64,000 nt of DNA from an uncultured virus (IMG/VR IMGVR_UViG_2875450446_000004) (lineage: Duplodnaviria > Heunggongvirae > Uroviricota > Caudoviricetes). A program made the translations under genes and the position numbers. The stretch lies in the IMG/VR virus record IMGVR_UViG_2875450446_000004; one strand, given 5' to 3'. Positions within the stretch are counted from its first letter, which is position 1. Each line of letters begins with the position of its first letter. Shown piece by piece: positions 1-64,000 of the stretch. The notes beneath the pieces are model-generated. The model searched no databases and was not told the origin of the DNA. It worked only from the letters and a program-made list of their open reading frames with translations.

Positions 1-330
1 TCACGCGTCCTCCAACGCAACCCACACGATCTCCCTGAACGGTATGTCAACGCCGTCAATCCGCAATGACCCGCCGACCGGATCCACGGATTCAATCACG
101 CCGCTCACCCTCTCCGCCACCCAATTCCGCCAGTAACGGATTTCGCAATCCTGGCCGGTCCTGTACGCGTATTGTATCTTCGATTCAAAGTCCGACCACT
201 GCTCCGGATCAATCGATGGCTTCCGCTCATATGCGTGATCGATTTCGGATTTAAGGCGCCTAAGCTGCGCAATGTGCTCCGGCAAGAATATAGACGTCCA
301 TTTCATCGTCCCTCTATCGCGTAATGTCAT
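1..330 (-). CDS. YolD-like protein
   Basis: N-terminal LRDRGTMKWTSIFLPEH motif typical of the YolD family; LexA box upstream. Confidence 0.85.
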   Translation of the reverse strand: MTLRDRGTMKWTSIFLPEHIAQLRRLKSEIDHAYERKPSIDPEQWSDFESKIQYAYRTGQDCEIRYWRNWVAERVSGVIESVDPVGGSLRIDGVDIPFREIVWVALEDA

Positions 331-371
331 TCGTGGGTCCTCCTTCGGTCCTATTCGTTATCTATGACGAA

Positions 372-401
372 AGTATAACACGAACAAATGTTCGAACGCA
401 A
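372..401 (-). promoter_or_regulatory. SigA-like promoter with LexA (Cheo) box in the spacer, upstream of the yolD-like gene
   Basis: Minus strand TTGCGT-N18-TATACT with TG extension; CGAACAAATGTTCG at 381-394 fits GAAC-N4-GTTC. Confidence 0.8.
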
Positions 402-402
402 T

Positions 403-1221
403 CTATTCCGCTTGGAGGAACGTTTCGAACTCCGCCAATAGCCCAACGTTTTTAACGCGATTTTCACGGGCTTTTACCGTCCATGCGGCTTGTCGGAAGC
501 TAGCGTATAGGTAGTCGTCAAAGCGCCTAATTTTCTGCTGTTTTCGTTTGAGAATCGCTGCATGCCACGCTTCAACGAATGGTTGCGGATGCTCTTCGAG
601 TATTAGCGTCGGATCTACGCTCGCCTTAGCCCGCAATAAGATGCCGTAGTATTTATAAATTTCGTCTGCTTCGAAGTAGCGCGCCATTGCGGAGTAGATT
701 TCGCTTGGTAACGCGTTTTTAAGACCGCAGGCCGGCACCGTATCTATTACGTGATTTTTTGAAAGATTAATAGAATGCGATGGTTCATTCGTAATTTTAG
801 GCGCTTCAGACGTTGTCTCCGTTGACTTCGTCGTGTCCTCACGCGTGGTCATTGTCGACTGGTCATCTTCGGACAATTGCGTGTCCTCGACTCTTCTTCC
901 GACCGGGAGAATGACGATAATATTTGCGCCGTGGCCTCCGTTTATTTTCCGTGTTGTCGCGACCTTTTGGATGATCGAAAGTGATGCGAGTTTGTTGACG
1001 GCACGACGCGCAGTCTTGACGGACTTACCGATGAGGTCCGCGAGTGTCTCCGCTTTGAGATGCGCTGCGCCGGCGAACTTGACCGCATAGCGAGCGATCG
1101 TCTTCAACGTCAGCCGGTCCGTGTCGTTTAATTCGTATGTATTGCGCTTGATGTGTTCGTAGACTGCCGTGTTGAGTTCGGCCGTCGAATCGAACGTTTG
1201 ATGTTCCGCTAAGTAACGCAT
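403..1221 (-). CDS. Winged-HTH DNA-binding / replication-initiator-like protein
   Basis: HTH segment LKAETLADLIGKSVKTARRAVNKL, T/S-rich linker; RBS-like GGAAGGCGG precedes ATG at 1221. Confidence 0.6.
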   Translation of the reverse strand: MRYLAEHQTFDSTAELNTAVYEHIKRNTYELNDTDRLTLKTIARYAVKFAGAAHLKAETLADLIGKSVKTARRAVNKLASLSIIQKVATTRKINGGHGANIIVILPVGRRVEDTQLSEDDQSTMTTREDTTKSTETTSEAPKITNEPSHSINLSKNHVIDTVPACGLKNALPSEIYSAMARYFEADEIYKYYGILLRAKASVDPTLILEEHPQPFVEAWHAAILKRKQQKIRRFDDYLYASFRQAAWTVKARENRVKNVGLLAEFETFLQAE

Positions 1222-1243
1222 AACAATTCCGCCTTCCATCGTA

Positions 1244-1330
1244 TTATCGATATGGTGATAATTAAATAATATGGATTAATTATCGATATGTCAATAACAT
1301 ATTTACAAATTATCGATAACGCGATAGAAT
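1244..1330. promoter_or_regulatory. Divergent SigA promoters with three TTATCGATA operator boxes
   Basis: TTGACA-N17-TATTAT (minus, 1294-1266) and TTTACA-N17-TAGAAT (plus, 1302-1330); TTATCGATA at 1244, 1280, 1310. Confidence 0.65.
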
Positions 1331-1351
1331 ATAATCATCAAATGTTTAGAG

Positions 1352-1567
1352 GTGAATAAAATGCGCCTATACATAAAACTTGAGGAAATATTGGACAAGC
1401 GGGGAATAAAGAAGACGAAGTTCGCCGAAGAAATTGGCGTGAGGCATAATGTAATATCAGAACTCTGCGCAAATCAACGCAGCACTTTTAACAGGGAGCA
1501 TATCGCAAAGGTTGCGGAAGGTTTGGGGATTACTGATATGAATGAGTTATTCGAGGTTCGTGACTAA
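1352..1567 (+). CDS. XRE/Cro-family HTH transcriptional regulator
   Basis: 71 aa, LEEILDKRGIKKTKFAEEIGVRHNVISEL HTH pattern. Confidence 0.85.
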   Translation: MNKMRLYIKLEEILDKRGIKKTKFAEEIGVRHNVISELCANQRSTFNREHIAKVAEGLGITDMNELFEVRD

Positions 1568-1610
1568 AAGAAGAACCCCAACTAGTTAAAGTCGGGGAAC
1601 GGTTTACATT

Positions 1611-2378
1611 CTATTTATTTAAAACGGGATGTTCATAATAGTAATCCGCAATGAGCGAGAAATTATTTCTATCGAAATTTTCCCAGTTTATCTCCTCATT
1701 TGTTTTTCGTTCTAGTTGAATAGATAATACTTTTTCTGATTTGGAGTTCCCTTTAACATCAACTAAAGGAAAATTCCATATTAAGATTACCCTCTCTACT
1801 TCTTTGTTTTCGAAAACTTTTGGGAAGATCTTCTCGGCGTCCATGAACATCCCTTGCTTAATCATTTTAGAAGTTAAATTATCTGAACCATTTAAAGTTA
1901 TATTTACAGTTTTTTTAGGTCGGTTGTTATCGTCTGCGGTACTGATTAAGTCGACTTTAGATACTTTTTGCTTGTCTCCCGCTTTCTTGCCGACGAGCTT
2001 TTGTATATCTTTAACCAAACTCTCTTTGCTCAGTTTATCGGGATCCTTTTTAGTTTCCGAGCCACTGTTGCTCTTCTCTTTCTTTTCCTTCTCTTTATCA
2101 ACTTTTTCTACATTCTTTTTAGATTCTTGTTTACTATTTGAGGAATCCTTTTTCTCCTCTTTCACCGCGCTGTCACTACTTGCGGCAACGTTTCCTGTTT
2201 GATTTTCTCGCGTCGAGTACCCAACAATTGCTAATACCACAATAACGATACTCACGACAATTCGTGTGGCTACTGTCCATTTTTTATTAGCCCACATTAA
2301 AATTAAACCCACAGGAAAAAACACAATAAGCATAAGAATAGTAAACCAGTTTGACTTGTAAAACGGTGTTTCTTTCAA
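1611..2378 (-). CDS. Membrane-anchored exported protein (moron-like)
   Basis: Two N-terminal TM helices, K/E/S-rich linker, globular C-terminus; AT-rich; own promoter TTGCGG-N18-TATAAT at 2431-2402. Confidence 0.7.
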   Translation of the reverse strand: MKETPFYKSNWFTILMLIVFFPVGLILMWANKKWTVATRIVVSIVIVVLAIVGYSTRENQTGNVAASSDSAVKEEKKDSSNSKQESKKNVEKVDKEKEKKEKSNSGSETKKDPDKLSKESLVKDIQKLVGKKAGDKQKVSKVDLISTADDNNRPKKTVNITLNGSDNLTSKMIKQGMFMDAEKIFPKVFENKEVERVILIWNFPLVDVKGNSKSEKVLSIQLERKTNEEINWENFDRNNFSLIADYYYEHPVLNK

Positions 2379-2494
2379 TTGTCCCCCTCCTCACAGGTAA
2401 AATTATACGATACCGGAAGCTTTAACCGCAAACCAGTTTATGTATAAGAGCACCTACGAATTTATACGCAGGCGCCCGCCAAAAGTTCCGTTAT

Positions 2495-2725
2495 CTATTC
2501 GCCTTTTGTCCGCGCTTTCTTCGTCACGTCGTTATTTTTCCAGTACGCCCACAGCGAAGTCACGCCCATGAACGCGAGCGAAATAAATTGCTGCACGCCT
2601 TCCTCATCGACCGGAATCGGACTGTAACCTGTCATCGTAAGCGTCTGGTTAACGAGTGCCAGCGCAAGTAGTACGAACCGGGCGACTGTGCCCGCGCTAA
2701 TATTTTCGATTGTCTTTACGTTCAT
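2495..2725 (-). CDS. Phage holin (SPP1/XhlB-like)
   Basis: 76 aa, two TM segments, WAYWKNNDVT motif, adjacent to endolysin. Confidence 0.9.
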   Translation of the reverse strand: MNVKTIENISAGTVARFVLLALALVNQTLTMTGYSPIPVDEEGVQQFISLAFMGVTSLWAYWKNNDVTKKARTKGE

Positions 2726-2745
2726 AATATCGTCTCCCTTTTCGA

Positions 2746-3726
2746 TTAGTTTACGGAATAGCCGGCTTTTTTCAGCGCAGCAGCGAGTTTAGCTTTCGTA
2801 TTAGGTCCGTAAATTCCGTCCTGGCTCAATCCATACATCGACTGGAACCGTTTGACCGCGTTCGCCGTTTTCGGACCGTAATAGCCGTCGATTCCGTTGT
2901 TCTTAGCGCCTTTGTCCGGATAGAAGTAAACGGCAGCAAGCGCGGTCTGAACTTGCGTTACCTTCGTCCCTTTCGTCAGTGGGCTCGTTACTTTAAGGAC
3001 TCCGCCCGGCAGTGTGAACGTCTTTTTAGAAGATCCGGATTGTTTCGGGGCCGCAGCCGGTTTAGACGTCCCTGTAAGCTTCAGCACCTGACCAACGAAA
3101 ATTTTATTCGGATCCTTGATGTTGTTCCAGCTCTGAAGATTCGCCACGCTTACTCCATTCGCTTTAGCAATAGCGGAAAGTGTGTCGCCTTTCTTAACGG
3201 TATAAGTCGTGCCGGATGGTTTAGACGCTTGACCGCCGAGAGCTTTCAATTCCGCAGCGATAGCCGCTTTCACCGCTTCCCAACGTCCCTCATCGAGTAC
3301 ACGGTGCGGGCAGTATTTTCCGCTCCAATCCTGGTGTTTCTTAACGCGATCAACGCCCCAACCGCGCTCTTTTAAAAGCTGAGCGATGAATTTAATCGCA
3401 AGTTTTTCGGCCGCTTTATACTTAGCGCCGCCTGACTTCGAATAGCAAACTTCGACACCGATAGACGAACGATTGCCCGGTCCGTCACCATCTCCGCAAT
3501 GCCAAGCGTTACGGTTTGTCGGAATCCCCTGAACGACCTCTTTATCGTCGACTGCGAAATGGTAGCTCGTTGAACTGCCGTTCCGGTTCATGTACGCAAT
3601 CTCATTCGCTGCTGGAGCGTCGTTCGCCGTATTGTGGAACGTGATATACTTTGCGTTCATTGAATACGGACACTTGAGCGAATGTTTGCTTGACGCGACT
3701 AGATTTTTTCGGACTGAAATCGTCAT
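2746..3726 (-). CDS. Endolysin: N-acetylmuramoyl-L-alanine amidase with LysM and PG-binding domains (XlyA-like)
   Basis: HNTAND...NAWHCGDG...SGKYCPHR amidase motifs; [13 protein letters not shown]ys[19 protein letters not shown]-binding repeats. Confidence 0.93.
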
Positions 3727-3792
3727 TTAATCGTCTCCCTTTTCGTTAATTTTGCGCATATAAATAGCCCGCCGGACTCTCACCGAACGGGC

Positions 3793-4056
3793 TCATAAAA
3801 ATAGCGCAATCCCCGAGATCGCCAACCCGACGACCGTGAGAATTACGCCCCATAACCATTTCGTATTTGCTTTCATGTCGGAGATATCCGCTTGGCTTTC
3901 TTTGGCGAGTACCAACGCTTCATCCGCCTTTTCATGCGCTCGATCTGCCGTATGTTTTACTTCGTTGAAATAGTCGACCTTCGTATCGATTCGTACTAAC
4001 CATTCGCGAATGTCGGCTATTTTATCGTTCATTTCGTTGTTCGATGATTCGCCCAA
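3793..4056 (-). CDS. XhlA-like lysis accessory protein
   Basis: Coiled-coil N-terminus, NTKWLWG and C-terminal TM helix, upstream of endolysin. Confidence 0.75.
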   Translation of the reverse strand: MGESSNNEMNDKIADIREWLVRIDTKVDYFNEVKHTADRAHEKADEALVLAKESQADISDMKANTKWLWGVILTVVGLAISGIALFL

Positions 4057-4059
4057 TGA

Positions 4060-4254
4060 CTACGCCTCCTGTTCGCTATTAGTTACGTTCTCGTCTTCGC
4101 TTGGCGGCGAATCAGGATCGTAAGGATCTCCGGTAATTTCCTCGTATTGTTCCGGCGTAATCCGTCCGGCAGCCACAACGTCGTGCACTTGCTTTTTCGT
4201 CCAAAGCCCCTTTTCGTAAAATCCTTTAATATTCGTAAACCAATCGATTGCCAT
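4060..4254 (-). CDS. XkdX-family protein
   Basis: GRITPEQYEEITG motif. Confidence 0.85.
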   Translation of the reverse strand: MAIDWFTNIKGFYEKGLWTKKQVHDVVAAGRITPEQYEEITGDPYDPDSPPSEDENVTNSEQEA

Positions 4255-4536
4255 TTACGCTCCTCCTAACGCGATTAAATAGTATAGATCCGCGACCTGT
4301 TTCTGTAAAACTTCGATTTCTGATGGTCCGGGATCAGGCGGCCGTAAACTGTCGATATACTCCTGTGTAGCCGACTCATCCCATTTATTTTTTGATGCGT
4401 TATACTTAGGTTTATAAAGTCCATCAGGAGGTTTTACATCAGTGTAGAAGTCAGGGATGGCCTCTTCATCCTTGATCTCCCTATCTTCTCCTGGAATATA
4501 GATAAAATCCTCATCGTATTTGTAAATCCATGTCAT
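4255..4536 (-). CDS. Tail-fibre chaperone-like small protein
   Basis: YTDVKPPDGLYKPKY...W motif; lies between baseplate gene and xkdX-like gene. Confidence 0.6.
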   Translation of the reverse strand: MTWIYKYDEDFIYIPGEDREIKDEEAIPDFYTDVKPPDGLYKPKYNASKNKWDESATQEYIDSLRPPDPGPSEIEVLQKQVADLYYLIALGGA

Positions 4537-4548
4537 TCGAACCACTCC

Positions 4549-5916
4549 CTATGCCGATTTAAATTTAAACCCAAAAGCAATAAATTCGTTTGGATTTACC
4601 GTATTTGAGCAACTTTGGATATATACAGTACCGTCTGTTGCAATTTGTGTTCTATGATACTGAGGTATTGAATCTGTCCCGACACTCGAAGCTACACCAA
4701 TGAAATGGAAGGCTTGTAACGGACGATACCCTGTAGGCATTATAAAAGCTGGTACATCAAAACCGACAGTCCCCCCAGTTATAGATCCTATCACCTCCAC
4801 TTCACCTAGCACATTTTTGCTAAACTGAACCTTGTGTGATCCATACTGTTTCCACCCGTTTAACAAAGTAGGCGATTGCCAGTTAACTACTGTGTCGGTA
4901 TCTGTAATAACTCTTTGCCAGCCCCTAAAGACTCCATCTGTGTGGATGGTTGCGAACCACATCTTATTGTGGTAACTTGCTGTGGCTATAATTGTTTTTC
5001 TTCCAGAGTTCCCATCCATAATGTCATAATTGAACCATCCAGCATCATTAGGGTCAGGGGTATTAAGTAGTCTATTATTGAGACCGTAATAAAAACCAGG
5101 CGGCAAAGTTAATAAATCAGTACCATCAGGAATAAGGATTCGCACACCATTATCTTGTGTCAATTTATACAGTTGCCCCTTATTCCACTTAGTCCGCTCA
5201 TCAGCGGTAATATGACGTACATTATCTGCGGTATGTGCATCAAAATCCGTTTTTGCCGCCTGTTTAACGTTGTCAAGGTTGCTTAACCCGACCTGAGCTT
5301 TCGTTACCTTGTGCGGATTATCAATTTTATCCGCATGTACATCGGTATAAGCTTTCGCTTCAGCCTCAGCGGCGTCCGCTTTTTCCTGAGCGCCTTCTTT
5401 CGTTTCAATGTTATCGAGATTTTCGAACTTCTTCTGTAATTCAGCGATAACCCGTTCGGCATCATCAGCCATTTCTTGAACGGCGGCTTTTAGCGATTCA
5501 AAATCGTCGATATAGTATTCGGCCACCGGGGCGATGTCCTGATCAACGAGCGCCCGATCGATTTCGAACGAAAACTTATGCACGCTCATCTTTTGGCCGT
5601 TGTCGTAATTGACGTAAAGCTCAGCCTGCACCGTTCCATAATGCTTAACTTGTTCCGGTGTTAAGACATAAAAAATAACGCCCTTCAGCGCGTCTTGAAC
5701 TTCCGTATTAACGTAGAACTTGCTTCCGTCCGCAAACCGCATAAACAGTTTTCCATGAGTCGCCTTGGAGATCGGTAGTGGAACGCCGTCTTTCGTAAGG
5801 CTGAACGCTAGCTTTGCCGTATCTATATCCTGCGTACTGAATTGAATGTTCGCGGAAACACTTCGTTTGATTTGCGAGTTTACATCAAAATGGACTTCGG
5901 AATTTTTATAGATCAT
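4549..5916 (-). CDS. BppU-like baseplate upper / receptor-binding protein
   Basis: N-terminal FSTQDIDTAKL BppU-like region, NPHKVTKAQVGL fibre repeat, C-terminal beta-rich domain. Confidence 0.8.
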   Translation of the reverse strand: MIYKNSEVHFDVNSQIKRSVSANIQFSTQDIDTAKLAFSLTKDGVPLPISKATHGKLFMRFADGSKFYVNTEVQDALKGVIFYVLTPEQVKHYGTVQAELYVNYDNGQKMSVHKFSFEIDRALVDQDIAPVAEYYIDDFESLKAAVQEMADDAERVIAELQKKFENLDNIETKEGAQEKADAAEAEAKAYTDVHADKIDNPHKVTKAQVGLSNLDNVKQAAKTDFDAHTADNVRHITADERTKWNKGQLYKLTQDNGVRILIPDGTDLLTLPPGFYYGLNNRLLNTPDPNDAGWFNYDIMDGNSGRKTIIATASYHNKMWFATIHTDGVFRGWQRVITDTDTVVNWQSPTLLNGWKQYGSHKVQFSKNVLGEVEVIGSITGGTVGFDVPAFIMPTGYRPLQAFHFIGVASSVGTDSIPQYHRTQIATDGTVYIQSCSNTVNPNEFIAFGFKFKSA

Positions 5917-5934
5917 CGTATCCTCCTTCCCAGG

Positions 5935-7812
5935 TTATACCGTTTGATTAACGACCGGCTCTTGGTAATAAAATTCAGGGTTCGGAACGTAAGCGCCTGA
6001 AATAACGATATCACTGTTAGTGACTGTCACAAATACCCCCGCAATCAACCGCTTCTCGGTAGCATATATGTTGTTATTTCGTAGCGTAACGTTCTTTGAA
6101 GCGTTCGTTACATAGAGACCGTTATAGCGATCGAGCTCAGCTAAACCAACATTCGCGATTGTATTATCATGGACTTGCGATCGCTTCGTTGAGTCAGCGA
6201 GGTGGATTCCGTGACCGCCTGCTCCTGTCACCGTATTTCCAACGATCTGGAGGGTATCGCTGCTCGCACCAGATGCTCCGACGTATATTCCCGTAACCGC
6301 AATGTCCGTCAGTTGGTTCCTTGTGATAGTCGTATACTTTGCGGTAGCCAAAGAAATCCCGTTATGACCGGAGCCTTCAATCTGGTTGGCGTCAACTTTG
6401 ACGAATTTTGCCTCCTTGACATAGATAGCGTTGGCGTTGCTCGGCGTATTCTTTATTGTGTTTTTGCTAACCACAACGTTTAGGATTGTTCCGCCCCTAC
6501 CTTGCCCCCATACCGCGATGCCTCCGAGCAGATCATCCGAGAGCGTAAGCCTATCGATTGTATTGTTCTCGATGATCACGTTAGATTGCTCTTGCGATGC
6601 GTTCGTTTGTGTGCCGTCAACCGTAACCGTATCCTCAGGCTTGCCGACTAACGGAGGATTAACGATGATTCCCGATCCGCAGTTCGTAATCTCATTACCG
6701 GCAATGTAGACGTTATTCCACGCATAAGCACGAATTGCGGCGTTAATTGTCCCGCGGATTTTATTGTTAAGAATGCGTATATTTTCGTGCGATACTCCGA
6801 TGAATGAACTGTGCGATTCAACTGCGCGACCCCATGATGCCATTTTCGAGGAAGGACCGACTTCGCAGTTTTGAACCGTGATGTTCTTACACGGAGTGCC
6901 GTCGAAGCTTCCGTATGTGCCTAGCGTAGGCGGGTTGCCGTTTTTATCAAGGTCGATCTGGAAAGCTCCGCGATACTCGGCCCCGTCGAATCCGAACGCT
7001 TTAACGTTATCAATCAAGCCCGTATTAATACCGTTAAATTCAACGGCATGACCGCCACATACGTCATATACCGTAAGATCACGGACGGTAATGTTCTTTG
7101 CGTGCGCGATCAGGATCGCCTGGCCGCTTTTGAAAACGTCCCCATTCGACCGCCATGTTCCGCCTTCGATAACGATGTTTGAGTAGCCGTTATATTTCGT
7201 TAATCTCGGATTTCCTTTTTCTTTTTCGAAGTTTACGATAAAGTCTTCCGTGTGCTGCCGATCAAACACCGCGTTACTGTTTAAAGTAAGACGCGTATTC
7301 GACTTAATGAGTAACGTCTTTTTCAGCACATAGGGCGTAGAGCTAGCCGGAACATACACTTGAGCGCCGCCTAAATCGTACGCATCGTCTAAAGCACGCT
7401 GGATATAAAGACTGGCGTCTGCTTCGCCTGGGATCAGATAATTTAAAACGTTTAATGACCGACTTTGAAGATCCTTTTTAACCTGATTGTCCTCGTAGTC
7501 CAGCCGATCTTTAAGCGTAGGGTGTACAACCGCGTCCGTATCTACGCGAGCATCGACGACCTCTTTCACGTCTGTTCCATCGTGATTTAAAACTAAATTC
7601 GTAAATCTCGCCCATAGGTTATCGAGTCTATCAGAAACAGTAAAACCGCCGTGTTCGATTTGCTTCGACGTGTGGGCGGTTTTGGCAACTTTATGCTCAT
7701 CGATATACGATCGATTGGCTTTTATGTCCGAATCTATGTCGTCCAAGTTCTGGTTATAGTTGTTTCGGAATATACGGTCCCATACGTTCCCGGCTTTCCG
7801 GTATTTACTCAT
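5935..7812 (-). CDS. Tail spike with right-handed beta-helix (pectate-lyase-like depolymerase)
   Basis: EVVDARVD N-terminal motif, IQRALD..GGAQVYVP, many N/I/V-rich parallel beta-helix repeats. Confidence 0.8.
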   Translation of the reverse strand: MSKYRKAGNVWDRIFRNNYNQNLDDIDSDIKANRSYIDEHKVAKTAHTSKQIEHGGFTVSDRLDNLWARFTNLVLNHDGTDVKEVVDARVDTDAVVHPTLKDRLDYEDNQVKKDLQSRSLNVLNYLIPGEADASLYIQRALDDAYDLGGAQVYVPASSTPYVLKKTLLIKSNTRLTLNSNAVFDRQHTEDFIVNFEKEKGNPRLTKYNGYSNIVIEGGTWRSNGDVFKSGQAILIAHAKNITVRDLTVYDVCGGHAVEFNGINTGLIDNVKAFGFDGAEYRGAFQIDLDKNGNPPTLGTYGSFDGTPCKNITVQNCEVGPSSKMASWGRAVESHSSFIGVSHENIRILNNKIRGTINAAIRAYAWNNVYIAGNEITNCGSGIIVNPPLVGKPEDTVTVDGTQTNASQEQSNVIIENNTIDRLTLSDDLLGGIAVWGQGRGGTILNVVVSKNTIKNTPSNANAIYVKEAKFVKVDANQIEGSGHNGISLATAKYTTITRNQLTDIAVTGIYVGASGASSDTLQIVGNTVTGAGGHGIHLADSTKRSQVHDNTIANVGLAELDRYNGLYVTNASKNVTLRNNNIYATEKRLIAGVFVTVTNSDIVISGAYVPNPEFYYQEPVVNQTV

Positions 7813-7827
7813 ACGATACCTCCTTTA

Positions 7828-9195
7828 TTATTCTCCTACCTTCGCTTCAAGCGCTGCTAAACGATCCAATATCGACTGCATATCGACATCCCCGGCCGTC
7901 GGCATAATAATCCGCTTCAATTTCATAAAATCAGCCGCGCTCATTAACCCGTCGTTGTTTTCCGTCGCAAGAGCCACCACTACCTGACCGTCCGGCCCAA
8001 CGAGAATGTTCGCCAACTTTACGAAATCAGACGAACTCATCAAGCCATCAGCACTTGCCGAAGCCAGGCCGTATTGCGGAATGCTGAGTTTAGTCGGATC
8101 ATATCCCGGATCGAACGTCGTGTTGCCCCCGATTTTTATTGAACTCTCGCGAATCTTTCCCGTCGATGAATCAACGATTTTCGATATCGTCTTTTGAGTG
8201 CGTTTAAAATCCGAAACAATATCGGTAGACTTCCTCGTAATAGATCCGAGTGTGAACTTCGGAGATTTATAGGGATCAGAGTAATCCTCGACCTCCACCA
8301 CTCGCATCCGAACATCAATATCGAATGGCTCGATGATGCACCATACGTAGTCGCCTTTTCGAATATCTTGAATGCCCTGCGCCTGTAATTCGACGTAAGT
8401 CAAGGAGATCGATATGTCGATGCGGTCATGAAGGTCCGACTTTATCCGTTCCAGTAGGCTCGCCTTATCCGTATACCTCTCGTCACGAACCGGATCAGCA
8501 TGTCGAACACCTAATACGTCTGCTAGAGGACTTCTGTATTCCGCAGTTACTACGTAAGTTCCGTCTTCTTTCTTTTTGCCGAACCCCCGGATGTATGTTT
8601 TAAGAGAACTTGTATCGATATCTTTGGACGGATTGTTGATATTGAACGAATATCGCAACTGATTATCGGTATACCGCGCGATCTCTTTTGCAATGTAAAT
8701 TGTTTTATTTACACACTCATATTCGACTCCGAATTTCTCAGCGATAGAGTTTAACAATGCAAGAGACTTCGCATCGCCGAAATTCTCGACGGTTACAGAC
8801 TTTGCGATACCTTCCGAATCTACTTGATACGAGTATCCGGTACCTTCAAGCGCAAATTTAAGCATCGTATCGATCGAAAGTGCTTTTTCTCCTGCGATGA
8901 CGTCGTAAATGTACATGTCATCTAAATCGATAAACATCCGATGAACAGCTGTAGCAGTCGCCTTCATCTTGCTCCCGAAAGGCTTATTCGATGATGTCTT
9001 GATCACGTACTCCTCTTCGTCATAAATTAATGAATTCTCGTTCTGAATCAATGGAAAAGCGTGCTGATTTTGCGGTGTCAGCACGCCTGAAATAGAAATA
9101 GTCTTTTGGTTGTTTATACCGCTTTTTCGCGTTGTGCTAACGTCTGTTAGCATTTCAAACTGGCCGGCAAGGCTCTTTATAAATAAGTCCTTCAC
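7828..9195 (-). CDS. Tail tip protein (Tal / prophage tail endopeptidase family)
   Basis: Follows Dit; TYIRGFGKK motif; C-terminal DGLMS repeats. Confidence 0.8.
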   Translation of the reverse strand: MKDLFIKSLAGQFEMLTDVSTTRKSGINNQKTISISGVLTPQNQHAFPLIQNENSLIYDEEEYVIKTSSNKPFGSKMKATATAVHRMFIDLDDMYIYDVIAGEKALSIDTMLKFALEGTGYSYQVDSEGIAKSVTVENFGDAKSLALLNSIAEKFGVEYECVNKTIYIAKEIARYTDNQLRYSFNINNPSKDIDTSSLKTYIRGFGKKKEDGTYVVTAEYRSPLADVLGVRHADPVRDERYTDKASLLERIKSDLHDRIDISISLTYVELQAQGIQDIRKGDYVWCIIEPFDIDVRMRVVEVEDYSDPYKSPKFTLGSITRKSTDIVSDFKRTQKTISKIVDSSTGKIRESSIKIGGNTTFDPGYDPTKLSIPQYGLASASADGLMSSSDFVKLANILVGPDGQVVVALATENNDGLMSAADFMKLKRIIMPTAGDVDMQSILDRLAALEAKVGE

Positions 9196-9206
9196 GCGCT
9201 CACCGC

Positions 9207-10025
9207 CTATAAAAAGTAAAAGCGAAAGTCGAATGTAATCTCGAAACTTCCGCTTGTACCTGATAATTTAAAATTGTTCCAGCCAGGGGCAATCGAAATC
9301 AGCTTCCGATTTGTCACTCCGAAAATACTATTATTGTTTTTAGTCGCCCTCACGCGATCGAGAATAATCGTATCTCCGGATGCAGACGACCCGGTGTATT
9401 TCCAAACGTCGCCCGTCGTGCTGTTCGTGACCGTTAAGTTATTTGACGCACCTTTATATACGATACGCAAAGGGAATTGCCGAGGGTCAATCGTTTCGTC
9501 CCCAGCGTTGAAAATTCTAAATGACGTCGATTTATGCGTATATGTCGGTACCTCATCGATAAGCCCCTCGCCAATCTGCCATATATCCGAATCAAAAGTA
9601 AACGGGTTTAACGTCGTCCCGATCGACTCGGCAAACGGACTGAACGAAATGAAGTCGATGTCAAACATTCCGTACACCCACTGTTGATCTATTGAATAGT
9701 CGGCGTTGGTTTTTACGAGCCACCGTTTGCCCGGGTTGTATGATTCCGTAATATAGAACGGTTGACGCGAATCAAACAGTTTGAACACTTCGTCACGCAT
9801 TAAATAGTAATCAGGAACATCGGCCGCTTTTAAATAGAACGAGCACTTTATAATCCGTGCGTCATACGTTGTTCCACAATCAACAAGCCCATGTAGTCCG
9901 TCAACTTGCTCCGTTTCATTGCGAGGCGAAGGAGATGACGGATTAAATTCACGCGTTGTAATTCCGAGCTTTTCCAAATCGTAAACGGTGCCGCTTAACG
10001 TTGTGATAATCGTATTCAACCTCAA
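9207..10025 (-). CDS. Distal tail protein (Dit)
   Basis: Directly downstream of tape measure; IFNAGD and ISIAPGWNNF motifs. Confidence 0.85.
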   Translation of the reverse strand: MRLNTIITTLSGTVYDLEKLGITTREFNPSSPSPRNETEQVDGLHGLVDCGTTYDARIIKCSFYLKAADVPDYYLMRDEVFKLFDSRQPFYITESYNPGKRWLVKTNADYSIDQQWVYGMFDIDFISFSPFAESIGTTLNPFTFDSDIWQIGEGLIDEVPTYTHKSTSFRIFNAGDETIDPRQFPLRIVYKGASNNLTVTNSTTGDVWKYTGSSASGDTIILDRVRATKNNNSIFGVTNRKLISIAPGWNNFKLSGTSGSFEITFDFRFYFL

Positions 10026-13000
10026 TCACCTCGCATGTAGTTTTGAATCGTAATCTTTTGGCCTTGTTCAGCGCTTACTGCGCTTTCAGTCATCCGTCCT
10101 AACTCTTCGCTATCAACTACGAGAACATTTTCGACAATGATCGGTTGCTGTTGTTTCTGCGAATCTAAGCCGGCCGTCATAGACGCTTCAAAGGAGCGCC
10201 TGATACTACGTACTCCTCCCGTATTCAAAGCAACGGCAGGGTCGTACGAATACCCACTCATATCGACCATAGCTGCGTTTGCCATCTCGTCGGCTGCCGC
10301 TCTTACTGCGCCGATATTTCGTTCGATACCGACCGCAAGACCCATCGGCAGGAATTTACCGATTTCATCGCGGAATACACGTGACGGCGAGTGGATTCCA
10401 AGCAGCGACTTAAAGTTGCCCGTAAGGCTGTCTACGAATCCACCAACTTTTTGGCCGATCCAATCTTTCATGGAATTTATTCCGTCCCAAAGCCCCCGGA
10501 TCAAGTCGGCCCCCGCCTTGAATAGCTCCTCTTTATTATCCAAAATGGTCTGACCAAGCTTTACGACGAGTTCAAGGCCCATCTGTAATAGTTGAGGTAA
10601 GATTTGAATTATGCCATCAATTAAAGCCAAGAGGATCCTTACCCCTGCCTCGATAATCCTTGGCAAATTTTGAATCAGAGCCCCTGCAAGAGCAACGATC
10701 AATTTGAGAGCTGCTTCAATGAGGGTAGGCAACATCTTGATAATGCCGTCAATTAAGGCTAGTAAAAGTTTTATCCCCGCATCAATAATTTTCGGTAGAT
10801 TCTCTATCAATGCAGTAGCAACTGCGACGATTAAATAAATAGCCATCTCTATGAGTTTCGGAAGGATACTCACAATCCCATTAATCAAGCTAATTAGGAT
10901 CTGAATGCCGGCTTCGATAATCGTTGGTAGATTTTGTATTATGGTTTGGATTAGCATGGTGATTAATTGAATTGTTGCCTCCACCAACATCGGAAGCGCT
11001 TGGATCAGCCCACTTATCAATGAAGTTAAAATCTGGATCCCGGCCTCGATAATCATAGGTAACAATGTGACAACAGTATTGATTAATGTTGACAAAACTG
11101 TCGTAGCTGCTTCGATAATTGTCGGTAGCGCGCTGACTATCCCCTCGATCAAGGAAGTGAGGATCATCACTCCGGTTGCAAGGATTACCGGTATCATCGT
11201 AGTAATCGTCTGAATAATCGTATCAACGACCTGGGTCACTTTCTCAACAATATTCGGTAATGCTTGCGTAAATCCCTCAAGTAATTCGGTTATCATCTCA
11301 AGTCCAGCCTGTAAAATACGAGGCAGATTTGCCGTGACTCCGTTAACTAACGAATTGACAATCTCGGTTGCTTTTTCGAGGATCGTCGGCATGTTCTGCT
11401 CTATGCCTTGCGCAATTGCCGGTAAGAATTTCGAACCCGCAACGATCAGGCCGGGTATGCCCCCGACCAATATTCCGATAATATTCGGGATGAATTCCGC
11501 TATCCCTGAATAATCTCCATTAAATGCGTCTGTGATCGCCTTCTTTAAGTCATCAAAGCCGCTACGTATTGACGCGAGTCCCTTTACGATTACATTCGCG
11601 ACCGATTGTGGCAGCAAATTGTGAAGCGCGATTGATCCTTGCGTAAAGTCCCCAGTCAATGTTTCCGCTATGCCTTTAAATAGTGAAGATATCGTTTTAA
11701 GGACCGGAGTAACCTTCTGGCCGGCTATGGCAGTGAATTCCGACGCTTTCTTTTTAATAGTATCGAAGTGTTTGTACGTTAAATAAATCGCAGCTCCTAG
11801 CGCAGTCAGTCCGGCTATTACTGCGGCCGTTACCCCAGCTATCGGTAAAAGCGCAGGGGCTACCAGTGCACCAAACTCCGCTATCAGTCCGAAGCCCGTT
11901 ATAATGCCCGGCAGCATTCCGACTAAAATTAATAACGGCCCTGTCACAAGCGCGAGTACTGTTGCCATCGCTCCAAGAATAGCAATAGTGCTCTTAACCG
12001 GCTTTGGAAGCGAATTGAACTTATCCACTAAGAACTGGAGGCCCTTTGTAATCAGTTTTAGCGCAGGCAACAACGCAGTTCCGATTGCAATTGCCGCACC
12101 TTCTAGCGCAGATTTTAAAATGATCAACTGTCCTTTAAGGTTATCTAATTGCTTCTTCGCGATTTCCTCCGCAGTCCCGCCGCTGTTTTCAAGCTCTTTC
12201 GTAAATGCTTCGATCTTTCCTTGTCCGGCATCCATCAACGCTAACATAGCCGAGGATGCTTCGACTCCTGAAATCCTCGAAATTGCCGCAAGACGATCGG
12301 CCTCGCCCATGTCCTTCGTTGCCTCCGCCAGTTCTCCGATAATTTGCGCCAACGGCTTCATGTTGCCTTTCGCATCTTCTACCGTGACGCCTAGATCGTG
12401 TAGTTCTTCTCGTGCGGCTTTCGGAGGTCCAGCTAAACGCGTCAACATCCGACGGAGTGACGTACCAGCCTGTGTTCCCTGAATACCGGCATTTCCGAGC
12501 AATCCGGCCGCAGCCGCTACAGATTCCAACGACTGTCCAGACGCGTGTGCAATCGGAGCGACATATTTCATCGTATAGCCGAGCATCTCTAAGTCCGTAT
12601 TCGAGTTCGTAAATGCTTTCGTTAATACATCCGCAACTCGAGCCGTCTCCTCCGCCTGCAATCCGAATCCGGATAGGATATTCGATGTGATATCCGCTGT
12701 TGTGGCGAGATCTGTCTGACCCGCCGCGGCTGTCGCCAATAGCCCCGGCATGGCCGCGATAATATCGTTCGTCTTGTAGCCGGCCATAGCGAGAAACTGC
12801 ATACCTTCGGCAGCCTGAGTCGCTGTAAATGCGGTAGTCGCACCGAGGTGTTCCGCTGTTTGCGTCATAGATTCGAGTTGCTTTCCGGTTGCGCCACTTA
12901 GCGCTCCAACCCGACTCATTGCCGATTCAAAGTCCGCCGTCGTCTTGACGGCCATTCCTAGACCTAGCGCCATTGCCCCGCCAAAACCCGTAACGGCTGC

Positions 13001-13294
13001 ACCCGCCGCTTTTAACGCCCCGCTCGCTTTCTCCATCGAATTCATAACCGATTGTCCGGAACGGCTGGCCGTCTGTGCCGACCGACTTGTTCTCGTCAGT
13101 CCTTCCGAAGCAACTGCCGCCGCACCCGCAACTCCGGTCATTGACGAAGACATTCTCGTCGAGGACGTCGTCATCGCGTTAGACATAAGCGAAGTAGATG
13201 CACGGATTGACGCCATCGAAGTCCCGAGCCGCGACATCGTAGACGAAAACCGGTCAACCGCCGTAATAGTAAAGCGTATATTACGATCGCTCAC
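10022..13294 (-). CDS. Tape measure protein (TP901-family core)
   Basis: 1090 aa, Ala/Gly-rich, TAFTATQAAEGM core, LP..IIEAG repeats, LGIHSPSRVF C-terminal motif. Confidence 0.95.
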   Translation of the reverse strand: MSDRNIRFTITAVDRFSSTMSRLGTSMASIRASTSLMSNAMTTSSTRMSSSMTGVAGAAAVASEGLTRTSRSAQTASRSGQSVMNSMEKASGALKAAGAAVTGFGGAMALGLGMAVKTTADFESAMSRVGALSGATGKQLESMTQTAEHLGATTAFTATQAAEGMQFLAMAGYKTNDIIAAMPGLLATAAAGQTDLATTADITSNILSGFGLQAEETARVADVLTKAFTNSNTDLEMLGYTMKYVAPIAHASGQSLESVAAAAGLLGNAGIQGTQAGTSLRRMLTRLAGPPKAAREELHDLGVTVEDAKGNMKPLAQIIGELAEATKDMGEADRLAAISRISGVEASSAMLALMDAGQGKIEAFTKELENSGGTAEEIAKKQLDNLKGQLIILKSALEGAAIAIGTALLPALKLITKGLQFLVDKFNSLPKPVKSTIAILGAMATVLALVTGPLLILVGMLPGIITGFGLIAEFGALVAPALLPIAGVTAAVIAGLTALGAAIYLTYKHFDTIKKKASEFTAIAGQKVTPVLKTISSLFKGIAETLTGDFTQGSIALHNLLPQSVANVIVKGLASIRSGFDDLKKAITDAFNGDYSGIAEFIPNIIGILVGGIPGLIVAGSKFLPAIAQGIEQNMPTILEKATEIVNSLVNGVTANLPRILQAGLEMITELLEGFTQALPNIVEKVTQVVDTIIQTITTMIPVILATGVMILTSLIEGIVSALPTIIEAATTVLSTLINTVVTLLPMIIEAGIQILTSLISGLIQALPMLVEATIQLITMLIQTIIQNLPTIIEAGIQILISLINGIVSILPKLIEMAIYLIVAVATALIENLPKIIDAGIKLLLALIDGIIKMLPTLIEAALKLIVALAGALIQNLPRIIEAGVRILLALIDGIIQILPQLLQMGLELVVKLGQTILDNKEELFKAGADLIRGLWDGINSMKDWIGQKVGGFVDSLTGNFKSLLGIHSPSRVFRDEIGKFLPMGLAVGIERNIGAVRAAADEMANAAMVDMSGYSYDPAVALNTGGVRSIRRSFEASMTAGLDSQKQQQPIIVENVLVVDSEELGRMTESAVSAEQGQKITIQNYMRGD

Positions 13295-13689
13295 TCGTTA
13301 ACCTCCTTTCTGGCAATGTCGAATTGGCTAAGCCACTCCGCGGTATGCTTAGCCTGTTCCGCCATCTCTTCGACTGTTTTCTTTTTAGGCGAATCCGCCG
13401 AGGCACGCTTATACAAATCGGACGGCTTCGGCTTCTTCTCTCGGTGGGCTTTTTCGCGCATGATAGCCTCGATTGCTTTTCGTTCGAATTCGTCCTCATT
13501 GCGTTCGATTTGCGCCTGAATAAGTATGTGAAATTCCCGTGGTGTGAGGGCGTATACATCTTCTGGTTTCATCTGAAGGTAACGCCATCCGGAAAATACC
13601 GCTTGTTCTACTTCAGAAAGTTTTCCAGTTGTTCCAGTGCTTCCGGATTGTCTTTCATCAGTTTCTTGACGATCTTCTTGAAGAAAAAA
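13291..13689 (-). CDS. Tail assembly chaperone C-terminal extension, reached by -1 frameshift (fusion about 227 aa)
   Basis: Slippery T-TTT-TTC at 13689-13683; the -1 frame opens exactly there and runs into the MKPEDVY ORF, whose ATG has no RBS. Confidence 0.8.
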   Translation of the reverse strand, partial: FFLQEDRQETDERQSGSTGTTGKLSEVEQAVFSGWRYLQMKPEDVYALTPREFHILIQAQIERNEDEFERKAIEAIMREKAHREKKPKPSDLYKRASADSPKKKTVEEMAEQAKHTAEWLSQFDIARKEVNE

Positions 13690-13973
13690 CTATCGACTAC
13701 TACCTCTTTTGAAACCTTTAGGACGTACTCAAGATCGAGTTTCTCCTCTTCGATTGCTTTTCCGAGAATAGATTCAATCTCCGCAAAGGAGAAGTTTTTG
13801 CCTGCATGGAAAAGACCAGCGTGAATAACGTGCGAGAATACTTCAAGATCACCCGTCATTGCCTTACCGACTAGCTCAAGAGATCCGCCAGGACATACCT
13901 TGTTGAGATACTTAATGCTTTCAAACGTCAACTTTAGTTCGTACTCTTTGCCTTCGATTTCAAAATGCGCCAT
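13608..13973 (-). CDS. Tail assembly chaperone
   Basis: FEIEGKEYELKLTF start; between tail tube and tape measure genes. Confidence 0.85.
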   Translation of the reverse strand: MAHFEIEGKEYELKLTFESIKYLNKVCPGGSLELVGKAMTGDLEVFSHVIHAGLFHAGKNFSFAEIESILGKAIEEEKLDLEYVLKVSKEVVVDSFFFKKIVKKLMKDNPEALEQLENFLK

Positions 13974-13989
13974 ATTAAAATCCCCCTAT

Positions 13990-14016
13990 AAAAAAGAGCG
14001 CCCGCAAAGGACGCTC
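13990..14016 (-). terminator. Intrinsic terminator after the extended tail tube gene
   Basis: GAGCGTCC-TTTGC-GGGCGCTC followed by TTTTTT. Confidence 0.7.
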
Positions 14017-14035
14017 CGAATATTTTAATCTTGAT

Positions 14036-14302
14036 TTATGATCCGCTTGTGTCTGGTTCTGTGTATGTTTCGATCTGACTCATTGGAGATTCTCCCGCCT
14101 CGTTCACAGCCGTTACATTCACTGTGAGCTTAGTATTAGGGGAGATTCCTGTAAGCGTACAAGAAGTGTCAGTAACTTCTTTATAGAAAACTTTCTCCGC
14201 TCCTCTATATACCTTGTATGAAGACGCCCCAACTACAGCACCCCATGTGACGGTGACAGAATCAGTAGTAGCTGTGTACTGTAGATTCTGGGGCGTCTCA
14301 GG
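14036..14302 (-). CDS. Fibronectin type III extension of the major tail protein, reached by +1 frameshift
   Basis: CCC-TGA at end of tube gene; +1 frame gives PETPQNLQYTATTDSVTVTW...YKVY...LTGISPNT...VTAVNEAGES, 88 codons with no start of its own. Confidence 0.85.
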   Translation of the reverse strand, partial: PETPQNLQYTATTDSVTVTWGAVVGASSYKVYRGAEKVFYKEVTDTSCTLTGISPNTKLTVNVTAVNEAGESPMSQIETYTEPDTSGS

Positions 14303-14744
14303 GAGTAGCTGGCTCTTCTGAGTTAGGCGCTCCGTCTGGAACTTCGGTTAGCGTTTCCTTCGTCAGTTTTCCGTTTAGATTTGCTCCGAGTGAGTAAGTG
14401 GCGAAGTCACCGTTTGAGTAAGTTTTCTCGAAAGAAGAAAGCATGTAGTTACCTTTCTTCGCAGCCTTAGTCCGAGTGTTAATTTCGTAAATTTCAACGA
14501 ATTCTTTATTCCACATCGCCTCTTCGACTTCATCTACGAAGACGTCTCCTTCTGTAATAACACCCTCAAGTGAAAGCTCTTGTGTGACTTTACCGTAATC
14601 AGATCCGGTCTTGTCTTTTGTATCCAGATCGATTGTATCCGCTGAAATACTTGTTGATCCATCCGTTTGGTTAAACGGCCTGAGCAAGCCGCTTTTCGTT
14701 ACTACTGCGTAGATAAATTCCTCACCGCGGTACTCGATTCCCAT
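14298..14744 (-). CDS. Major tail (tube) protein
   Basis: RPFNQTDGSTSISADTIDLDTKD resembles SPP1 gp17.1-type tube proteins; synteny. Confidence 0.85.
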   Translation of the reverse strand: MGIEYRGEEFIYAVVTKSGLLRPFNQTDGSTSISADTIDLDTKDKTGSDYGKVTQELSLEGVITEGDVFVDEVEEAMWNKEFVEIYEINTRTKAAKKGNYMLSSFEKTYSNGDFATYSLGANLNGKLTKETLTEVPDGAPNSEEPATP

Positions 14745-15182
14745 TTATTTTCCCCCTTGTTTTCCGTAAGTCATGTTTACCTCAACGTCAAAATAAAGCC
14801 TGTGGTACGTTGTTTTATCGCTTAAATCCTCCGCAGACATAGGCGTCTCATCGGTTACGAGCGCATCAAAAAAACCGAGCGATTTGCCCGGCTCTTCTGC
14901 ACTGAGTAATTCAATTTGATCAAACATAAAAATCCGCTTTACTTTCTCCTGCAAAACGCCTCTCTCGAAGCTTGAACTCGCAAACACACCCACTTGAAAT
15001 CGATAAATTGTCTGAACCGCTTCTCGCCGTTTGGAGATGACCGATATGCTATTCGGTAGCTGTTCGATTGTAAGGAACGGCTTTTCATCCGGATACTTAA
15101 CCCCGTCGAACATCCAGACGACAGAAAGCCCGGTCTTTTCCGCAAGATGGGTACGTATTGAATGCTGTATATCTACTTGCAT
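14745..15182 (-). CDS. Putative tail terminator / completion protein
   Basis: Size and position upstream of tail tube gene. Confidence 0.6.
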   Translation of the reverse strand: MQVDIQHSIRTHLAEKTGLSVVWMFDGVKYPDEKPFLTIEQLPNSISVISKRREAVQTIYRFQVGVFASSSFERGVLQEKVKRIFMFDQIELLSAEEPGKSLGFFDALVTDETPMSAEDLSDKTTYHRLYFDVEVNMTYGKQGGK

Positions 15183-15186
15183 ACGA

Positions 15187-15537
15187 TCACCGTCCCAACT
15201 GCTTTATCGATTCGTCGATGTCTTTTTCGAGATTCTTTTCGTTACTCCAAAGCGCGTTGCGAAGGAAAGCCTTTTTCGTAGCGTGTTCGAACTCCTGCCG
15301 ACGAGCATATTCGACATCGGACCCGAAGCTCCACGACATGTCGCCTTCTCTACGTGGAGATGCCACAATTGAGTTTGCAAGTCTCCCCGTTTTCTTCGGC
15401 GCATTATTTGCCCCGTCGTTCGCCATTTGACGCACGTTTCGCTCGACATCGTTTTCCAATGCCCGCTTTAAAACGGCCGTAGATGCGGAAAGTTTAGCGA
15501 GATCGGTAAGTCCGCTCACCCTTACGTAAAATCCCAT
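15187..15537 (-). CDS. HK97 gp10-like neck protein
   Basis: APKKTGRLANSI and VEYARRQEF motifs; ATG at 15537. Confidence 0.8.
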   Translation of the reverse strand: MGFYVRVSGLTDLAKLSASTAVLKRALENDVERNVRQMANDGANNAPKKTGRLANSIVASPRREGDMSWSFGSDVEYARRQEFEHATKKAFLRNALWSNEKNLEKDIDESIKQLGR

Positions 15538-15920
15538 TACGTCACCTTCCTCGCGAGACATTCGGACCGGTTCAGCAATCCGAGTCCCTTCTCATCGGTT
15601 GTTAGAATTTCATAAATGTTACCTTCCGTTTTGTATGCCTGTTTAACATCGGTTAAGTCGACGTCAATAGAGAACGTAATCTTAACGTCTCCTTTTTGCA
15701 GTTCAACGCCTCCTATGACCGATCTGTCCGTATTTGATACCGTGGAGTAATCTTTCCAGATCGCTTCGACTTCAATTGGTACCTGTTTTTCGATCGGTTC
15801 GCCGGTGATCGGATCTTTTCCGTCACGCACCGTTTTAAGCAGCGTTATTTTATCGGTACGACCCTCGACGATTTCCTTTCGATTGCCCTTGATCCATCGG
15901 CGATCAGATTCACTCAACAT
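15537..15920 (-). CDS. Putative head-closure protein
   Basis: DPITGEP motif, size and synteny. Confidence 0.55.
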   Translation of the reverse strand: MLSESDRRWIKGNRKEIVEGRTDKITLLKTVRDGKDPITGEPIEKQVPIEVEAIWKDYSTVSNTDRSVIGGVELQKGDVKITFSIDVDLTDVKQAYKTEGNIYEILTTDEKGLGLLNRSECLARKVT

Positions 15921-16734
15921 CGTCTCTCACCGCCTTTTCCGTTAGAACATAGTTTAAATGCGATGTGCAATTCGGATGGGGATTGAATACTTCCGGATCT
16001 GATAGTTTATAGATTCCGGGACCCATTCCGTAACGGTTTAGCTTTTCAAGCTGCGTACATCTATGCTCTGGACGGTTAGCCTTACCGCGAAATATTTGAA
16101 CGGCTTCGACCAAGTTGCTTTGCCGGGCGCTATAGACGGTCGCAGTCCGGTAGGCCATGTTCCCTTCCGTCACAACTAGCCGCTTAATTTTCCACGTATC
16201 ATTTTCGTATACCTGACGAACATCTGCGATCATCTGATTAACGGATTCGCCACGCAGTATTGCAGAGCGAAGGACTGTCGATAATTCATCCCGTTGATCT
16301 CCCGCAAATCGCCATACTCGGTCCGACAGAATGAGTCCGTCTTTTTCTTCGCGATTAACAACGTATCGAAAAACGTTTTGGTTTACGCGATCAAAAGCGA
16401 TTCCTGCGACGGCCGCCCTCCCCAACGTCTCCTCCATTGCGGACTTGATTCTTTCCGTGGTAAATTCCGTCGCATCCGTGATCGTCTTGTCTAGCGCATC
16501 CATTCCGTTTTTACGGACGGCTTTTTCAATCGTGTCTAGCTCGCGGAGCAACCGGTTTAAACGCTGCTTCTTAATAATTCCGTCGTTGCCGCTGAAGTCC
16601 GCAAGTAGATCCGATATTTCAAGACGAACACGGTCGATTTCTTTGATAGCGAGCTGCTGCTGCTTTGCGTTGAATTTTAAATACTCATTCGCCAGTTCAT
16701 CTAGCAAACGATTCAGTCTCTCCTGGTTCGTCAT
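15910..16734 (-). CDS. Minor head protein (MuF / SPP1 gp7-like)
   Basis: LSDRVW, RLVVTEGNMA and PHPNCTS motifs. Confidence 0.8.
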   Translation of the reverse strand: MTNQERLNRLLDELANEYLKFNAKQQQLAIKEIDRVRLEISDLLADFSGNDGIIKKQRLNRLLRELDTIEKAVRKNGMDALDKTITDATEFTTERIKSAMEETLGRAAVAGIAFDRVNQNVFRYVVNREEKDGLILSDRVWRFAGDQRDELSTVLRSAILRGESVNQMIADVRQVYENDTWKIKRLVVTEGNMAYRTATVYSARQSNLVEAVQIFRGKANRPEHRCTQLEKLNRYGMGPGIYKLSDPEVFNPHPNCTSHLNYVLTEKAVRDDVE

Positions 16735-17075
16735 CGTAAGTCAGCCCGCCCTGCGTGCGACTGTCCGGCGCCTCTCCTTCCCCGCAACGTTTTGCGGTAG
16801 TTCCTGCGCGCATTCAATGCCAGCCGCATGTAATTGTTGTACAGGCGAGACTTGTCGACCATCTCATCGCCGTCTTTGTATACGAAATATTGGGCGGCCC
16901 TTGTTGCGAGTGTCTCGTATGCGACCGCTAACGCCATATAAAGAAGAGCCGTATCGTCTTCCCCTTCTTTCAGACCGCTTTCGTCCTCTGCTTCGGCAGT
17001 CCATGAGGCGATATCGTCCGCTGTGACGCCGTCAACCCCTTCTAAACGCGTTCGTAGTCGATCCTCTACCGCCAC
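16731..17075 (-). CDS. Putative head-tail connector
   Basis: Size and position after capsid genes; GTG start after GGGGGTG. Confidence 0.55.
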   Translation of the reverse strand: MAVEDRLRTRLEGVDGVTADDIASWTAEAEDESGLKEGEDDTALLYMALAVAYETLATRAAQYFVYKDGDEMVDKSRLYNNYMRLALNARRNYRKTLRGRRGAGQSHAGRADLR

Positions 17076-17089
17076 ATGACACACCCCCG

Positions 17090-17281
17090 TTATTTTTTCG
17101 GCTTTGCTGCTGCTTTCGGCTTTGCTGCCGGCTTATCCACGCGTTGAATGAACGGCGCTGTCTTATCGAGTGCGGCGATTTCCTTTTCAACGTTCGTGTT
17201 ATAAACGCCGTATCCGTTAAAAACGATATATAGTCCGTCTCTGTTAAATTCGTAGTTTGGAAGCGTCTTATATTCCGCCAT
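17090..17281 (-). CDS. Small capsid-associated protein
   Basis: 63 aa with K/A/P-rich tail, coupled to upstream gene. Confidence 0.5.
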   Translation of the reverse strand: MAEYKTLPNYEFNRDGLYIVFNGYGVYNTNVEKEIAALDKTAPFIQRVDKPAAKPKAAAKPKK

Positions 17282-17697
17282 CAGGACATCAGCCCCGCTG
17301 TTTTGAGTTTCGCAAGTAATGCGTTAAGATCTGCCTTCAAACCGTCGACGTCTGTTGCGGTGCTGTTCGCTTGCGTAGCCGCTTTTGTTGCGGTTAATTT
17401 CCCGTCCAAGGCAGATTTAACATCGTCGCCTAGTTTCGTCATGGTCACCGCTTTGGCGCCGAGGTTGCTCTCTTGTACGCTGCCCGTTCCGATGTTCCGG
17501 TTTTGCACGGATCCGTCACCGATATTGCGATTCAGAACCGAATTGTCCGCGAGTTTTTCATTCGTAATTGATTTGTCGGGAATCTCTACGCTGCCTTCGG
17601 ATTGTAGTAGGCTTTGGATGATTTCTCCGAGTTTTAGGTCGTTCGCGGCCGGCGAGATCATGTTCAATCGTTGTACATCTTCTTTACTTAAAGCCAT
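17281..17697 (-). CDS. Head fibre / decoration protein
   Basis: SV..NRNIG decapeptide repeats; DLNALLAKLKTAGLM C-terminus. Confidence 0.65.
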   Translation of the reverse strand: MALSKEDVQRLNMISPAANDLKLGEIIQSLLQSEGSVEIPDKSITNEKLADNSVLNRNIGDGSVQNRNIGTGSVQESNLGAKAVTMTKLGDDVKSALDGKLTATKAATQANSTATDVDGLKADLNALLAKLKTAGLMS

Positions 17698-17717
17698 TTA
17701 CGGCCTCACCCCTTTCA

Positions 17718-17744
17718 AAATAAAAAGAGGCCCCGAAAGGCCTC
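17718..17744 (-). terminator. Intrinsic terminator after the major capsid gene
   Basis: GAGGCCT-TTCG-GGGCCTC followed by TTTTTATTTT. Confidence 0.8.
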
Positions 17745-17749
17745 ATTAA

Positions 17750-18874
17750 TTAGGAAACTGTTTTAGAGATTCCAGAAAGAATTGCGACTGATTCTTTTGC
17801 GTTTTTGATTTCGAAACCAAGTTCTCCACGGATTACGCGCGCGAAATAGTCAGCTCCAGGTTCTGTAGCATCTTGATCGTAAATTGTGTCAATATAGCGA
17901 GCTTTGATGTTGTCAAGATTAAGTAATACTGCTCGATCTTTCGGCATGTTTTGATCGACAACAACTTGAGAAACTGCGCCACCAGGAAGATCACTCATAA
18001 AGGACATGATCTGATAACCGACTTGACCTTCTCCGCGAGTCGTACGAATTGTGTCTCCAGCAAGTTTAGTGATTTGACGAGAGACGTTCGGGGCACAAAG
18101 GATTGTGTTTACACGACCTCCTCGTTTGAACGTTTCTTCGATAGCATCATTCAAACCTTTAGCAGTAATTTCTTTACCACCGAAGTCTGTTGTTGCGGAA
18201 CCTTGTTCTTGAGCAAAAGCGAATAATCCGCCTGAAGTACGAGGCTGAAGATCAGATCCTTGATATTTCCGACCGTAAATAAGTGAGTTATTGATTTCAC
18301 GAACCATCTCTTGCAGACGTAAGTTAACTTGGTAATTTAGCTCATCAGAAACTCCATAGGTATTTACTCGTTGTTGTGTACGAGAAACAGAAGCATAACG
18401 CGTGAAAATTTGAGAGTAGTTGAACGATACAATACGGTCATTGATTTCGTTCTTTCTAAGCACCGACTCACCTTCCGGACGTGGACGAGAAATAACTTTC
18501 AGATCGGCGCCTGCTTCGATAGCTTCCGGAGTGGTTGCGTCATACCCACGTTGAACTGTAATTTTCTCGGCTGCCTCATCAACTTTAGTTACGCGGATTA
18601 CTTCTAGCCCGTTTTGAACGAGTGCATTTTCGGTAAATTTGCGCGCCTCTCCTTCGCCTAATTCGATCTCCGTTGCGTCCGCTGCGGCAGCAGTTTTTAC
18701 AACGGCCGTATCGCTGTTGAGGTAATCGTTCTGCCATTCGAATTTAGTTTGCGATAGAGCATCTCCCGTTCCGATCAGGCCGAAAAGAACCGGTGCCTTT
18801 GTAAGAATTAAATCTACGTTCGCCTGCATGTCGCGAACTTGTTGCTGGAAATCATACGATTGTGCAACTGCCAT
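17750..18874 (-). CDS. Major capsid protein
   Basis: 374 aa after scaffold; KFEWQND, NYSQIF..ASVSRT, RTSGGL motifs. Confidence 0.85.
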   Translation of the reverse strand: MAVAQSYDFQQQVRDMQANVDLILTKAPVLFGLIGTGDALSQTKFEWQNDYLNSDTAVVKTAAAADATEIELGEGEARKFTENALVQNGLEVIRVTKVDEAAEKITVQRGYDATTPEAIEAGADLKVISRPRPEGESVLRKNEINDRIVSFNYSQIFTRYASVSRTQQRVNTYGVSDELNYQVNLRLQEMVREINNSLIYGRKYQGSDLQPRTSGGLFAFAQEQGSATTDFGGKEITAKGLNDAIEETFKRGGRVNTILCAPNVSRQITKLAGDTIRTTRGEGQVGYQIMSFMSDLPGGAVSQVVVDQNMPKDRAVLLNLDNIKARYIDTIYDQDATEPGADYFARVIRGELGFEIKNAKESVAILSGISKTVS

Positions 18875-18932
18875 GTGTAAATCCCCCTAATAATTTTTTT
18901 GTAATTAAAAAAGCCGCCCTAAGGCGACTGAA

Positions 18933-19658
18933 TTACCGTTTGTTTTTTAACTCCCGAAGTTCGTTGTACAGCTTCGTTACTTTTCCGAGATATCGCGGAT
19001 TCTTTAGCGCTAATTTTTTCGTCTCTTCTAGCTCGTTCTCTTTTGCGACAATCTCCGTTTGGGTGTTGCTCTTGGCCGGGTTGCTTCCGCCAGATGCGTC
19101 GGCTCCGATCGGTTGTTTAAACATCCACGGGCTTGATTCCTTAAACGCTGCGACCACTTCTTCGGCTCCTTTTACGTTTCCATCTTCGTCAATTTCGACC
19201 GCAGACTTATCGAGTAGCGCGAGCACTTGGTTCGGATCATTTGCGTTAAGAGATCGAGCGATTGCGCGAAGCTCCGTATTGATAATGCGCTGATTTGCTG
19301 ATTCCTGCGCTTTCTTAGCTGCCTCCGCTGCTTCTTCCGCCCTCTTGGCCGCTTCTTCTTTCTCGTCCCGTAGACGTTCAGCTTCGGACATCTCGGCTTT
19401 TTTGCGTTCTTCTTCCGCCTTTTCTAACTCTTCGAGGCGTTTCGCTTTTTCTTCGAGTTCCGCCTGCTTCTTTTTCTCGCGATCAAGACGTTTATTAAGA
19501 ATTTCGTCAAGCTCCGCCTGTGTGAACGTCTTTTCCGTCCTCTGCGATTGCTCAGTCGGTGTTGGTTCCGGCTCCCCAGCCGTAGGTTGAGCGTTAGTAT
19601 CTTCCGGTTCAGGTTGTTCCGCGAAAAATTGTAGATTTAAAGGCAAAAATTTCGTCAT
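18933..19658 (-). CDS. Capsid scaffolding protein
   Basis: LPLNLQFFAE N-terminus (Prp-type cleavage motif), KTFTQAELDEI, coiled coil. Confidence 0.9.
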   Translation of the reverse strand: MTKFLPLNLQFFAEQPEPEDTNAQPTAGEPEPTPTEQSQRTEKTFTQAELDEILNKRLDREKKKQAELEEKAKRLEELEKAEEERKKAEMSEAERLRDEKEEAAKRAEEAAEAAKKAQESANQRIINTELRAIARSLNANDPNQVLALLDKSAVEIDEDGNVKGAEEVVAAFKESSPWMFKQPIGADASGGSNPAKSNTQTEIVAKENELEETKKLALKNPRYLGKVTKLYNELRELKNKR

Positions 19659-19747
19659 ATCGTACCTCACCGTTTAAAGCCCGTCGGCTGTAGATTACGA
19701 ATAACAACAACCGGCAGTTTATCGACAATACCGTAGGTCAAGCGTTG

Positions 19748-21274
19748 CTATTCGTTCGTTTCGTTGTAAGGATCTTGGACCTGTCTTTTCAGGTTCCGTT
19801 CCTGTAAAATCTCCATGAATTTGACTTCCGGGTTCTCCTTACCGCTTCGGATGATTGCGCCCTTGATAGACTCCATTTCATGCGCAATTTCTTCGCCTAG
19901 CTGTTCGACAAGAGCTTTTTGATCTTCCGGAAGTGGAAGGCCGAATATAATCTTGCTTCCGTAATAGTTATCTACTTGCGCAAGCCATTCTTTATCGTAT
20001 TTAAAGCGAGGATGATCTTGGCGCGCTTTCATATAACGCAGAATGTATTCATTCAACGTTTGGAGACGCGACTGCCAAACGATCCACGCTCGCTGTGTTT
20101 TCGATATGATCGAGCTGTAAAGCAATTTGAGCGCCATCTCGTTAATACCTCCGGTGTTCATATCCGCGGTATTGACCATCGGCACCTCACTGATTTCGTG
20201 AAGTCGTTTTTGCAGACGGTCAAGATACGCCTCGATCGCTTCTTTGAATTTAAAGCCGCTTTCCAACTTCGTCGCTTCCGGCTTTCCGGTATCTTTGTCG
20301 GACTCGCCGAGATCCCAAATAGCGCTAGGAGATACGCGAAATGGCTTTTTCGGATCATACTCGACGTTCGTCAGCAGTGTGATCGCGAACATCTCGAAGC
20401 GCAGTGCGTCAGAGTAATCCGATAGCTTTCGATCAATCTCGTCTGCGGTATCGATGAGCTTTTCGAGTTCACTAAATCCGCTAGTTTGGCCGGAAAGTTT
20501 TTCGGTTGGAACGTGGACTACCGGTATAAAGTCGAGACCCATCGACTTCTTCTCGACTCGCCTTTCGACGAGACTGAGTCCATCATCGTAAATGGCCTCT
20601 TCGATCTTACAATCGTAGTTGCCGGTATCTTCGTCGCCCTCCCATTCGAGGTAGTACGACAGCTTCCAGAGCTTCGTCTGTTGTTCGTCCAGCCACGCAA
20701 CGAAATGAACTTCGTCAAGTTGGTCGACATCCCATTCGTTATGAACTGCGATAACCTCAGTCGAAGGATGCCAAAGGATTTTAATTTCGCCGCGCCGGGT
20801 ATCGTAGTGCAGACGAGCATAAACGCCGGTTCGGCTGATTGCGCGATCCTTTGCTGCTGCGAGTAGTTTTTCGTGCATCCGGTTGTCTTCCCATACCCAC
20901 GTCAGCAAGCGCTCTTTTGCCTTCGCCCGACTGTTTTCCTCCTCCTGCTCTTTGCTCGGCGCGTATCCCGGCTTGATCATGTCCGCAGGATCATCGAGAA
21001 CATCCGGCGGCACGGTGACTTTCGGCTCCTTCTCGAATTGCCATGCCGCAGTGGTATCGATCAGCTTACGCGGATAATTCATCGTTAGCTGTGTAGGCTC
21101 ATAGTCGATCTCTTGCGGATTTTTATAATCAGTCCAAACGTTGAGGTCGCCTTCATAGCGCCGATAAAGCTTGATCTCGTCATAGATACGCTGGAATTCT
21201 TTCGATCCAAGCGCTTCCTTCATCGGTATGACGAATTGAAACGGGTTTATAAAATTTCGGTCGATGACTACGAT
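19748..21274 (-). CDS. Portal protein (SPP1 gp6-like); probable ATC start at 21274
   Basis: Between terminase and scaffold; FIPVVH motif; AAAGGAGG precedes an in-frame ATC 17 codons upstream of the first ATG. Confidence 0.85.
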   Translation of the reverse strand: MVVIDRNFINPFQFVIPMKEALGSKEFQRIYDEIKLYRRYEGDLNVWTDYKNPQEIDYEPTQLTMNYPRKLIDTTAAWQFEKEPKVTVPPDVLDDPADMIKPGYAPSKEQEEENSRAKAKERLLTWVWEDNRMHEKLLAAAKDRAISRTGVYARLHYDTRRGEIKILWHPSTEVIAVHNEWDVDQLDEVHFVAWLDEQQTKLWKLSYYLEWEGDEDTGNYDCKIEEAIYDDGLSLVERRVEKKSMGLDFIPVVHVPTEKLSGQTSGFSELEKLIDTADEIDRKLSDYSDALRFEMFAITLLTNVEYDPKKPFRVSPSAIWDLGESDKDTGKPEATKLESGFKFKEAIEAYLDRLQKRLHEISEVPMVNTADMNTGGINEMALKLLYSSIISKTQRAWIVWQSRLQTLNEYILRYMKARQDHPRFKYDKEWLAQVDNYYGSKIIFGLPLPEDQKALVEQLGEEIAHEMESIKGAIIRSGKENPEVKFMEILQERNLKRQVQDPYNETNE

Positions 21275-21290
21275 CTAAAACGCCTCCTTT

Positions 21291-23000
21291 CTAGTAGCGA
21301 TAGTTTCCGATATTTCCGCCCTTCCTCCGTCTGGCTTTCCCCGCAATGGAGTACGCCATATGTAGGGCATCGGGGCCGTCATCGTGGTTATGGTTCGGGT
21401 ACATTTCGAACATTTCGAGTAGCAGCTTTTGATCGCGCTTGAATCGGATCTTTCCGCTCTGAATATCCGGCAGCAACGACTCAATCCGAAGAGCTTTCCG
21501 CGTCCTCTGTTTGATCTGTTTCAGCCGGGTGGATGCCGGATAGCCGTTCGCCTGTAAAGCCTCGCCTAGCTTATCCGCGAACCATTCCTGCGCCTGCTGT
21601 GCCTCGACTGCGATACCTTCGTACTGAAATCTCATTGTCTTCTCGACAACTTCGTTGAGTAGGACGTCAGGGTGAACGCGTTGCAAAAAGACATCAGCGA
21701 CATAACAAAACCCGGTCGCCCTGTTTCGAGCCACCGTTATAATTGCGGAGTAGTCGCCTTTTTCTTTACCCATCGCGAAGTCAATGCCGCAATAGTAATC
21801 GAATTCTTTTGATTCGAGTTCTTTGTCCGAATAGTATTTAAAGTCTTCGCTCCGGAAAACTTGTGATTCTTCATCGACTGGATTGCCGAGATACTCTTGA
21901 TTGAACGCCCTAGCGCCCATATCTTCGCGCTTTTCCATAAAGTCTTTATACGTATATGCTTGCGGCCAAAGGACACGAGTTCCGCGATCCATTTCCGCTT
22001 TATTTGCTTCGTAAAAAGCTGTCGCATTCTTTAATGCATCTTTACTATCTTCGTTGTATATTTGTCGCCACTGTTCCCATAAATCCTCGCGCTCAGACCA
22101 CGATAGAATTGCCGGGAACTTTCGCGATGTGAAGTCCTTACGCTTAGTCAGAACGTGATTTAACAGCGAGTCGTAGTGGACGATCGTACCCATATAGATA
22201 CACATCCCGCCAAAGCCGAGCGCCTCAAGCATTTCCGAACGAAACCAGTGCAAGTTTTTCGCCCGCAATTCCGGTGTATTTGTATTATCACCGGACTCAA
22301 GGTCGTCGAGGATGAATAGTCCCGGCCGCTCACTCAAATGACGTAGCCCGCGCATCTGTGTCCCGATCCCTTTCGCTTCAACCTTCGTTCCCGAAGACGT
22401 AATAAATTCGTATTTGTTATCGACTTCGTTCATCGAAGGCTTTTGGTGAAGCAACGGTCCGAAATCTTCGCGCAGCTTTTCGTTAAATTTCAGCTGATTG
22501 ACGGTCCATTTAATAAAGTCGCCGGCTACGTCAGTTGTTTCGGAGACTTCGATAATGTACTTCTGATGTCGAAAAGCGACCTGGTGGCTAAGGTAAGAGT
22601 TCGATAAATAAGCCGTTTTGGCGTGTCGCCGCCCCACCGACCACCCAACGTTTGTCTTTATTTCTCCGCGAGTAATTTCGTCAAGTAGTCCGCAAAGCTC
22701 CCGGTGAAAGTCGGCCGCAGTATCCAGCGTTTGGCCGGCTGGAATTAAATTCGAGCTATTATCCGGGTTTCGATCCGCGCTGAAGTATTCGTAAGTGAAA
22801 TAGAGCATATCGTATTCAGCCCGGTGCACCCGCTTCAGCTTTTCGAGCAGCTTTAAGTTGATCTCGACGCGTTCGAAATCGTATTCGACCGCTTCGTCCC
22901 TTTCGATTAGCTGCCGGAGCAAACGATTTTCTTCGGTTAACTCGTCGATGCGCTGCTGCCGCGCTTCTCGATCGAGCCATTCCCCGTCTACAAATGCGAT
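21291..23000 (-). CDS. Terminase large subunit; probable ATC start at 23000
   Basis: Walker A-like RRHAKT, Walker B FILDDLE, nuclease motifs GIDFA and HDDGPDAL; AAGGAGGTG precedes ATC-GCA-TTT. Confidence 0.92.
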   Translation of the reverse strand: MAFVDGEWLDREARQQRIDELTEENRLLRQLIERDEAVEYDFERVEINLKLLEKLKRVHRAEYDMLYFTYEYFSADRNPDNSSNLIPAGQTLDTAADFHRELCGLLDEITRGEIKTNVGWSVGRRHAKTAYLSNSYLSHQVAFRHQKYIIEVSETTDVAGDFIKWTVNQLKFNEKLREDFGPLLHQKPSMNEVDNKYEFITSSGTKVEAKGIGTQMRGLRHLSERPGLFILDDLESGDNTNTPELRAKNLHWFRSEMLEALGFGGMCIYMGTIVHYDSLLNHVLTKRKDFTSRKFPAILSWSEREDLWEQWRQIYNEDSKDALKNATAFYEANKAEMDRGTRVLWPQAYTYKDFMEKREDMGARAFNQEYLGNPVDEESQVFRSEDFKYYSDKELESKEFDYYCGIDFAMGKEKGDYSAIITVARNRATGFCYVADVFLQRVHPDVLLNEVVEKTMRFQYEGIAVEAQQAQEWFADKLGEALQANGYPASTRLKQIKQRTRKALRIESLLPDIQSGKIRFKRDQKLLLEMFEMYPNHNHDDGPDALHMAYSIAGKARRRKGGNIGNYRY

Positions 23001-23018
23001 AACAACGCACCTCCTTCG

Positions 23019-23432
23019 TTAACTTTCTTTTTCCAAACGGGCGAGCAACGCTTTTTTGCGCTCCTCATGCGACATCGTATTCGACTTGTCCGTAATGGTA
23101 AGCTCGCTCTGATCGTTTAGATCGCCGATCCGCTTCAGATACAGTTCGATCGATTTCGTTGAGCCGCTTTTGATGCTGTCGATCAGCTTCGAATATACAA
23201 ACGGTAGCTTAGTATCGATGAACTGCGACGCCAAGTGATTTTTGTACGCGATAAAGTTCGGATCGCCCGTTTCCCAACGGTGTAATGTCATGCGGCTGAT
23301 TCCGCAATCTTCTGCGATTTGATCCTTCGTTTTGCGCTCTTTTGTCGGCGTAAATTCGCGTTCAACAAGGGCGAGCGCCGCTTCGCGTTGATTCGGCTTG
23401 AACGCTGTTTCGTCGTATTTGAATCGCGACAT
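23019..23432 (-). CDS. Terminase small subunit (HTH type)
   Basis: KTKDQIAEDCGISRMTLHRW HTH; directly upstream of terL. Confidence 0.8.
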   Translation of the reverse strand: MSRFKYDETAFKPNQREAALALVEREFTPTKERKTKDQIAEDCGISRMTLHRWETGDPNFIAYKNHLASQFIDTKLPFVYSKLIDSIKSGSTKSIELYLKRIGDLNDQSELTITDKSNTMSHEERKKALLARLEKES

Positions 23433-23475
23433 CTTTCGTCACCTCCTTCGTTAATAATGCGAAAAACGCAAGCAC

Positions 23476-23504
23476 AAAAAGAGCGACCCTTATTCGGATC
23501 GCCC
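23476..23504 (-). terminator. Intrinsic terminator-like hairpin just upstream of terS
   Basis: GGGCGATCC-GAATAA-GGGTCGCTC followed by TTTTT. Confidence 0.65.
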
Positions 23505-23951
23505 TCGTTCTGATTGCGTTTATACACCGAGGTCAGGACGCATCCCTTGCTCGCTCGTTTTCTGCCGGACAATGCCGGATGTATAGTCGACGCAGATGTT
23601 CACGACAGTATAACACGCTTTCCGGTCCGTATTTAACGTCCCCACCGGCGGAGAATCCGACGTCGCTATCGGATAAAAACATATGCAAAAGACGAGATAT
23701 CGCCTTTAGGAACGCCTTGTACATCATGGTACATGCGCAAGTGAGGTCGGAAGGTAAGACCGAAAATAACCCTTCCGCGCGGATATGGGAGCGTTGATCA
23801 GGCGCTCAAAAACCATTCCGCTTATTTTGCGAGTTGACTCGCTGCCCGGAAAATTCACACGAAATTAGCGTTTCTAACCGTCACCCTACCGAATACCCTC
23901 GGCGAATACTAAAACGTCTAATTTCGTGTGATTTGCGCGTGAAAATCGTTA

Positions 23952-24101
23952 TTATCCTTTAGCTCGAATAGTTAGCGTCGTATCTCGATCGTAAAAATCG
24001 TCGATGTCTGTATCAACGGAGAAATTTACGATTTCCTGTTCGAGCAGCTTTTCGAATACTTTTCGCAAATGGGTTTTCTCCTCTTCGGTTAGTTTCGCCA
24101 T
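23952..24101 (-). CDS. Hypothetical protein (49 aa)
   Basis: AAAAGGAG RBS before ATG at 24101. Confidence 0.6.
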   Translation of the reverse strand: MAKLTEEEKTHLRKVFEKLLEQEIVNFSVDTDIDDFYDRDTTLTIRAKG

Positions 24102-24102
24102 G

Positions 24103-24273
24103 TTATCGTCTCCTTTTCGCTTTGTATTCGTCAATGACTTCGCAAATATACGCATCAACACCGTTACGCGATTCGTTCATAATCCGTTCGGCATAATCGG
24201 CGAGCGCATCTTCGTAACTGTCGTAGATCGCTTGGCCTGCGTCGCAATAGTCGCTGAAGACTGCGTATTTCAT
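24103..24273 (-). CDS. Hypothetical protein (56 aa, not in ORF track)
   Basis: GGAGGGTG RBS; MKYAVFSDYCDAGQAIYDSY...KAKRRR. Confidence 0.6.
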   Translation of the reverse strand: MKYAVFSDYCDAGQAIYDSYEDALADYAERIMNESRNGVDAYICEVIDEYKAKRRR

Positions 24274-25307
24274 TCGTCATCACCCTCCGGATTTAAAATT
24301 TTGCGAGAAAACTGCTGGCGTCCGGCACGGCTTTTTCCGCTCGGACCTCCCCCGCCCCCTTCCGTTTTTCCGGTCGGTGACGCCATTGTTTATGCATATC
24401 GATGTATTTCTTATTCATTTTTAGTTTACATAATTCCCACTATCGGAAGTTGTTTAATCGCTAAACCCGCGTCACGGCTGCGTTTGTGAACTGCGCAGTT
24501 TACTTTGTTATGCACGTTTTTATACATCGTAGTACTGGCGCGGCTTCAGGCCGTTTCACAATCGCTTTATTACGCTAAAATTTCGTATATAGTTAACGGT
24601 GTGAACTATCGGCTTCAGAGGGTCGAGGTTTTCGAAGGGTCTCCGTCATGAAGCGCGAGGCTGACTTACAGGCGGACGGCACTCCGACCTCCGTAACGTC
24701 CTATATCCGAATCCTCCCGTATCCCTTCCTATATATCTACGTTCTCCTCTTCGGTGTTACAATCGCATAATAAAACGCCTTGCTATTCGTTCAGCAAAGC
24801 GTTAGGTTTACGTTATGTTACACGTCCTCATAATACATAGATAACTACGGATGCAAAAGCGGAAGTATTATCGTTATATTAACGGAATATTTTCGTATGT
24901 TTTAAATACTAGCGTCCACTCCGTCGCTTGCGCTCCTCCGTGTCCGCGGATATTATTAAGACCTTTATCGCGATACAATTATTTATACAATATACATGAT
25001 TGCGTTTCTGCGGGACGGAGTGAAACGTAGTTCCCGCTAGTCTTCGGATTCAGAAGACTAAGAAGTGATTACGGACTCAAAATCGCTGTATCCCTTGCGG
25101 CTGTAAGCGCGAACCCCATTTTCGGTTGTGCGAATAAAGTCGTGTTTTTGGCCGATTTGTGCGAATAAGATCGTGTTCATTATCAATTACGTTATTCTAA
25201 TTGAGAATATGTCGGTAATCATCCGCCATCTCACCGTCATATCAATCGCATTATCATTCATATTAACGCATAAATATACGATATTAACACGAAGAAAAAG
25301 ACGCCAA

Positions 25308-25526
25308 TCATTCGTCAGCGTCTTCGATCTTCACCTCGAATAGCTCCTCGACACCCACGCCGAGTGTTCGCGCAAGGGCAAATACGTGCCAATCGAGATG
25401 CCTTTCGTTTTTATCGAACCGGCTTATGCTGCCTTGCGGAACTCCTGACGCTTCAGACAGCGGAATCTGCTTCCACCCTTTCGCGTTCATTACTTCCGAC
25501 AGTCGCGGTCTTACCGTTATTTTCAT
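25308..25526 (-). CDS. XRE-family HTH regulator
   Basis: GWKQIPLSEASGVPQGSISRF HTH; GAGGTG RBS. Confidence 0.85.
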   Translation of the reverse strand: MKITVRPRLSEVMNAKGWKQIPLSEASGVPQGSISRFDKNERHLDWHVFALARTLGVGVEELFEVKIEDADE

Positions 25527-25588
25527 CCGTACTCACCTCGTTTTGATAATTCGATTATACGATAACGAATAAATTTTCGCAAATATGA

Positions 25589-25617
25589 TTGACATACGTT
25601 ATGCGATATCGTATAAT
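25589..25617 (+). promoter_or_regulatory. Perfect consensus SigA promoter
   Basis: TTGACA-N17-TATAAT, overlapped by an imperfect palindrome. Confidence 0.85.
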
Positions 25618-25644
25618 TAAGGTAACGAAAGGAGGTGAACGTAA

Positions 25645-25791
25645 TTGATTGACACCGTGATGAAGCTTTCGGCAATTATCGCAACTTGGCTCGGAATTCT
25701 AAAAATCGTCTTAGAAATCCGGAAGATGCGAAAGGAATCCGAAAGTAAAGAGCGACGGCCTCCGACCAAGAAGCACCGTCGCCGAACATAA
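25645..25791 (+). CDS. Small membrane peptide (48 aa), type I toxin-like architecture
   Basis: AAAGGAGGTG RBS, TTG start; MIDTVMKLSAIIATWLGILKIVLEIRKMRKESESKERRPPTKKHRRRT. Confidence 0.75.
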   Translation: MIDTVMKLSAIIATWLGILKIVLEIRKMRKESESKERRPPTKKHRRRT

Positions 25792-25835
25792 GCTACGAGG
25801 GGCATTTCGCCCCTTGTCAATCAATTATAACACGA

Positions 25836-26009
25836 ATGAAACGAATTGATACCACGGAAATTTTGTTAATCGTCGTCTTGCTCGCCTGGATTGCGGATAT
25901 GAACTTCGGCCGGCTTTCCGTCCTGGACTTCGTCGGTCTCGGCTCAGCTGTCGTTTTTATCGCGCTTCTATTCTTTAGATCGAGGAGGAATCGGTCACAC
26001 CGCCGCTGA
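25836..26009 (+). CDS. Small two-TM membrane protein (57 aa)
   Basis: MKRIDTTEILLIVVLLAWIADMNFGRLSVLDFVGLGSAVVFIALLFFRSRRNRSHRR; weak RBS. Confidence 0.55.
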   Translation: MKRIDTTEILLIVVLLAWIADMNFGRLSVLDFVGLGSAVVFIALLFFRSRRNRSHRR

Positions 26010-26142
26010 AGCCGCAGCAGACCGACCAGATCCTCGATCTATATCAACGCCCTGACGCCGGCAAAGCGTATCAGATCGGCTTCAATACGGCACTTACGTG
26101 TCTTGGATATCTAATCGCAAACAGATACGGAGGTAATGACGA

Positions 26143-26325
26143 ATGAAAAACGTAAAATCTGTATTCTTGAAAAACGCCGTAATTCCGGTGGAAGATCTCC
26201 GCGAATGCCATCATTGTGACGAGGATCATTCCGTAGAATGGTACGCGGAAGATGTTCCGAGAGGCTACGTATGGAGCACGTACTGCCACGCTTGTCGAGA
26301 AGATAATTCCGGGTACGAATTTTAA
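26143..26325 (+). CDS. Small zinc-ribbon protein
   Basis: CHHC and CHAC pairs; GGAGG RBS. Confidence 0.65.
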   Translation: MKNVKSVFLKNAVIPVEDLRECHHCDEDHSVEWYAEDVPRGYVWSTYCHACREDNSGYEF

Positions 26326-26349
26326 TCATATATTGCGGAGGTAATGACG

Positions 26350-26682
26350 ATGAATAAAACGAAACTCTTAACGGCCATCCTCGGCCTATCAATCGCAGGC
26401 AACGCGGCTCTCGGAATCTACGCCGCCAAACTAAACGAAGATGTCGATATTGCTTATCGCGTGGCTGACGACATGGCAGCCGAAGCTAAGGACGCCCAGG
26501 AAACGATTGAACGCGAATATATTGTCGAAGGGAAAGATTACGCGGTATCAGCGGACGACGGCGGCTTCTCTTTCGATCCGGCAGCCACAGACGCAAAGCC
26601 AGGCGATCGGATTAGCGTGACTTTTACGGAGGATCAATACGAAAATGGCAGCGGATTTAAGACGATTAAGGTTATCGAATAA
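26350..26682 (+). CDS. Exported / membrane-anchored hypothetical protein
   Basis: N-terminal hydrophobic segment; GGAGG RBS. Confidence 0.65.
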   Translation: MNKTKLLTAILGLSIAGNAALGIYAAKLNEDVDIAYRVADDMAAEAKDAQETIEREYIVEGKDYAVSADDGGFSFDPAATDAKPGDRISVTFTEDQYENGSGFKTIKVIE

Positions 26683-26918
26683 CACACGAAATCAGGCGTT
26701 AAGCGGCCGCCGATACCTAATATACCCGTAATACTTTCCGGCGGCTCATACGCTTTAATTTCGTGGTAAAATCGTTCGAAGGGTGAACGGAAAGTAGACC
26801 GGAAAATCCTGCGCAAACTGTTTAAATGACGGAATAATTTACCGCAACCGAATCGCTTTGTCTCGGCGGACTCTTACTATATCATTATAGTAACTACGCT
26901 GAAACGAGGTGATTCTTT

Positions 26919-27728
26919 TTGTTTATTTCGCCCATGCTGCTTGAATCCGCAAAGGAGCCGTTCGACTCGGACGACTATATCACGGAAACCAAATTCGACG
27001 GCATCCGTCTGATCGCGTCTAGGAATAACGGCTTAATTCGCCTCTACACACGCCACAACAACGAAGTCACCGCTAAATTTCCGGAACTATTAACGCTCGA
27101 CATACCGAACGGCACCATATTAGACGGCGAACTTATTGTACCTGGTCCGACGGGCGCAGGAGATTTCGAGGCCGTCATGGAACGGTTCCAGTCACGGAGG
27201 AGTTGCCACCCGATAGTATTTTGCGTTTTTGATGTCCTGCGGATAGAAGGCGTTTCAGTTACGTCTAAGCCGCTAACTGAACGAAAAGAATTGCTGGCCG
27301 GTCTAAAAATCGATCATCCTAACGTTAAAGTAGTCGAAGGTGTTCGCGGCCATGCTGCGGATTATTTTGAATTAGTCTGCAAAAATAAGATCGAGGGCAT
27401 CGTTATGAAGCGGGCAGACGCTCCATATGCAGAAAATAAGCGATCAGATCGCTGGCTGAAGATCGTGAACTACGAATATACTGACGTTTTGATTACGGGA
27501 CTGCGTAAGGAAGATAATGCGCTGTTGCTTTCATACATGGACGGCCAGTATGCCGGCGTGATGGAATTTATGCCGTATGGTGAGCGGCGGAAGCTACATG
27601 CAGATAGAGTAATCGTAGAGGAAACGGAGAGGTATGCCTATATCGAGCCGATTGGGTGCCGCGTAAAGCACCGGTTCAAGACGAAAAACGGCTTGCTGCG
27701 GATCCCGTCGTTCCATGAATGGCGTTGA
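26919..27728 (+). CDS. ATP-dependent DNA ligase
   Basis: KFDGIR adenylation motif, LDGEL, FDVL, EGIVMK, LRIP. Confidence 0.92.
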   Translation: MFISPMLLESAKEPFDSDDYITETKFDGIRLIASRNNGLIRLYTRHNNEVTAKFPELLTLDIPNGTILDGELIVPGPTGAGDFEAVMERFQSRRSCHPIVFCVFDVLRIEGVSVTSKPLTERKELLAGLKIDHPNVKVVEGVRGHAADYFELVCKNKIEGIVMKRADAPYAENKRSDRWLKIVNYEYTDVLITGLRKEDNALLLSYMDGQYAGVMEFMPYGERRKLHADRVIVEETERYAYIEPIGCRVKHRFKTKNGLLRIPSFHEWR

Positions 27729-27775
27729 ATTGATCACACTATTGTCGTATTCTAATAGTCGGAGGTCGAGAACGA

Positions 27776-27949
27776 ATGGATTACGAAACAAAAGGCTATG
27801 ATACGACGATTGTATACGATTATAAAGAGTATCCGGACGTCCACTACGGGCGCTGCGATAACTGCGACTATACGCTGTTCAAAAGTTCGGTGAAGGACGG
27901 AATTTTCCTACGCGAGTGCCGTCGTTGCGGTATGAAGAAGAGCATATAA
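27776..27949 (+). CDS. Small zinc-ribbon protein (57 aa, not in ORF track)
   Basis: GGAGG RBS; CDNC and CRRC pairs. Confidence 0.65.
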   Translation: MDYETKGYDTTIVYDYKEYPDVHYGRCDNCDYTLFKSSVKDGIFLRECRRCGMKKSI

Positions 27950-27980
27950 AAAAGAAAGGCGCCAATTACGGCGCCCTTTT
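27950..27980. terminator. Bidirectional terminator between convergent genes
   Basis: A-tract, GGCGCC-AATTAC-GGCGCC, T-tract. Confidence 0.7.
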
Positions 27981-27988
27981 CCATCCAT

Positions 27989-28789
27989 CTACAGCTTCTT
28001 CACGTTAAACATCGCAAGCAGCGTCTTATCCGGCGTCTTGGATTGTCGATAAAACACGTTAGGATTAAACGTATATCGTTCCGGTTCGCTGCCGACCTTT
28101 ATTCGCGCGACAACGAACTCTCCGTCGAATTTCATCTGCTTCAGTCGGCGGCCAAGCGTATCAGGCGTTACTCCGATCGCCGCCGCAAGCTCTTTCTTAT
28201 TGAACCATCGGATATGCTTCGGATTCTTTTCGAATGGATTTTCGCAAAGAGCGTTAGTTTCGTAATGGACGAACGGCAGCATTCGGTAGATCAGACCGAT
28301 GTCCGTCGCCTTCACTTCGCTGTACACCTTCTTGATCTTCGCGGTATAGAGCTTAACGACGTATTGGCTTCCGAAGTTACCTTTGAAATGATAGCGTTCG
28401 TTCACCGAATAGGCGCCGTTTTCTTCCCGGATAATGTCGTGCGCAGTACAGGCGCTTAGGAAATCGTAGAACGTTCGCGGCTTTTTCACGAGCTGTAGAA
28501 CGGACATCATATCCGCTGTAGTCATCGGAGTTTTATTACGGCTAGATTTAACGAGAACACCGTTGTAGTCAACGTAGCATTGCAGCAGCATTAAATAGCC
28601 GCATTGTGCCGTTGTGAGAGCGTCATAGACTTCGTGAATATTAGACATATTCGCATTGGAAAAGTCTCGCCTGTCCACCGCCTGCTTTTGTTGCTCCCGG
28701 AAGGCTTCGTCCTGGTTCCGATGTCTAAGCGTGTAGTCTGTCGATAGATCTTCGCCTGTTTCTGCGTTTACTACTCGTAATCTTTTCAA
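27989..28789 (-). CDS. RepL-like tandem winged-HTH DNA-binding protein
   Basis: VVNAETGE start, two HTH-like segments, YTFNPNVFYR C-terminal motif. Confidence 0.55.
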   Translation of the reverse strand: MKRLRVVNAETGEDLSTDYTLRHRNQDEAFREQQKQAVDRRDFSNANMSNIHEVYDALTTAQCGYLMLLQCYVDYNGVLVKSSRNKTPMTTADMMSVLQLVKKPRTFYDFLSACTAHDIIREENGAYSVNERYHFKGNFGSQYVVKLYTAKIKKVYSEVKATDIGLIYRMLPFVHYETNALCENPFEKNPKHIRWFNKKELAAAIGVTPDTLGRRLKQMKFDGEFVVARIKVGSEPERYTFNPNVFYRQSKTPDKTLLAMFNVKKL

Positions 28790-28877
28790 AATATCGTCTC
28801 CTTTTTCGCATAATAAAAGAGCGCGGATTTGGCGCCCTCAATATACATAGATAACTAAACGGGTAAAAGTATCGAAT

Positions 28878-29399
28878 TTAATGAATAATTTTTTCGCCGG
28901 TTGCGATATTGACCGTAAATTGTCCCGGTGTTCTTCCGTTAATAAAATCGTTATAACGTTTTCGGAGTTCCTTATTTCGCGATTTAGCCTGTTCATCAAC
29001 CGCCATATTTTCGCGAAGGCTGCGCTCCCTTCTCACAGGTAAGGCGTAATTCCTTCCGTCTACTCCGACGTTTACTGCAAGCTTAAACGGAACCTCGATT
29101 CTGTTGTTCGCTTCCTTCTTCCGATGCTTCCCTTCTTTGCGGCGACTGAGCTGCGTTTCACTCATAATCGGATATTCTTCACGCGTCATTTTATCCGGAT
29201 GTGAGTCAGAAAGCTCTTCGTAGATTACGAGATTTGCCATGCGTTCAAGCGCGGTAGAATCCGGATGCTCGCCGACTGAATCATAATAAGCATCAGCCAG
29301 CGCGGTAATTTCCTCAATGCGTTCGATCCGGTCCAGTTCTCCGGCTTTCGTTCGCTGCTGTAATTCCGTAATCATTTCGTGCAATAGTGCTTTATCCAT
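28878..29399 (-). CDS. Hypothetical phage protein
   Basis: GGGAGG RBS; coupled to upstream sigma region-4 gene. Confidence 0.6.
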   Translation of the reverse strand: MDKALLHEMITELQQRTKAGELDRIERIEEITALADAYYDSVGEHPDSTALERMANLVIYEELSDSHPDKMTREEYPIMSETQLSRRKEGKHRKKEANNRIEVPFKLAVNVGVDGRNYALPVRRERSLRENMAVDEQAKSRNKELRKRYNDFINGRTPGQFTVNIATGEKIIH

Positions 29400-29781
29400 T
29401 AATTCGTCCTCCCATCGAGTATCCTTCGTTATGCCCCGCCCAATAGTAGTAAATATCCGCAAGCTTATTCGTTGCGTCTTCGATGAAATATCGCACAGCT
29501 CTCGCGCTTATCCCCATCCGTTTCCCCGCCTCGACTTGCGTCAAATCTTCGAAGTATACAAGACGGACGGCCTCACGCTGCCTGTCGGTCAGATCCGCAA
29601 GCTCAACCGCGTTGTGCAGATCGAGAAGCACTTCGGCAGCTTCGTATTCTCCGAGTCGTTTGCGGCTGACGAACTTCGGATAATCGGAGAGCAGCGTTTT
29701 GACACCCTCCGCATTGTCTAGCGCATAAGCCGCCTCAAATTCGCGATCCTTTCGGTGTAGATCGATTTTTACTTTTCCGAT
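29392..29781 (-). CDS. Sigma-70 region-4 HTH protein (candidate late activator); probable ATC start
   Basis: LTDRQREAVRLVYFEDLTQVEAGKRMGIS; AGAGGAGG precedes ATC at 29781. Confidence 0.75.
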   Translation of the reverse strand: MGKVKIDLHRKDREFEAAYALDNAEGVKTLLSDYPKFVSRKRLGEYEAAEVLLDLHNAVELADLTDRQREAVRLVYFEDLTQVEAGKRMGISARAVRYFIEDATNKLADIYYYWAGHNEGYSMGGRING

Positions 29782-29895
29782 AACAACCGCCTCCTCTTTC
29801 GTTAATAACTTCGTTAACAATTCGCACATCTCTGTTGACTATCGGCAACTATTCCGTCTATACTGAACGTAAATACTTTCGTAAGGAGATTCGTT

Positions 29896-30285
29896 ATGGC
29901 ACTTACGTGGATTTCAAACGACTTTGATCGCAATACCAAAGCGTATATAACAATCGAAAAGCAACGACGTTTATTTATTTCGGCTGGTGCGCGGCGCGTC
30001 ATCGGACTGCCTACGGACGGACCGTTTTATTTATCCGTCGCATATGACGCGGCTGAAAAACGCATTGTTGTCGGCAAGCCCGAACTCGTTAAGCAGCCGG
30101 ACGTCAAACCGTTCAAATTCGATAAGCGCGGCAATGTTTCGGCATGGCCGTTCTTGCGTAAAATCGGCATTGATTTCGATAAGCTTCCGCAACGCTATTA
30201 TTTGATCGGCGATGGGGAAGCGTCCAAACAACCGTACCTGGCCTATCCGAAAGGCACGTATGCGTTTCAGTTAGACGAAAGCTGA
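29896..30285 (+). CDS. Hypothetical protein with its own SigA promoter
   Basis: AAGGAG RBS; TTGACT-N18-TATACT at 29835-29864. Confidence 0.7.
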   Translation: MALTWISNDFDRNTKAYITIEKQRRLFISAGARRVIGLPTDGPFYLSVAYDAAEKRIVVGKPELVKQPDVKPFKFDKRGNVSAWPFLRKIGIDFDKLPQRYYLIGDGEASKQPYLAYPKGTYAFQLDES

Positions 30286-31352
30286 TCCGCAAGCGCTCGC
30301 CCTACATACCACGCAACACGCGAAGCGATTCCGTTTCCAACGATCCGATACTGCGCCGATAAGGAGATATCGTCTGGCAGGACGTAAGTATCTGGCGCAG
30401 ATTGGATTCGGAGACATTCGCGGACGGTGAAACGGCGAGGTGCTTCGGTCGGATGAATCGGCTGGCCGCTGTTGTGATGCGCTGGAAACGTATTCGACGG
30501 TTTATCTAGCGATTGTACGCGATTGGCTTGATCGTAAGTGTATTCGCTTTTTGGCGTCCAATAAGATTTTTCATCGTGGTTAGCGTAAAACAAACCGTAA
30601 GGAACTCCTTTGCTCATAACTGCCGGAATAGTTCGCGAAGGCTCACCCATCGTAACCGGACGATTTTTCGCAACTGATGCCGGATTGCGGTCTAAGTATG
30701 CGATTTGCTTATCGTTTAGCTGAACGCCCGGTTCCGGCAAATCTCCGATAACATCCCGCAATACTCGCGTCTGATAATCGCCTTCTAACGGCTTCGGAAA
30801 CTCGAAAGTGAATCCGAGGTCTTTTCGTATTCCGACAATGAACACGCGCTCTCGCTTCTGGGCCACTCCGTAGTCCCACGCGCTCAGCACCTTCCAACTA
30901 ATCTCGTAACCTATTTCGTTAAATTTTTCGATAAGAGCATCGAATGTTGGACGATGTCGCTTCGTAATAAGCCCCTTCACGTTTTCGAATACGAAGGCTT
31001 TCGGCTTCTTGCGATCAATGATTTCGAGGTAACGGAAGACTAATTTACCGCGTTCTCCGTTTGCCCCTTCGCCTTTACCCGCAACCGAGAAGTCTTGGCA
31101 TGGCGGTCCGCCGAAGATTACATCTGTGTCCGGCAAGCTATCGATATCTACAGCGCTAATATCCGACTGTTCTACGTAATCACCGAAGTTGTGGCGGTAG
31201 GCTTTGACGGCATTCTTATCGAAGTCCAGCGCCTTTACAATATCGTAGCCGGCCGCTTTAAATCCAATTGCGCCGAGTCCTCCTCCGCAGAATAGTTCGA
31301 GTACCGTCAGTCCATTTGCCGGCAGTTGCGGCGTTAAGTTAAAGTCGCCCAT
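30267..31352 (-). CDS. DNA (cytosine-5)-methyltransferase core with two TRD-like segments
   Basis: Motifs FCGGG, PPCQ, ENV, QKRER, RRFTVREC, GNG. Confidence 0.95.
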   Translation of the reverse strand: MGDFNLTPQLPANGLTVLELFCGGGLGAIGFKAAGYDIVKALDFDKNAVKAYRHNFGDYVEQSDISAVDIDSLPDTDVIFGGPPCQDFSVAGKGEGANGERGKLVFRYLEIIDRKKPKAFVFENVKGLITKRHRPTFDALIEKFNEIGYEISWKVLSAWDYGVAQKRERVFIVGIRKDLGFTFEFPKPLEGDYQTRVLRDVIGDLPEPGVQLNDKQIAYLDRNPASVAKNRPVTMGEPSRTIPAVMSKGVPYGLFYANHDEKSYWTPKSEYTYDQANRVQSLDKPSNTFPAHHNSGQPIHPTEAPRRFTVRECLRIQSAPDTYVLPDDISLSAQYRIVGNGIASRVAWYVGRALADQLSSN

Positions 31353-31369
31353 ATATTCGCTCCTTTCGG

Positions 31370-31798
31370 TTAATGGTTCGGGATGGATTTCGGCGTGATC
31401 CAGCCGATCGTGCTGACCGTTCGCGCTGGTTTAAACCAATCCGCAACATATGCCCGTTGGTTATACATCCCGTCCTTTAATTTCACGGTAGTTGCCTTCG
31501 TTTGAATGTGATTAGGAATCTCGTTCATGCACTCTCCCCTTTCAATCGGGTCAGTCGGATGTAAATGACACGTAGCTTTCGCCATTACCGAGGCCGTAAT
31601 CGTTAAAGCCGGCTCATCCCAAGACATCTTACGAAGATATGTCGTTTGACCTCCTCCGCTATTAAACGCCCCTTTCATAAACGCCTTCTGCTCTTCTTCC
31701 GGAAGACTGCGCCAGTTACCACCATCCGGAATCTTGTGCGCATAGGGTTTCTCATCATTTCGTAACCCGTATCCGTAATGATTCGGAATATTCGTCAC
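31370..31798 (-). CDS. Two stand-alone C5-MTase target-recognition domains (frameshifted N-terminal part of the MTase)
   Basis: LRKMSWDEPALTITA and ADWFKPARTVST TRD motifs; the alternative frame from about 31410 reads in frame into the MTase. Confidence 0.8.
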   Translation of the reverse strand: MTNIPNHYGYGLRNDEKPYAHKIPDGGNWRSLPEEEQKAFMKGAFNSGGGQTTYLRKMSWDEPALTITASVMAKATCHLHPTDPIERGECMNEIPNHIQTKATTVKLKDGMYNQRAYVADWFKPARTVSTIGWITPKSIPNH

Positions 31799-32355
31799 TT
31801 CAACACCTCCGACATAATCGCGTCCAGCTTCTCGTACAACTCTTCCGGCTTGCCTGCGTTTTCTATTTCGTAATCAACTTCGAAACTGTTAACGGCAAGC
31901 TCAGTCGGATGCTCCAAGTCGGCGAGGTCGAATTGATCGCCGGCTTTTTTGGCGCGTTCAATGCGGAGCTCGGCCGGTGCTGTTATGCGGATAAATACGA
32001 AGCCTTCGTCCTTCAATCGCTTGTATTCGTTAGGCTGGCGGCAGTCATCGATGATCACGCGATTCTTTAGTGCCGTATTACCGCAGTCGCAAGGATGACG
32101 GTCGAGATAGGCGGCTATTTTCGGCATGAGAGCGTCGATCCATACGTCCTCTCCGAAGGCTTCCCGCGCCCACTGTCCGAACTTCTGATAATGAGCGCGC
32201 GGCTTCGGATTTCTCGGAACGTGAGGGAATGCGCGGTGGAATGCGTCCTTTAGTTCGTCGCCGAATGCGAACGGCTGGAAATCGTAGTGAAGCGAGATGT
32301 ATGATGCGGCCAGCGACTTGCCTGCGCGAAGTGGTGCGGTGAGGGCGATCTTCAT
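31795..32355 (-). CDS. Deoxynucleoside monophosphate kinase-like P-loop protein
   Basis: APLRAGKS, FAFGDELK, IIDDCRQPNE, HPTE. Confidence 0.85.
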   Translation of the reverse strand: MKIALTAPLRAGKSLAASYISLHYDFQPFAFGDELKDAFHRAFPHVPRNPKPRAHYQKFGQWAREAFGEDVWIDALMPKIAAYLDRHPCDCGNTALKNRVIIDDCRQPNEYKRLKDEGFVFIRITAPAELRIERAKKAGDQFDLADLEHPTELAVNSFEVDYEIENAGKPEELYEKLDAIMSEVLK

Positions 32356-33428
32356 TGGCGTTCCTCCTTGGTTGTTCCAGAGATATATTCGATCTCGTGC
32401 GTAGCAAATTCGCCCACCTTAGCGTTGATGCGAACGGACATAACTCCGTGCAACTTCTTACCGTCCTGATAAACTTCGAATCTTCCTGGTTTCCGACAAA
32501 TAAATACTAGAGGAGCGTCTGTCGCCGGAAAGCTTTTTTCTATATCCGCTTCCAGGTGCGCCACCTTTCCGTCCGTTTCCTTTGCGGCATATTTCAGCGC
32601 CTCCAATTCTTCGCCGTGCCTCCGGTTGTCTTTGTGCAGCGTGTCGATCTCGTCTTTCATACGCTTCATTTCTTCGTACACATAATCGTCCATCTCCACG
32701 TTCTCCGCGCGATCATGTTCGACTTTTTCTTCTAACGCAGCGATATCGTGGCGGATGTCCGAATCGGCATTCCGCAGCTCAGCGATTCTTCCCGGCCCCA
32801 TTTCGTTCCATCCGAGATCTTCCTTGATCCGTTTATTCTCGCGTTCCAATTCCGCAACACGTGTCGCTAGGTTAGCGATAACATCGATCGGGTCGGATGG
32901 CTGCGGCTCTTCTTCGGAGGATTCGACCGGGACGAGGACGAGATATTCGGATCGCTTTACCCACCCCATCGGAGACGCGTCGATATCTTCTTCGCTGAAC
33001 ACCTCGGTTACTGTCGCTATTTTACCGATATCTCCATCTACGGATAGGCCATCATCAGGCGCAATTATGACGATCTTTTCGTCCACTTCCGCCTCTCGGT
33101 CGACCATTTCGTAGCGCTCCGTACCGTCAGGGCCGGCAATGTGGACGACGTTGGTCGGTTCGAGGACGTTGTATTCGCGATCATATAAGGCAATCGATTG
33201 CCCATTTGCGAGGATAGATTCCGCATAATAACCGAATCTTGAGTCGTCTTTTACAAACCGACTAACAATCGCCATATCACCGTTTCTATATTCGGATTGA
33301 CAGTCTGCCTCAACAACAATTATTCTTTCGCCCACCTCGGCCTTCCGATCGACCTCTACATATTCGCGTTTGATTCCGCCAAGTGATTCGTCAGCCAATA
33401 CGTGGATTTTTTCGTTAGTTTTCGTCAT
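32352..33428 (-). CDS. Hypothetical modular phage protein
   Basis: Internal repeat (EVDRKAEVGERI / MVDREAEVDEKI) plus coiled coil. Confidence 0.65.
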   Translation of the reverse strand: MTKTNEKIHVLADESLGGIKREYVEVDRKAEVGERIIVVEADCQSEYRNGDMAIVSRFVKDDSRFGYYAESILANGQSIALYDREYNVLEPTNVVHIAGPDGTERYEMVDREAEVDEKIVIIAPDDGLSVDGDIGKIATVTEVFSEEDIDASPMGWVKRSEYLVLVPVESSEEEPQPSDPIDVIANLATRVAELERENKRIKEDLGWNEMGPGRIAELRNADSDIRHDIAALEEKVEHDRAENVEMDDYVYEEMKRMKDEIDTLHKDNRRHGEELEALKYAAKETDGKVAHLEADIEKSFPATDAPLVFICRKPGRFEVYQDGKKLHGVMSVRINAKVGEFATHEIEYISGTTKEERQ

Positions 33429-33623
33429 TTATTCCGCCTCCTCTAGCGTAACAACCCGCATAACCTTGCCGCGGTGATGTTTCGCGCCTCTTTTAGCACT
33501 CGCCAAACTGTCATACGCTTTAATACGTGGGGCCGTAGAACTTCCGCCACCTTTTGGATAATCGATCACATTGCCGTTTTCATCAACGGTTGCCAAAACG
33601 TATAATTCTGGAATTTCTTTCAT
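33429..33623 (-). CDS. Hypothetical protein
   Basis: GGGAGG RBS; within operon. Confidence 0.6.
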   Translation of the reverse strand: MKEIPELYVLATVDENGNVIDYPKGGGSSTAPRIKAYDSLASAKRGAKHHRGKVMRVVTLEEAE

Positions 33624-33638
33624 CCGATCGCCCTCCCG

Positions 33639-34187
33639 TTATTTAATAACCCGTAATTCTACCGACTGCCGGCCGAACTGTACCGCGTCGGCTTCATTCG
33701 CGACCAATAGATCGAGCCGTGCGCCTTTAATCGCGCCGCCAACGTCTTCCGCCTTCGCCCGAAAACTCGAACCGTCAGCGAGCCGGACTTCAACCGTAGA
33801 GCCAAGCGCAATCACAGACGGATCGACCGCTATGACGCGCGCTCCTTCGTAATAGATCGAATGGCTGACGTCGACTCCCGTTTTGGTGATTCCGGTGCAG
33901 CCTTCCGCACAAAAGGCGGTATAAGCCGTCATGGTAAAAGCCCGCCATGCTGACGTTTTAGTGGCGGTCGGATTCTTCGCTTTCTTCAGCGCCCTAATTT
34001 CGTCCTCAAGCGCCTGTATCTTCGCGTCCTTTTTCGTTATCTCTTTCGTTAATTCTCTGTTGCGTGATTCAGCCGATTGGATGGCGGCCTGCTCTGGCGT
34101 TATCCTGGGCGGTTCTGGCGGCTGATCTGCCGGACAGTGGCCGGAGAATAGATGCGCTGTTAGCGTGAAATTCGTTAGGATACCGAT
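33639..34187 (-). CDS. 3D-domain cell-wall lytic protein; probable ATC start
   Basis: MTAYT..GITKTG, IAVDPSVIALGS, AEDVGGAIKGARLDL; GGAGGTG precedes ATC at 34187. Confidence 0.85.
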   Translation of the reverse strand: MGILTNFTLTAHLFSGHCPADQPPEPPRITPEQAAIQSAESRNRELTKEITKKDAKIQALEDEIRALKKAKNPTATKTSAWRAFTMTAYTAFCAEGCTGITKTGVDVSHSIYYEGARVIAVDPSVIALGSTVEVRLADGSSFRAKAEDVGGAIKGARLDLLVANEADAVQFGRQSVELRVIK

Positions 34188-34189
34188 GC

Positions 34190-34885
34190 TTACACCTCCG
34201 TTTTGACCAATTCGCAAATGCTGACGGGAAATTTCGGTTTGACTAACTCGTAGACAGCTTTCGCGTACTCTTGAATTTCGACTTGACTATCGTGTGCCAG
34301 GCGTTGGTTTAGGAAATGCGCGACCGATTGAAGCGATGCCGTCCAGTAGTAGCGTACGTACATTCCGTAAGCCGGGAGGAATAGACGCGCTTGTTCGGCG
34401 CAAACACCCGATTTCATTGCGCGTTCATATAAACGCTCACCGAACGCAATGAAATCGAGTAGATCTTGCGTGGCTATTTTACCTTGACCTTCCGGCAGTG
34501 TTTCGCCGCTTCCCTGCTTCGAATTCTCCGGGGTTGACCGCCATTCATCCGCTTGCGGAATATAAAACGCAGGCTCTTCGGTAACATAGCGCCGACTCGA
34601 TTCGTTCCAAGCGTCCATTGTGTGATCGGACCCGACGATATATTTCCAGTGCTGGCGCGCAACCATTAGCGGAGCATAGATTTCGAATTGAACCGTCGCA
34701 TGACGGAACGGCGACGTATGCCCTTCCCGCGCAAGGAATTTAATAAGCCGGATGTCCTTTTCGGATAGTTCGGTAGATTCCTTGTCGTAGGAAACGCGGG
34801 CTGAGTTCACGACGGAAAGGTCGGAGCCCATTGCGTTTGTTAGGCGGACATAGCCGTTGTCGAGTACATCAATTTTGTCGTTCAT
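34190..34885 (-). CDS. thyX: Flavin-dependent thymidylate synthase
   Basis: SARVSY, GHTSPF, NESSRRY, EQARLFLP, QVEIQEYA. Confidence 0.92.
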   Translation of the reverse strand: MNDKIDVLDNGYVRLTNAMGSDLSVVNSARVSYDKESTELSEKDIRLIKFLAREGHTSPFRHATVQFEIYAPLMVARQHWKYIVGSDHTMDAWNESSRRYVTEEPAFYIPQADEWRSTPENSKQGSGETLPEGQGKIATQDLLDFIAFGERLYERAMKSGVCAEQARLFLPAYGMYVRYYWTASLQSVAHFLNQRLAHDSQVEIQEYAKAVYELVKPKFPVSICELVKTEV

Positions 34886-35251
34886 CTATTTGCCCTCCTT
34901 CGCGTATCCTTCTTTATCACTCGTGCCGTCCTGACGCGCATGATTCTCCGCATTTTTCGCCATATAAACATCGTAAATACTTTCCGGAGTCAGACCAACG
35001 ATTCGCGACAAAGAAAGCAAGAAGTGCCACATATCGATGACCTCGCCTTGTAACGCCTGCTGATCGATCTCCTTCGGATTTTTCCACCACTTCCAGTTAA
35101 CTTCGCGCCTGATCTCGTCAATCTCCGATTCCATAGCGAGAGTAATTCCGACCACCCATTCGTCAGTTGTCTTATCGATACTGCGCTCAGAGATAATCCG
35201 GTTATCTAACGCCGCCTGCATCTCGAAAATTTCGTTTAGTTTATCCTTCAT
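34886..35251 (-). CDS. Dimeric (all-alpha) dUTPase-like protein
   Basis: EIDE...WKWWK, EVIDMWHFLLS, KNAENHARQ. Confidence 0.85.
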   Translation of the reverse strand: MKDKLNEIFEMQAALDNRIISERSIDKTTDEWVVGITLAMESEIDEIRREVNWKWWKNPKEIDQQALQGEVIDMWHFLLSLSRIVGLTPESIYDVYMAKNAENHARQDGTSDKEGYAKEGK

Positions 35252-35400
35252 TTCGACATCTCCTTTTGTATGAATATCCCGCAAAGCAATGAAATGATAA
35301 CGACGATAGAAACGTGGATCTTTTCGGAAACATTCGGATTGTATCCGCTAACCCACAAGAACATTCCTAACGAAGCCATGACAGTCAATAACCGGCTCAT
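35248..35400 (-). CDS. Small membrane protein (50 aa)
   Basis: Two hydrophobic segments; stop overlaps the dUTPase ATG. Confidence 0.45.
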   Translation of the reverse strand: MSRLLTVMASLGMFLWVSGYNPNVSEKIHVSIVVIISLLCGIFIQKEMSK

Positions 35401-35449
35401 CACGTTTCCCGCTCGTTAATAACTGCGCATATACTTTCGTAATGGCAAA

Positions 35450-35840
35450 TTAGTCGAAATAGAAATCGTCATCCTGAAGCGCTTCGACCGTCGCCTTCTT
35501 GTATCCGTTACCCTTTGCTGCGAAGAAGTCATGCGATTTCGTCTTCGTATCAAGCCCGTTCAGCACGATCGGATTTACCGTTTCATCTTCGAAATACGGA
35601 TCGAATCCAAGGTTAGCAAGCGCCTTGTTTCCGTTATACCGGACGAACTTTTTAACGTCGTGAGTCAGTCCGACCTGATCGTAAAGATCCTCGGTGTATG
35701 CGACCTCATTTTCGTAAAGTTCCGCAAGTAATTCGACGGCAAAGTCGCGCAATTCGATCTGAACATCCGGAGACTGACGGTTGTAAATTTCCTGCGCAAG
35801 CAAGCCGACATAGACGCCATGGATCGCTTCATCTCTAATA
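35450..35840 (-). CDS. nrdF: Class Ib ribonucleotide reductase beta subunit, exon 2
   Basis: After intron terminal G: T-ATT-AGA-GAT-GAA-GCG-ATC-CAT restores [14 protein letters not shown]-terminal motif; spliced product 322 aa. Confidence 0.92.
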
Positions 35841-36647
35841 CCTTTTGTTCAGCCGAGATCGCTACTCTCGACCCGCTGCGAAATGCAGCCGCCTTACGTT
35901 ACCGCAAGGAGCAGACTATATCATCGCCCGCATGGGGCGCCTCCCGTTTCGATTTAAGGGGTTCTCACCCACGCCAATAACTTGCGCCCTACTCGTTTTG
36001 CGGAATTTCACCGCCTATGCGATAGTCGTTGAACGTTCTATGCGATCCCATATAGTTTTCCATCTTCGTTTATGCCGAATTAAGCTAACGTATCGTGGGT
36101 GCAAGTCGTACTTCTCTCCGGCTTCGCCATTGCTCATACCTGCAAGCAGGTCATAGATTAAATTCGTGGCTTGTTCATCTGAAAGCTTTGACATCGAGTT
36201 GCTTTCCCCAGGCTGCCCCGACATTAATCCAATCTTAAAGGCGTGTTGAGTGTTTTCTTTAGGAGTGACTATTTCTAAGTTGCTAACGTGGTTATTGAGT
36301 TTGTTACCATCTATATGGTTGACGAACATTCCGTCCGGTATTTCATGTATGAAGTACTTTGCTACCAATCTATGAACTAAAAAGTTCTGAGTTCCTTTTT
36401 GTGGGTGGGTGTATCCGACAACCTCATATCCGTAAGGTGTCACAAATGTTTTTCTAGGCCTATTAAGTTTCTTCGAAATAACTATTCCGCTCTCGGTAAT
36501 CCACCAAGGGGCTTCCTCCACTTCTTTTCGCATCATCTTCACCTCCTTTCGGATCGCATAGCTTCGCTGCTGATCGTCCTTTTAAGGATTTCCCAGCAAT
36601 TAGAGAGGTTCGCAATCGCCGTCACCGACGAAAGGGACTATTAATTA
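35841..36647 (-). mobile_element. Group I intron (807 nt) in nrdF
   Basis: 5' exon ends in U, intron ends in G; P AATTGCTGGGAA, Q ATCAGCAG, R GTTCAACGACTA, S ATGATATAGTCT; removal restores frame. Confidence 0.92.
36015..36542 (-). CDS. Intron-encoded HNH homing endonuclease (SPbeta YosQ-like)
   Basis: VHRLVA...[17 protein letters not shown]...N..H. Confidence 0.9.
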
Positions 36648-37225
36648 ATCAGGTTTATGATCTCGCCGCTGTTCATCAGCTTTCCTTGACCGTAGAAATA
36701 TAACGGATAGTAAAATCCGCTATAGAAAAGGAAGCTTTCGAGATAAACCGACGCAACCATCGCCTTGTATAACGAAATTTCATCGCCTGGTTTAATCGCG
36801 TTATACAGTCCGCCAATGATTTCGGCTTTCCGCTGCAAGTATCGATTCGTCTTCACCCATTCGAAAAGTTCCGTGATTTTCTCCGTTGGTGCGAGCGTCA
36901 TGAAAATGTTCGAATAGGATTTCGCATGGACTGCGTTTTCCATCATCGCCATAAAATTCAGGACGGCTTTACGTTGGTGACCGGATACCTGGGCGGCAAT
37001 TAACGGCATACCTTCGTTTCCTTGCTCCGTGTCGAGCAGCGTTAGACCCGCGAGCACTTTCATATACGTATCCTGTTCGTTCGCTCCGAGATACTTCCAC
37101 GTTAGAAGGTCGCCATTTAGCGAAATTTCTTCCGGAAGCCAAAACTGCTTAACGTTCTGTTCGTAAAACATCTGCGTAAATCCGTCGTCGTGTTGCGACC
37201 AGTTAGCCGCTGTATATTGCGTCAA
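36648..37225 (-). CDS. nrdF: Class Ib ribonucleotide reductase beta subunit, exon 1
   Basis: [34 protein letters not shown]. Confidence 0.93.
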
Positions 37226-37245
37226 TTATTCGTCCTCCTTTTCGT

Positions 37246-38625
37246 TTAAACTACGCATGATAAACAACCCTCCGCAGTCGTATCTTTAGTCCGCGCATAA
37301 TACAGCGTCTTAATTCCTTTGTGATGTGCGTAAAGGTCAATCCGGTTCAGATCGCGCGTCGTCATCGTATCTTTTAAGAACAGCGTAAATGAGATGCCCT
37401 GATCGACGTGCTGCTGGATCGTCGCGATCATATCGACGACCTTAAACATATCCATGTCGTACGCTTCCTTATAGAAGAACCAATTCTTCGCGCTAAGCCC
37501 CGGCATAGGGTAATACGTCTTGGAATTTCCGTATGTCCGCTCCTCAATCCGCTCCATAATCGGCATGACTGACGCCGTAGCCGACTGAACGTACGAAATA
37601 GATCCCGTCGGTGCAATCGCGAGTCTGTACGAATGGTAGAGTCCGTATTTTCGTACGTTATCCTCCAGCCGAACCCAATCGATGCGTTCCGGAATTTCAA
37701 CGCCTTCAAACATCTTCGCGACCTTCTCCGTTTTAGGAAGGAAATCTCCTGCGACGTACTTATCGAAGTAGCTTCCGTCCGCATACGTTGATCCTTCGAA
37801 TCCCTCGAACGTGCTGCCGGTTTCCTTCGCAAGCTCCATCGACCGCACCAGCGACCAATAATTGACGAGCGCAAAGAATACGTTAGCGAAGTCGCGAGCC
37901 TCTTCCGATTCATAAGCGATCCCATTCTGCGCAAGATATCCGTGTAGATTCATCGCGCCAAGTCCGATCGAACGCATCTGACGGTTAGCCTTAGCGACTG
38001 CCGGCGCGTTCTTAATATTCGTTGATTCTGATACGACCGTCAGCGAATCGACTGCGAGCTTAACTGTTTGCTCGATCGACTTATTCGCCATGACGTTCGC
38101 AATGTTCAGCGATCCGAGATTGCACGAGATGTCGAGGCCGATTGCGTCCTCTTCGCCGTAGTCGGTGTATTCGGATACTTGCGATACCTGAAGAATTTCG
38201 CTACAGAGATTCGAAAATTTCACTTTCGAAATGTGATTCAGCGCATGAGCTGCGTTGACGTTATCTTCGAACATGATGTACGGATATCCCGATTCGGACC
38301 GTAGAATCGCAAGCTTTTCGAGTAGCTGCCGCGGATTAATCTTGTCTTTGCGGACGTTCGGATTCTCGACGAGCTTGTCGTACATTTCTCCGATATCCAT
38401 TTCGTCAAGATGCTCGCCGTATTCCTTATAGACCGTATGCGGGTAGAAAACGTACGCGTCCCGATCTTCGCGAGCCAGTTCGATGAATTTATCCGGAATA
38501 ACAACGCCGATCGATAGCGTCTTAACCCTGACGTCTTCATCTGCGCTTATTTTCTTCGTATCCAGGAACGCGTCAATGTCCGCATGAAATACGTTTAGAT
38601 ACGCTGCGCCGGCTCCCTGTCTTTG
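37246..38625 (-). CDS. nrdE: Class Ib ribonucleotide reductase alpha subunit, exon 2
   Basis: Starts QRQGAGAAYL after terminal G; SNLCSEI, SCNLGSLN, APTGSIS, KTLYY, C-terminal CLSCVV; spliced product 699 aa. Confidence 0.93.
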   Translation of the reverse strand, partial: QRQGAGAAYLNVFHADIDAFLDTKKISADEDVRVKTLSIGVVIPDKFIELAREDRDAYVFYPHTVYKEYGEHLDEMDIGEMYDKLVENPNVRKDKINPRQLLEKLAILRSESGYPYIMFEDNVNAAHALNHISKVKFSNLCSEILQVSQVSEYTDYGEEDAIGLDISCNLGSLNIANVMANKSIEQTVKLAVDSLTVVSESTNIKNAPAVAKANRQMRSIGLGAMNLHGYLAQNGIAYESEEARDFANVFFALVNYWSLVRSMELAKETGSTFEGFEGSTYADGSYFDKYVAGDFLPKTEKVAKMFEGVEIPERIDWVRLEDNVRKYGLYHSYRLAIAPTGSISYVQSATASVMPIMERIEERTYGNSKTYYPMPGLSAKNWFFYKEAYDMDMFKVVDMIATIQQHVDQGISFTLFLKDTMTTRDLNRIDLYAHHKGIKTLYYARTKDTTAEGCLSCVV

Positions 38626-39562
38626 CAGACCATTCGGACGTGTTCGCTACGCACGCCCCGCCTTTCGGCTGCTCCGTGTTACCACGAAGATTAGACTATA
38701 TCTTCGCCCACGTGGGGCGCCTCCTGTTTCGACTGCCAATCGCTTGCAGCCTACGGCTTTCGCCTAGTCGTTGCACGTTCAAGACGTTTTATCGAGATGT
38801 TTCCATCTATGCCGCCAACAGATCTTCTCGACTATCGATTTACTCGCGTATGAGTGAGCTTTTCGTATTTCCGAAACGCTCTTACCGCTTTGATATTCTT
38901 GCAATATAGATCTCGCTTGTTGTTCGGTGATTTTGGATGACGGATGCCTTTCACCGACGCAAAGCAACCCGTGTTTTGAGGCGTGCTGAGCATTCTCTTT
39001 TGGTGTCACCCACTCCAGATTATCGATGCTAGGGTTTGACTTATCCCCGTCAATATGATTTACTTGCGGTAGATTGTTCGGGTTGGGTACAAAGTGAAGA
39101 GCTACTAAACGGTGAACCCGTCTGCCAACAGCTTTACCGTCTCTGTAGAGAGTTACTTTGACGTACCCTTCTCGATCTTTCTTTGTTTTGACCAAAGTCA
39201 TACGTCTTAAATTAACAACTCGACTATGGTTGGTGATTCCGTAATCAGGAAAACCTTCTATAGGAACCAACTCTTCTCCATCTTCCAGAACGAAGGGTAT
39301 TTTCGTCTTCCGTAGCCCCATCTTCATTACCCGATGATTTATTGCTTCTCTTGAAACCCCTAACACCTCACCGATTTCTCTAGCGCTCATTTTGTAGTAA
39401 TTCTCGCGAATAAAATCCTCATCGATATCCAATTTGTTATGCGGTCGTCTTGCTTCGCTCATGATCGTCCTCCTTTAGTAGTTTTTGGCCCTACCGCTTT
39501 GAGGAGTTCCCATGAATTAAAGAGGTTTTCGATCGCCATTGCTGACGAAAGGGGCCAATTCA
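38626..39562 (-). mobile_element. Group I intron (937 nt) in nrdE
   Basis: Exon ends ATG-GGT, intron ends in G; P AATTCATGGGAA, Q ATCATGAG, R GTGCAACGACTA, S AAGATATAGTCT; removal gives ADQMG|QRQGAG. Confidence 0.92.
38779..39462 (-). CDS. Intron-encoded HNH homing endonuclease with N-terminal HTH and NUMOD4-like region
   Basis: SAREIGEVLGVSREAI HTH; PIEGFPDYGITN; RVHRLVA...VNHIDGDKSN...NLEW. Confidence 0.9.
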   Translation of the reverse strand: MSEARRPHNKLDIDEDFIRENYYKMSAREIGEVLGVSREAINHRVMKMGLRKTKIPFVLEDGEELVPIEGFPDYGITNHSRVVNLRRMTLVKTKKDREGYVKVTLYRDGKAVGRRVHRLVALHFVPNPNNLPQVNHIDGDKSNPSIDNLEWVTPKENAQHASKHGLLCVGERHPSSKITEQQARSILQEYQSGKSVSEIRKAHSYASKSIVEKICWRHRWKHLDKTS

Positions 39563-40282
39563 ACCCATTTGATCCGCATACCGGAACGCATTGTCGAGCA
39601 GCTTCATGACGCCGACGACGCCTTTCGTCGAATTCTCAACGCCCTTGATCGCTTCGCCTTTCGCCCTGATTTTCGATAGATTAAGCGAGACGCCACCGCC
39701 AAGTTTCGAAAGCTGCATCGCCATGTCTACCGCGCGACTGATATCGTTCAGAGAGTCGCCTACTTCGAGAAGGAAGCATGATACGAGTTCGCCGCGTCGC
39801 TTCCTGCCCGCATTCAAGAACGTCGGTGTGGCTGGTTGATATTCCTGACGGATCATCATTTCCGCAAACTCGATCGCCTTGGCTGCGTCTCCTTTCGCGA
39901 AGAATAGCGCACAGATGGCGATTCGGTCTTCGTAGCGTTCGAGGATCTTCTTCTTATCGTTCGTCTTCAGCGCGTAATCGTTATAAAACTTGAACGCACT
40001 CATAAACGAAGGGAAACGGAACTTTTTCGCGTAGGCTGCCTTGTAGACCGCTTTGATTTCGTCGAACGTATACGGCTCGAAGACTTCGCGTTCGTAATAG
40101 TCGTTCTCGATCAGATAGTCGAGCTTTTCGCGCAGATCATGGAAAAATACCGTATTCTGATTCACGTAATCTATGAAATAACTGCGGACGGCTTCGGCAT
40201 CCTTTTCGAATTGAAATCCGCCGTTTTTCCGTATCATAATTTCGTTATTAAGTTCGATATACTTCGCGTGTTTATTCGTCAA
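39563..40282 (-). CDS. nrdE: Class Ib ribonucleotide reductase alpha subunit, exon 1
   Basis: PATPTFLNAG, ELVSCFLL, SKLGGGV. Confidence 0.93.
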
Positions 40283-40628
40283 TAGCTCTCACCCTTTCCG
40301 TAAATATCCGTATATCTTCCGCCGTGCCCGCCAACTCGAACTTGTGAACGATCGGAACTCCGTATTCTTCCGCGATCAAGTCCGCCGCCTTTGCGAAGTT
40401 GCTCCCCCAGTTGCGATTGCCTGACGCAGCCACGCCCGCCATTAAATCGCCATTGTCCGCGAGGAAATCCCAAACGGTGCCGGCGACCTGGCCGAAGCCG
40501 TAAGTCCCCGTTACCAAGACGAACGGCTCCGTTAAGAGCATATCCGCCTTGATTTCGACCGCAGGCAGGCCGGTCTTGGCTACGAACCGGCGAACGTTTC
40601 CGGCCAGCGAGTAGTAGGCGATTAGCAT
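40272..40628 (-). CDS. nrdI: NrdI flavodoxin-like protein
   Basis: YYSLAGNVRRFV, SGNRNWG, KFELAGT. Confidence 0.92.
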   Translation of the reverse strand: MLIAYYSLAGNVRRFVAKTGLPAVEIKADMLLTEPFVLVTGTYGFGQVAGTVWDFLADNGDLMAGVAASGNRNWGSNFAKAADLIAEEYGVPIVHKFELAGTAEDIRIFTERVRAIDE

Positions 40629-40767
40629 AGCGATGCCACCAATACTCCGATAGGAATCGCGTACATAATCAGGACGACTACCTTTGCAAGCTTCTCTACG
40701 GAGGTTTTCGCTTCAATCGGCAGCGCCATCACCGTAAAGAAAAGCAGGCACGCTATCGCAACGTATG

Positions 40768-40968
40768 TCATTCGATCGACTCCTTCCGTTTTAGTTCCGC
40801 CTCTATTTCGTCTTTTCGCGCCAGAATCCGGTCACGCTCGTTTTTCAATTCGCTCAGCTTCGTGTCGTGCCGGCTGATTGCGTAATCAACATCGGTAAGT
40901 TGTTCGTCAAGCCATCGCAAGGACTGTCGCAACTGTGCGGCCGGCACGCCGTAGCATTCGTATGTCAT
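40768..40968 (-). CDS. Hypothetical coiled-coil protein
   Basis: ATGA-coupled within operon. Confidence 0.6.
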   Translation of the reverse strand: MTYECYGVPAAQLRQSLRWLDEQLTDVDYAISRHDTKLSELKNERDRILARKDEIEAELKRKESIE

Positions 40969-41234
40969 TGCGTTTCCTCCTCTATGTCCTTTTGAACGCG
41001 TTTATGTTCGCGGTAAGCAGTGTACAGTCGGTCAGCTAATCCGGTGAGTAACGCGGTTACCATGAAGACCACTGCGATAGTGGCTCCGACTTTAACGATT
41101 GCGCCGACCTCCGGGACCGATAGTAGCGCCGTCACGATGACGTAGCCTGTCAGACATCCTGCAGAAAACAGTCCGAGTAATAAGGTGAGCGCAATCAAGT
41201 ACGCTAATGCTCCGATAAGCCGCTGCTTAAACAT
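40965..41234 (-). CDS. Two-TM membrane protein
   Basis: Two hydrophobic helices; AGGAGG RBS. Confidence 0.6.
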   Translation of the reverse strand: MFKQRLIGALAYLIALTLLLGLFSAGCLTGYVIVTALLSVPEVGAIVKVGATIAVVFMVTALLTGLADRLYTAYREHKRVQKDIEEETQ

Positions 41235-41457
41235 CCGAACCGCCTCCTAATTCATCCTTGTATCGTTCGTGCAATGTGTCTGCTAGTTCCTTAGCGTATA
41301 CAAGAAACGCATTGACAAAGTCGGCCTCTTCCTGCGTTATTATTTCATTTTCTTTACCTTGCTTAGCTTGAATTTGGCGAGTTAAAGCAACCGCCGAATA
41401 AATAAAGCCATCAAATATCTCCTGTTTAAGAATCATCATATTTCTATGCTCTTCCAC
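41227..41457 (-). CDS. Hypothetical protein
   Basis: Operon context, RBS. Confidence 0.55.
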   Translation of the reverse strand: MEEHRNMMILKQEIFDGFIYSAVALTRQIQAKQGKENEIITQEEADFVNAFLVYAKELADTLHERYKDELGGGSDV

Positions 41458-41460
41458 CGA

Positions 41461-41826
41461 TCACTTCCCTCCGATCGTGTCGAGGATTTCTTTGATCGCG
41501 TAGTATTCCGGGTTGATTAGCGCTTTGATTCCTTCGGTGATCGCATAAATACCGAATCCTCCCGGAGTAACCACTAAAAAACAAACAGCAAGCACCACGG
41601 GAAACCATTCGAAATCCCAACTACAATGGCTCTTCTCATACGATTTTACAGTCACCTTCGTAATTATGACTCCCGCAATAACTGCGATCATTATAAAAAC
41701 GAACCCGATAATCGAATCAGTCACACCGTTAGCAAACGCCTGCTTTACGAGAACTTCGTATACATGCTCGGCCGCGACTCCGAGCTTTGCTGCCAGCTTG
41801 TCGATATACTCCATCGCTTTATCCAT
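41461..41826 (-). CDS. Phage membrane protein
   Basis: LAAKLGVAAEHVYEVLVKQ and INPEYYAIKEIL flanking two TM helices. Confidence 0.7.
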   Translation of the reverse strand: MDKAMEYIDKLAAKLGVAAEHVYEVLVKQAFANGVTDSIIGFVFIMIAVIAGVIITKVTVKSYEKSHCSWDFEWFPVVLAVCFLVVTPGGFGIYAITEGIKALINPEYYAIKEILDTIGGK

Positions 41827-41831
41827 TCGAA

Positions 41832-42389
41832 TCACTCCTTCGGTTTATCTATTACGCCAACATGAATCAGCCACGCAAGTCCGATCGCAGCCGCATCGCT
41901 CTCGTCGAAATTAGCGAACTCGCCGGTATATCCAGTCATACGCCGCACCGCCGCCTCAACTTCGTCCTTTTCTGCGTTGCCTGATCCAGCAACCAACGAC
42001 TTAACACGCGTTGCTGATATTCCGAGTTGCGGTTGCTTTGCGGTTGGAGTCTTCCAATACTTATCGAACGTTAACCCGAATCGCGACGTTGCTCGTTCGC
42101 ACGCGTTCCACGCCGCCAGAACCGGATAGTTCGAGGTCGACGTTTTGCCTGCGAAGTCCTCCCGTACCACATAGTCGAATCCATCTCGCGGGTAGTTTTT
42201 ATCGAGGAACATCAGCGCCCACCCTTCGATAACTTCGGCTCGATGCGCGTGTGACCGGCTAGGGTTTGGCTTGACGTGCGATAGCGCTTTGATCGTTGGC
42301 TTTCGGTTGCGTACCTCGATGATCGCCACGCCTGGGCAGGTCATCGACGTGTCGAACGCAAGGCACCGGATAGGCTTGGCGCTACTCAT
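41832..42389 (-). CDS. RuvC-like Holliday junction resolvase
   Basis: LAFDTS..PG, VVRE, VKSLVAGSGNAEKDEV, DESDAAAIG. Confidence 0.85.
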   Translation of the reverse strand: MSSAKPIRCLAFDTSMTCPGVAIIEVRNRKPTIKALSHVKPNPSRSHAHRAEVIEGWALMFLDKNYPRDGFDYVVREDFAGKTSTSNYPVLAAWNACERATSRFGLTFDKYWKTPTAKQPQLGISATRVKSLVAGSGNAEKDEVEAAVRRMTGYTGEFANFDESDAAAIGLAWLIHVGVIDKPKE

Positions 42390-43425
42390 CTGCCCGCACT
42401 CTTTCGATAAATTCGAGCGCATCAACGTACTGCCGTTTCGTAGATTCGTATACGTTCGACCTCAATACTCGCGACACTTTTGCGCGAAGCTCCGCCAGTT
42501 CTTCGTCCGTCAGCGACTTCGCAATAGCCGTCTTGTATCCGTTAAATGTCCATCCGTTCAGGTCCAACGGTAAGGGCGCTCCTTCTTCGACAGACTTGCG
42601 AATTTCTACGAATCTATCGAATAATTCCGTCACGTCTTCTTCCGTAATTTCGATGCCGAACGCCCGCATGTCCGGTGACTTTTCGAACTCTCCTTCCGGA
42701 TACACCCACGACTTTTTAGCCGCGTTTACGTAAAGGATAACGTATAGGTCGACGCCATACATCGGACCGTAGGCGACGCATTGCTTGACGTGCTTTTCTT
42801 CCGGCTGCCGCATCGAATGGAGGGACGTCTTTGCGGCGGTCGTCTGCTTCGATTTAATTTCGAGACCGACGCGCAACACCTCGCCGTCTTCCGTTACGTA
42901 GCGCATGATGCCGTCGCACGTTCCGTAAAGGTTGAACGAGTATCCGCGATGTGTGACCGGATGATTCCTTTTCGCGAAATCCTCGAACATCGGCGTGCCG
43001 TCTTCGTTCTTTTCGAAGCTGAACGGACAGGGGCGGCCGGTCTTCTTCTCGAAGTGTTTCTCCATGAAGAGAATGTCGCGCTGGATTACGTCACCGATCG
43101 CTGTACCAATCCGAGTCCACCGTCCTTGATACGGAGGCTTTTTCGTTTCGTCTCTCGGAGATCCGATCGCTTTATGGTAAAGCTCGCGCGGGCAAGCGTT
43201 AGCAGATGACGGTGAGAAATACGGCTTCTTCGGAAATACTTTCGGAGCATTGGCGTACCATTTATGGATCTGCGCGTCCAGGGCGTTATCCCACGTCTCC
43301 GGCAGCGAGTGCCATTCGTTTAGATATTCGACCAACTCATCCGCAATCTGCTGCGCGTATGTGGTCGGTTCTTTTAATTGTGCCCGCAGTGAATTTGCGG
43401 CTGATCTTCCGTTTGAATTCGTCAA
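42382..43425 (-). CDS. PD-(D/E)xK (Cas4-like) phage exonuclease
   Basis: SPSSANACPRELY, GTCDG, LEIKS, QCVAY. Confidence 0.8.
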   Translation of the reverse strand: MTNSNGRSAANSLRAQLKEPTTYAQQIADELVEYLNEWHSLPETWDNALDAQIHKWYANAPKVFPKKPYFSPSSANACPRELYHKAIGSPRDETKKPPYQGRWTRIGTAIGDVIQRDILFMEKHFEKKTGRPCPFSFEKNEDGTPMFEDFAKRNHPVTHRGYSFNLYGTCDGIMRYVTEDGEVLRVGLEIKSKQTTAAKTSLHSMRQPEEKHVKQCVAYGPMYGVDLYVILYVNAAKKSWVYPEGEFEKSPDMRAFGIEITEEDVTELFDRFVEIRKSVEEGAPLPLDLNGWTFNGYKTAIAKSLTDEELAELRAKVSRVLRSNVYESTKRQYVDALEFIERVRADE

Positions 43426-45609
43426 TTAATCGTCTCCCTTCGTTTTGAACCATTCATCCACCGAGAAACCGTTTCCCCATCTGCGGCAAATCTCGATATC
43501 CGTCTTATTCGGAATATTGCCGAAAACGTACGTATTTAGCATGACATCCTCGAAGTCTTTAACGTCTTCTCGCGTGATAGTGTCCGGCACTAAAAGCAGC
43601 GCCTCGTCATGCACCACGCACCATATCCGCCATTCTCCGCGACCTTCAGCCGTCTTCCTGTCGCATAACTCTTGAAGCGCAATCATCGTAGCTTTGGTCT
43701 GGATCGCTGCTGATCCCTGGACTCTTGCGTTGGTTGACTGCGTATAAACGGCCGAATAATGGCCTTTGGCGTTTCGGTCCTTCGCGTCAGGCAGACGTCT
43801 CTTACGTTGGCCGCGATCCATCCAAACATATCCGTGCTTCTTAACGAAAGCTTGATTCGTTTCGACCCACTTTTTGACGACCGGAAACCTTTCGAAGAAG
43901 TTGTCGAGGAACTTCTGCGCCTCTTTCTTCGATATTCCGATAGCGTCCTTGAGCATGTTCGCGCCTCCTCCGTAAGCAACCGCAAGCATGATGACCTTCG
44001 CCTGTTTCCGGTACACTGATCCGTCGCCGCATTCTTCGATCGGCTTATTGAAAACCTCCGCAGCGATTGACGCATATAGATCGTTTCCTTGTAGGTAGTT
44101 ATCGACAAGTTTCGGATCTTGCGAGAAATACGCCAGGCATCGGTATTCTTGCTGACTCCAGTCTCCGCCTAAAATCGCATATCCTTTAGGAGCTACGAAC
44201 ATTTTCCGGGCTTCCTTCGGTTGATTCTGTAGGTTGACGCCTGTTCCACCGGAAGAAAACCGACCGGTCTTTGCGCCGTTCTGATTGAAATTCGTGTAGA
44301 GTTTGCCGGTCCTCTTGTCGATTAATTCCGGCAAAGCGTTGATGTACGTTGAATACAGTTTGAATTTTTCTTTGTATTCAAGCAGCTTCTTAATGATCGG
44401 ATGTTTGCTCGCAAGAGGTTTTAGGACTTTCTTTGCGTCGGTTGAGCCGAGCTTCTCTCCGGTCGCTTCTTCTAACGCTGGCTTCAGCTGCGCCGGCGAG
44501 TTAATGTTGATGTCGCCCAACTCGTCGATAATCTCCGCATACAAACGATCGATTTCCGCTTTGATTTCCTTACCGTATTCCTCCGCGAAATCTAGGTCGA
44601 TGTCGAATCCGGTTGACTCGAGCTTCTGTACGACGGTGATTAACGGAACTTCTACCGTCTCATAGTAGCGAAGGATATCCGGAAACTTCTTCAGGTGTTC
44701 GCGTTGGAAATCGCGAAGCTTCCTCGTCACATCCCCGTCTTTTGCCGCATAAGCAAGCGCAATTCGTAGATCGCTCACTTCGTCAAAGCCGATCTTTCCG
44801 AATAAGTCTTCGTATGTGTCCGATTTAATCCGCAGATATTTGGTGACGAGATTCTTTAGCGCAAAGGACGGCTCATTTTCGTTAAGCATCCGCATCGCTT
44901 CCTGTGTGTCCCACGTAAGGCCCCGCAATGTGATTCCTTCGCGATCCAGCATGTGAATATCGAACTTTGCGTTATGGGCGAGCTTTCCGATCGACTCATC
45001 TTCGTAAAATGGCCGCAGTTTTTCGACGACAAATCCGTTATCTAACTGCGGATGATCCGTCTTATGTTTCGTTGGGATATACGCGTGGATGTCCGCTTTA
45101 ATAGCCGTCAGCACATGGCCGACAATGTAGTCATTCCATACGTCTGTGCCCGTTGTCTCAACGTCGAATACGATCTCTTCTTCGTCAGCAAGCAACGCGA
45201 GGAATTCGTCTAGCCGCGCTTCGTCCGTAATCAGCCAGTAGTTTTCCGGCGTATTCTCGACCATCTTCCGCAAGGTTTCCTCACGCTGTTGCTCCTGTAG
45301 CGTCTTCCATAGCCGCATGGCCTCCGCCTTGCTGAACGCTTTCGGATTGCCGGCCTTGTTCACGCAGTCAGACGGATTCCTGGCGAGTTTGCCTGCGTCC
45401 ATTGCCGCTTTGACTTCGTCTAATCGCTGGCGGTCGGTTTCCGATAGCTTGCTTGCGAATATGCGACGCCAGCTCTCCTCGATCGGTTCGGCCGTTTTCG
45501 CCTTCTTCTTCCGCTTGGCTGTTTCGGCAACTTTTTCGTTTGTAACTTCGTTAGTCTTTGGCGTCAAAGCGCTAAGATTCAACCGCAGATTTCCGAGTTC
45601 CATTCGCAT
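43426..45609 (-). CDS. Family A DNA polymerase with 3'-5' exonuclease domain
   Basis: FDVETTG, HNAKFD, TGRFSS, DWSQQEYR, RKQAKVIMLAVAYG, VHDE. Confidence 0.95.
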   Translation of the reverse strand: MRMELGNLRLNLSALTPKTNEVTNEKVAETAKRKKKAKTAEPIEESWRRIFASKLSETDRQRLDEVKAAMDAGKLARNPSDCVNKAGNPKAFSKAEAMRLWKTLQEQQREETLRKMVENTPENYWLITDEARLDEFLALLADEEEIVFDVETTGTDVWNDYIVGHVLTAIKADIHAYIPTKHKTDHPQLDNGFVVEKLRPFYEDESIGKLAHNAKFDIHMLDREGITLRGLTWDTQEAMRMLNENEPSFALKNLVTKYLRIKSDTYEDLFGKIGFDEVSDLRIALAYAAKDGDVTRKLRDFQREHLKKFPDILRYYETVEVPLITVVQKLESTGFDIDLDFAEEYGKEIKAEIDRLYAEIIDELGDININSPAQLKPALEEATGEKLGSTDAKKVLKPLASKHPIIKKLLEYKEKFKLYSTYINALPELIDKRTGKLYTNFNQNGAKTGRFSSGGTGVNLQNQPKEARKMFVAPKGYAILGGDWSQQEYRCLAYFSQDPKLVDNYLQGNDLYASIAAEVFNKPIEECGDGSVYRKQAKVIMLAVAYGGGANMLKDAIGISKKEAQKFLDNFFERFPVVKKWVETNQAFVKKHGYVWMDRGQRKRRLPDAKDRNAKGHYSAVYTQSTNARVQGSAAIQTKATMIALQELCDRKTAEGRGEWRIWCVVHDEALLLVPDTITREDVKDFEDVMLNTYVFGNIPNKTDIEICRRWGNGFSVDEWFKTKGDD

Positions 45610-45773
45610 CCTCCTTTCCCGCGTGATGGGTTCGATCTATCGCGACATCTTGTTTATTAAAGCGAATAATAGGAAGTTAATAGCGTTGTGAATCGCGTTC
45701 CCATACTCGCCTTGCAACAACGAAAAAGCGCATAAGGCACCACTGATCACACCGACGAAATAACTAAACGTCC

Positions 45774-45956
45774 TCATAAATCAACCTCCTCCGTCCATTT
45801 CCGCTTGTATTCCGCCTCGTTATCCGTATACCAATCCGACCAGCAAGCGTTGTCACAAAAGTACCGGTCGAAGAGCGAATCGTATGTTGCGGATCGCCCT
45901 TCGTTGATTGCCCGGCTACATGCGGCGCAGATGGCGGCGGGATTATTTGCGGTCAA
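45774..45956 (-). CDS. Small zinc-binding protein
   Basis: CAAC and FCDNAC. Confidence 0.55.
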   Translation of the reverse strand: MTANNPAAICAACSRAINEGRSATYDSLFDRYFCDNACWSDWYTDNEAEYKRKWTEEVDL

Positions 45957-47016
45957 AACGTGCCTCGACAGGTACGATGAGATTTAATTCATCCGGATCT
46001 ACGTTATATCTCTCGACATCTCCAAAATTATCCACCGCTTCGATTCTAAGGGTGCCTCCACCGCTCTCACTAACGACCTCTCCGAACCCGTTAGTTTCGA
46101 ATGCAGTCCGATCATCATATCCTACGATATCTCCGATCCTATACTCGCTAACCTCCCGTCCGATTGCGGCCCATCTCTTACACTCTTTCACTTCGGCCTG
46201 CTTTCGTTTAGCTTCGGCAACCTCTTCGTCGGCGGCGCGAACGAGGGACTTTTCGTCTTCCCATCCGGCATACTCCCCGTTGACAAAAGCAAGCTTGAAC
46301 GGAACCGCCGAATCATCGTCTTCTGTAATTTTGACGATATCCCCTCGGCCACAGTAGCCGTTCCGTGCAGTACCGACCACCTTCGCATAATCACCGACTT
46401 TCAGGCGTTCAGGCTTCGGCTCGGCGGCGCTGACTTTGCGGTAGACTTCGAACCTTTTTCCGCATGTATCGTAGCTATCGCCATCATCATCGTAGATTTG
46501 TGGATCTCCACAACCATCTACGCGATATATTTCGTAATATTTATCCGAAGTAAGGTATGAGCTGGTTGCATTAGGAAACTTAACGAAATCGCCCGCCTTC
46601 GCCTCGCTCTTGTCAATCCGTACGTACTTCGGTACAGCTTCGACTTTTAGCGCAGCAACGTCGGATTTTAGGGATTCGATATCCTTTTCGTTCGTGCTAA
46701 TGCGATCTTCTAATGACGATTGAGATGCGGCGACTTTTCGGAAGAGTATGCTATCCCCGTCTGTTACGGCGTTTCCGTGAAAGTCGTCTATTTCATCTCG
46801 GACAGATAACAGCGAAGTACCCTCGTCGCGTACTAGTAGGTAAAATCCGCCTAATTTAAGATCCGGATGCCTATGTCCGTTAAGTACCAAATCTCCGGAT
46901 TTTCCGACACTTCTCGGAGTTCCTTCCACACGCTCATATTCCGCACCATCATACGCAACCTTCGTAATTTCACCGTTCACCTTATCGAGTGTCTTAACGC
47001 CGTGTAATTTCGCCAT
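45943..47016 (-). CDS. Hypothetical modular protein with repeated (K)VGD domains
   Basis: Repeated KSGD/KAGD/KVGD/RIGD segments; strong RBS. Confidence 0.65.
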   Translation of the reverse strand: MAKLHGVKTLDKVNGEITKVAYDGAEYERVEGTPRSVGKSGDLVLNGHRHPDLKLGGFYLLVRDEGTSLLSVRDEIDDFHGNAVTDGDSILFRKVAASQSSLEDRISTNEKDIESLKSDVAALKVEAVPKYVRIDKSEAKAGDFVKFPNATSSYLTSDKYYEIYRVDGCGDPQIYDDDGDSYDTCGKRFEVYRKVSAAEPKPERLKVGDYAKVVGTARNGYCGRGDIVKITEDDDSAVPFKLAFVNGEYAGWEDEKSLVRAADEEVAEAKRKQAEVKECKRWAAIGREVSEYRIGDIVGYDDRTAFETNGFGEVVSESGGGTLRIEAVDNFGDVERYNVDPDELNLIVPVEARFDRK

Positions 47017-47056
47017 CGAATCGTCCTCCTTTTATTGACCGTCCGACCCGGTAAGG

Positions 47057-47491
47057 TCAAACCGCCTCCGCTTCGTTATTTTCCGCAAAATCTTCACGCA
47101 TGAAATTCAGATCCATTTCGACCCAGCGCTTGCCTTCCCGATCCGACGGCCCCCAATAGTCGGTAATGCCGCGGTTGTCGAACATCCAGACGCGAGGGAA
47201 TTCTCCCTCACCGATCAGCACGCCGATGAAGAAGTCGACGTCTTCTGGCGTATATGGCCGGCCGTCTCCTTTTCGGCCTTCTACCGTTAAGAAACCACGA
47301 TCTTCTCTACGGTCCCGGATCGTCTTAACCTGGAACGTCTTCCATTCGCCTGTGCCCGGATCTCTTGCGCTGATATCGAACGGTTCTTCCGTCTCCGCTT
47401 TTGATACCGCCTGCCACCCGCTAGCCATTAAAGCTGCGCGGGCGATCAGTTCGGAATATTTGCCGATAGTTTCCTTGAGATGCGCCATCAC
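47057..47491 (-). CDS. Small PD-(D/E)xK endonuclease
   Basis: G..SE, PFD, QVKT, YTPEDVDFF pattern. Confidence 0.7.
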   Translation of the reverse strand: MMAHLKETIGKYSELIARAALMASGWQAVSKAETEEPFDISARDPGTGEWKTFQVKTIRDRREDRGFLTVEGRKGDGRPYTPEDVDFFIGVLIGEGEFPRVWMFDNRGITDYWGPSDREGKRWVEMDLNFMREDFAENNEAEAV

Positions 47492-47643
47492 TCCGCCTCC
47501 AATAACTTGTATAGTCTAGCCGTCTCTAAAAGCAACACGCCGCATGATACGTTTAAAATTCCGACTGCAATATCTCCGTAAAGCATTCTACCGACTGCTA
47601 AACAGAAAAATATAATCGCGAGAACAATTCGAGTTTGATACAT
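47488..47643 (-). CDS. Small membrane protein (51 aa)
   Basis: AAGGAGG RBS; hydrophobic; coupled to next gene. Confidence 0.55.
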   Translation of the reverse strand: MYQTRIVLAIIFFCLAVGRMLYGDIAVGILNVSCGVLLLETARLYKLLEAE

Positions 47644-47665
47644 TCAATCGTCCTCCTTCGTTTTA

Positions 47666-48442
47666 TTAAAACGGCAGATCATCGTCACTGATTTCGTTAG
47701 ATTTTTCGTTATTAGATTCCGCACCAAGCGACAGACCGATCAAGCTAATATCGAATCCTGCTGCGACTAGGTTTTCGATCTGCGTCTTCTCGTCAGCTTC
47801 GAACAGTAGGCCGTCGAACAACTTCATATCGAATTCTTTGCCGTCGTATTTGCTGAAGTTCTCGCGTTCCTTATCCGTCAGGTCTTCCTCCATATCGATG
47901 AATGGCGTTAAGCTGACCGTCGTTGATGTGCCGGAACCTGTTTTCGAAAGCTCAAACGCAACCTTTCCGAGTTTCTTTTCGAACTTCGTGATAACTGCGT
48001 AAACGGCCTGCGCTTGCTTTTTCGAAAGGTCGATGATGATTGGATTACCTGTTTCTAAGTCGATGAATCCGAGTGCATAACGTTCTTTGACGCGATACTT
48101 GGCGGCTTCTTCCTTGTACTTCTCTTCCGCTTTTGAGTCGCCCTTATCCGCAGCCGCCTTCTTTAAATCCTGATAATACTTCCAAGCGAGGTCCCACGGT
48201 GTGTAATCCGCAACCGGAAAGCCTTTATCGTTCATCTTGCTTGGTTTCTCCGCAACGAACGAGTTTACTTTCTTGTAGATACCGTAGCTGTAGAAACGAA
48301 TAAGGTCTTCGGTACCGAGTACGCGAACCTTAAAGGAAGATCCCGACTTAAAGCTCGTAAATTCCATCCCGTTTCCGCTTCCGCCTTCGTTCGTTGAGTT
48401 TAAAGCGTTGAGCGCCGCCGCGCCTTTTTGAAATTGACTCAT
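47666..48442 (-). CDS. Phage single-stranded DNA-binding protein
   Basis: Acidic C-terminal tail ISDDDLPF; in the replication module. Confidence 0.75.
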   Translation of the reverse strand: MSQFQKGAAALNALNSTNEGGSGNGMEFTSFKSGSSFKVRVLGTEDLIRFYSYGIYKKVNSFVAEKPSKMNDKGFPVADYTPWDLAWKYYQDLKKAAADKGDSKAEEKYKEEAAKYRVKERYALGFIDLETGNPIIIDLSKKQAQAVYAVITKFEKKLGKVAFELSKTGSGTSTTVSLTPFIDMEEDLTDKERENFSKYDGKEFDMKLFDGLLFEADEKTQIENLVAAGFDISLIGLSLGAESNNEKSNEISDDDLPF

Positions 48443-48690
48443 TCGATTTCCCCCTACGTTTTAATTTTGAGGCTTTTCGCCCTCGCAAAATGCCGGTACC
48501 TGCGTCCGAAACGCCGCCAGCGCTAAGCCGTAGCGACGCGACTCTGTTACTTAACGGCCACCCCGACATTCTCCGAGCGCCGGGCCGCAATGTCCGCCGC
48601 CCTCATTCGCCTTCTTCGCGATTAACTTCGTAAATAAGTCCGCCAATGACAAGCGCTGCAATCACCGCAAATATTTCGAATATCCATGCG

Positions 48691-49215
48691 TTAGACATAG
48701 GCGGCGACTCCTCTCGCTGTACGCGTCAGTTCGCGTCTTATTTCGTGCGATTCCGTCGGTAATTCGTCCATACGCATACGCACCGCATTAATTCGGGCCT
48801 GCAACGCCAATTTAGTCGATAATGACCGGGCGCGAGACAAACGGTCTTCTAAATATCCGATCTCTTCTTCGAGTTCATCGCGAAACTTATCGATCCTAGC
48901 CACCTCTTCCGTAATTTGTTGCGACATTTTCGTAATTTCTTCCGTAATGAAATTCGTCACTTTACGCCGAATACGATTGATGCAGCCTTTATTCGGTGGG
49001 ATCACGGTCTTAACAACGTCTGCATCTACCGCAAGCATGAACGTTGCTCCACGATGGGAATAAATCCGAGCATCTTCTCCATTGTCGTCCGGACCGATGC
49101 CGCAGTAAATCGCATTAGATAACATCTGAGACGCCCATGCTTCCGGCGTTTGCTTGCCGATCTTAAACCGTTGGGTAATTCGTTTCTTCGCGTGGTGGGA
49201 TAACGTCGCTTTCAT
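48691..49215 (-). CDS. Hypothetical protein
   Basis: LSHHAKKRITQRF N-terminus plus coiled coil; ATGA-coupled start at 49215. Confidence 0.6.
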   Translation of the reverse strand: MKATLSHHAKKRITQRFKIGKQTPEAWASQMLSNAIYCGIGPDDNGEDARIYSHRGATFMLAVDADVVKTVIPPNKGCINRIRRKVTNFITEEITKMSQQITEEVARIDKFRDELEEEIGYLEDRLSRARSLSTKLALQARINAVRMRMDELPTESHEIRRELTRTARGVAAYV

Positions 49216-49364
49216 CCGACCCTCACCGCCTGGATCGAAAGTGGACGGTAGTAGTCCGCCGGATCTTCGTCGGCTGGCCATGCGCCTTGATATAAAATTT
49301 CGGTTAGTTTGCGCGGATCTAGCGCAGGATACGTATTGGAATCGGTAATTTTGGGGATATTCAT
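49212..49364 (-). CDS. Hypothetical protein (50 aa, not in ORF track)
   Basis: GGAGG RBS; stop overlaps the next ATG. Confidence 0.6.
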   Translation of the reverse strand: MNIPKITDSNTYPALDPRKLTEILYQGAWPADEDPADYYRPLSIQAVRVG

Positions 49365-49500
49365 AGTACGTTCGCCTCCATATTATTTAGGTAAAACGCA
49401 CTAGATCGGAAGGTGTGTTCGCATTCTGTTCGCTTGTCTTTTGACAACAGATTGTATATGATGAGGGTGTAGCGATGCCTTCCGGGCTAGTTACGCTAAG

Positions 49501-50115
49501 TTATTTCGCAAACAAATAGTCTCGGTAATCACCGAACTGTTGAGTATCGAAGTAGCCTGCCAGCTTTTCGAGTTTGCGAATGACTGTCATGTGATGGACG
49601 CCTAACTTCTTACCGATTGCCGTCGGCGTTGGGCGTTCACACGCTAGGAACGTCTCAACAATTACTTTTGTTGTTTCGTCCGATTTTTCAACCAAATTGT
49701 CGATCAGTTGCCGCTGATCGGCTCTTTTTTTTCTGAAAAATAAATTCTCTGGTGTATCTTCTGCGACGACTCTCAGCGTTGCCGCGCCTTCATCGCCATT
49801 CGAAGATAACCCACACTCTAACACTTCATTCTGATGCCTTTTCTTTTTATTCCTATAAAGATTCGCTCGTTTATTTTTTAGACTGAACTTAAAATAGTTT
49901 TCGAAGTCATGTTCACCGGAATAAGAAGCAACACAATTCATAAGGACATCCTCGTATAATGCTAACACCTCCGGAACGCTAGCCCTCAACGATCGCGCCA
50001 CCTCTTCAAATGTCGATCGCATCGGAGTGATGGTTAGGTCATAAATCTCTGTGAAGGAATTATTACTTCTTGTCTTTTGATAATTCAATACCAGGCTATT
50101 CAGTTTTTCTTTCAA
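49501..50115 (-). CDS. Phage-encoded sigma-70-family (alternative) sigma factor
   Basis: Region-2-like segment (FTEIY...LMNCVASYSGEHDFENYFKFSLKNKRANLYR) and C-terminal HTH TPTAIGKKLGVHHMTVIRKL. Confidence 0.7.
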   Translation of the reverse strand: MKEKLNSLVLNYQKTRSNNSFTEIYDLTITPMRSTFEEVARSLRASVPEVLALYEDVLMNCVASYSGEHDFENYFKFSLKNKRANLYRNKKKRHQNEVLECGLSSNGDEGAATLRVVAEDTPENLFFRKKRADQRQLIDNLVEKSDETTKVIVETFLACERPTPTAIGKKLGVHHMTVIRKLEKLAGYFDTQQFGDYRDYLFAK

Positions 50116-50296
50116 AAACTTTCACCCTCCTTTTTTCACTTAATAATACCCGCGACATTTTAAAGCCGCACATAATTTCTTAATTTTTTTCTAAGTTTTT
50201 CTTCTGTAAAGAAATAATAACATGTAATTTGGATAATTCTTCTCTATCACACTATGTTTCCGAAAAATAATTTAATGTAATGAATATTCGCAAATA

Positions 50297-50321
50297 AAAG
50301 AAAATCCCGTCGAATGACGGG
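50297..50321 (-). terminator. Intrinsic terminator after the aimP-like gene
   Basis: CCCGTC-ATTC-GACGGG followed by ATTTTCTTTT. Confidence 0.7.
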
Positions 50322-50335
50322 CTAAAAAAGAAAAA

Positions 50336-50458
50336 TCAACCACCTGGGACTGGGTCTGCTAACTGTGTTGTATTATCTTCTGTCACATTATTAATTAACG
50401 AACTTCCCGCTAGCAGAACCACCGCTGTAAATAAAACTGCCAATAAAATCTTTTTCAA
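50336..50458 (-). CDS. aimP: AimP-like arbitrium pro-peptide (40 aa, not in ORF track); predicted mature peptide DPVPGG
   Basis: AAGGGAGAGG RBS, TTG start; MKKILLAVLFTAVVLLAGSSLINNVTEDNTTQLADPVPGG = signal peptide, linker, PGG-ending peptide; overlaps the aimR 3' end. Confidence 0.85.
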   Translation of the reverse strand: MKKILLAVLFTAVVLLAGSSLINNVTEDNTTQLADPVPGG

Positions 50459-51569
50459 AATATTCCTCTCCCTTGTAATTTAATTGGATGTCCTTTATAG
50501 GGGCAGCGACGAGAGGGTCTAATCCGGCATCGATCATATCACCCACAACGATGCTTGAAAACAGGAAGTTGAATTCTTGTGTGAATGTACTATACGCGCA
50601 GGCCAGATCTGATAAGGTCCCATCCTTGATCAATTGGAAGTACCGCAGAAATAGATTTTTTTCGCCTAGTATCATGTCTTTCGGTGTTGGTAAATTTTGA
50701 GGAATCTCCCCTTTCTCTTTATACGAATAAAATCCCTCGACTAACTTCAATGTGTTTTTTGCTTCCGCAGCAATCCTCAAATCGTTTGTCTTTTTTGCCT
50801 CATCAGCGCTCATCCTTATATAGCGAAGACACTCTTTCTTATCTTCCTCTATAAAAGAAACACCCATGTAATAATACCCGTCAGATTTCGTTTTCGCACT
50901 TAAATTCGAAGAAAAAAGAAATTCTGCATGACGTCGCGCTTTTGAAAGATCTTTAAGATATAAATAAGCAGGCGCAAATACTTCGGAGAGTCTGATAAGA
51001 TAACACTCTTTAAAAAACGTTTTCCTTGCGTCACTTAATTCGTATATCTCTTTTTCGATATCGGAAGCTTTTTCAACGATTGTTGCATATTTATTTTCAA
51101 AATAAAGACAGTAGCAAGAAAAGATATCTTTCAAAACCTTTAATTCTTTATCCTTTCCGCATTTTAAAGTGTTCACATAATTCCTCAACTCTTGTGGTCT
51201 GAATTCCCCTAACATGTAGTTATATATTACCTGATAAAATTGTGTATAATTGATTAGGTTGGAATCCATTCTATGCGCTTTCAGCAATTTTTCTAACAAA
51301 GGAATATCACGCTTTATTGCCGCATACTCAAAAGCATGTTTAATAGCCTCAGTTGTAGTTAGTTTCAAACACCATTCTTGCATTAATTCATGATACTTCG
51401 CTTTATAGAAAAATTGTGACAATTTTAATAATGTTCGAAATCCGATTTTCCCAGTTCTTTTGAAATTGTAAAGCTGATTCACATGAATATTTAATTTACT
51501 TGCAGCTGAATCAAAATCCAAAAACAAATCGTCGAAACAGTTTAAAACATCTTGCTGAAGTGCGCCCAA
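50391..51569 (-). CDS. aimR: AimR-family peptide receptor (HTH plus TPR, RRNPP family)
   Basis: 392 aa, N-terminal HTH, AFEYA, FFKECY..RL, L.KARRHA, helical TPR-like body; followed by a secreted peptide gene. Confidence 0.85.
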   Translation of the reverse strand: MGALQQDVLNCFDDLFLDFDSAASKLNIHVNQLYNFKRTGKIGFRTLLKLSQFFYKAKYHELMQEWCLKLTTTEAIKHAFEYAAIKRDIPLLEKLLKAHRMDSNLINYTQFYQVIYNYMLGEFRPQELRNYVNTLKCGKDKELKVLKDIFSCYCLYFENKYATIVEKASDIEKEIYELSDARKTFFKECYLIRLSEVFAPAYLYLKDLSKARRHAEFLFSSNLSAKTKSDGYYYMGVSFIEEDKKECLRYIRMSADEAKKTNDLRIAAEAKNTLKLVEGFYSYKEKGEIPQNLPTPKDMILGEKNLFLRYFQLIKDGTLSDLACAYSTFTQEFNFLFSSIVVGDMIDAGLDPLVAAPIKDIQLNYKGEEYFEKDFIGSFIYSGGSASGKFVN

Positions 51570-51592
51570 ATTTAACCCCCCTCTATTTTTAA

Positions 51593-51645
51593 TTGCGCTC
51601 GTTTATATTTCTAAGTATAATACATATGTGTACTTTTGTACACAT
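51593..51645. promoter_or_regulatory. Control region between aimR and XRE genes with a perfect palindromic operator
   Basis: Plus TTGCGC-N17-TATAAT (51593-51621); ATGTGTAC-TTTT-GTACACAT at 51626-51645. Confidence 0.65.
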
Positions 51646-51677
51646 TATTATTCAAAAAATTTGGAAGGAAGATAATT

Positions 51678-51875
51678 ATGATTGATTATTCTCCATTATT
51701 TAAATGTCTTAATGAAAAAGAAATAGCTTTGAGTCATTTCCGTGAAAAAGGACTAAATTCTAAAACGCAGGCTCGTATAAATAAGGGACAAGCTGTAAGT
51801 CTCTCGACAATTGAGTTTTTGTGCAAGGAATTAGACGTTCCGATCGAATGTGTCGTTAGGATCATAAGGGACTAG
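51678..51875 (+). CDS. Cro/C1-type HTH regulator
   Basis: MIDYSPLFKCL...VSLSTIEFLCKELDVPIECVV; GGAAGGA RBS. Confidence 0.8.
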   Translation: MIDYSPLFKCLNEKEIALSHFREKGLNSKTQARINKGQAVSLSTIEFLCKELDVPIECVVRIIRD

Positions 51876-51936
51876 CTAACCTAGCGAGATATTATCGTCT
51901 AGTGTAAAATAGTACGGACACCTTTAATGATGGGAG

Positions 51937-52176
51937 GTGTTTGTTACGTTTAAGGTCGGCAAATGCCGGATACCCGAACTTTGCCATAAACGCGGTATTG
52001 ATCAGACTCAACTCGCAGCTAAAGTCGGTTTAACAAAACAGCACATAACGGACTACGTAAGCCTCCGCAACATTCCAAGCATCGAGCGAGCTTATAATAT
52101 CGCTCATGTACTTGGTTGTGTTCCTGAAGATCTTTACGAATGGTCCGAGGTATCCGGCAATAACACGGAGGGTTAA
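51937..52176 (+). CDS. XRE-family HTH regulator (candidate repressor)
   Basis: RGIDQTQLAAKVGLTKQHITDY...PSIERAYNIAHVLG; GGGAGG RBS. Confidence 0.8.
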   Translation: MFVTFKVGKCRIPELCHKRGIDQTQLAAKVGLTKQHITDYVSLRNIPSIERAYNIAHVLGCVPEDLYEWSEVSGNNTEG

Positions 52177-53192
52177 TATAACCTCCGCCGACCTTTAGTA
52201 CGGGTATTCCCGTACTGTAAACTCACCCGCCACTTCTTAACGTCATCCGCACGCTCATACACCGCCTTCAACTCCGCTCTCCCCTTCGCAAGTAAAAATT
52301 CATTCGCATCCTTCCCTTCCGTAATATATCCGTGTGCCAGTCCGACTCTCCCGTATAAATAACGCTCGACCTCCGCCCGCAGCTTCTCGCCGGCCTTATC
52401 GTTATCCGTCACGATAGTTACGTGTTCAATCGGAGACTGGACGATAATATCCGCTTTGCGTTGGTTGAACGAAGATCCTCCGGTCCCGATCGCCGGCACT
52501 CCCGCCGTCATCCACGATTGCGCATCGATCTCCGCCTCGCATAAGACAACGCGGTTCAGCCGCCGGTCATACACGACATTCATTCCGTAAACAAGGTCCC
52601 GTATCGGCCATCCGCCTTTGACGTACCAGAACGCCTTGCCCCGGGTTGACCGATACTTTACGTTGGCGAGCCGGCCGTTAGGCAGCCGCCAGGGCAACGC
52701 AACCGCACCGCCAACCATTCCTACACCCATTAGACGCTGGACCGCCGGCATGATTCCGCGCTTGTTTAAATAATAGTTAGGCCCCGCAACCACGCCGCCG
52801 AGAATCGATTCGCTTAGAGGTTCGCGATTCTTTGCGATCTTCAGCTTCGGCAGCCTGAGCGTTAATTTACCGTCATCTGATTCCGGCGCATACGCATCGA
52901 TCAGGTATTCGATCGTCTCCTCTTCGGTTTCTTCGCGCAAGAACGCCAGCAACTTAACGAAGCCACCCCGTGCATACTCTGCGTCATAATAGCCGCTATC
53001 GCCCCAATAGCCGGCCTTTGCGGATGTCGTATCGTCAAGATATACGTAAAAACTTGGCGTCCGGTCATATCGGAAAGGGCTTGCGGCCAGGAGTCGCTCA
53101 TCCGTCCAAGTCGGCCGCGTCCATTCGAATTGTTCGAGTTCATATCGTATGTCAACGTCGACCTGACGGCCATTTAACGTTAAAATCGGCAC
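52173..53192 (-). CDS. Toprim-domain DNA primase
   Basis: LCEAEIDA, TDNDKAG, KDANE. Confidence 0.9.
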   Translation of the reverse strand: MPILTLNGRQVDVDIRYELEQFEWTRPTWTDERLLAASPFRYDRTPSFYVYLDDTTSAKAGYWGDSGYYDAEYARGGFVKLLAFLREETEEETIEYLIDAYAPESDDGKLTLRLPKLKIAKNREPLSESILGGVVAGPNYYLNKRGIMPAVQRLMGVGMVGGAVALPWRLPNGRLANVKYRSTRGKAFWYVKGGWPIRDLVYGMNVVYDRRLNRVVLCEAEIDAQSWMTAGVPAIGTGGSSFNQRKADIIVQSPIEHVTIVTDNDKAGEKLRAEVERYLYGRVGLAHGYITEGKDANEFLLAKGRAELKAVYERADDVKKWRVSLQYGNTRTKGRRRLY

Positions 53193-53327
53193 TTTCGTAT
53201 CACTCCTTTCGTCCTAATTAGGCCGGATTGTTCTATATATTACGCCCTGATTTCGAAAAATTCCATCGTATTTTGTCGAAAGAATCGCGGTAAATGTTGA
53301 CAATGTTATCCGTTATATTCCAACTCC

Positions 53328-54713
53328 TTAAAAGTCGAACTGATCCGCTGACCCTTCGGCTCCTCCTAGTTGTTTGATGACGCCAAACTGCGGCAGATAA
53401 ACGATCTCAGCGCTCTTCCCTTCGCCACCATCCCGGCCTTTGTTCAGACCGATCAGACCTCGACCTTCCTCTGCGTTCGTATCCACCGCAATCAATAGCG
53501 CAGCATCTTCGAGTAGGGCCTTCGTTTTCTTGACGTCTTTACGCTGCGGCAACTTTAATTCGGAGTCAGCATCTTTCCCTTCGCCTTCTTCCGCTTGCGT
53601 CAACGCAAAGACAGTCGTTTTTGTTTGGCCGGCCAGACGGCGGAGTTTCTTCGAAGTCTCGGCCGCGTCTCCACCCGCAGTCTTTGACGTGTTCTTTTCG
53701 TAATCTAAATAGTAAAACGGATCAATTAGCACGACGTCAGCTTTCGTTTCGAGTATATCCGCCTTCAGATCGCGGAGTTTCCGGGAGTCGAAGTCCTCGT
53801 CGTCCACCGCGCGGACAATGATATTACCCGGGATCAATTCGTTCATCTTATCGAGGAACTCCATAAAGCCGGCTTCGAATTCGTCGGATAGCTTGCCTTG
53901 GCGAACATCTCGTGAGTTAAAGCCGCCTGGTCCTGCGTAATCGATTCCGAGTTCCATATCGACATCTTCTAACGGATTGTTGTCGATCCCAAACTCTCCC
54001 GAAATGGAAACGTAAAGCCGGACGAGAACCTCGTACCATCCCATCTCCATCGACCAAATCAGAACGTTCGCTCCCTGCATCGCACAACTAATCGCTTCCT
54101 CCAACGCTATGGCCGATTTACCCCGGCCAGATTTCCCATAAATGACGTATACGTTCGATGAAACATAGCCGCCCATCGCCCGGTTTATGAAGTCGAATTT
54201 GCTGCGCCAGATCCGGAAAGACTCGCCAGCCTTGCGGTTTTCGTATTCGGCTTTGAATTTGTCGATATCTTTTTTGATGTCGGTACCAACCGAACTACGA
54301 ACGTTTGTTCTAATTTTAAATCTTTCGGCTTGCTCCGTCAACCAAGAAAAAAATTCTTCCGGATTGTCTTGCGCACTCTCCCATCGTTTTATAAATTCGG
54401 ATTCTTCTCCGTCTCCTCTACCGTTAACAATTTCGGAAAAATCCCGCAAGGACGCGTAATTTTTCAATTTCTCCGCGATAAACTCGTAACTAGCTTCGAT
54501 ACCAAAATTCGGCTCGAAATCCGGTACCTCGTGCGTTACCATCTCGGCCGTCGGCGCCTGGCCTCCGTGTTTCTCCGCATATTCCGTGATGTATCGGAGT
54601 GCTTTTCGTTCGCCTTCCGTTGGTAAGTCCTCGGCGGTAATGTTAAAGCGCAGCAACGCGTTCGGATCGTTCTGTTCGATTACTTTCGACAGCATTAAGA
54701 CTCCGTAGTTCAT
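53328..54713 (-). CDS. DnaB-like replicative helicase
   Basis: GKSGRGKS, SMEM, LIDPFY, ALTQ, KGRDG. Confidence 0.92.
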   Translation of the reverse strand: MNYGVLMLSKVIEQNDPNALLRFNITAEDLPTEGERKALRYITEYAEKHGGQAPTAEMVTHEVPDFEPNFGIEASYEFIAEKLKNYASLRDFSEIVNGRGDGEESEFIKRWESAQDNPEEFFSWLTEQAERFKIRTNVRSSVGTDIKKDIDKFKAEYENRKAGESFRIWRSKFDFINRAMGGYVSSNVYVIYGKSGRGKSAIALEEAISCAMQGANVLIWSMEMGWYEVLVRLYVSISGEFGIDNNPLEDVDMELGIDYAGPGGFNSRDVRQGKLSDEFEAGFMEFLDKMNELIPGNIIVRAVDDEDFDSRKLRDLKADILETKADVVLIDPFYYLDYEKNTSKTAGGDAAETSKKLRRLAGQTKTTVFALTQAEEGEGKDADSELKLPQRKDVKKTKALLEDAALLIAVDTNAEEGRGLIGLNKGRDGGEGKSAEIVYLPQFGVIKQLGGAEGSADQFDF

Positions 54714-54913
54714 CCGCGATCCCTCCTCTTCTTCTCGATATAAATGACTCTCACGCCTCTTTTCCGCTGTTCTGCGATTTCGATACTTATACGGAAGTAG
54801 TCGGCTGCCTCACCGAACATACCCGAAATGTAATCCGCAGCAACACCGATGTAGTAGAACGCCCAATCCAGCGCAGCAAACGTCCACTTTAACGGATAGA
54901 GTAGGCGGTACAT
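54710..54913 (-). CDS. Hypothetical protein
   Basis: GGAGG RBS; coupled to neighbours. Confidence 0.55.
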   Translation of the reverse strand: MYRLLYPLKWTFAALDWAFYYIGVAADYISGMFGEAADYFRISIEIAEQRKRGVRVIYIEKKRRDRG

Positions 54914-55245
54914 TATTCCGACGCCTCCAACTCATAGAGCCGCTGAAAAGATTGGATAACGCGTGCTCCTGACTCATAAAGTTCGACGGCGGGTGCGTCA
55001 AGTTTGAACGCGGGCTTATCGTCAATCAAAATAACCTTATTTCCGTTTTCATCTACCTTAATCTGACCGCGTTCCTTAGCTTCATCAAATGTTAAGCCGA
55101 AATGATCAAACGCCCTTTGAAATTCCGAATACATCCATCCTTGAACTTTTTTAGAAAATTCATCAAATAGTGCGCCATCACTCTTTCTCTCATTTTCAAT
55201 ATCCTTGAAATACTGTTTAAGTCTCGGACTTAGTCTATAAGTCAC
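54913..55245 (-). CDS. Hypothetical protein
   Basis: Operon context, GGAGG RBS. Confidence 0.55.
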   Translation of the reverse strand: MTYRLSPRLKQYFKDIENERKSDGALFDEFSKKVQGWMYSEFQRAFDHFGLTFDEAKERGQIKVDENGNKVILIDDKPAFKLDAPAVELYESGARVIQSFQRLYELEASE

Positions 55246-55740
55246 TACCGCTCGACCTCCCGCTTTAATTTCGCCTTCGCCTCGTCCTGCTTCGCCTTGT
55301 ATTCCTCGTCGCCGTACATCGCTTCCAAACGCTTGTAATCGTTATATTCATCGAGCAGCTCATCGATTTTCTTCGTCTTGTCTTTCGCCATTTCACTCCC
55401 CGCCTTTTCTAGTCCTTCGCTAAGCTTAGCTATGGTATCGGCACTCGGTAATTCCGGAAGAAATTCCGCAAAGTGAAACGCCGTTCCCTCTGGCTTCGGA
55501 TAGTTTTCGTAATCAACTCCGTCAAGATATTCGTCAACAAACTGACTGCGGCAGACTAGACGGATATCGTTCGCATCAGCGAGAATCCATTCGCCGTGTA
55601 TTGCGTCTGTCAGATCGAACTCAACGTAAGTAGAGACGCCGGTATCATCCGTCAATGTCCCGACGCGCATCCACGAAGAAAATGCGGTCAGGGTAGCCGT
55701 CTACTGCGACTAGGTCTCCGAAAGCGATGTCCGTTTTCAT
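55245..55740 (-). pseudogene. Frameshifted hypothetical gene
   Basis: ATGA-coupled start at 55740 (MKTDIAFGDLVAVDGYPDRIFFV) stops after 31 codons; the rest continues in another frame to KIDELLDEYNDY. Confidence 0.55.
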
Positions 55741-56519
55741 CTCCGCAGCCCCCTTTTCGATTCGCCTTCGAATTCATGCATTATACATAAGTCGCGAATT
55801 CTATCGTAAATACGGTGCTCGCCGAACACGCTCGGCAAACGTTCAATCGAAATGTTGCTCGTATAAATTGTCGGAAGTTGATTCGTCACTCTCGCGTTAA
55901 TTATGCCGTGTAAATCACCGCGAAATCCGTCCGTAACGTTCCGTACACCAATGTCGTCCAGAACCGCAAAGGGCGCCGTCTTAGCCGCTTCTAGCGCGCG
56001 GTAGTAACGGGTGGCCGCGTGCTCTGCGACCGAGTCCGGAACACGCGGCCGATTGAATTCGTTATAATCGTCTTGCCATTCGTTCACATCGAGGAAATAG
56101 GCCGGGCGCAGTGACGGCGTTAAACCTCTCCGCAAAGATCCGCTGTAATGAACGCGCAGCCATTCGTTAAGGATTGCCGCCGCTGTCGTCGTCTTTCCGG
56201 TGCCGGAGTTCGCGCTGTAGAGATACAACGACTTGATCCGGTCAGCCGGTTCGATATAGCCTTCCGTTTGCTCGAATTGGCGTTCGAACGTCTTGACGTA
56301 GTTTTCAACCGATTTATATACCGCAGGCTGATCCGCTCTGGCCGGCGAGTTGGCGAGCGTTGTCAGTCGATATTCTCGCGGTAATCCTGCCGCCGCAGAT
56401 CGACCGCCGGTGCCCGATGCGCCGTGTAGTGCGATGAAGTGCGAGCATTGGCGGGTACAGGCGGACGTGCCGGCCGCTTTGCATCCGTTAGCCAGGACGC
56501 AGTTTCTTTCGTTAGTCAA
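55737..56519 (-). CDS. DnaC/IstB-like helicase loader ATPase
   Basis: N-terminal Cys cluster, SGTGKTT, VLDDIG, IYTSN, RIYDRI. Confidence 0.88.
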   Translation of the reverse strand: MTNERNCVLANGCKAAGTSACTRQCSHFIALHGASGTGGRSAAAGLPREYRLTTLANSPARADQPAVYKSVENYVKTFERQFEQTEGYIEPADRIKSLYLYSANSGTGKTTTAAAILNEWLRVHYSGSLRRGLTPSLRPAYFLDVNEWQDDYNEFNRPRVPDSVAEHAATRYYRALEAAKTAPFAVLDDIGVRNVTDGFRGDLHGIINARVTNQLPTIYTSNISIERLPSVFGEHRIYDRIRDLCIMHEFEGESKRGLRR

Positions 56520-56537
56520 TGGCGTTCACTCCTTTCG

Positions 56538-56690
56538 TTAGTTCTTGTGGATAGTAAACTCCGCTTTAACTTCGTGGTCCCATGGGTTGACTACAAATTT
56601 TCCGTTAGTTACCGTATACCCTTTCCGCTGAAGCCACTGCATCATAGCTTCGACGATTTCCGCCTGACTCATCGTATACTTTAAAGCCAT
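56538..56690 (-). CDS. Hypothetical protein (50 aa)
   Basis: GGAGG RBS before ATG at 56690. Confidence 0.5.
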   Translation of the reverse strand: MALKYTMSQAEIVEAMMQWLQRKGYTVTNGKFVVNPWDHEVKAEFTIHKN

Positions 56691-56706
56691 ACCGCAATAC
56701 CTCCGT

Positions 56707-57090
56707 TTAATAAAAGTCGTCGCCGATTTCCGCCTGCTGCTCCCGCCTTTGTTGCGCCGCTTCTTCGTCCCTGATTTCCGCCACTGCCCGCTGCAAATTC
56801 CGCCCCATATACGTCTGCATAAATCCGAAGCTGATGCCCGGCCATTCTGCCGTCGGCCGGTATTCCGCAAAGCACAGATCTATGAAGCGCTTCGTTACTT
56901 CCGGGCCGTATTCGCCTGGTTTCCGCTTCGTTCCGACCCAGCGCCCGAGCATTCCCGCTTCGGCCTTCCATGGTTCGCGAGTAGGCATCGGAACGTAAGG
57001 GACACCGTACAGCCGCTCATGCTCCGCTTTTAAGTACGATTGAAAGTCGCGCACATTCCACTTGGATACCGATTTATCTATCGTCGGCAT
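56707..57090 (-). CDS. Hypothetical protein upstream of helicase loader
   Basis: Start MPTIDKS; position next to dnaC-like gene. Confidence 0.6.
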   Translation of the reverse strand: MPTIDKSVSKWNVRDFQSYLKAEHERLYGVPYVPMPTREPWKAEAGMLGRWVGTKRKPGEYGPEVTKRFIDLCFAEYRPTAEWPGISFGFMQTYMGRNLQRAVAEIRDEEAAQQRREQQAEIGDDFY

Positions 57091-57490
57091 TTTCGTCACC
57101 CATTTCGTTAAGAATCGCATAATAATCGTATTCTTGCGCATAGGCTTCGTAGAGATCGATTTTACGCCGCAAGTCCGAAATTTCCTCCGCCATGTGATCC
57201 TTTTCCGCTAACAACGATTCAACAATTGGTCGGTCGGCAATCGGACACATTCTCGCTATATCCGACGCAAGCTCCGCAATGTGATCGAGTAAAGCCGGAA
57301 TGTCTTGGCGAGCGCTTGCGATGAATTCTGCGTCTTCTTTCGTCGCGGCGGCCGCAACTCCGTCCCAATGTGTTTTTACCCAATAGCGAAGATTTTCGTT
57401 TCCTGGCCACTCACAATCATCTGCGGCCCAATAGCTCTCTGTTGCCGCTTCCGCACGCTGACGGATCGCTTCGAGTTCGTCTTTCGTCAT
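57074..57490 (-). CDS. Ead/Ea22-like phage protein
   Basis: ELEAIRQRAEAAT...DAEFIASARQDIPALL motif. Confidence 0.65.
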   Translation of the reverse strand: MTKDELEAIRQRAEAATESYWAADDCEWPGNENLRYWVKTHWDGVAAAATKEDAEFIASARQDIPALLDHIAELASDIARMCPIADRPIVESLLAEKDHMAEEISDLRRKIDLYEAYAQEYDYYAILNEMGDENADDR

Positions 57491-57849
57491 CACGCATTCA
57501 CCCCTTCGATTTTGATTCCGAGACGATTTAACGTACACTTAATAATGCGCCGGTACACCTCGTTTCGAAAAGACATTTCCGCTGGATACATTAGAGGGCC
57601 ACACTCGAAACTATCGTAAAACTCTCGCACACTCTCCTCCGGCGTCTTTTCGACTTCATATCCGTTGATTAATGCGGCCGCGAGCACTATTGTATAGAGG
57701 CTATTTAGCGGTTCATACTCATTAAACCACCTATTTGCCACGTGATGTTCTAATATATCGTCTTCAGTCCAATCGTTACCATCCGACATTAGAAACTGGA
57801 TAGCCTCCGCCTGCTCCTTCGTAATTACCGGCTTGTTTATTTCGCTCAT
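57490..57849 (-). CDS. Hypothetical phage protein
   Basis: ITKEQAEAI...ALINGYEVE motif. Confidence 0.6.
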   Translation of the reverse strand: MSEINKPVITKEQAEAIQFLMSDGNDWTEDDILEHHVANRWFNEYEPLNSLYTIVLAAALINGYEVEKTPEESVREFYDSFECGPLMYPAEMSFRNEVYRRIIKCTLNRLGIKIEGVNA

Positions 57850-58023
57850 CTATTCGTCCTCCCTCGCGAGAATATCGTACGCATACAGTTGTATATTGAA
57901 ACGAACAAGGCCGCTTCCGTCCGATTGTATCTGTGACCCCTTTACGTGAAATCCTTTTTGCGCAAAATGGTCTCGGAGAATCTTCTCGATTTCGTCGTCT
58001 AAAAGGCTGATTGTAACGTTCAT
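57850..58023 (-). CDS. Hypothetical protein (57 aa, not in ORF track)
   Basis: AAGGAGG RBS; ATGA-coupled. Confidence 0.6.
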   Translation of the reverse strand: MNVTISLLDDEIEKILRDHFAQKGFHVKGSQIQSDGSGLVRFNIQLYAYDILAREDE

Positions 58024-58268
58024 CGTTCGCCCTCCTTTAATTCGCGCATTAGTAGTCCGTGCAATGTGGTGACGGTATGACGCTGATCAGCCGAAAGATT
58101 CTCCGGAAGTTTCATCGGAATCACGCCCGGTTCTGATGGCTGTCGCTCAGATCTGACGTAGAGGTCGGCCGTAAGTTCCTCCGCTTCCTCAATCGTGTGT
58201 TTCAGCCGCTCGTTTTCCGCAATTAATTTTGCTACAGTACAGCGCAGGCCTGTGATTTCGTCTGTCAT
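58020..58268 (-). CDS. Hypothetical protein
   Basis: AAGGAGG RBS; ATGA-coupled. Confidence 0.6.
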   Translation of the reverse strand: MTDEITGLRCTVAKLIAENERLKHTIEEAEELTADLYVRSERQPSEPGVIPMKLPENLSADQRHTVTTLHGLLMRELKEGER

Positions 58269-58600
58269 TTTAGCGCCTCCTTTGCGTGTAAATTTATTTC
58301 GTATAGCTCAGTAATCGGAACTAAATCGACTGGTTCTTCGGGAAGCTCCGACTTCGATTCGATTAATTTCAGCGCCTTCTTCAACCGCTCGTTTTCCGCA
58401 ATCAATCCGGCAACGGCACAACGCAGGTCTGCGACTTCTTTAGCTTCCGGAAACAGATCGAACGTCGTCAACTCCCGCTCTGATCCGTCTTCCTCCTGGA
58501 TAAACACGCCGCCCTCTCCCGGAGCAACTTCCCGCACCTCAATTCCGAGTTCCTTTGCGTCCTGGATAATGCGGTCTCTATCGAATTTTGGAACGATCAT
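58265..58600 (-). CDS. Hypothetical protein
   Basis: GGGAGG RBS. Confidence 0.6.
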   Translation of the reverse strand: MIVPKFDRDRIIQDAKELGIEVREVAPGEGGVFIQEEDGSERELTTFDLFPEAKEVADLRCAVAGLIAENERLKKALKLIESKSELPEEPVDLVPITELYEINLHAKEALK

Positions 58601-58612
58601 TTTAACGCCTCC

Positions 58613-59116
58613 CTAATAATAGAATCCTCCGGACCGGCAACTGTGAAGCTCGAAATGTTCGTCTACAATTACGTCAGTGCCCTCGATGGGATTACCGAAG
58701 GGGTTATACATCGCAACAAGCAGCTCGGTTCCGTCCTTGAGTCCCAAAACGAACTCCCTTGTCAAGGTATTCTGGAAGACTTCGAATCCTTCTCCTCGAC
58801 GGATTAGCACGACTCTTTCTTCGTTTTCTATTCCGAAGTAGTCGTTCTTTGCCTTTACGTAGATACTATCGGGGCCGCCCCGTCTTTCCATAACTGCTGC
58901 GTCTGATTTAGCGCACTCACTTATAAAATCCTTAACGGTTTCAAACTGCCTTTCGTCCTGTCTGCGATAAAGACATTCGTTAACAAATCGCCGGGATATC
59001 GCAGACATTCGCAGGATGAATTCCTCAGCGTATTTTAAACGCTCATTCTCCCGTTTAAGGCTCCGAAGTTCTTCCGCAATCTCTTTCGTCATCCTTTCGT
59101 AATCTTTCTCCGCCAT
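58613..59116 (-). CDS. Hypothetical protein
   Basis: GGAGG RBS. Confidence 0.6.
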   Translation of the reverse strand: MAEKDYERMTKEIAEELRSLKRENERLKYAEEFILRMSAISRRFVNECLYRRQDERQFETVKDFISECAKSDAAVMERRGGPDSIYVKAKNDYFGIENEERVVLIRRGEGFEVFQNTLTREFVLGLKDGTELLVAMYNPFGNPIEGTDVIVDEHFELHSCRSGGFYY

Positions 59117-59155
59117 TTTTCCGCCTCCATTCCGTGTATTTTCGCCCTTCCAACG

Positions 59156-59485
59156 TCATCCCTTACGATTACCCTCGATCGTCAGCAAAGCCGCTAATTC
59201 CCCGCGAAATTCCCGTATAATTCGTGCGAGCTCTTCCAGCGTCTTGGCGTCCGATAATTTAATCCGCCGATCCATGACGAACATGATTGCGCGATCAACC
59301 GATGAGAAGTACGCGATCTCTCGCCAACGTGCGATCGGTGACGGATCCAGGTCGGGATTTTCGGCGAGCCGCTTCGTCCAGTTCGGCGCTTTCGTTGGAT
59401 CGGTGAAATAGCGTTCATTGACGATGATATTGCGTTCGTCTGACGTGAGTTTGTAATCGGGGGAAATCGGGATTTCAATCGTCAT
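59156..59485 (-). CDS. Hypothetical phage protein
   Basis: YKLTSDERNIIV motif; coupled start. Confidence 0.6.
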   Translation of the reverse strand: MTIEIPISPDYKLTSDERNIIVNERYFTDPTKAPNWTKRLAENPDLDPSPIARWREIAYFSSVDRAIMFVMDRRIKLSDAKTLEELARIIREFRGELAALLTIEGNRKG

Positions 59486-59673
59486 TACAACATCGCTCCT
59501 CTCGATTTGATAATTTCAAGCGCCTGGTCTTCGGTGAAGCCTGCGCGGATAAGGGCGTCTTTTCCTTTTCGCATCAGAACCGCGTTTAGTTCGACTTGGC
59601 GGGCGACAAGCTCCATATTTTCGAGGAAAAATTCGATGGACGACTTCAGGTCATTCGTTTGTACTTCCGTCAT
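59485..59673 (-). CDS. Hypothetical protein
   Basis: ALIRAGFTEDQALEI motif. Confidence 0.6.
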   Translation of the reverse strand: MTEVQTNDLKSSIEFFLENMELVARQVELNAVLMRKGKDALIRAGFTEDQALEIIKSRGAML

Positions 59674-59998
59674 CTTCGTCAGCTCCTTCGTTATTAATTT
59701 GATTGAGAAAGTCGCGAATAGGTCGCATCGGAACTTCGCTCAGTCCGAACACACCACCAAACAGCACCGAGTTTATTTTCTGCCCGTGATTCCGCATTAG
59801 CTTTCCGATACCAAACTCCGGACTGCACGGGCATTTCGGGTCACTACAGTACCTAAAGTCGTTAATATATTGCGTAGCGTGTACGATTAGCTCTAAGAAG
59901 ATAATTCGAAGCTCATCCTTATCAGGGCCGTCGTATCCGCACATAAACTCGTTTTGGTAAATTTCGATCATACCCTTGAGAATCGTCTTATCATTCAT
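59651..59998 (-). CDS. Hypothetical protein
   Basis: First ORF after the 60000-60200 non-coding region. Confidence 0.55.
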   Translation of the reverse strand: MNDKTILKGMIEIYQNEFMCGYDGPDKDELRIIFLELIVHATQYINDFRYCSDPKCPCSPEFGIGKLMRNHGQKINSVLFGGVFGLSEVPMRPIRDFLNQINNEGADEDDGSTNE

Positions 59999-60132
59999 AC
60001 TTTCGCAATCCCTTCCGTTTATTAATAAGACCTAGCAATCGTTCGCATTCGCTCACTCTTGCAGATGTTATTTATCGCGATACATCTTTTAATAAAGAAT
60101 ATCCGCGCGAATGTATATGAGCGCTATTATTT

Positions 60133-60172
60133 AATTGAGTATAGATAATTGAGTATAGTAAATGAGTATAGT
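60133..60172. repeat. Three tandem iteron-like repeats (TGAGTATAG core)
   Basis: AATTGAGTATAGAT AATTGAGTATAGT AAATGAGTATAGT next to an AT-rich stretch. Confidence 0.7.
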
Positions 60173-60205
60173 TCGTCTGTCGTTTGAGCAAGGGACGGGT
60201 TCACC

Positions 60206-60559
60206 TCATGAACCCCCGGCTTCATTTTCGAATGCTTTCGGGATCGGTAGCAGTACGTACAGGTTCGATAATTGTCCGCTCTCCTTACTCCTTCTTTCGC
60301 GAATGTCGATCAACCCAACATCCTTCAACTTACGCAAAGCCTCCCGGACCGTATTCTCCGAACAGAAACACTCGGCTGCCAACGTCTTGACCGAAGGAAA
60401 CGACTGCTTGCTGTGATTGTCCGCGTGCATCGACAACATCGTATAAACGAGCTTTTGCGCACTCTTGTCGAGAATCTTGACGTCAGCTAACACGCTGCTC
60501 GCTACTTGCGCGAATTTGTGCTCGCGTAAATCCAAAACGCCTCGCTCTTCGTTTGTCAT
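60206..60559 (-). CDS. Winged-HTH protein resembling a phage replication-initiator N-terminus
   Basis: SFPSVKTLAAECFCSENTVREALRKLKDVGLI...SNLY. Confidence 0.75.
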   Translation of the reverse strand: MTNEERGVLDLREHKFAQVASSVLADVKILDKSAQKLVYTMLSMHADNHSKQSFPSVKTLAAECFCSENTVREALRKLKDVGLIDIRERRSKESGQLSNLYVLLPIPKAFENEAGGS

Positions 60560-60575
60560 TCGAAAACCTCCTATC

Positions 60576-61505
60576 TCAAGAAACATTCTCTATATTGATT
60601 TTCAAATTGGATAAAAATGCGTTAATTTTTTCAACTAAATCACTACGATGAATCTTTATAAGTTCAGGGATATATCGTGAAATATGAACAAGGGTGACGT
60701 TCGGAAAGCTGTATACCCCATCGGATTTTTGCGCATATATTATAGTTAGATTTTCCGTGTGCTTTAGGTACTTAGAGAAAGTCTTACTAGCCCGATTAAA
60801 TGCTGTTTTTTCGCTAAGCTTAGCGTCAATCCAATGTGTTCCGTTAACAATAAAATCTGGAATACAATTTTCAATTCTTCTCTGTGATTCAACGCGCCCA
60901 GGGTAAATCACATCCAAAACCTCCCCGACAAGCTCCTCGAATTTATGCCCTTGTGTAATATAAAAAGATGAGTATGAATCGTTGAACAGTTCGTAAGAAA
61001 AATCCCATTCTTCGCAAAGTTTCCTAACACTATGACCGTAGAAGTTGCGTAAATATTTTTCGACGTGCCATAATTTATGTTTATAGATGTAGTCTCTTTT
61101 CAAGCCGTAAGGAAATGTATCCCTAACATAGATGTCCAATGCTTCCCGTTCGAGGTTTTCAAGTAAAACTTTTTTGTATTGTTGGAATTTAATTTCCGAA
61201 ATTCCGTACAACTCTTTTAATTCTTCGGACTTATATCGATTCTCTGAGACACGATAGTCCTGGTCAATGTAAAAGCACCGCTCTAATTCAAGCCGTTCCG
61301 GCTCCGCTGTCTGATCATAAAGACCGTACGCCCTAAGTGCATTTTCTACGCTTCCAAACGCCCTACGTAATCGAGTTCTCACTGCATCGTACGAGTACGT
61401 ATTTGACAAGTGGATTTCCTGCCGTAGATTTGTGACGTCTATTCCTTCATCGATCAGGTCGTCTAAGACACACAACGCACGTTCTTGCTTTTCCGTTAGA
61501 GTCAT
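60576..61505 (-). CDS. Free-standing endonuclease-like protein with C-terminal PD-(D/E)xK domain
   Basis: RRAFGSVENALRAYGL repeat-like segment; GHKFE...IPDF...IDAK; AT-rich. Confidence 0.6.
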   Translation of the reverse strand: MTLTEKQERALCVLDDLIDEGIDVTNLRQEIHLSNTYSYDAVRTRLRRAFGSVENALRAYGLYDQTAEPERLELERCFYIDQDYRVSENRYKSEELKELYGISEIKFQQYKKVLLENLEREALDIYVRDTFPYGLKRDYIYKHKLWHVEKYLRNFYGHSVRKLCEEWDFSYELFNDSYSSFYITQGHKFEELVGEVLDVIYPGRVESQRRIENCIPDFIVNGTHWIDAKLSEKTAFNRASKTFSKYLKHTENLTIIYAQKSDGVYSFPNVTLVHISRYIPELIKIHRSDLVEKINAFLSNLKINIENVS

Positions 61506-61732
61506 CCGACCACCTCCTCACAAGATAATACCCGCGACTTTTTAAAACCGCACAATAAATTCGAAATTTTTCCGCCTTCACTTATAACTGCGCAACGACT
61601 TTCCGAAATGGACACCGTTTTTAAAATTTCGCTGTCATAGATAACTGCGAAGTCATTTCCGGAATGGCACACGTTTTTCTGCGTTCATTATTAGTTGCGT
61701 ATAAAGTTTCCGGATCGGACAGCGTTTTAGAC

Positions 61733-61761
61733 AAAAAAATAACCCGGCCAATCGGCCGAGT
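61733..61761 (-). terminator. Intrinsic terminator after integrase
   Basis: ACTCGGCC-GATT-GGCCGGGT followed by TATTTTTTT. Confidence 0.75.
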
Positions 61762-62820
61762 CTATTTGCGTCGCGTTTTTCGTTCCTTATTAAGTTTTCC
61801 AGTTATTTGTGCTAGAGGAGAATGTTTTTTATGTTGGGCTTTTAGCGACTGCTTTGACAAGTGAGTATATCGTTTCACCATTCGCATATCTGCGTGACCT
61901 AGAAGGGCTTGTAGGTGTCTTATATCTCCGCCATCCTCTAAAAACATCGTAGCGCCTGTGTGTCTTATCAGGTGTGGATGTACTCGTTTCTTTATGCCCG
62001 CTTTCTCCGCATAAGTATTTAGTCGCTGTCTGAAATGGTTTGTTGTCATTTTTTCTCCATAGTTTGTTAGGAAGACATAGTCACTATCAAAATCCTCATT
62101 TTCCTTAATTAATTCTTTTAAGAGGTTCATCGTCCTTTTTTCTAACGGGACAAATCTCCCTTTCCGTGTTTTGACGTCCCACGCGCTAAGATACACTGTG
62201 TCAGATGAGAAATCGACATTGTCCTCAGTTAACGACAATATCTCACCGACACGTGTCATCGAGTCGATTAAACAGGTTAACGCAACATAATCGCGAAACC
62301 CTACATACGAACGTTGATCCGGAATGGAAAGTAATTTCCGCATTTCATCCGGAGATAAGATATTGACCATCTCTTCCGGATCTGTCACCAATTTCGTCTC
62401 TTCGAAAGGATTTTCAGCCGCAGACCCTGCTTTTATACAAAAACGAAAAAACGTCCGCATAGTTTTTATGTAGTCGTTAACCGATTTCGGGGAGAGTCCG
62501 GGCGTCTTATGTTCGTCCTTCTTAAATTTATGGCCGTCGAATTTTACGCGCTCATGCAGGAGCCACGATACGAATCCGCGCGCAAAGTCAACGTCGATAT
62601 CTCGTATATCATCGCCTACACCGACCATCTTCGCGTACTCAAGTAAATAACGACAGGCACGCATATACCGATCTATTGTTTCGGGAGCCCTATTTTCCGC
62701 TCTCTTTGCGTCGCATAGTTTTTCAAACATCGTTGTTATCGAATAAATACCACTGCGTTTAGTCTTCGTTAAAGACCTTCCGTTTTTAACTCGCTTCCCC
62801 TTCCGTCGTTCTGAATGCAT
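61762..62820 (-). CDS. Tyrosine recombinase / phage integrase
   Basis: Catalytic set R (MTRVGE), K (VKT), HLIRH, LGH, Y (KRYTH). Confidence 0.95.
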   Translation of the reverse strand: MHSERRKGKRVKNGRSLTKTKRSGIYSITTMFEKLCDAKRAENRAPETIDRYMRACRYLLEYAKMVGVGDDIRDIDVDFARGFVSWLLHERVKFDGHKFKKDEHKTPGLSPKSVNDYIKTMRTFFRFCIKAGSAAENPFEETKLVTDPEEMVNILSPDEMRKLLSIPDQRSYVGFRDYVALTCLIDSMTRVGEILSLTEDNVDFSSDTVYLSAWDVKTRKGRFVPLEKRTMNLLKELIKENEDFDSDYVFLTNYGEKMTTNHFRQRLNTYAEKAGIKKRVHPHLIRHTGATMFLEDGGDIRHLQALLGHADMRMVKRYTHLSKQSLKAQHKKHSPLAQITGKLNKERKTRRK

Positions 62821-62964
62821 GAAAAAACCGCCTCCTAAATTCGTTTAGAAGACGATTGATAATCGATGCGCTACACTGTCGAATTTAGGTGCGTTACACT
62901 GCGATTAGTCATCGTGTAAGTCACCGTTTAGTCATCGTTGATATAGCGCTGTTTATTCGCAAGA

Positions 62965-63037
62965 TGGAGCATAGCGGGCTCGAACCGCTGACCTCTACAC
63001 TGCCAGTGTAGCGCTCTCCCAGCTGAGCTAATGCCCC
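62965..63037 (-). tRNA. tRNA-Ala(GGC), 3' CCA not encoded; probable integration target
   Basis: GGGGCAT/ATGCTCC acceptor stem with G3-U70, anticodon arm CTACA-CTGGCAG-TGTAG, T-loop GTTCGA. Confidence 0.95.
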
Positions 63038-63150
63038 GTATATTTGAGACATGATTTATTATAGATGGAATTTTGGAGAAAAGCAAGTGGTTTTTGATGT
63101 GAAAAAGAAAATGCTCTGTTAGCCGGCATTTTCTTTTTCACATAGACAAT

Positions 63151-64000
63151 CTATCGCTCTGATTTTTCAAAGCAGAACTGAGCAAACCTTTCAGACAAAT
63201 CCAGAATGTCTTCTTTCCTTGCCAAGGCAGTGATCCATTCTTCCGGGATGCTTTCCATTTGATCATACATTCCAGCCATCGTACCTGTAATAAAGGCAAT
63301 TGTATCGGTGTCTTCCCCCAGGTTCACTGCTTCCAATACAGCATCAGAATAACGGTCATAATTGAGGAAACACCACAATGCCGCTTCTAAAGAATGCACA
63401 ACATAGCCGTCTGACATGATGTCTTCTCTTTTAACAGTCGCAATGTCATCATTGAGTATCCTCTTATAGGCAGAAAACTCATTTTCATACTCGGTTCCTC
63501 TCAAATTCTCCAGACAAGAATGAACAGCTTGTTTATATGCCTCTTTAGGAGAATGATTAAATAAATTTATTAAGAATTCTATATAAATGATGCATCCCAG
63601 CGTAGATCGGGGATGACGATGTGTAATAAAGGCCCACCGTTCGATCTCAGCTTGCCTTTTTGAAAACTCGGATTCGTTCCATAGTGTAAAAGCCAACGGA
63701 GATATTCTCATCAATGCTCCGTTTCCATTATCAAACTCAGATGCTCCGCCGCATTGTACCATTGGAACGCCCCTTTTGAAGCGCTCGATTGCATCATCAG
63801 TGGCTCTGCCAATATCAAACATGGTGCCGTATGGAGTCCAGTAGCCTTCCCGATACGCAGCAAACTTTTTCATCAATTCAGTCTCATCTTTTTCTTCGAT
63901 CAAATTCTCCATTAAACACAAAGTGAGTGATGTATCATCTGACCATGTTCCAGGCGGTTGATTATAAGTCCCGTACCCTGTCATTCCAGTGATATTTAAG
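63151..64000 (-). CDS. Host ADP-ribosylglycohydrolase family protein (5' end outside window)
   Basis: WSDDT, GNGALMR, GEDTDT motifs. Confidence 0.9.
   Translation of the reverse strand, partial: LNITGMTGYGTYNQPPGTWSDDTSLTLCLMENLIEEKDETELMKKFAAYREGYWTPYGTMFDIGRATDDAIERFKRGVPMVQCGGASEFDNGNGALMRISPLAFTLWNESEFSKRQAEIERWAFITHRHPRSTLGCIIYIEFLINLFNHSPKEAYKQAVHSCLENLRGTEYENEFSAYKRILNDDIATVKREDIMSDGYVVHSLEAALWCFLNYDRYSDAVLEAVNLGEDTDTIAFITGTMAGMYDQMESIPEEWITALARKEDILDLSERFAQFCFEKSER

Follow-up and report, generated by a model that had tools for sequence, protein, structure and literature searches.

Organization of the methyltransferase locus

The window analysed here is a 64,000-nt stretch of DNA from an uncultured virus (IMG/VR record IMGVR_UViG_2875450446_000004), which carries on its minus strand a 142-aa open reading frame (31798-31370) followed by a gene for a 361-aa C5-methyltransferase (31352-30267). 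The gene upstream of both (31795-32355, minus strand) encodes a dNMP kinase (PF21448, phrog_139); its TGA overlaps the GTG at 31798 that opens the 142-aa frame, and translational coupling of the kinase to the methyltransferase cassette through this overlap is probable. The SD of the GTG start lies at 31804-31810 and scores -13.4 kcal/mol.

The methyltransferase contains motifs I-X in order with the catalytic PC and ENV of C5-cytosine DNA methyltransferases (PF00145, E 1e-77). Motifs I-VIII (ELFCGGG, GGPPCQ with Cys85, ENV and QKRERVF) occupy 30738-31352, motifs IX-X and the stop codon lie at 30267-30440, and the variable region between them holds two TRD modules, unit 3 (module m2; 30588-30737) and unit 4 (m1; 30441-30587). 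Two N-terminal TRD modules precede this core on the same strand: unit 1 (m0; 31529-31798), an intact module of 90 aa whose homology to R-M TRDs places it in the GGNCC-core TRD class, and unit 2 (m6; 31353-31528), which is broken by a frameshift here and intact in the relatives L006, P0012, L044 and L053. The TRD motifs that an earlier note on this DNA had picked out (SWDEPALTIT, DWFKPARTVS, TMGEPSRTIP and SLDKPSNTFP) are each present where it had located them.

An internal SD in the linker between units 1 and 2 (31534-31542; -11.8 kcal/mol), found also in L026 and L030, precedes an ATG at 31528, and the end of unit 1, ERGECM, is encoded by AAAGGGGAG plus this ATG. A second internal SD, AAAGGAG at 31360-31366, which encodes E-R-S in fused alleles, precedes the core ATG at 31352. 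Relative to the natural fused allele of L006, a single base is missing between 31410 and 31409, and a premature TAA (31370-31372), located 3 nt ahead of the core SD, ends both the 142-aa product and a 52-aa product beginning at 31528. The -1 frame is open from 31432 on (its last stop is at 31433) and runs as DRLDHAEIHPEPLTERSEYM into ATG 31352, so that one added base would fuse the front units to the core, as had been read earlier from the letters.

No restriction endonuclease was found among the six flanking proteins scanned, and the methyltransferase is therefore treated here as an orphan phage enzyme. The neighbourhood is syntenic with that of Bacillus phage phi18-2 and with a 65-kb element of Bacillus paralicheniformis, and the protein-cluster members that bear names come from Bacillus species. 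A conserved convergent gene of 129 aa (phrog_18159; 29896-30285, plus strand) overlaps the 3' end of the methyltransferase gene by 19 nt, and phi18-2 and the B. paralicheniformis element have it too.

Relationship to known methyltransferases

A search with unit 4 led to Q60171 (CAA62381.1, AAA96793.1), annotated as 'm5C-multispecific methyltransferase [Geobacillus stearothermophilus]', which we take on the strength of this annotation to be M.phiBssHII. The window core and that of Q60171 share 56% identity over 289 aa, and Q60171 starts at a Met matching ATG 31352. Of the five variable-region modules of Q60171, the fourth shares 85% identity with unit 4 across 47 aa; the kinship to M.phiBssHII put forward in the earlier note is thus one of direct homology. 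M.phiBssHII is said to have one active N-terminal TRD, presumably of HaeII specificity, and two isoforms, as reportedly described by Sethmann et al. in 1999 under a title that speaks of TRDs at separated locations. The two enzymes have in common the core, the position of the internal start, similarly built tandem modules in the variable region, and unit 4. The window differs in having two front modules with a third nested start and two variable-region modules instead of five; its units 1-3 give short matches of 27-45% at most to the variable-region modules of Q60171, and its front slot, unlike that of M.phiBssHII, is severed by a frameshift. The Q60171 entry is without an N-terminal extension, so this comparison covers no front TRDs.

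The best phage matches are gp83 of phi18-2 and the first methylase of phi3T, the latter presumably M.phi3TII. Core homology with the N-terminal (F/Y)N(L/V)TPQ segment, together with tandem TRD modules (units 3 and 4) between motifs VIII and IX, places the window enzyme in the M.phi3TII/M.phiBssHII family. A TRD fused in frame ahead of motif I is missing from the window and present in 46 of the 51 loci with a detectable front cassette. The core of M.phi3TII shares 83.6% DNA identity with the window over half of the query. M.phi3TII and M.rho11sII are monospecific enzymes with the target TCGA; they differ from the window enzyme by the lack of a front cassette and by a single, different TRD. In phi18-2 gp83 (L001:3003-4256), front unit 1 is fused to the core and the variable region is the same as in the first phi3T methylase; as a protein of an isolated phage, it is a ready test case for a front TRD.

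Several other systems share single features with this one. The multispecific methyltransferases of SPbeta-like phages (M.SPRI, M.phi3TI, M.rho11sI and M.H2I) are also orphan phage enzymes with tandem exchangeable TRDs, according to PMC8936443, but they belong to another core lineage (that of the second phi3T methylase) and have TRDs in the variable region only. In the DoMo process of Type I and IIG systems, one TRD sequence occurs at two gene positions and copy number shifts via flanking-repeat recombination (PMC3077401); the process was reported there for S subunits, in a paper that mentions neither cytosine nor Bacillus, whereas here slot moves are rare on the tree. The naturally split M.AquI likewise has a TRD-bearing peptide apart from the catalytic one. 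In enzymes of the M.AquI type the split is conserved and the catalytic part is devoid of the TRD and of motifs IX-X, whereas the core at the present locus is complete and the splits in this family affect 5 of 51 loci at 4 places. M.EcoHK31I is another naturally split C5-methyltransferase.

Broad scans of genome and metagenome contigs gave mostly distant methyltransferases among the matches listed. Seven records of lytic Bastillevirinae (phiNIT1, SPG24 and five more; L004:2001-2091, L003:2001-2093), phages unrelated to the present one, contain a 90-bp methyltransferase remnant comprising SD, start and motif I, which is 85-91% identical to window positions 31365-31275 and lies between pieces of ribonucleotide reductase genes.

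Front units and modular architecture

The modular make-up of the family was examined in 113 of 120 cluster representatives that could be parsed, a sample biased toward the query. They display 77 architectures built from 37 module clusters (16 of them singletons, some being parsing artefacts), and 12 of the 21 multi-member clusters occur both before motif I and in the variable region. Copies in the front and canonical slots number 39 and 20 for unit 1, 4 and 6 for unit 2, 3 and 27 for unit 3, and 0 and 58 for unit 4. A front extension is present in 72 of the 113 representatives, nine of which have two or three front modules after removal of one over-extended call; the first front 'module' of P0053 and the only one of P0122 are over-extended gene calls. 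Fused alleles with all four units exist in nature (L006 and P0012), and in L053 units 1 and 2 have cleanly traded slots, unit 2 standing in front and unit 1 in the variable region; both the fused alleles and the TRD swaps that the earlier note had suggested looking for among homologues thus occur in nature. P0147, a member of 801 aa, combines one front module with about seven variable-region modules, and P0118 has related m5 modules in both slots, the front and inside copies forming two separate well-supported groups.

The front units are TRDs, as had been supposed, judging from sequence comparison: the same modules fill the canonical slot, unit 1 resembles GGNCC-type TRDs of R-M systems, and dN/dS is low. 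For unit 1 in the front slot dN/dS is 0.048 (13 distinct sequences, 77 non-independent pairs) versus 0.060 for the core, indicating that unit 1 is selected as a protein there. On the unit-1 tree, five changes of slot label are needed, at least two of them forced by well-supported branches, versus 16.1 with shuffled labels, and the trees of two other modules show one slot change each. This clustering of slot labels indicates that modules are commonly exchanged within a slot and move between slots now and again.

These data bear on the alternative that front cassettes serve chiefly as a silent store from which TRDs are copied into the canonical slot, fusion to the core being irrelevant. Modules common to both slots, the slot changes on the unit-1 tree and the tolerance of front-slot breaks (see below) would all suit such a store, which we nevertheless regard as very unlikely: the dN/dS value of the front slot speaks for selection at the protein level, and movement between slots is rare. 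The N-terminal TRD of M.phiBssHII, moreover, is said to be active.

Tandem front TRDs and a family-wide two-slot design with 77 architectures are new as far as a full-text literature search shows: limited largely to recent open-access papers, it found no account of tandem N-terminal TRDs or of slot exchange in the M.phi3TII/M.phiBssHII family. The N-terminal TRD of M.phiBssHII had stood as a one-off and can now be seen as part of this design. The front modules come from a pool of about 30 types that fill the canonical slot as well, a naturally occurring set of specificity parts for C5 methylation built around a single core.

Internal starts and nested isoforms

The two internal SDs of the window score -11.8 and -12.1 kcal/mol against an anti-SD motif, compared with -10.3 to -13.4 kcal/mol for six other gene starts, and both are stronger than the value at any of 60 start-like codons that lie in frame inside five genes (best -9.5). 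At the junction of cassette and core, an SD of -9.6 kcal/mol or stronger is retained in 46 of 47 fused loci before a start-like codon, which is ATG in 35 and ATA, ATC or CTG in 11 (best of 13 codon positions), while none of 33 junctions between variable-region modules has one (best of 7 positions). The junction SD persists in different codon phases in distant members. In a set of 27 Bacillus-type loci, all 26 junction Arg codons are AGG, compared with none of 240 conserved core Arg codons. The AGG bias and the retention of the SD argue for selection on the nucleotides, although shared descent and recombination at the linkers may account for part of this conservation, and the internal ribosome-binding site looks to be under selection.

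Nested isoforms from intact fused alleles are likely on these grounds. The earlier note had envisaged three isoforms with 4, 3 or 2 TRDs; this nested-start model is supported for fused alleles such as L006 by SD retention and AGG usage, and does not apply to the window, which encodes products of 142, 52 and 361 aa. Isoforms are not universal even among members with a front cassette, because the internal Met is missing in 9 of the 72 front-cassette representatives, L266 and L368 are without a usable internal start, and no clear start stands at the inner junctions in three two-unit cassettes of the Paenibacillus type. In ten Paenibacillus-type loci with a front cassette (L052, L086, L276, L279, L282, L283, L286, L289, L293 and L297) the aligned core start is ATT, ATA or GTA behind a retained SD, and in L278 and L288, which are without a front cassette, it is ATG; the non-ATG codons may be weak starts that tune the ratio of isoforms, or else decayed ones.

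Reality and nature of the frameshift

The deletion within unit 2 is real. All sampled words of the stretch are contained in 14 runs from 9 studies, each of which may be the source of the window itself, and the four runs compared (from 4 studies, word depth 68-273) are identical, without substitution or indel, this comparison being made on contigs, which drop rare variants. Exact copies of the 142-aa protein occur on 21 contigs, those of the core on 19; RNA runs contain just 18-36% of the sampled words. The same deletion is present in L005 and L024, where the core differs at 48 of 615 bases; L005 has no difference from the window across 869 bases of kinase and cassette, which implies that the split allele persisted long enough to recombine onto another core. 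That the gene is in truth fused, as in the majority of relatives, and looks split through faulty sequencing or assembly can be discounted almost entirely in view of these recurrences of the deletion.

Split and fused states, one base apart and both natural, could also be the two positions of a reversible switch (phase variation, ribosomal frameshifting or transcriptional slippage) that yields some fused enzyme. This is highly improbable. Positions 31800-31340 contain no homopolymer of 5 or more and, as the sole repeat, an ATATAT at the core start, so that the break lies in none of the tracts typical of phase-variable methyltransferases; the same interval, 31432-31373 included, is free of in-frame X XXY YYZ slippery heptamers, and a TTTAAAC at 31435 is out of register, a -1 shift there running into a TAA. 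The compared runs, within the limits of their contigs, are uniform. A search for promoters and terminators between cassette and core gave three promoter-like sites versus 2.6 expected, none of them in the cassette.

L006, moreover, is of another lineage and not a revertant. The window differs from L006 by 41 bases in unit 1 and by a further 13 in unit 2, whereas L007/L019, which is fused and has no unit 2, is one base away in unit 1; the window's cassette is therefore a recombinant. Unit 2 of the window has Phe and Ser substitutions absent from all 14 other unit-2 sequences, and unit 1 is intact, without unusual residues or decay. Because the break sits in no slippery or repeated sequence, the deletion is most likely a fixed loss-of-function allele rather than a switch. 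For the extra TRDs the earlier note had left open whether they are switched off, lost or acting in trans: loss fits best, and a reversible switching off is disfavoured by the lack of slippery or repeated sequence and by the two unique substitutions of unit 2.

Front-slot breaks among relatives

A front cassette is detectable in 51 of 72 loci; 46 of these are fused and 5 are split by 4 different mutations, each of the 5 with an intact core; the independent breaks are those of window/L024, L018, L086 and L297. Three of the 72 loci have a broken core. Breaks thus number 4 in 13.6 kb of front slot versus 3 in 72.9 kb of core (p 0.014, or 0.053 without the window mutation), a per-base excess that is suggestive only, the loci having been found via the core, which favours intact cores. 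L002, which has a second methylase nearby, and L083, L285 and L305, which reach contig ends, were not counted as broken cores. The 'fused' label of L304, which lies on the contig of L054, is unreliable, for its motif IV contains a long insertion (L304:1500-2590) that ends in HN before CQD and has homing-endonuclease-like sequence, probably an intein. Breaks of this kind suggest a cheap route by which a phage may drop methylation specificities while retaining the enzyme.

Stand-alone front-TRD proteins also occur. P0149 (90 aa) consists of the whole of unit 1 with the break in the last linker codons, and P0151 is a second example; P0149 and the core-only P0115 stem from ENA contigs of equal length and may thus be the two parts of one split locus.

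Such proteins, and the intact state of unit 1, raise the alternative that the window encodes a functional two-piece enzyme, in which the released 142-aa peptide (unit 1 with a dead tail) would work in trans on the core and keep a GGNCC-type specificity. Fragments of C5-methyltransferases complement each other (PMC5944983), and the split form is found widely and has also come to lie on a second core by recombination. We consider action in trans quite unlikely all the same: two of the four breaks (L018, at residue 70, and L297) cut through the TRD itself and could not act in trans, 46 of 51 front-cassette loci are fused, and with unit 1 just one base from the fused L007/L019 its intactness may only mean that the event is recent. 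Loss of function of the front slot is the most likely reading of the window allele, with the caveat that undecayed unit 1 is what a role in trans would also predict.

Structure models contribute little on this point. A model of the fused allele superimposes on M.HhaI with Z 31 and an rmsd of 2.0 A over 241 residues; its pLDDT is 67.5, with units 2-4 below 50, and the path of the front TRD to DNA is not visible in it. The 142-aa peptide modelled alone has a pLDDT of 34.1 and is uninformative. This peptide gave no sequence match in the PDB, and all structure matches in the Atlas were below 0.9.

Proposed model for the two-slot methyltransferases

We propose that the window encodes an orphan, likely multispecific anti-restriction C5-methyltransferase of a phi18-2-like temperate Bacillus phage, belonging to the two-slot family of M.phi3TII and M.phiBssHII, and that in this allele the front slot has been lost in a fixed manner and the core kept; we judge this reading of the comparisons to be likely. 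Enzymes of this family have two slots for TRDs: one is the canonical variable region, and the other, the front slot, lies ahead of the core and after the dNMP-kinase gene. The modules of the front slot are built like mini-genes without a stop codon, each consisting of SD, start, IPNH and TRD, and their reading frame continues through the SD and start that belong to the core, such that intact alleles would yield a long form with extra specificities and a short core form. M.phiBssHII is reportedly the sole experimental demonstration of such nested isoforms. The comparisons show that modules swap between phages, and sometimes between slots, a plausible route being recombination at the common linkers.

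In the window, translation from GTG 31798 would give unit 1 plus the broken unit 2 and end at the TAA of 31372, and translation from ATG 31528 would give the 52-aa stub. The single-base deletion would thereby uncouple both front TRDs, with loss of the specificities of units 1 and 2. With the ribosome halting 3 nt before the core SD, the 361-aa core is probably still made as an ordinary downstream gene and would methylate the targets of units 3 and 4. The split allele would then have become fixed and have spread with one prophage lineage.

A more far-reaching possibility is that the front slot has evolved as an expansion port, in which stacked TRD mini-genes with their own ribosome-binding sites form a ladder of isoforms and released TRDs still dock on the core in trans. 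This is unlikely on the present comparisons; if true, a TRD could pass between a fused and a free condition within a single system, and the window allele would represent a functional stage midway from multispecific enzymes of one chain to enzymes with separately encoded TRD libraries. The natural set of alleles, comprising the fused L006 and P0012, the split window, the one-unit phi18-2 gp83 and core-only forms, makes two questions directly testable, namely by what path a TRD attached to the wrong side of the enzyme gets to the DNA, and whether TRDs released from the chain act in trans.

Target specificity

Unit 1 is 35-42% identical to TRDs of methyltransferases encoded beside endonucleases of the Eco47II, TdeIII, PmeII, SinI and EcoO109I families, whose sites are GGNCC, GGWCC and RGGNCCY. 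Such endonucleases are present in six of six plasmid R-M loci examined (8 of 58 records were opened, the other two being without an endonuclease) and in eight of eight genome neighbours scanned (10 loci). The resemblance of unit 1 to TRDs of the Sau96I/SinI type (GGNCC/GGWCC), drawn in the earlier note, is thereby substantiated at the level of the GGNCC-core class; the recognition loops differ, and the exact site may differ as well. For units 2-4, the comparison with R-M neighbours gave no plasmid match and nothing meaningful in phages. Unit 4 was found in G001 only among 401 genomes, and its target should be that of the matching M.phiBssHII module. A single methyltransferase adjacent to a HaeII-family endonuclease was found among the 401 genomes, and no module matches the variable region of this one example.

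G001, the nearest of the genomes compared, has both a GGNCC-type R-M system (L366) and a prophage methyltransferase with a homologous TRD fused in front (L322). In the window GGNCC is under-represented (0.71), a value that is uninformative, many Bacillus restriction sites being likewise low and the comparison being made with no null model. Across the whole window, also counted without a null model, no CCTAGG, CTTAAG, GGGCCC or TCTAGA occurs and there is hardly any CTGCAG, CTCGAG or GCATGC, and this shortage points to restriction pressure.
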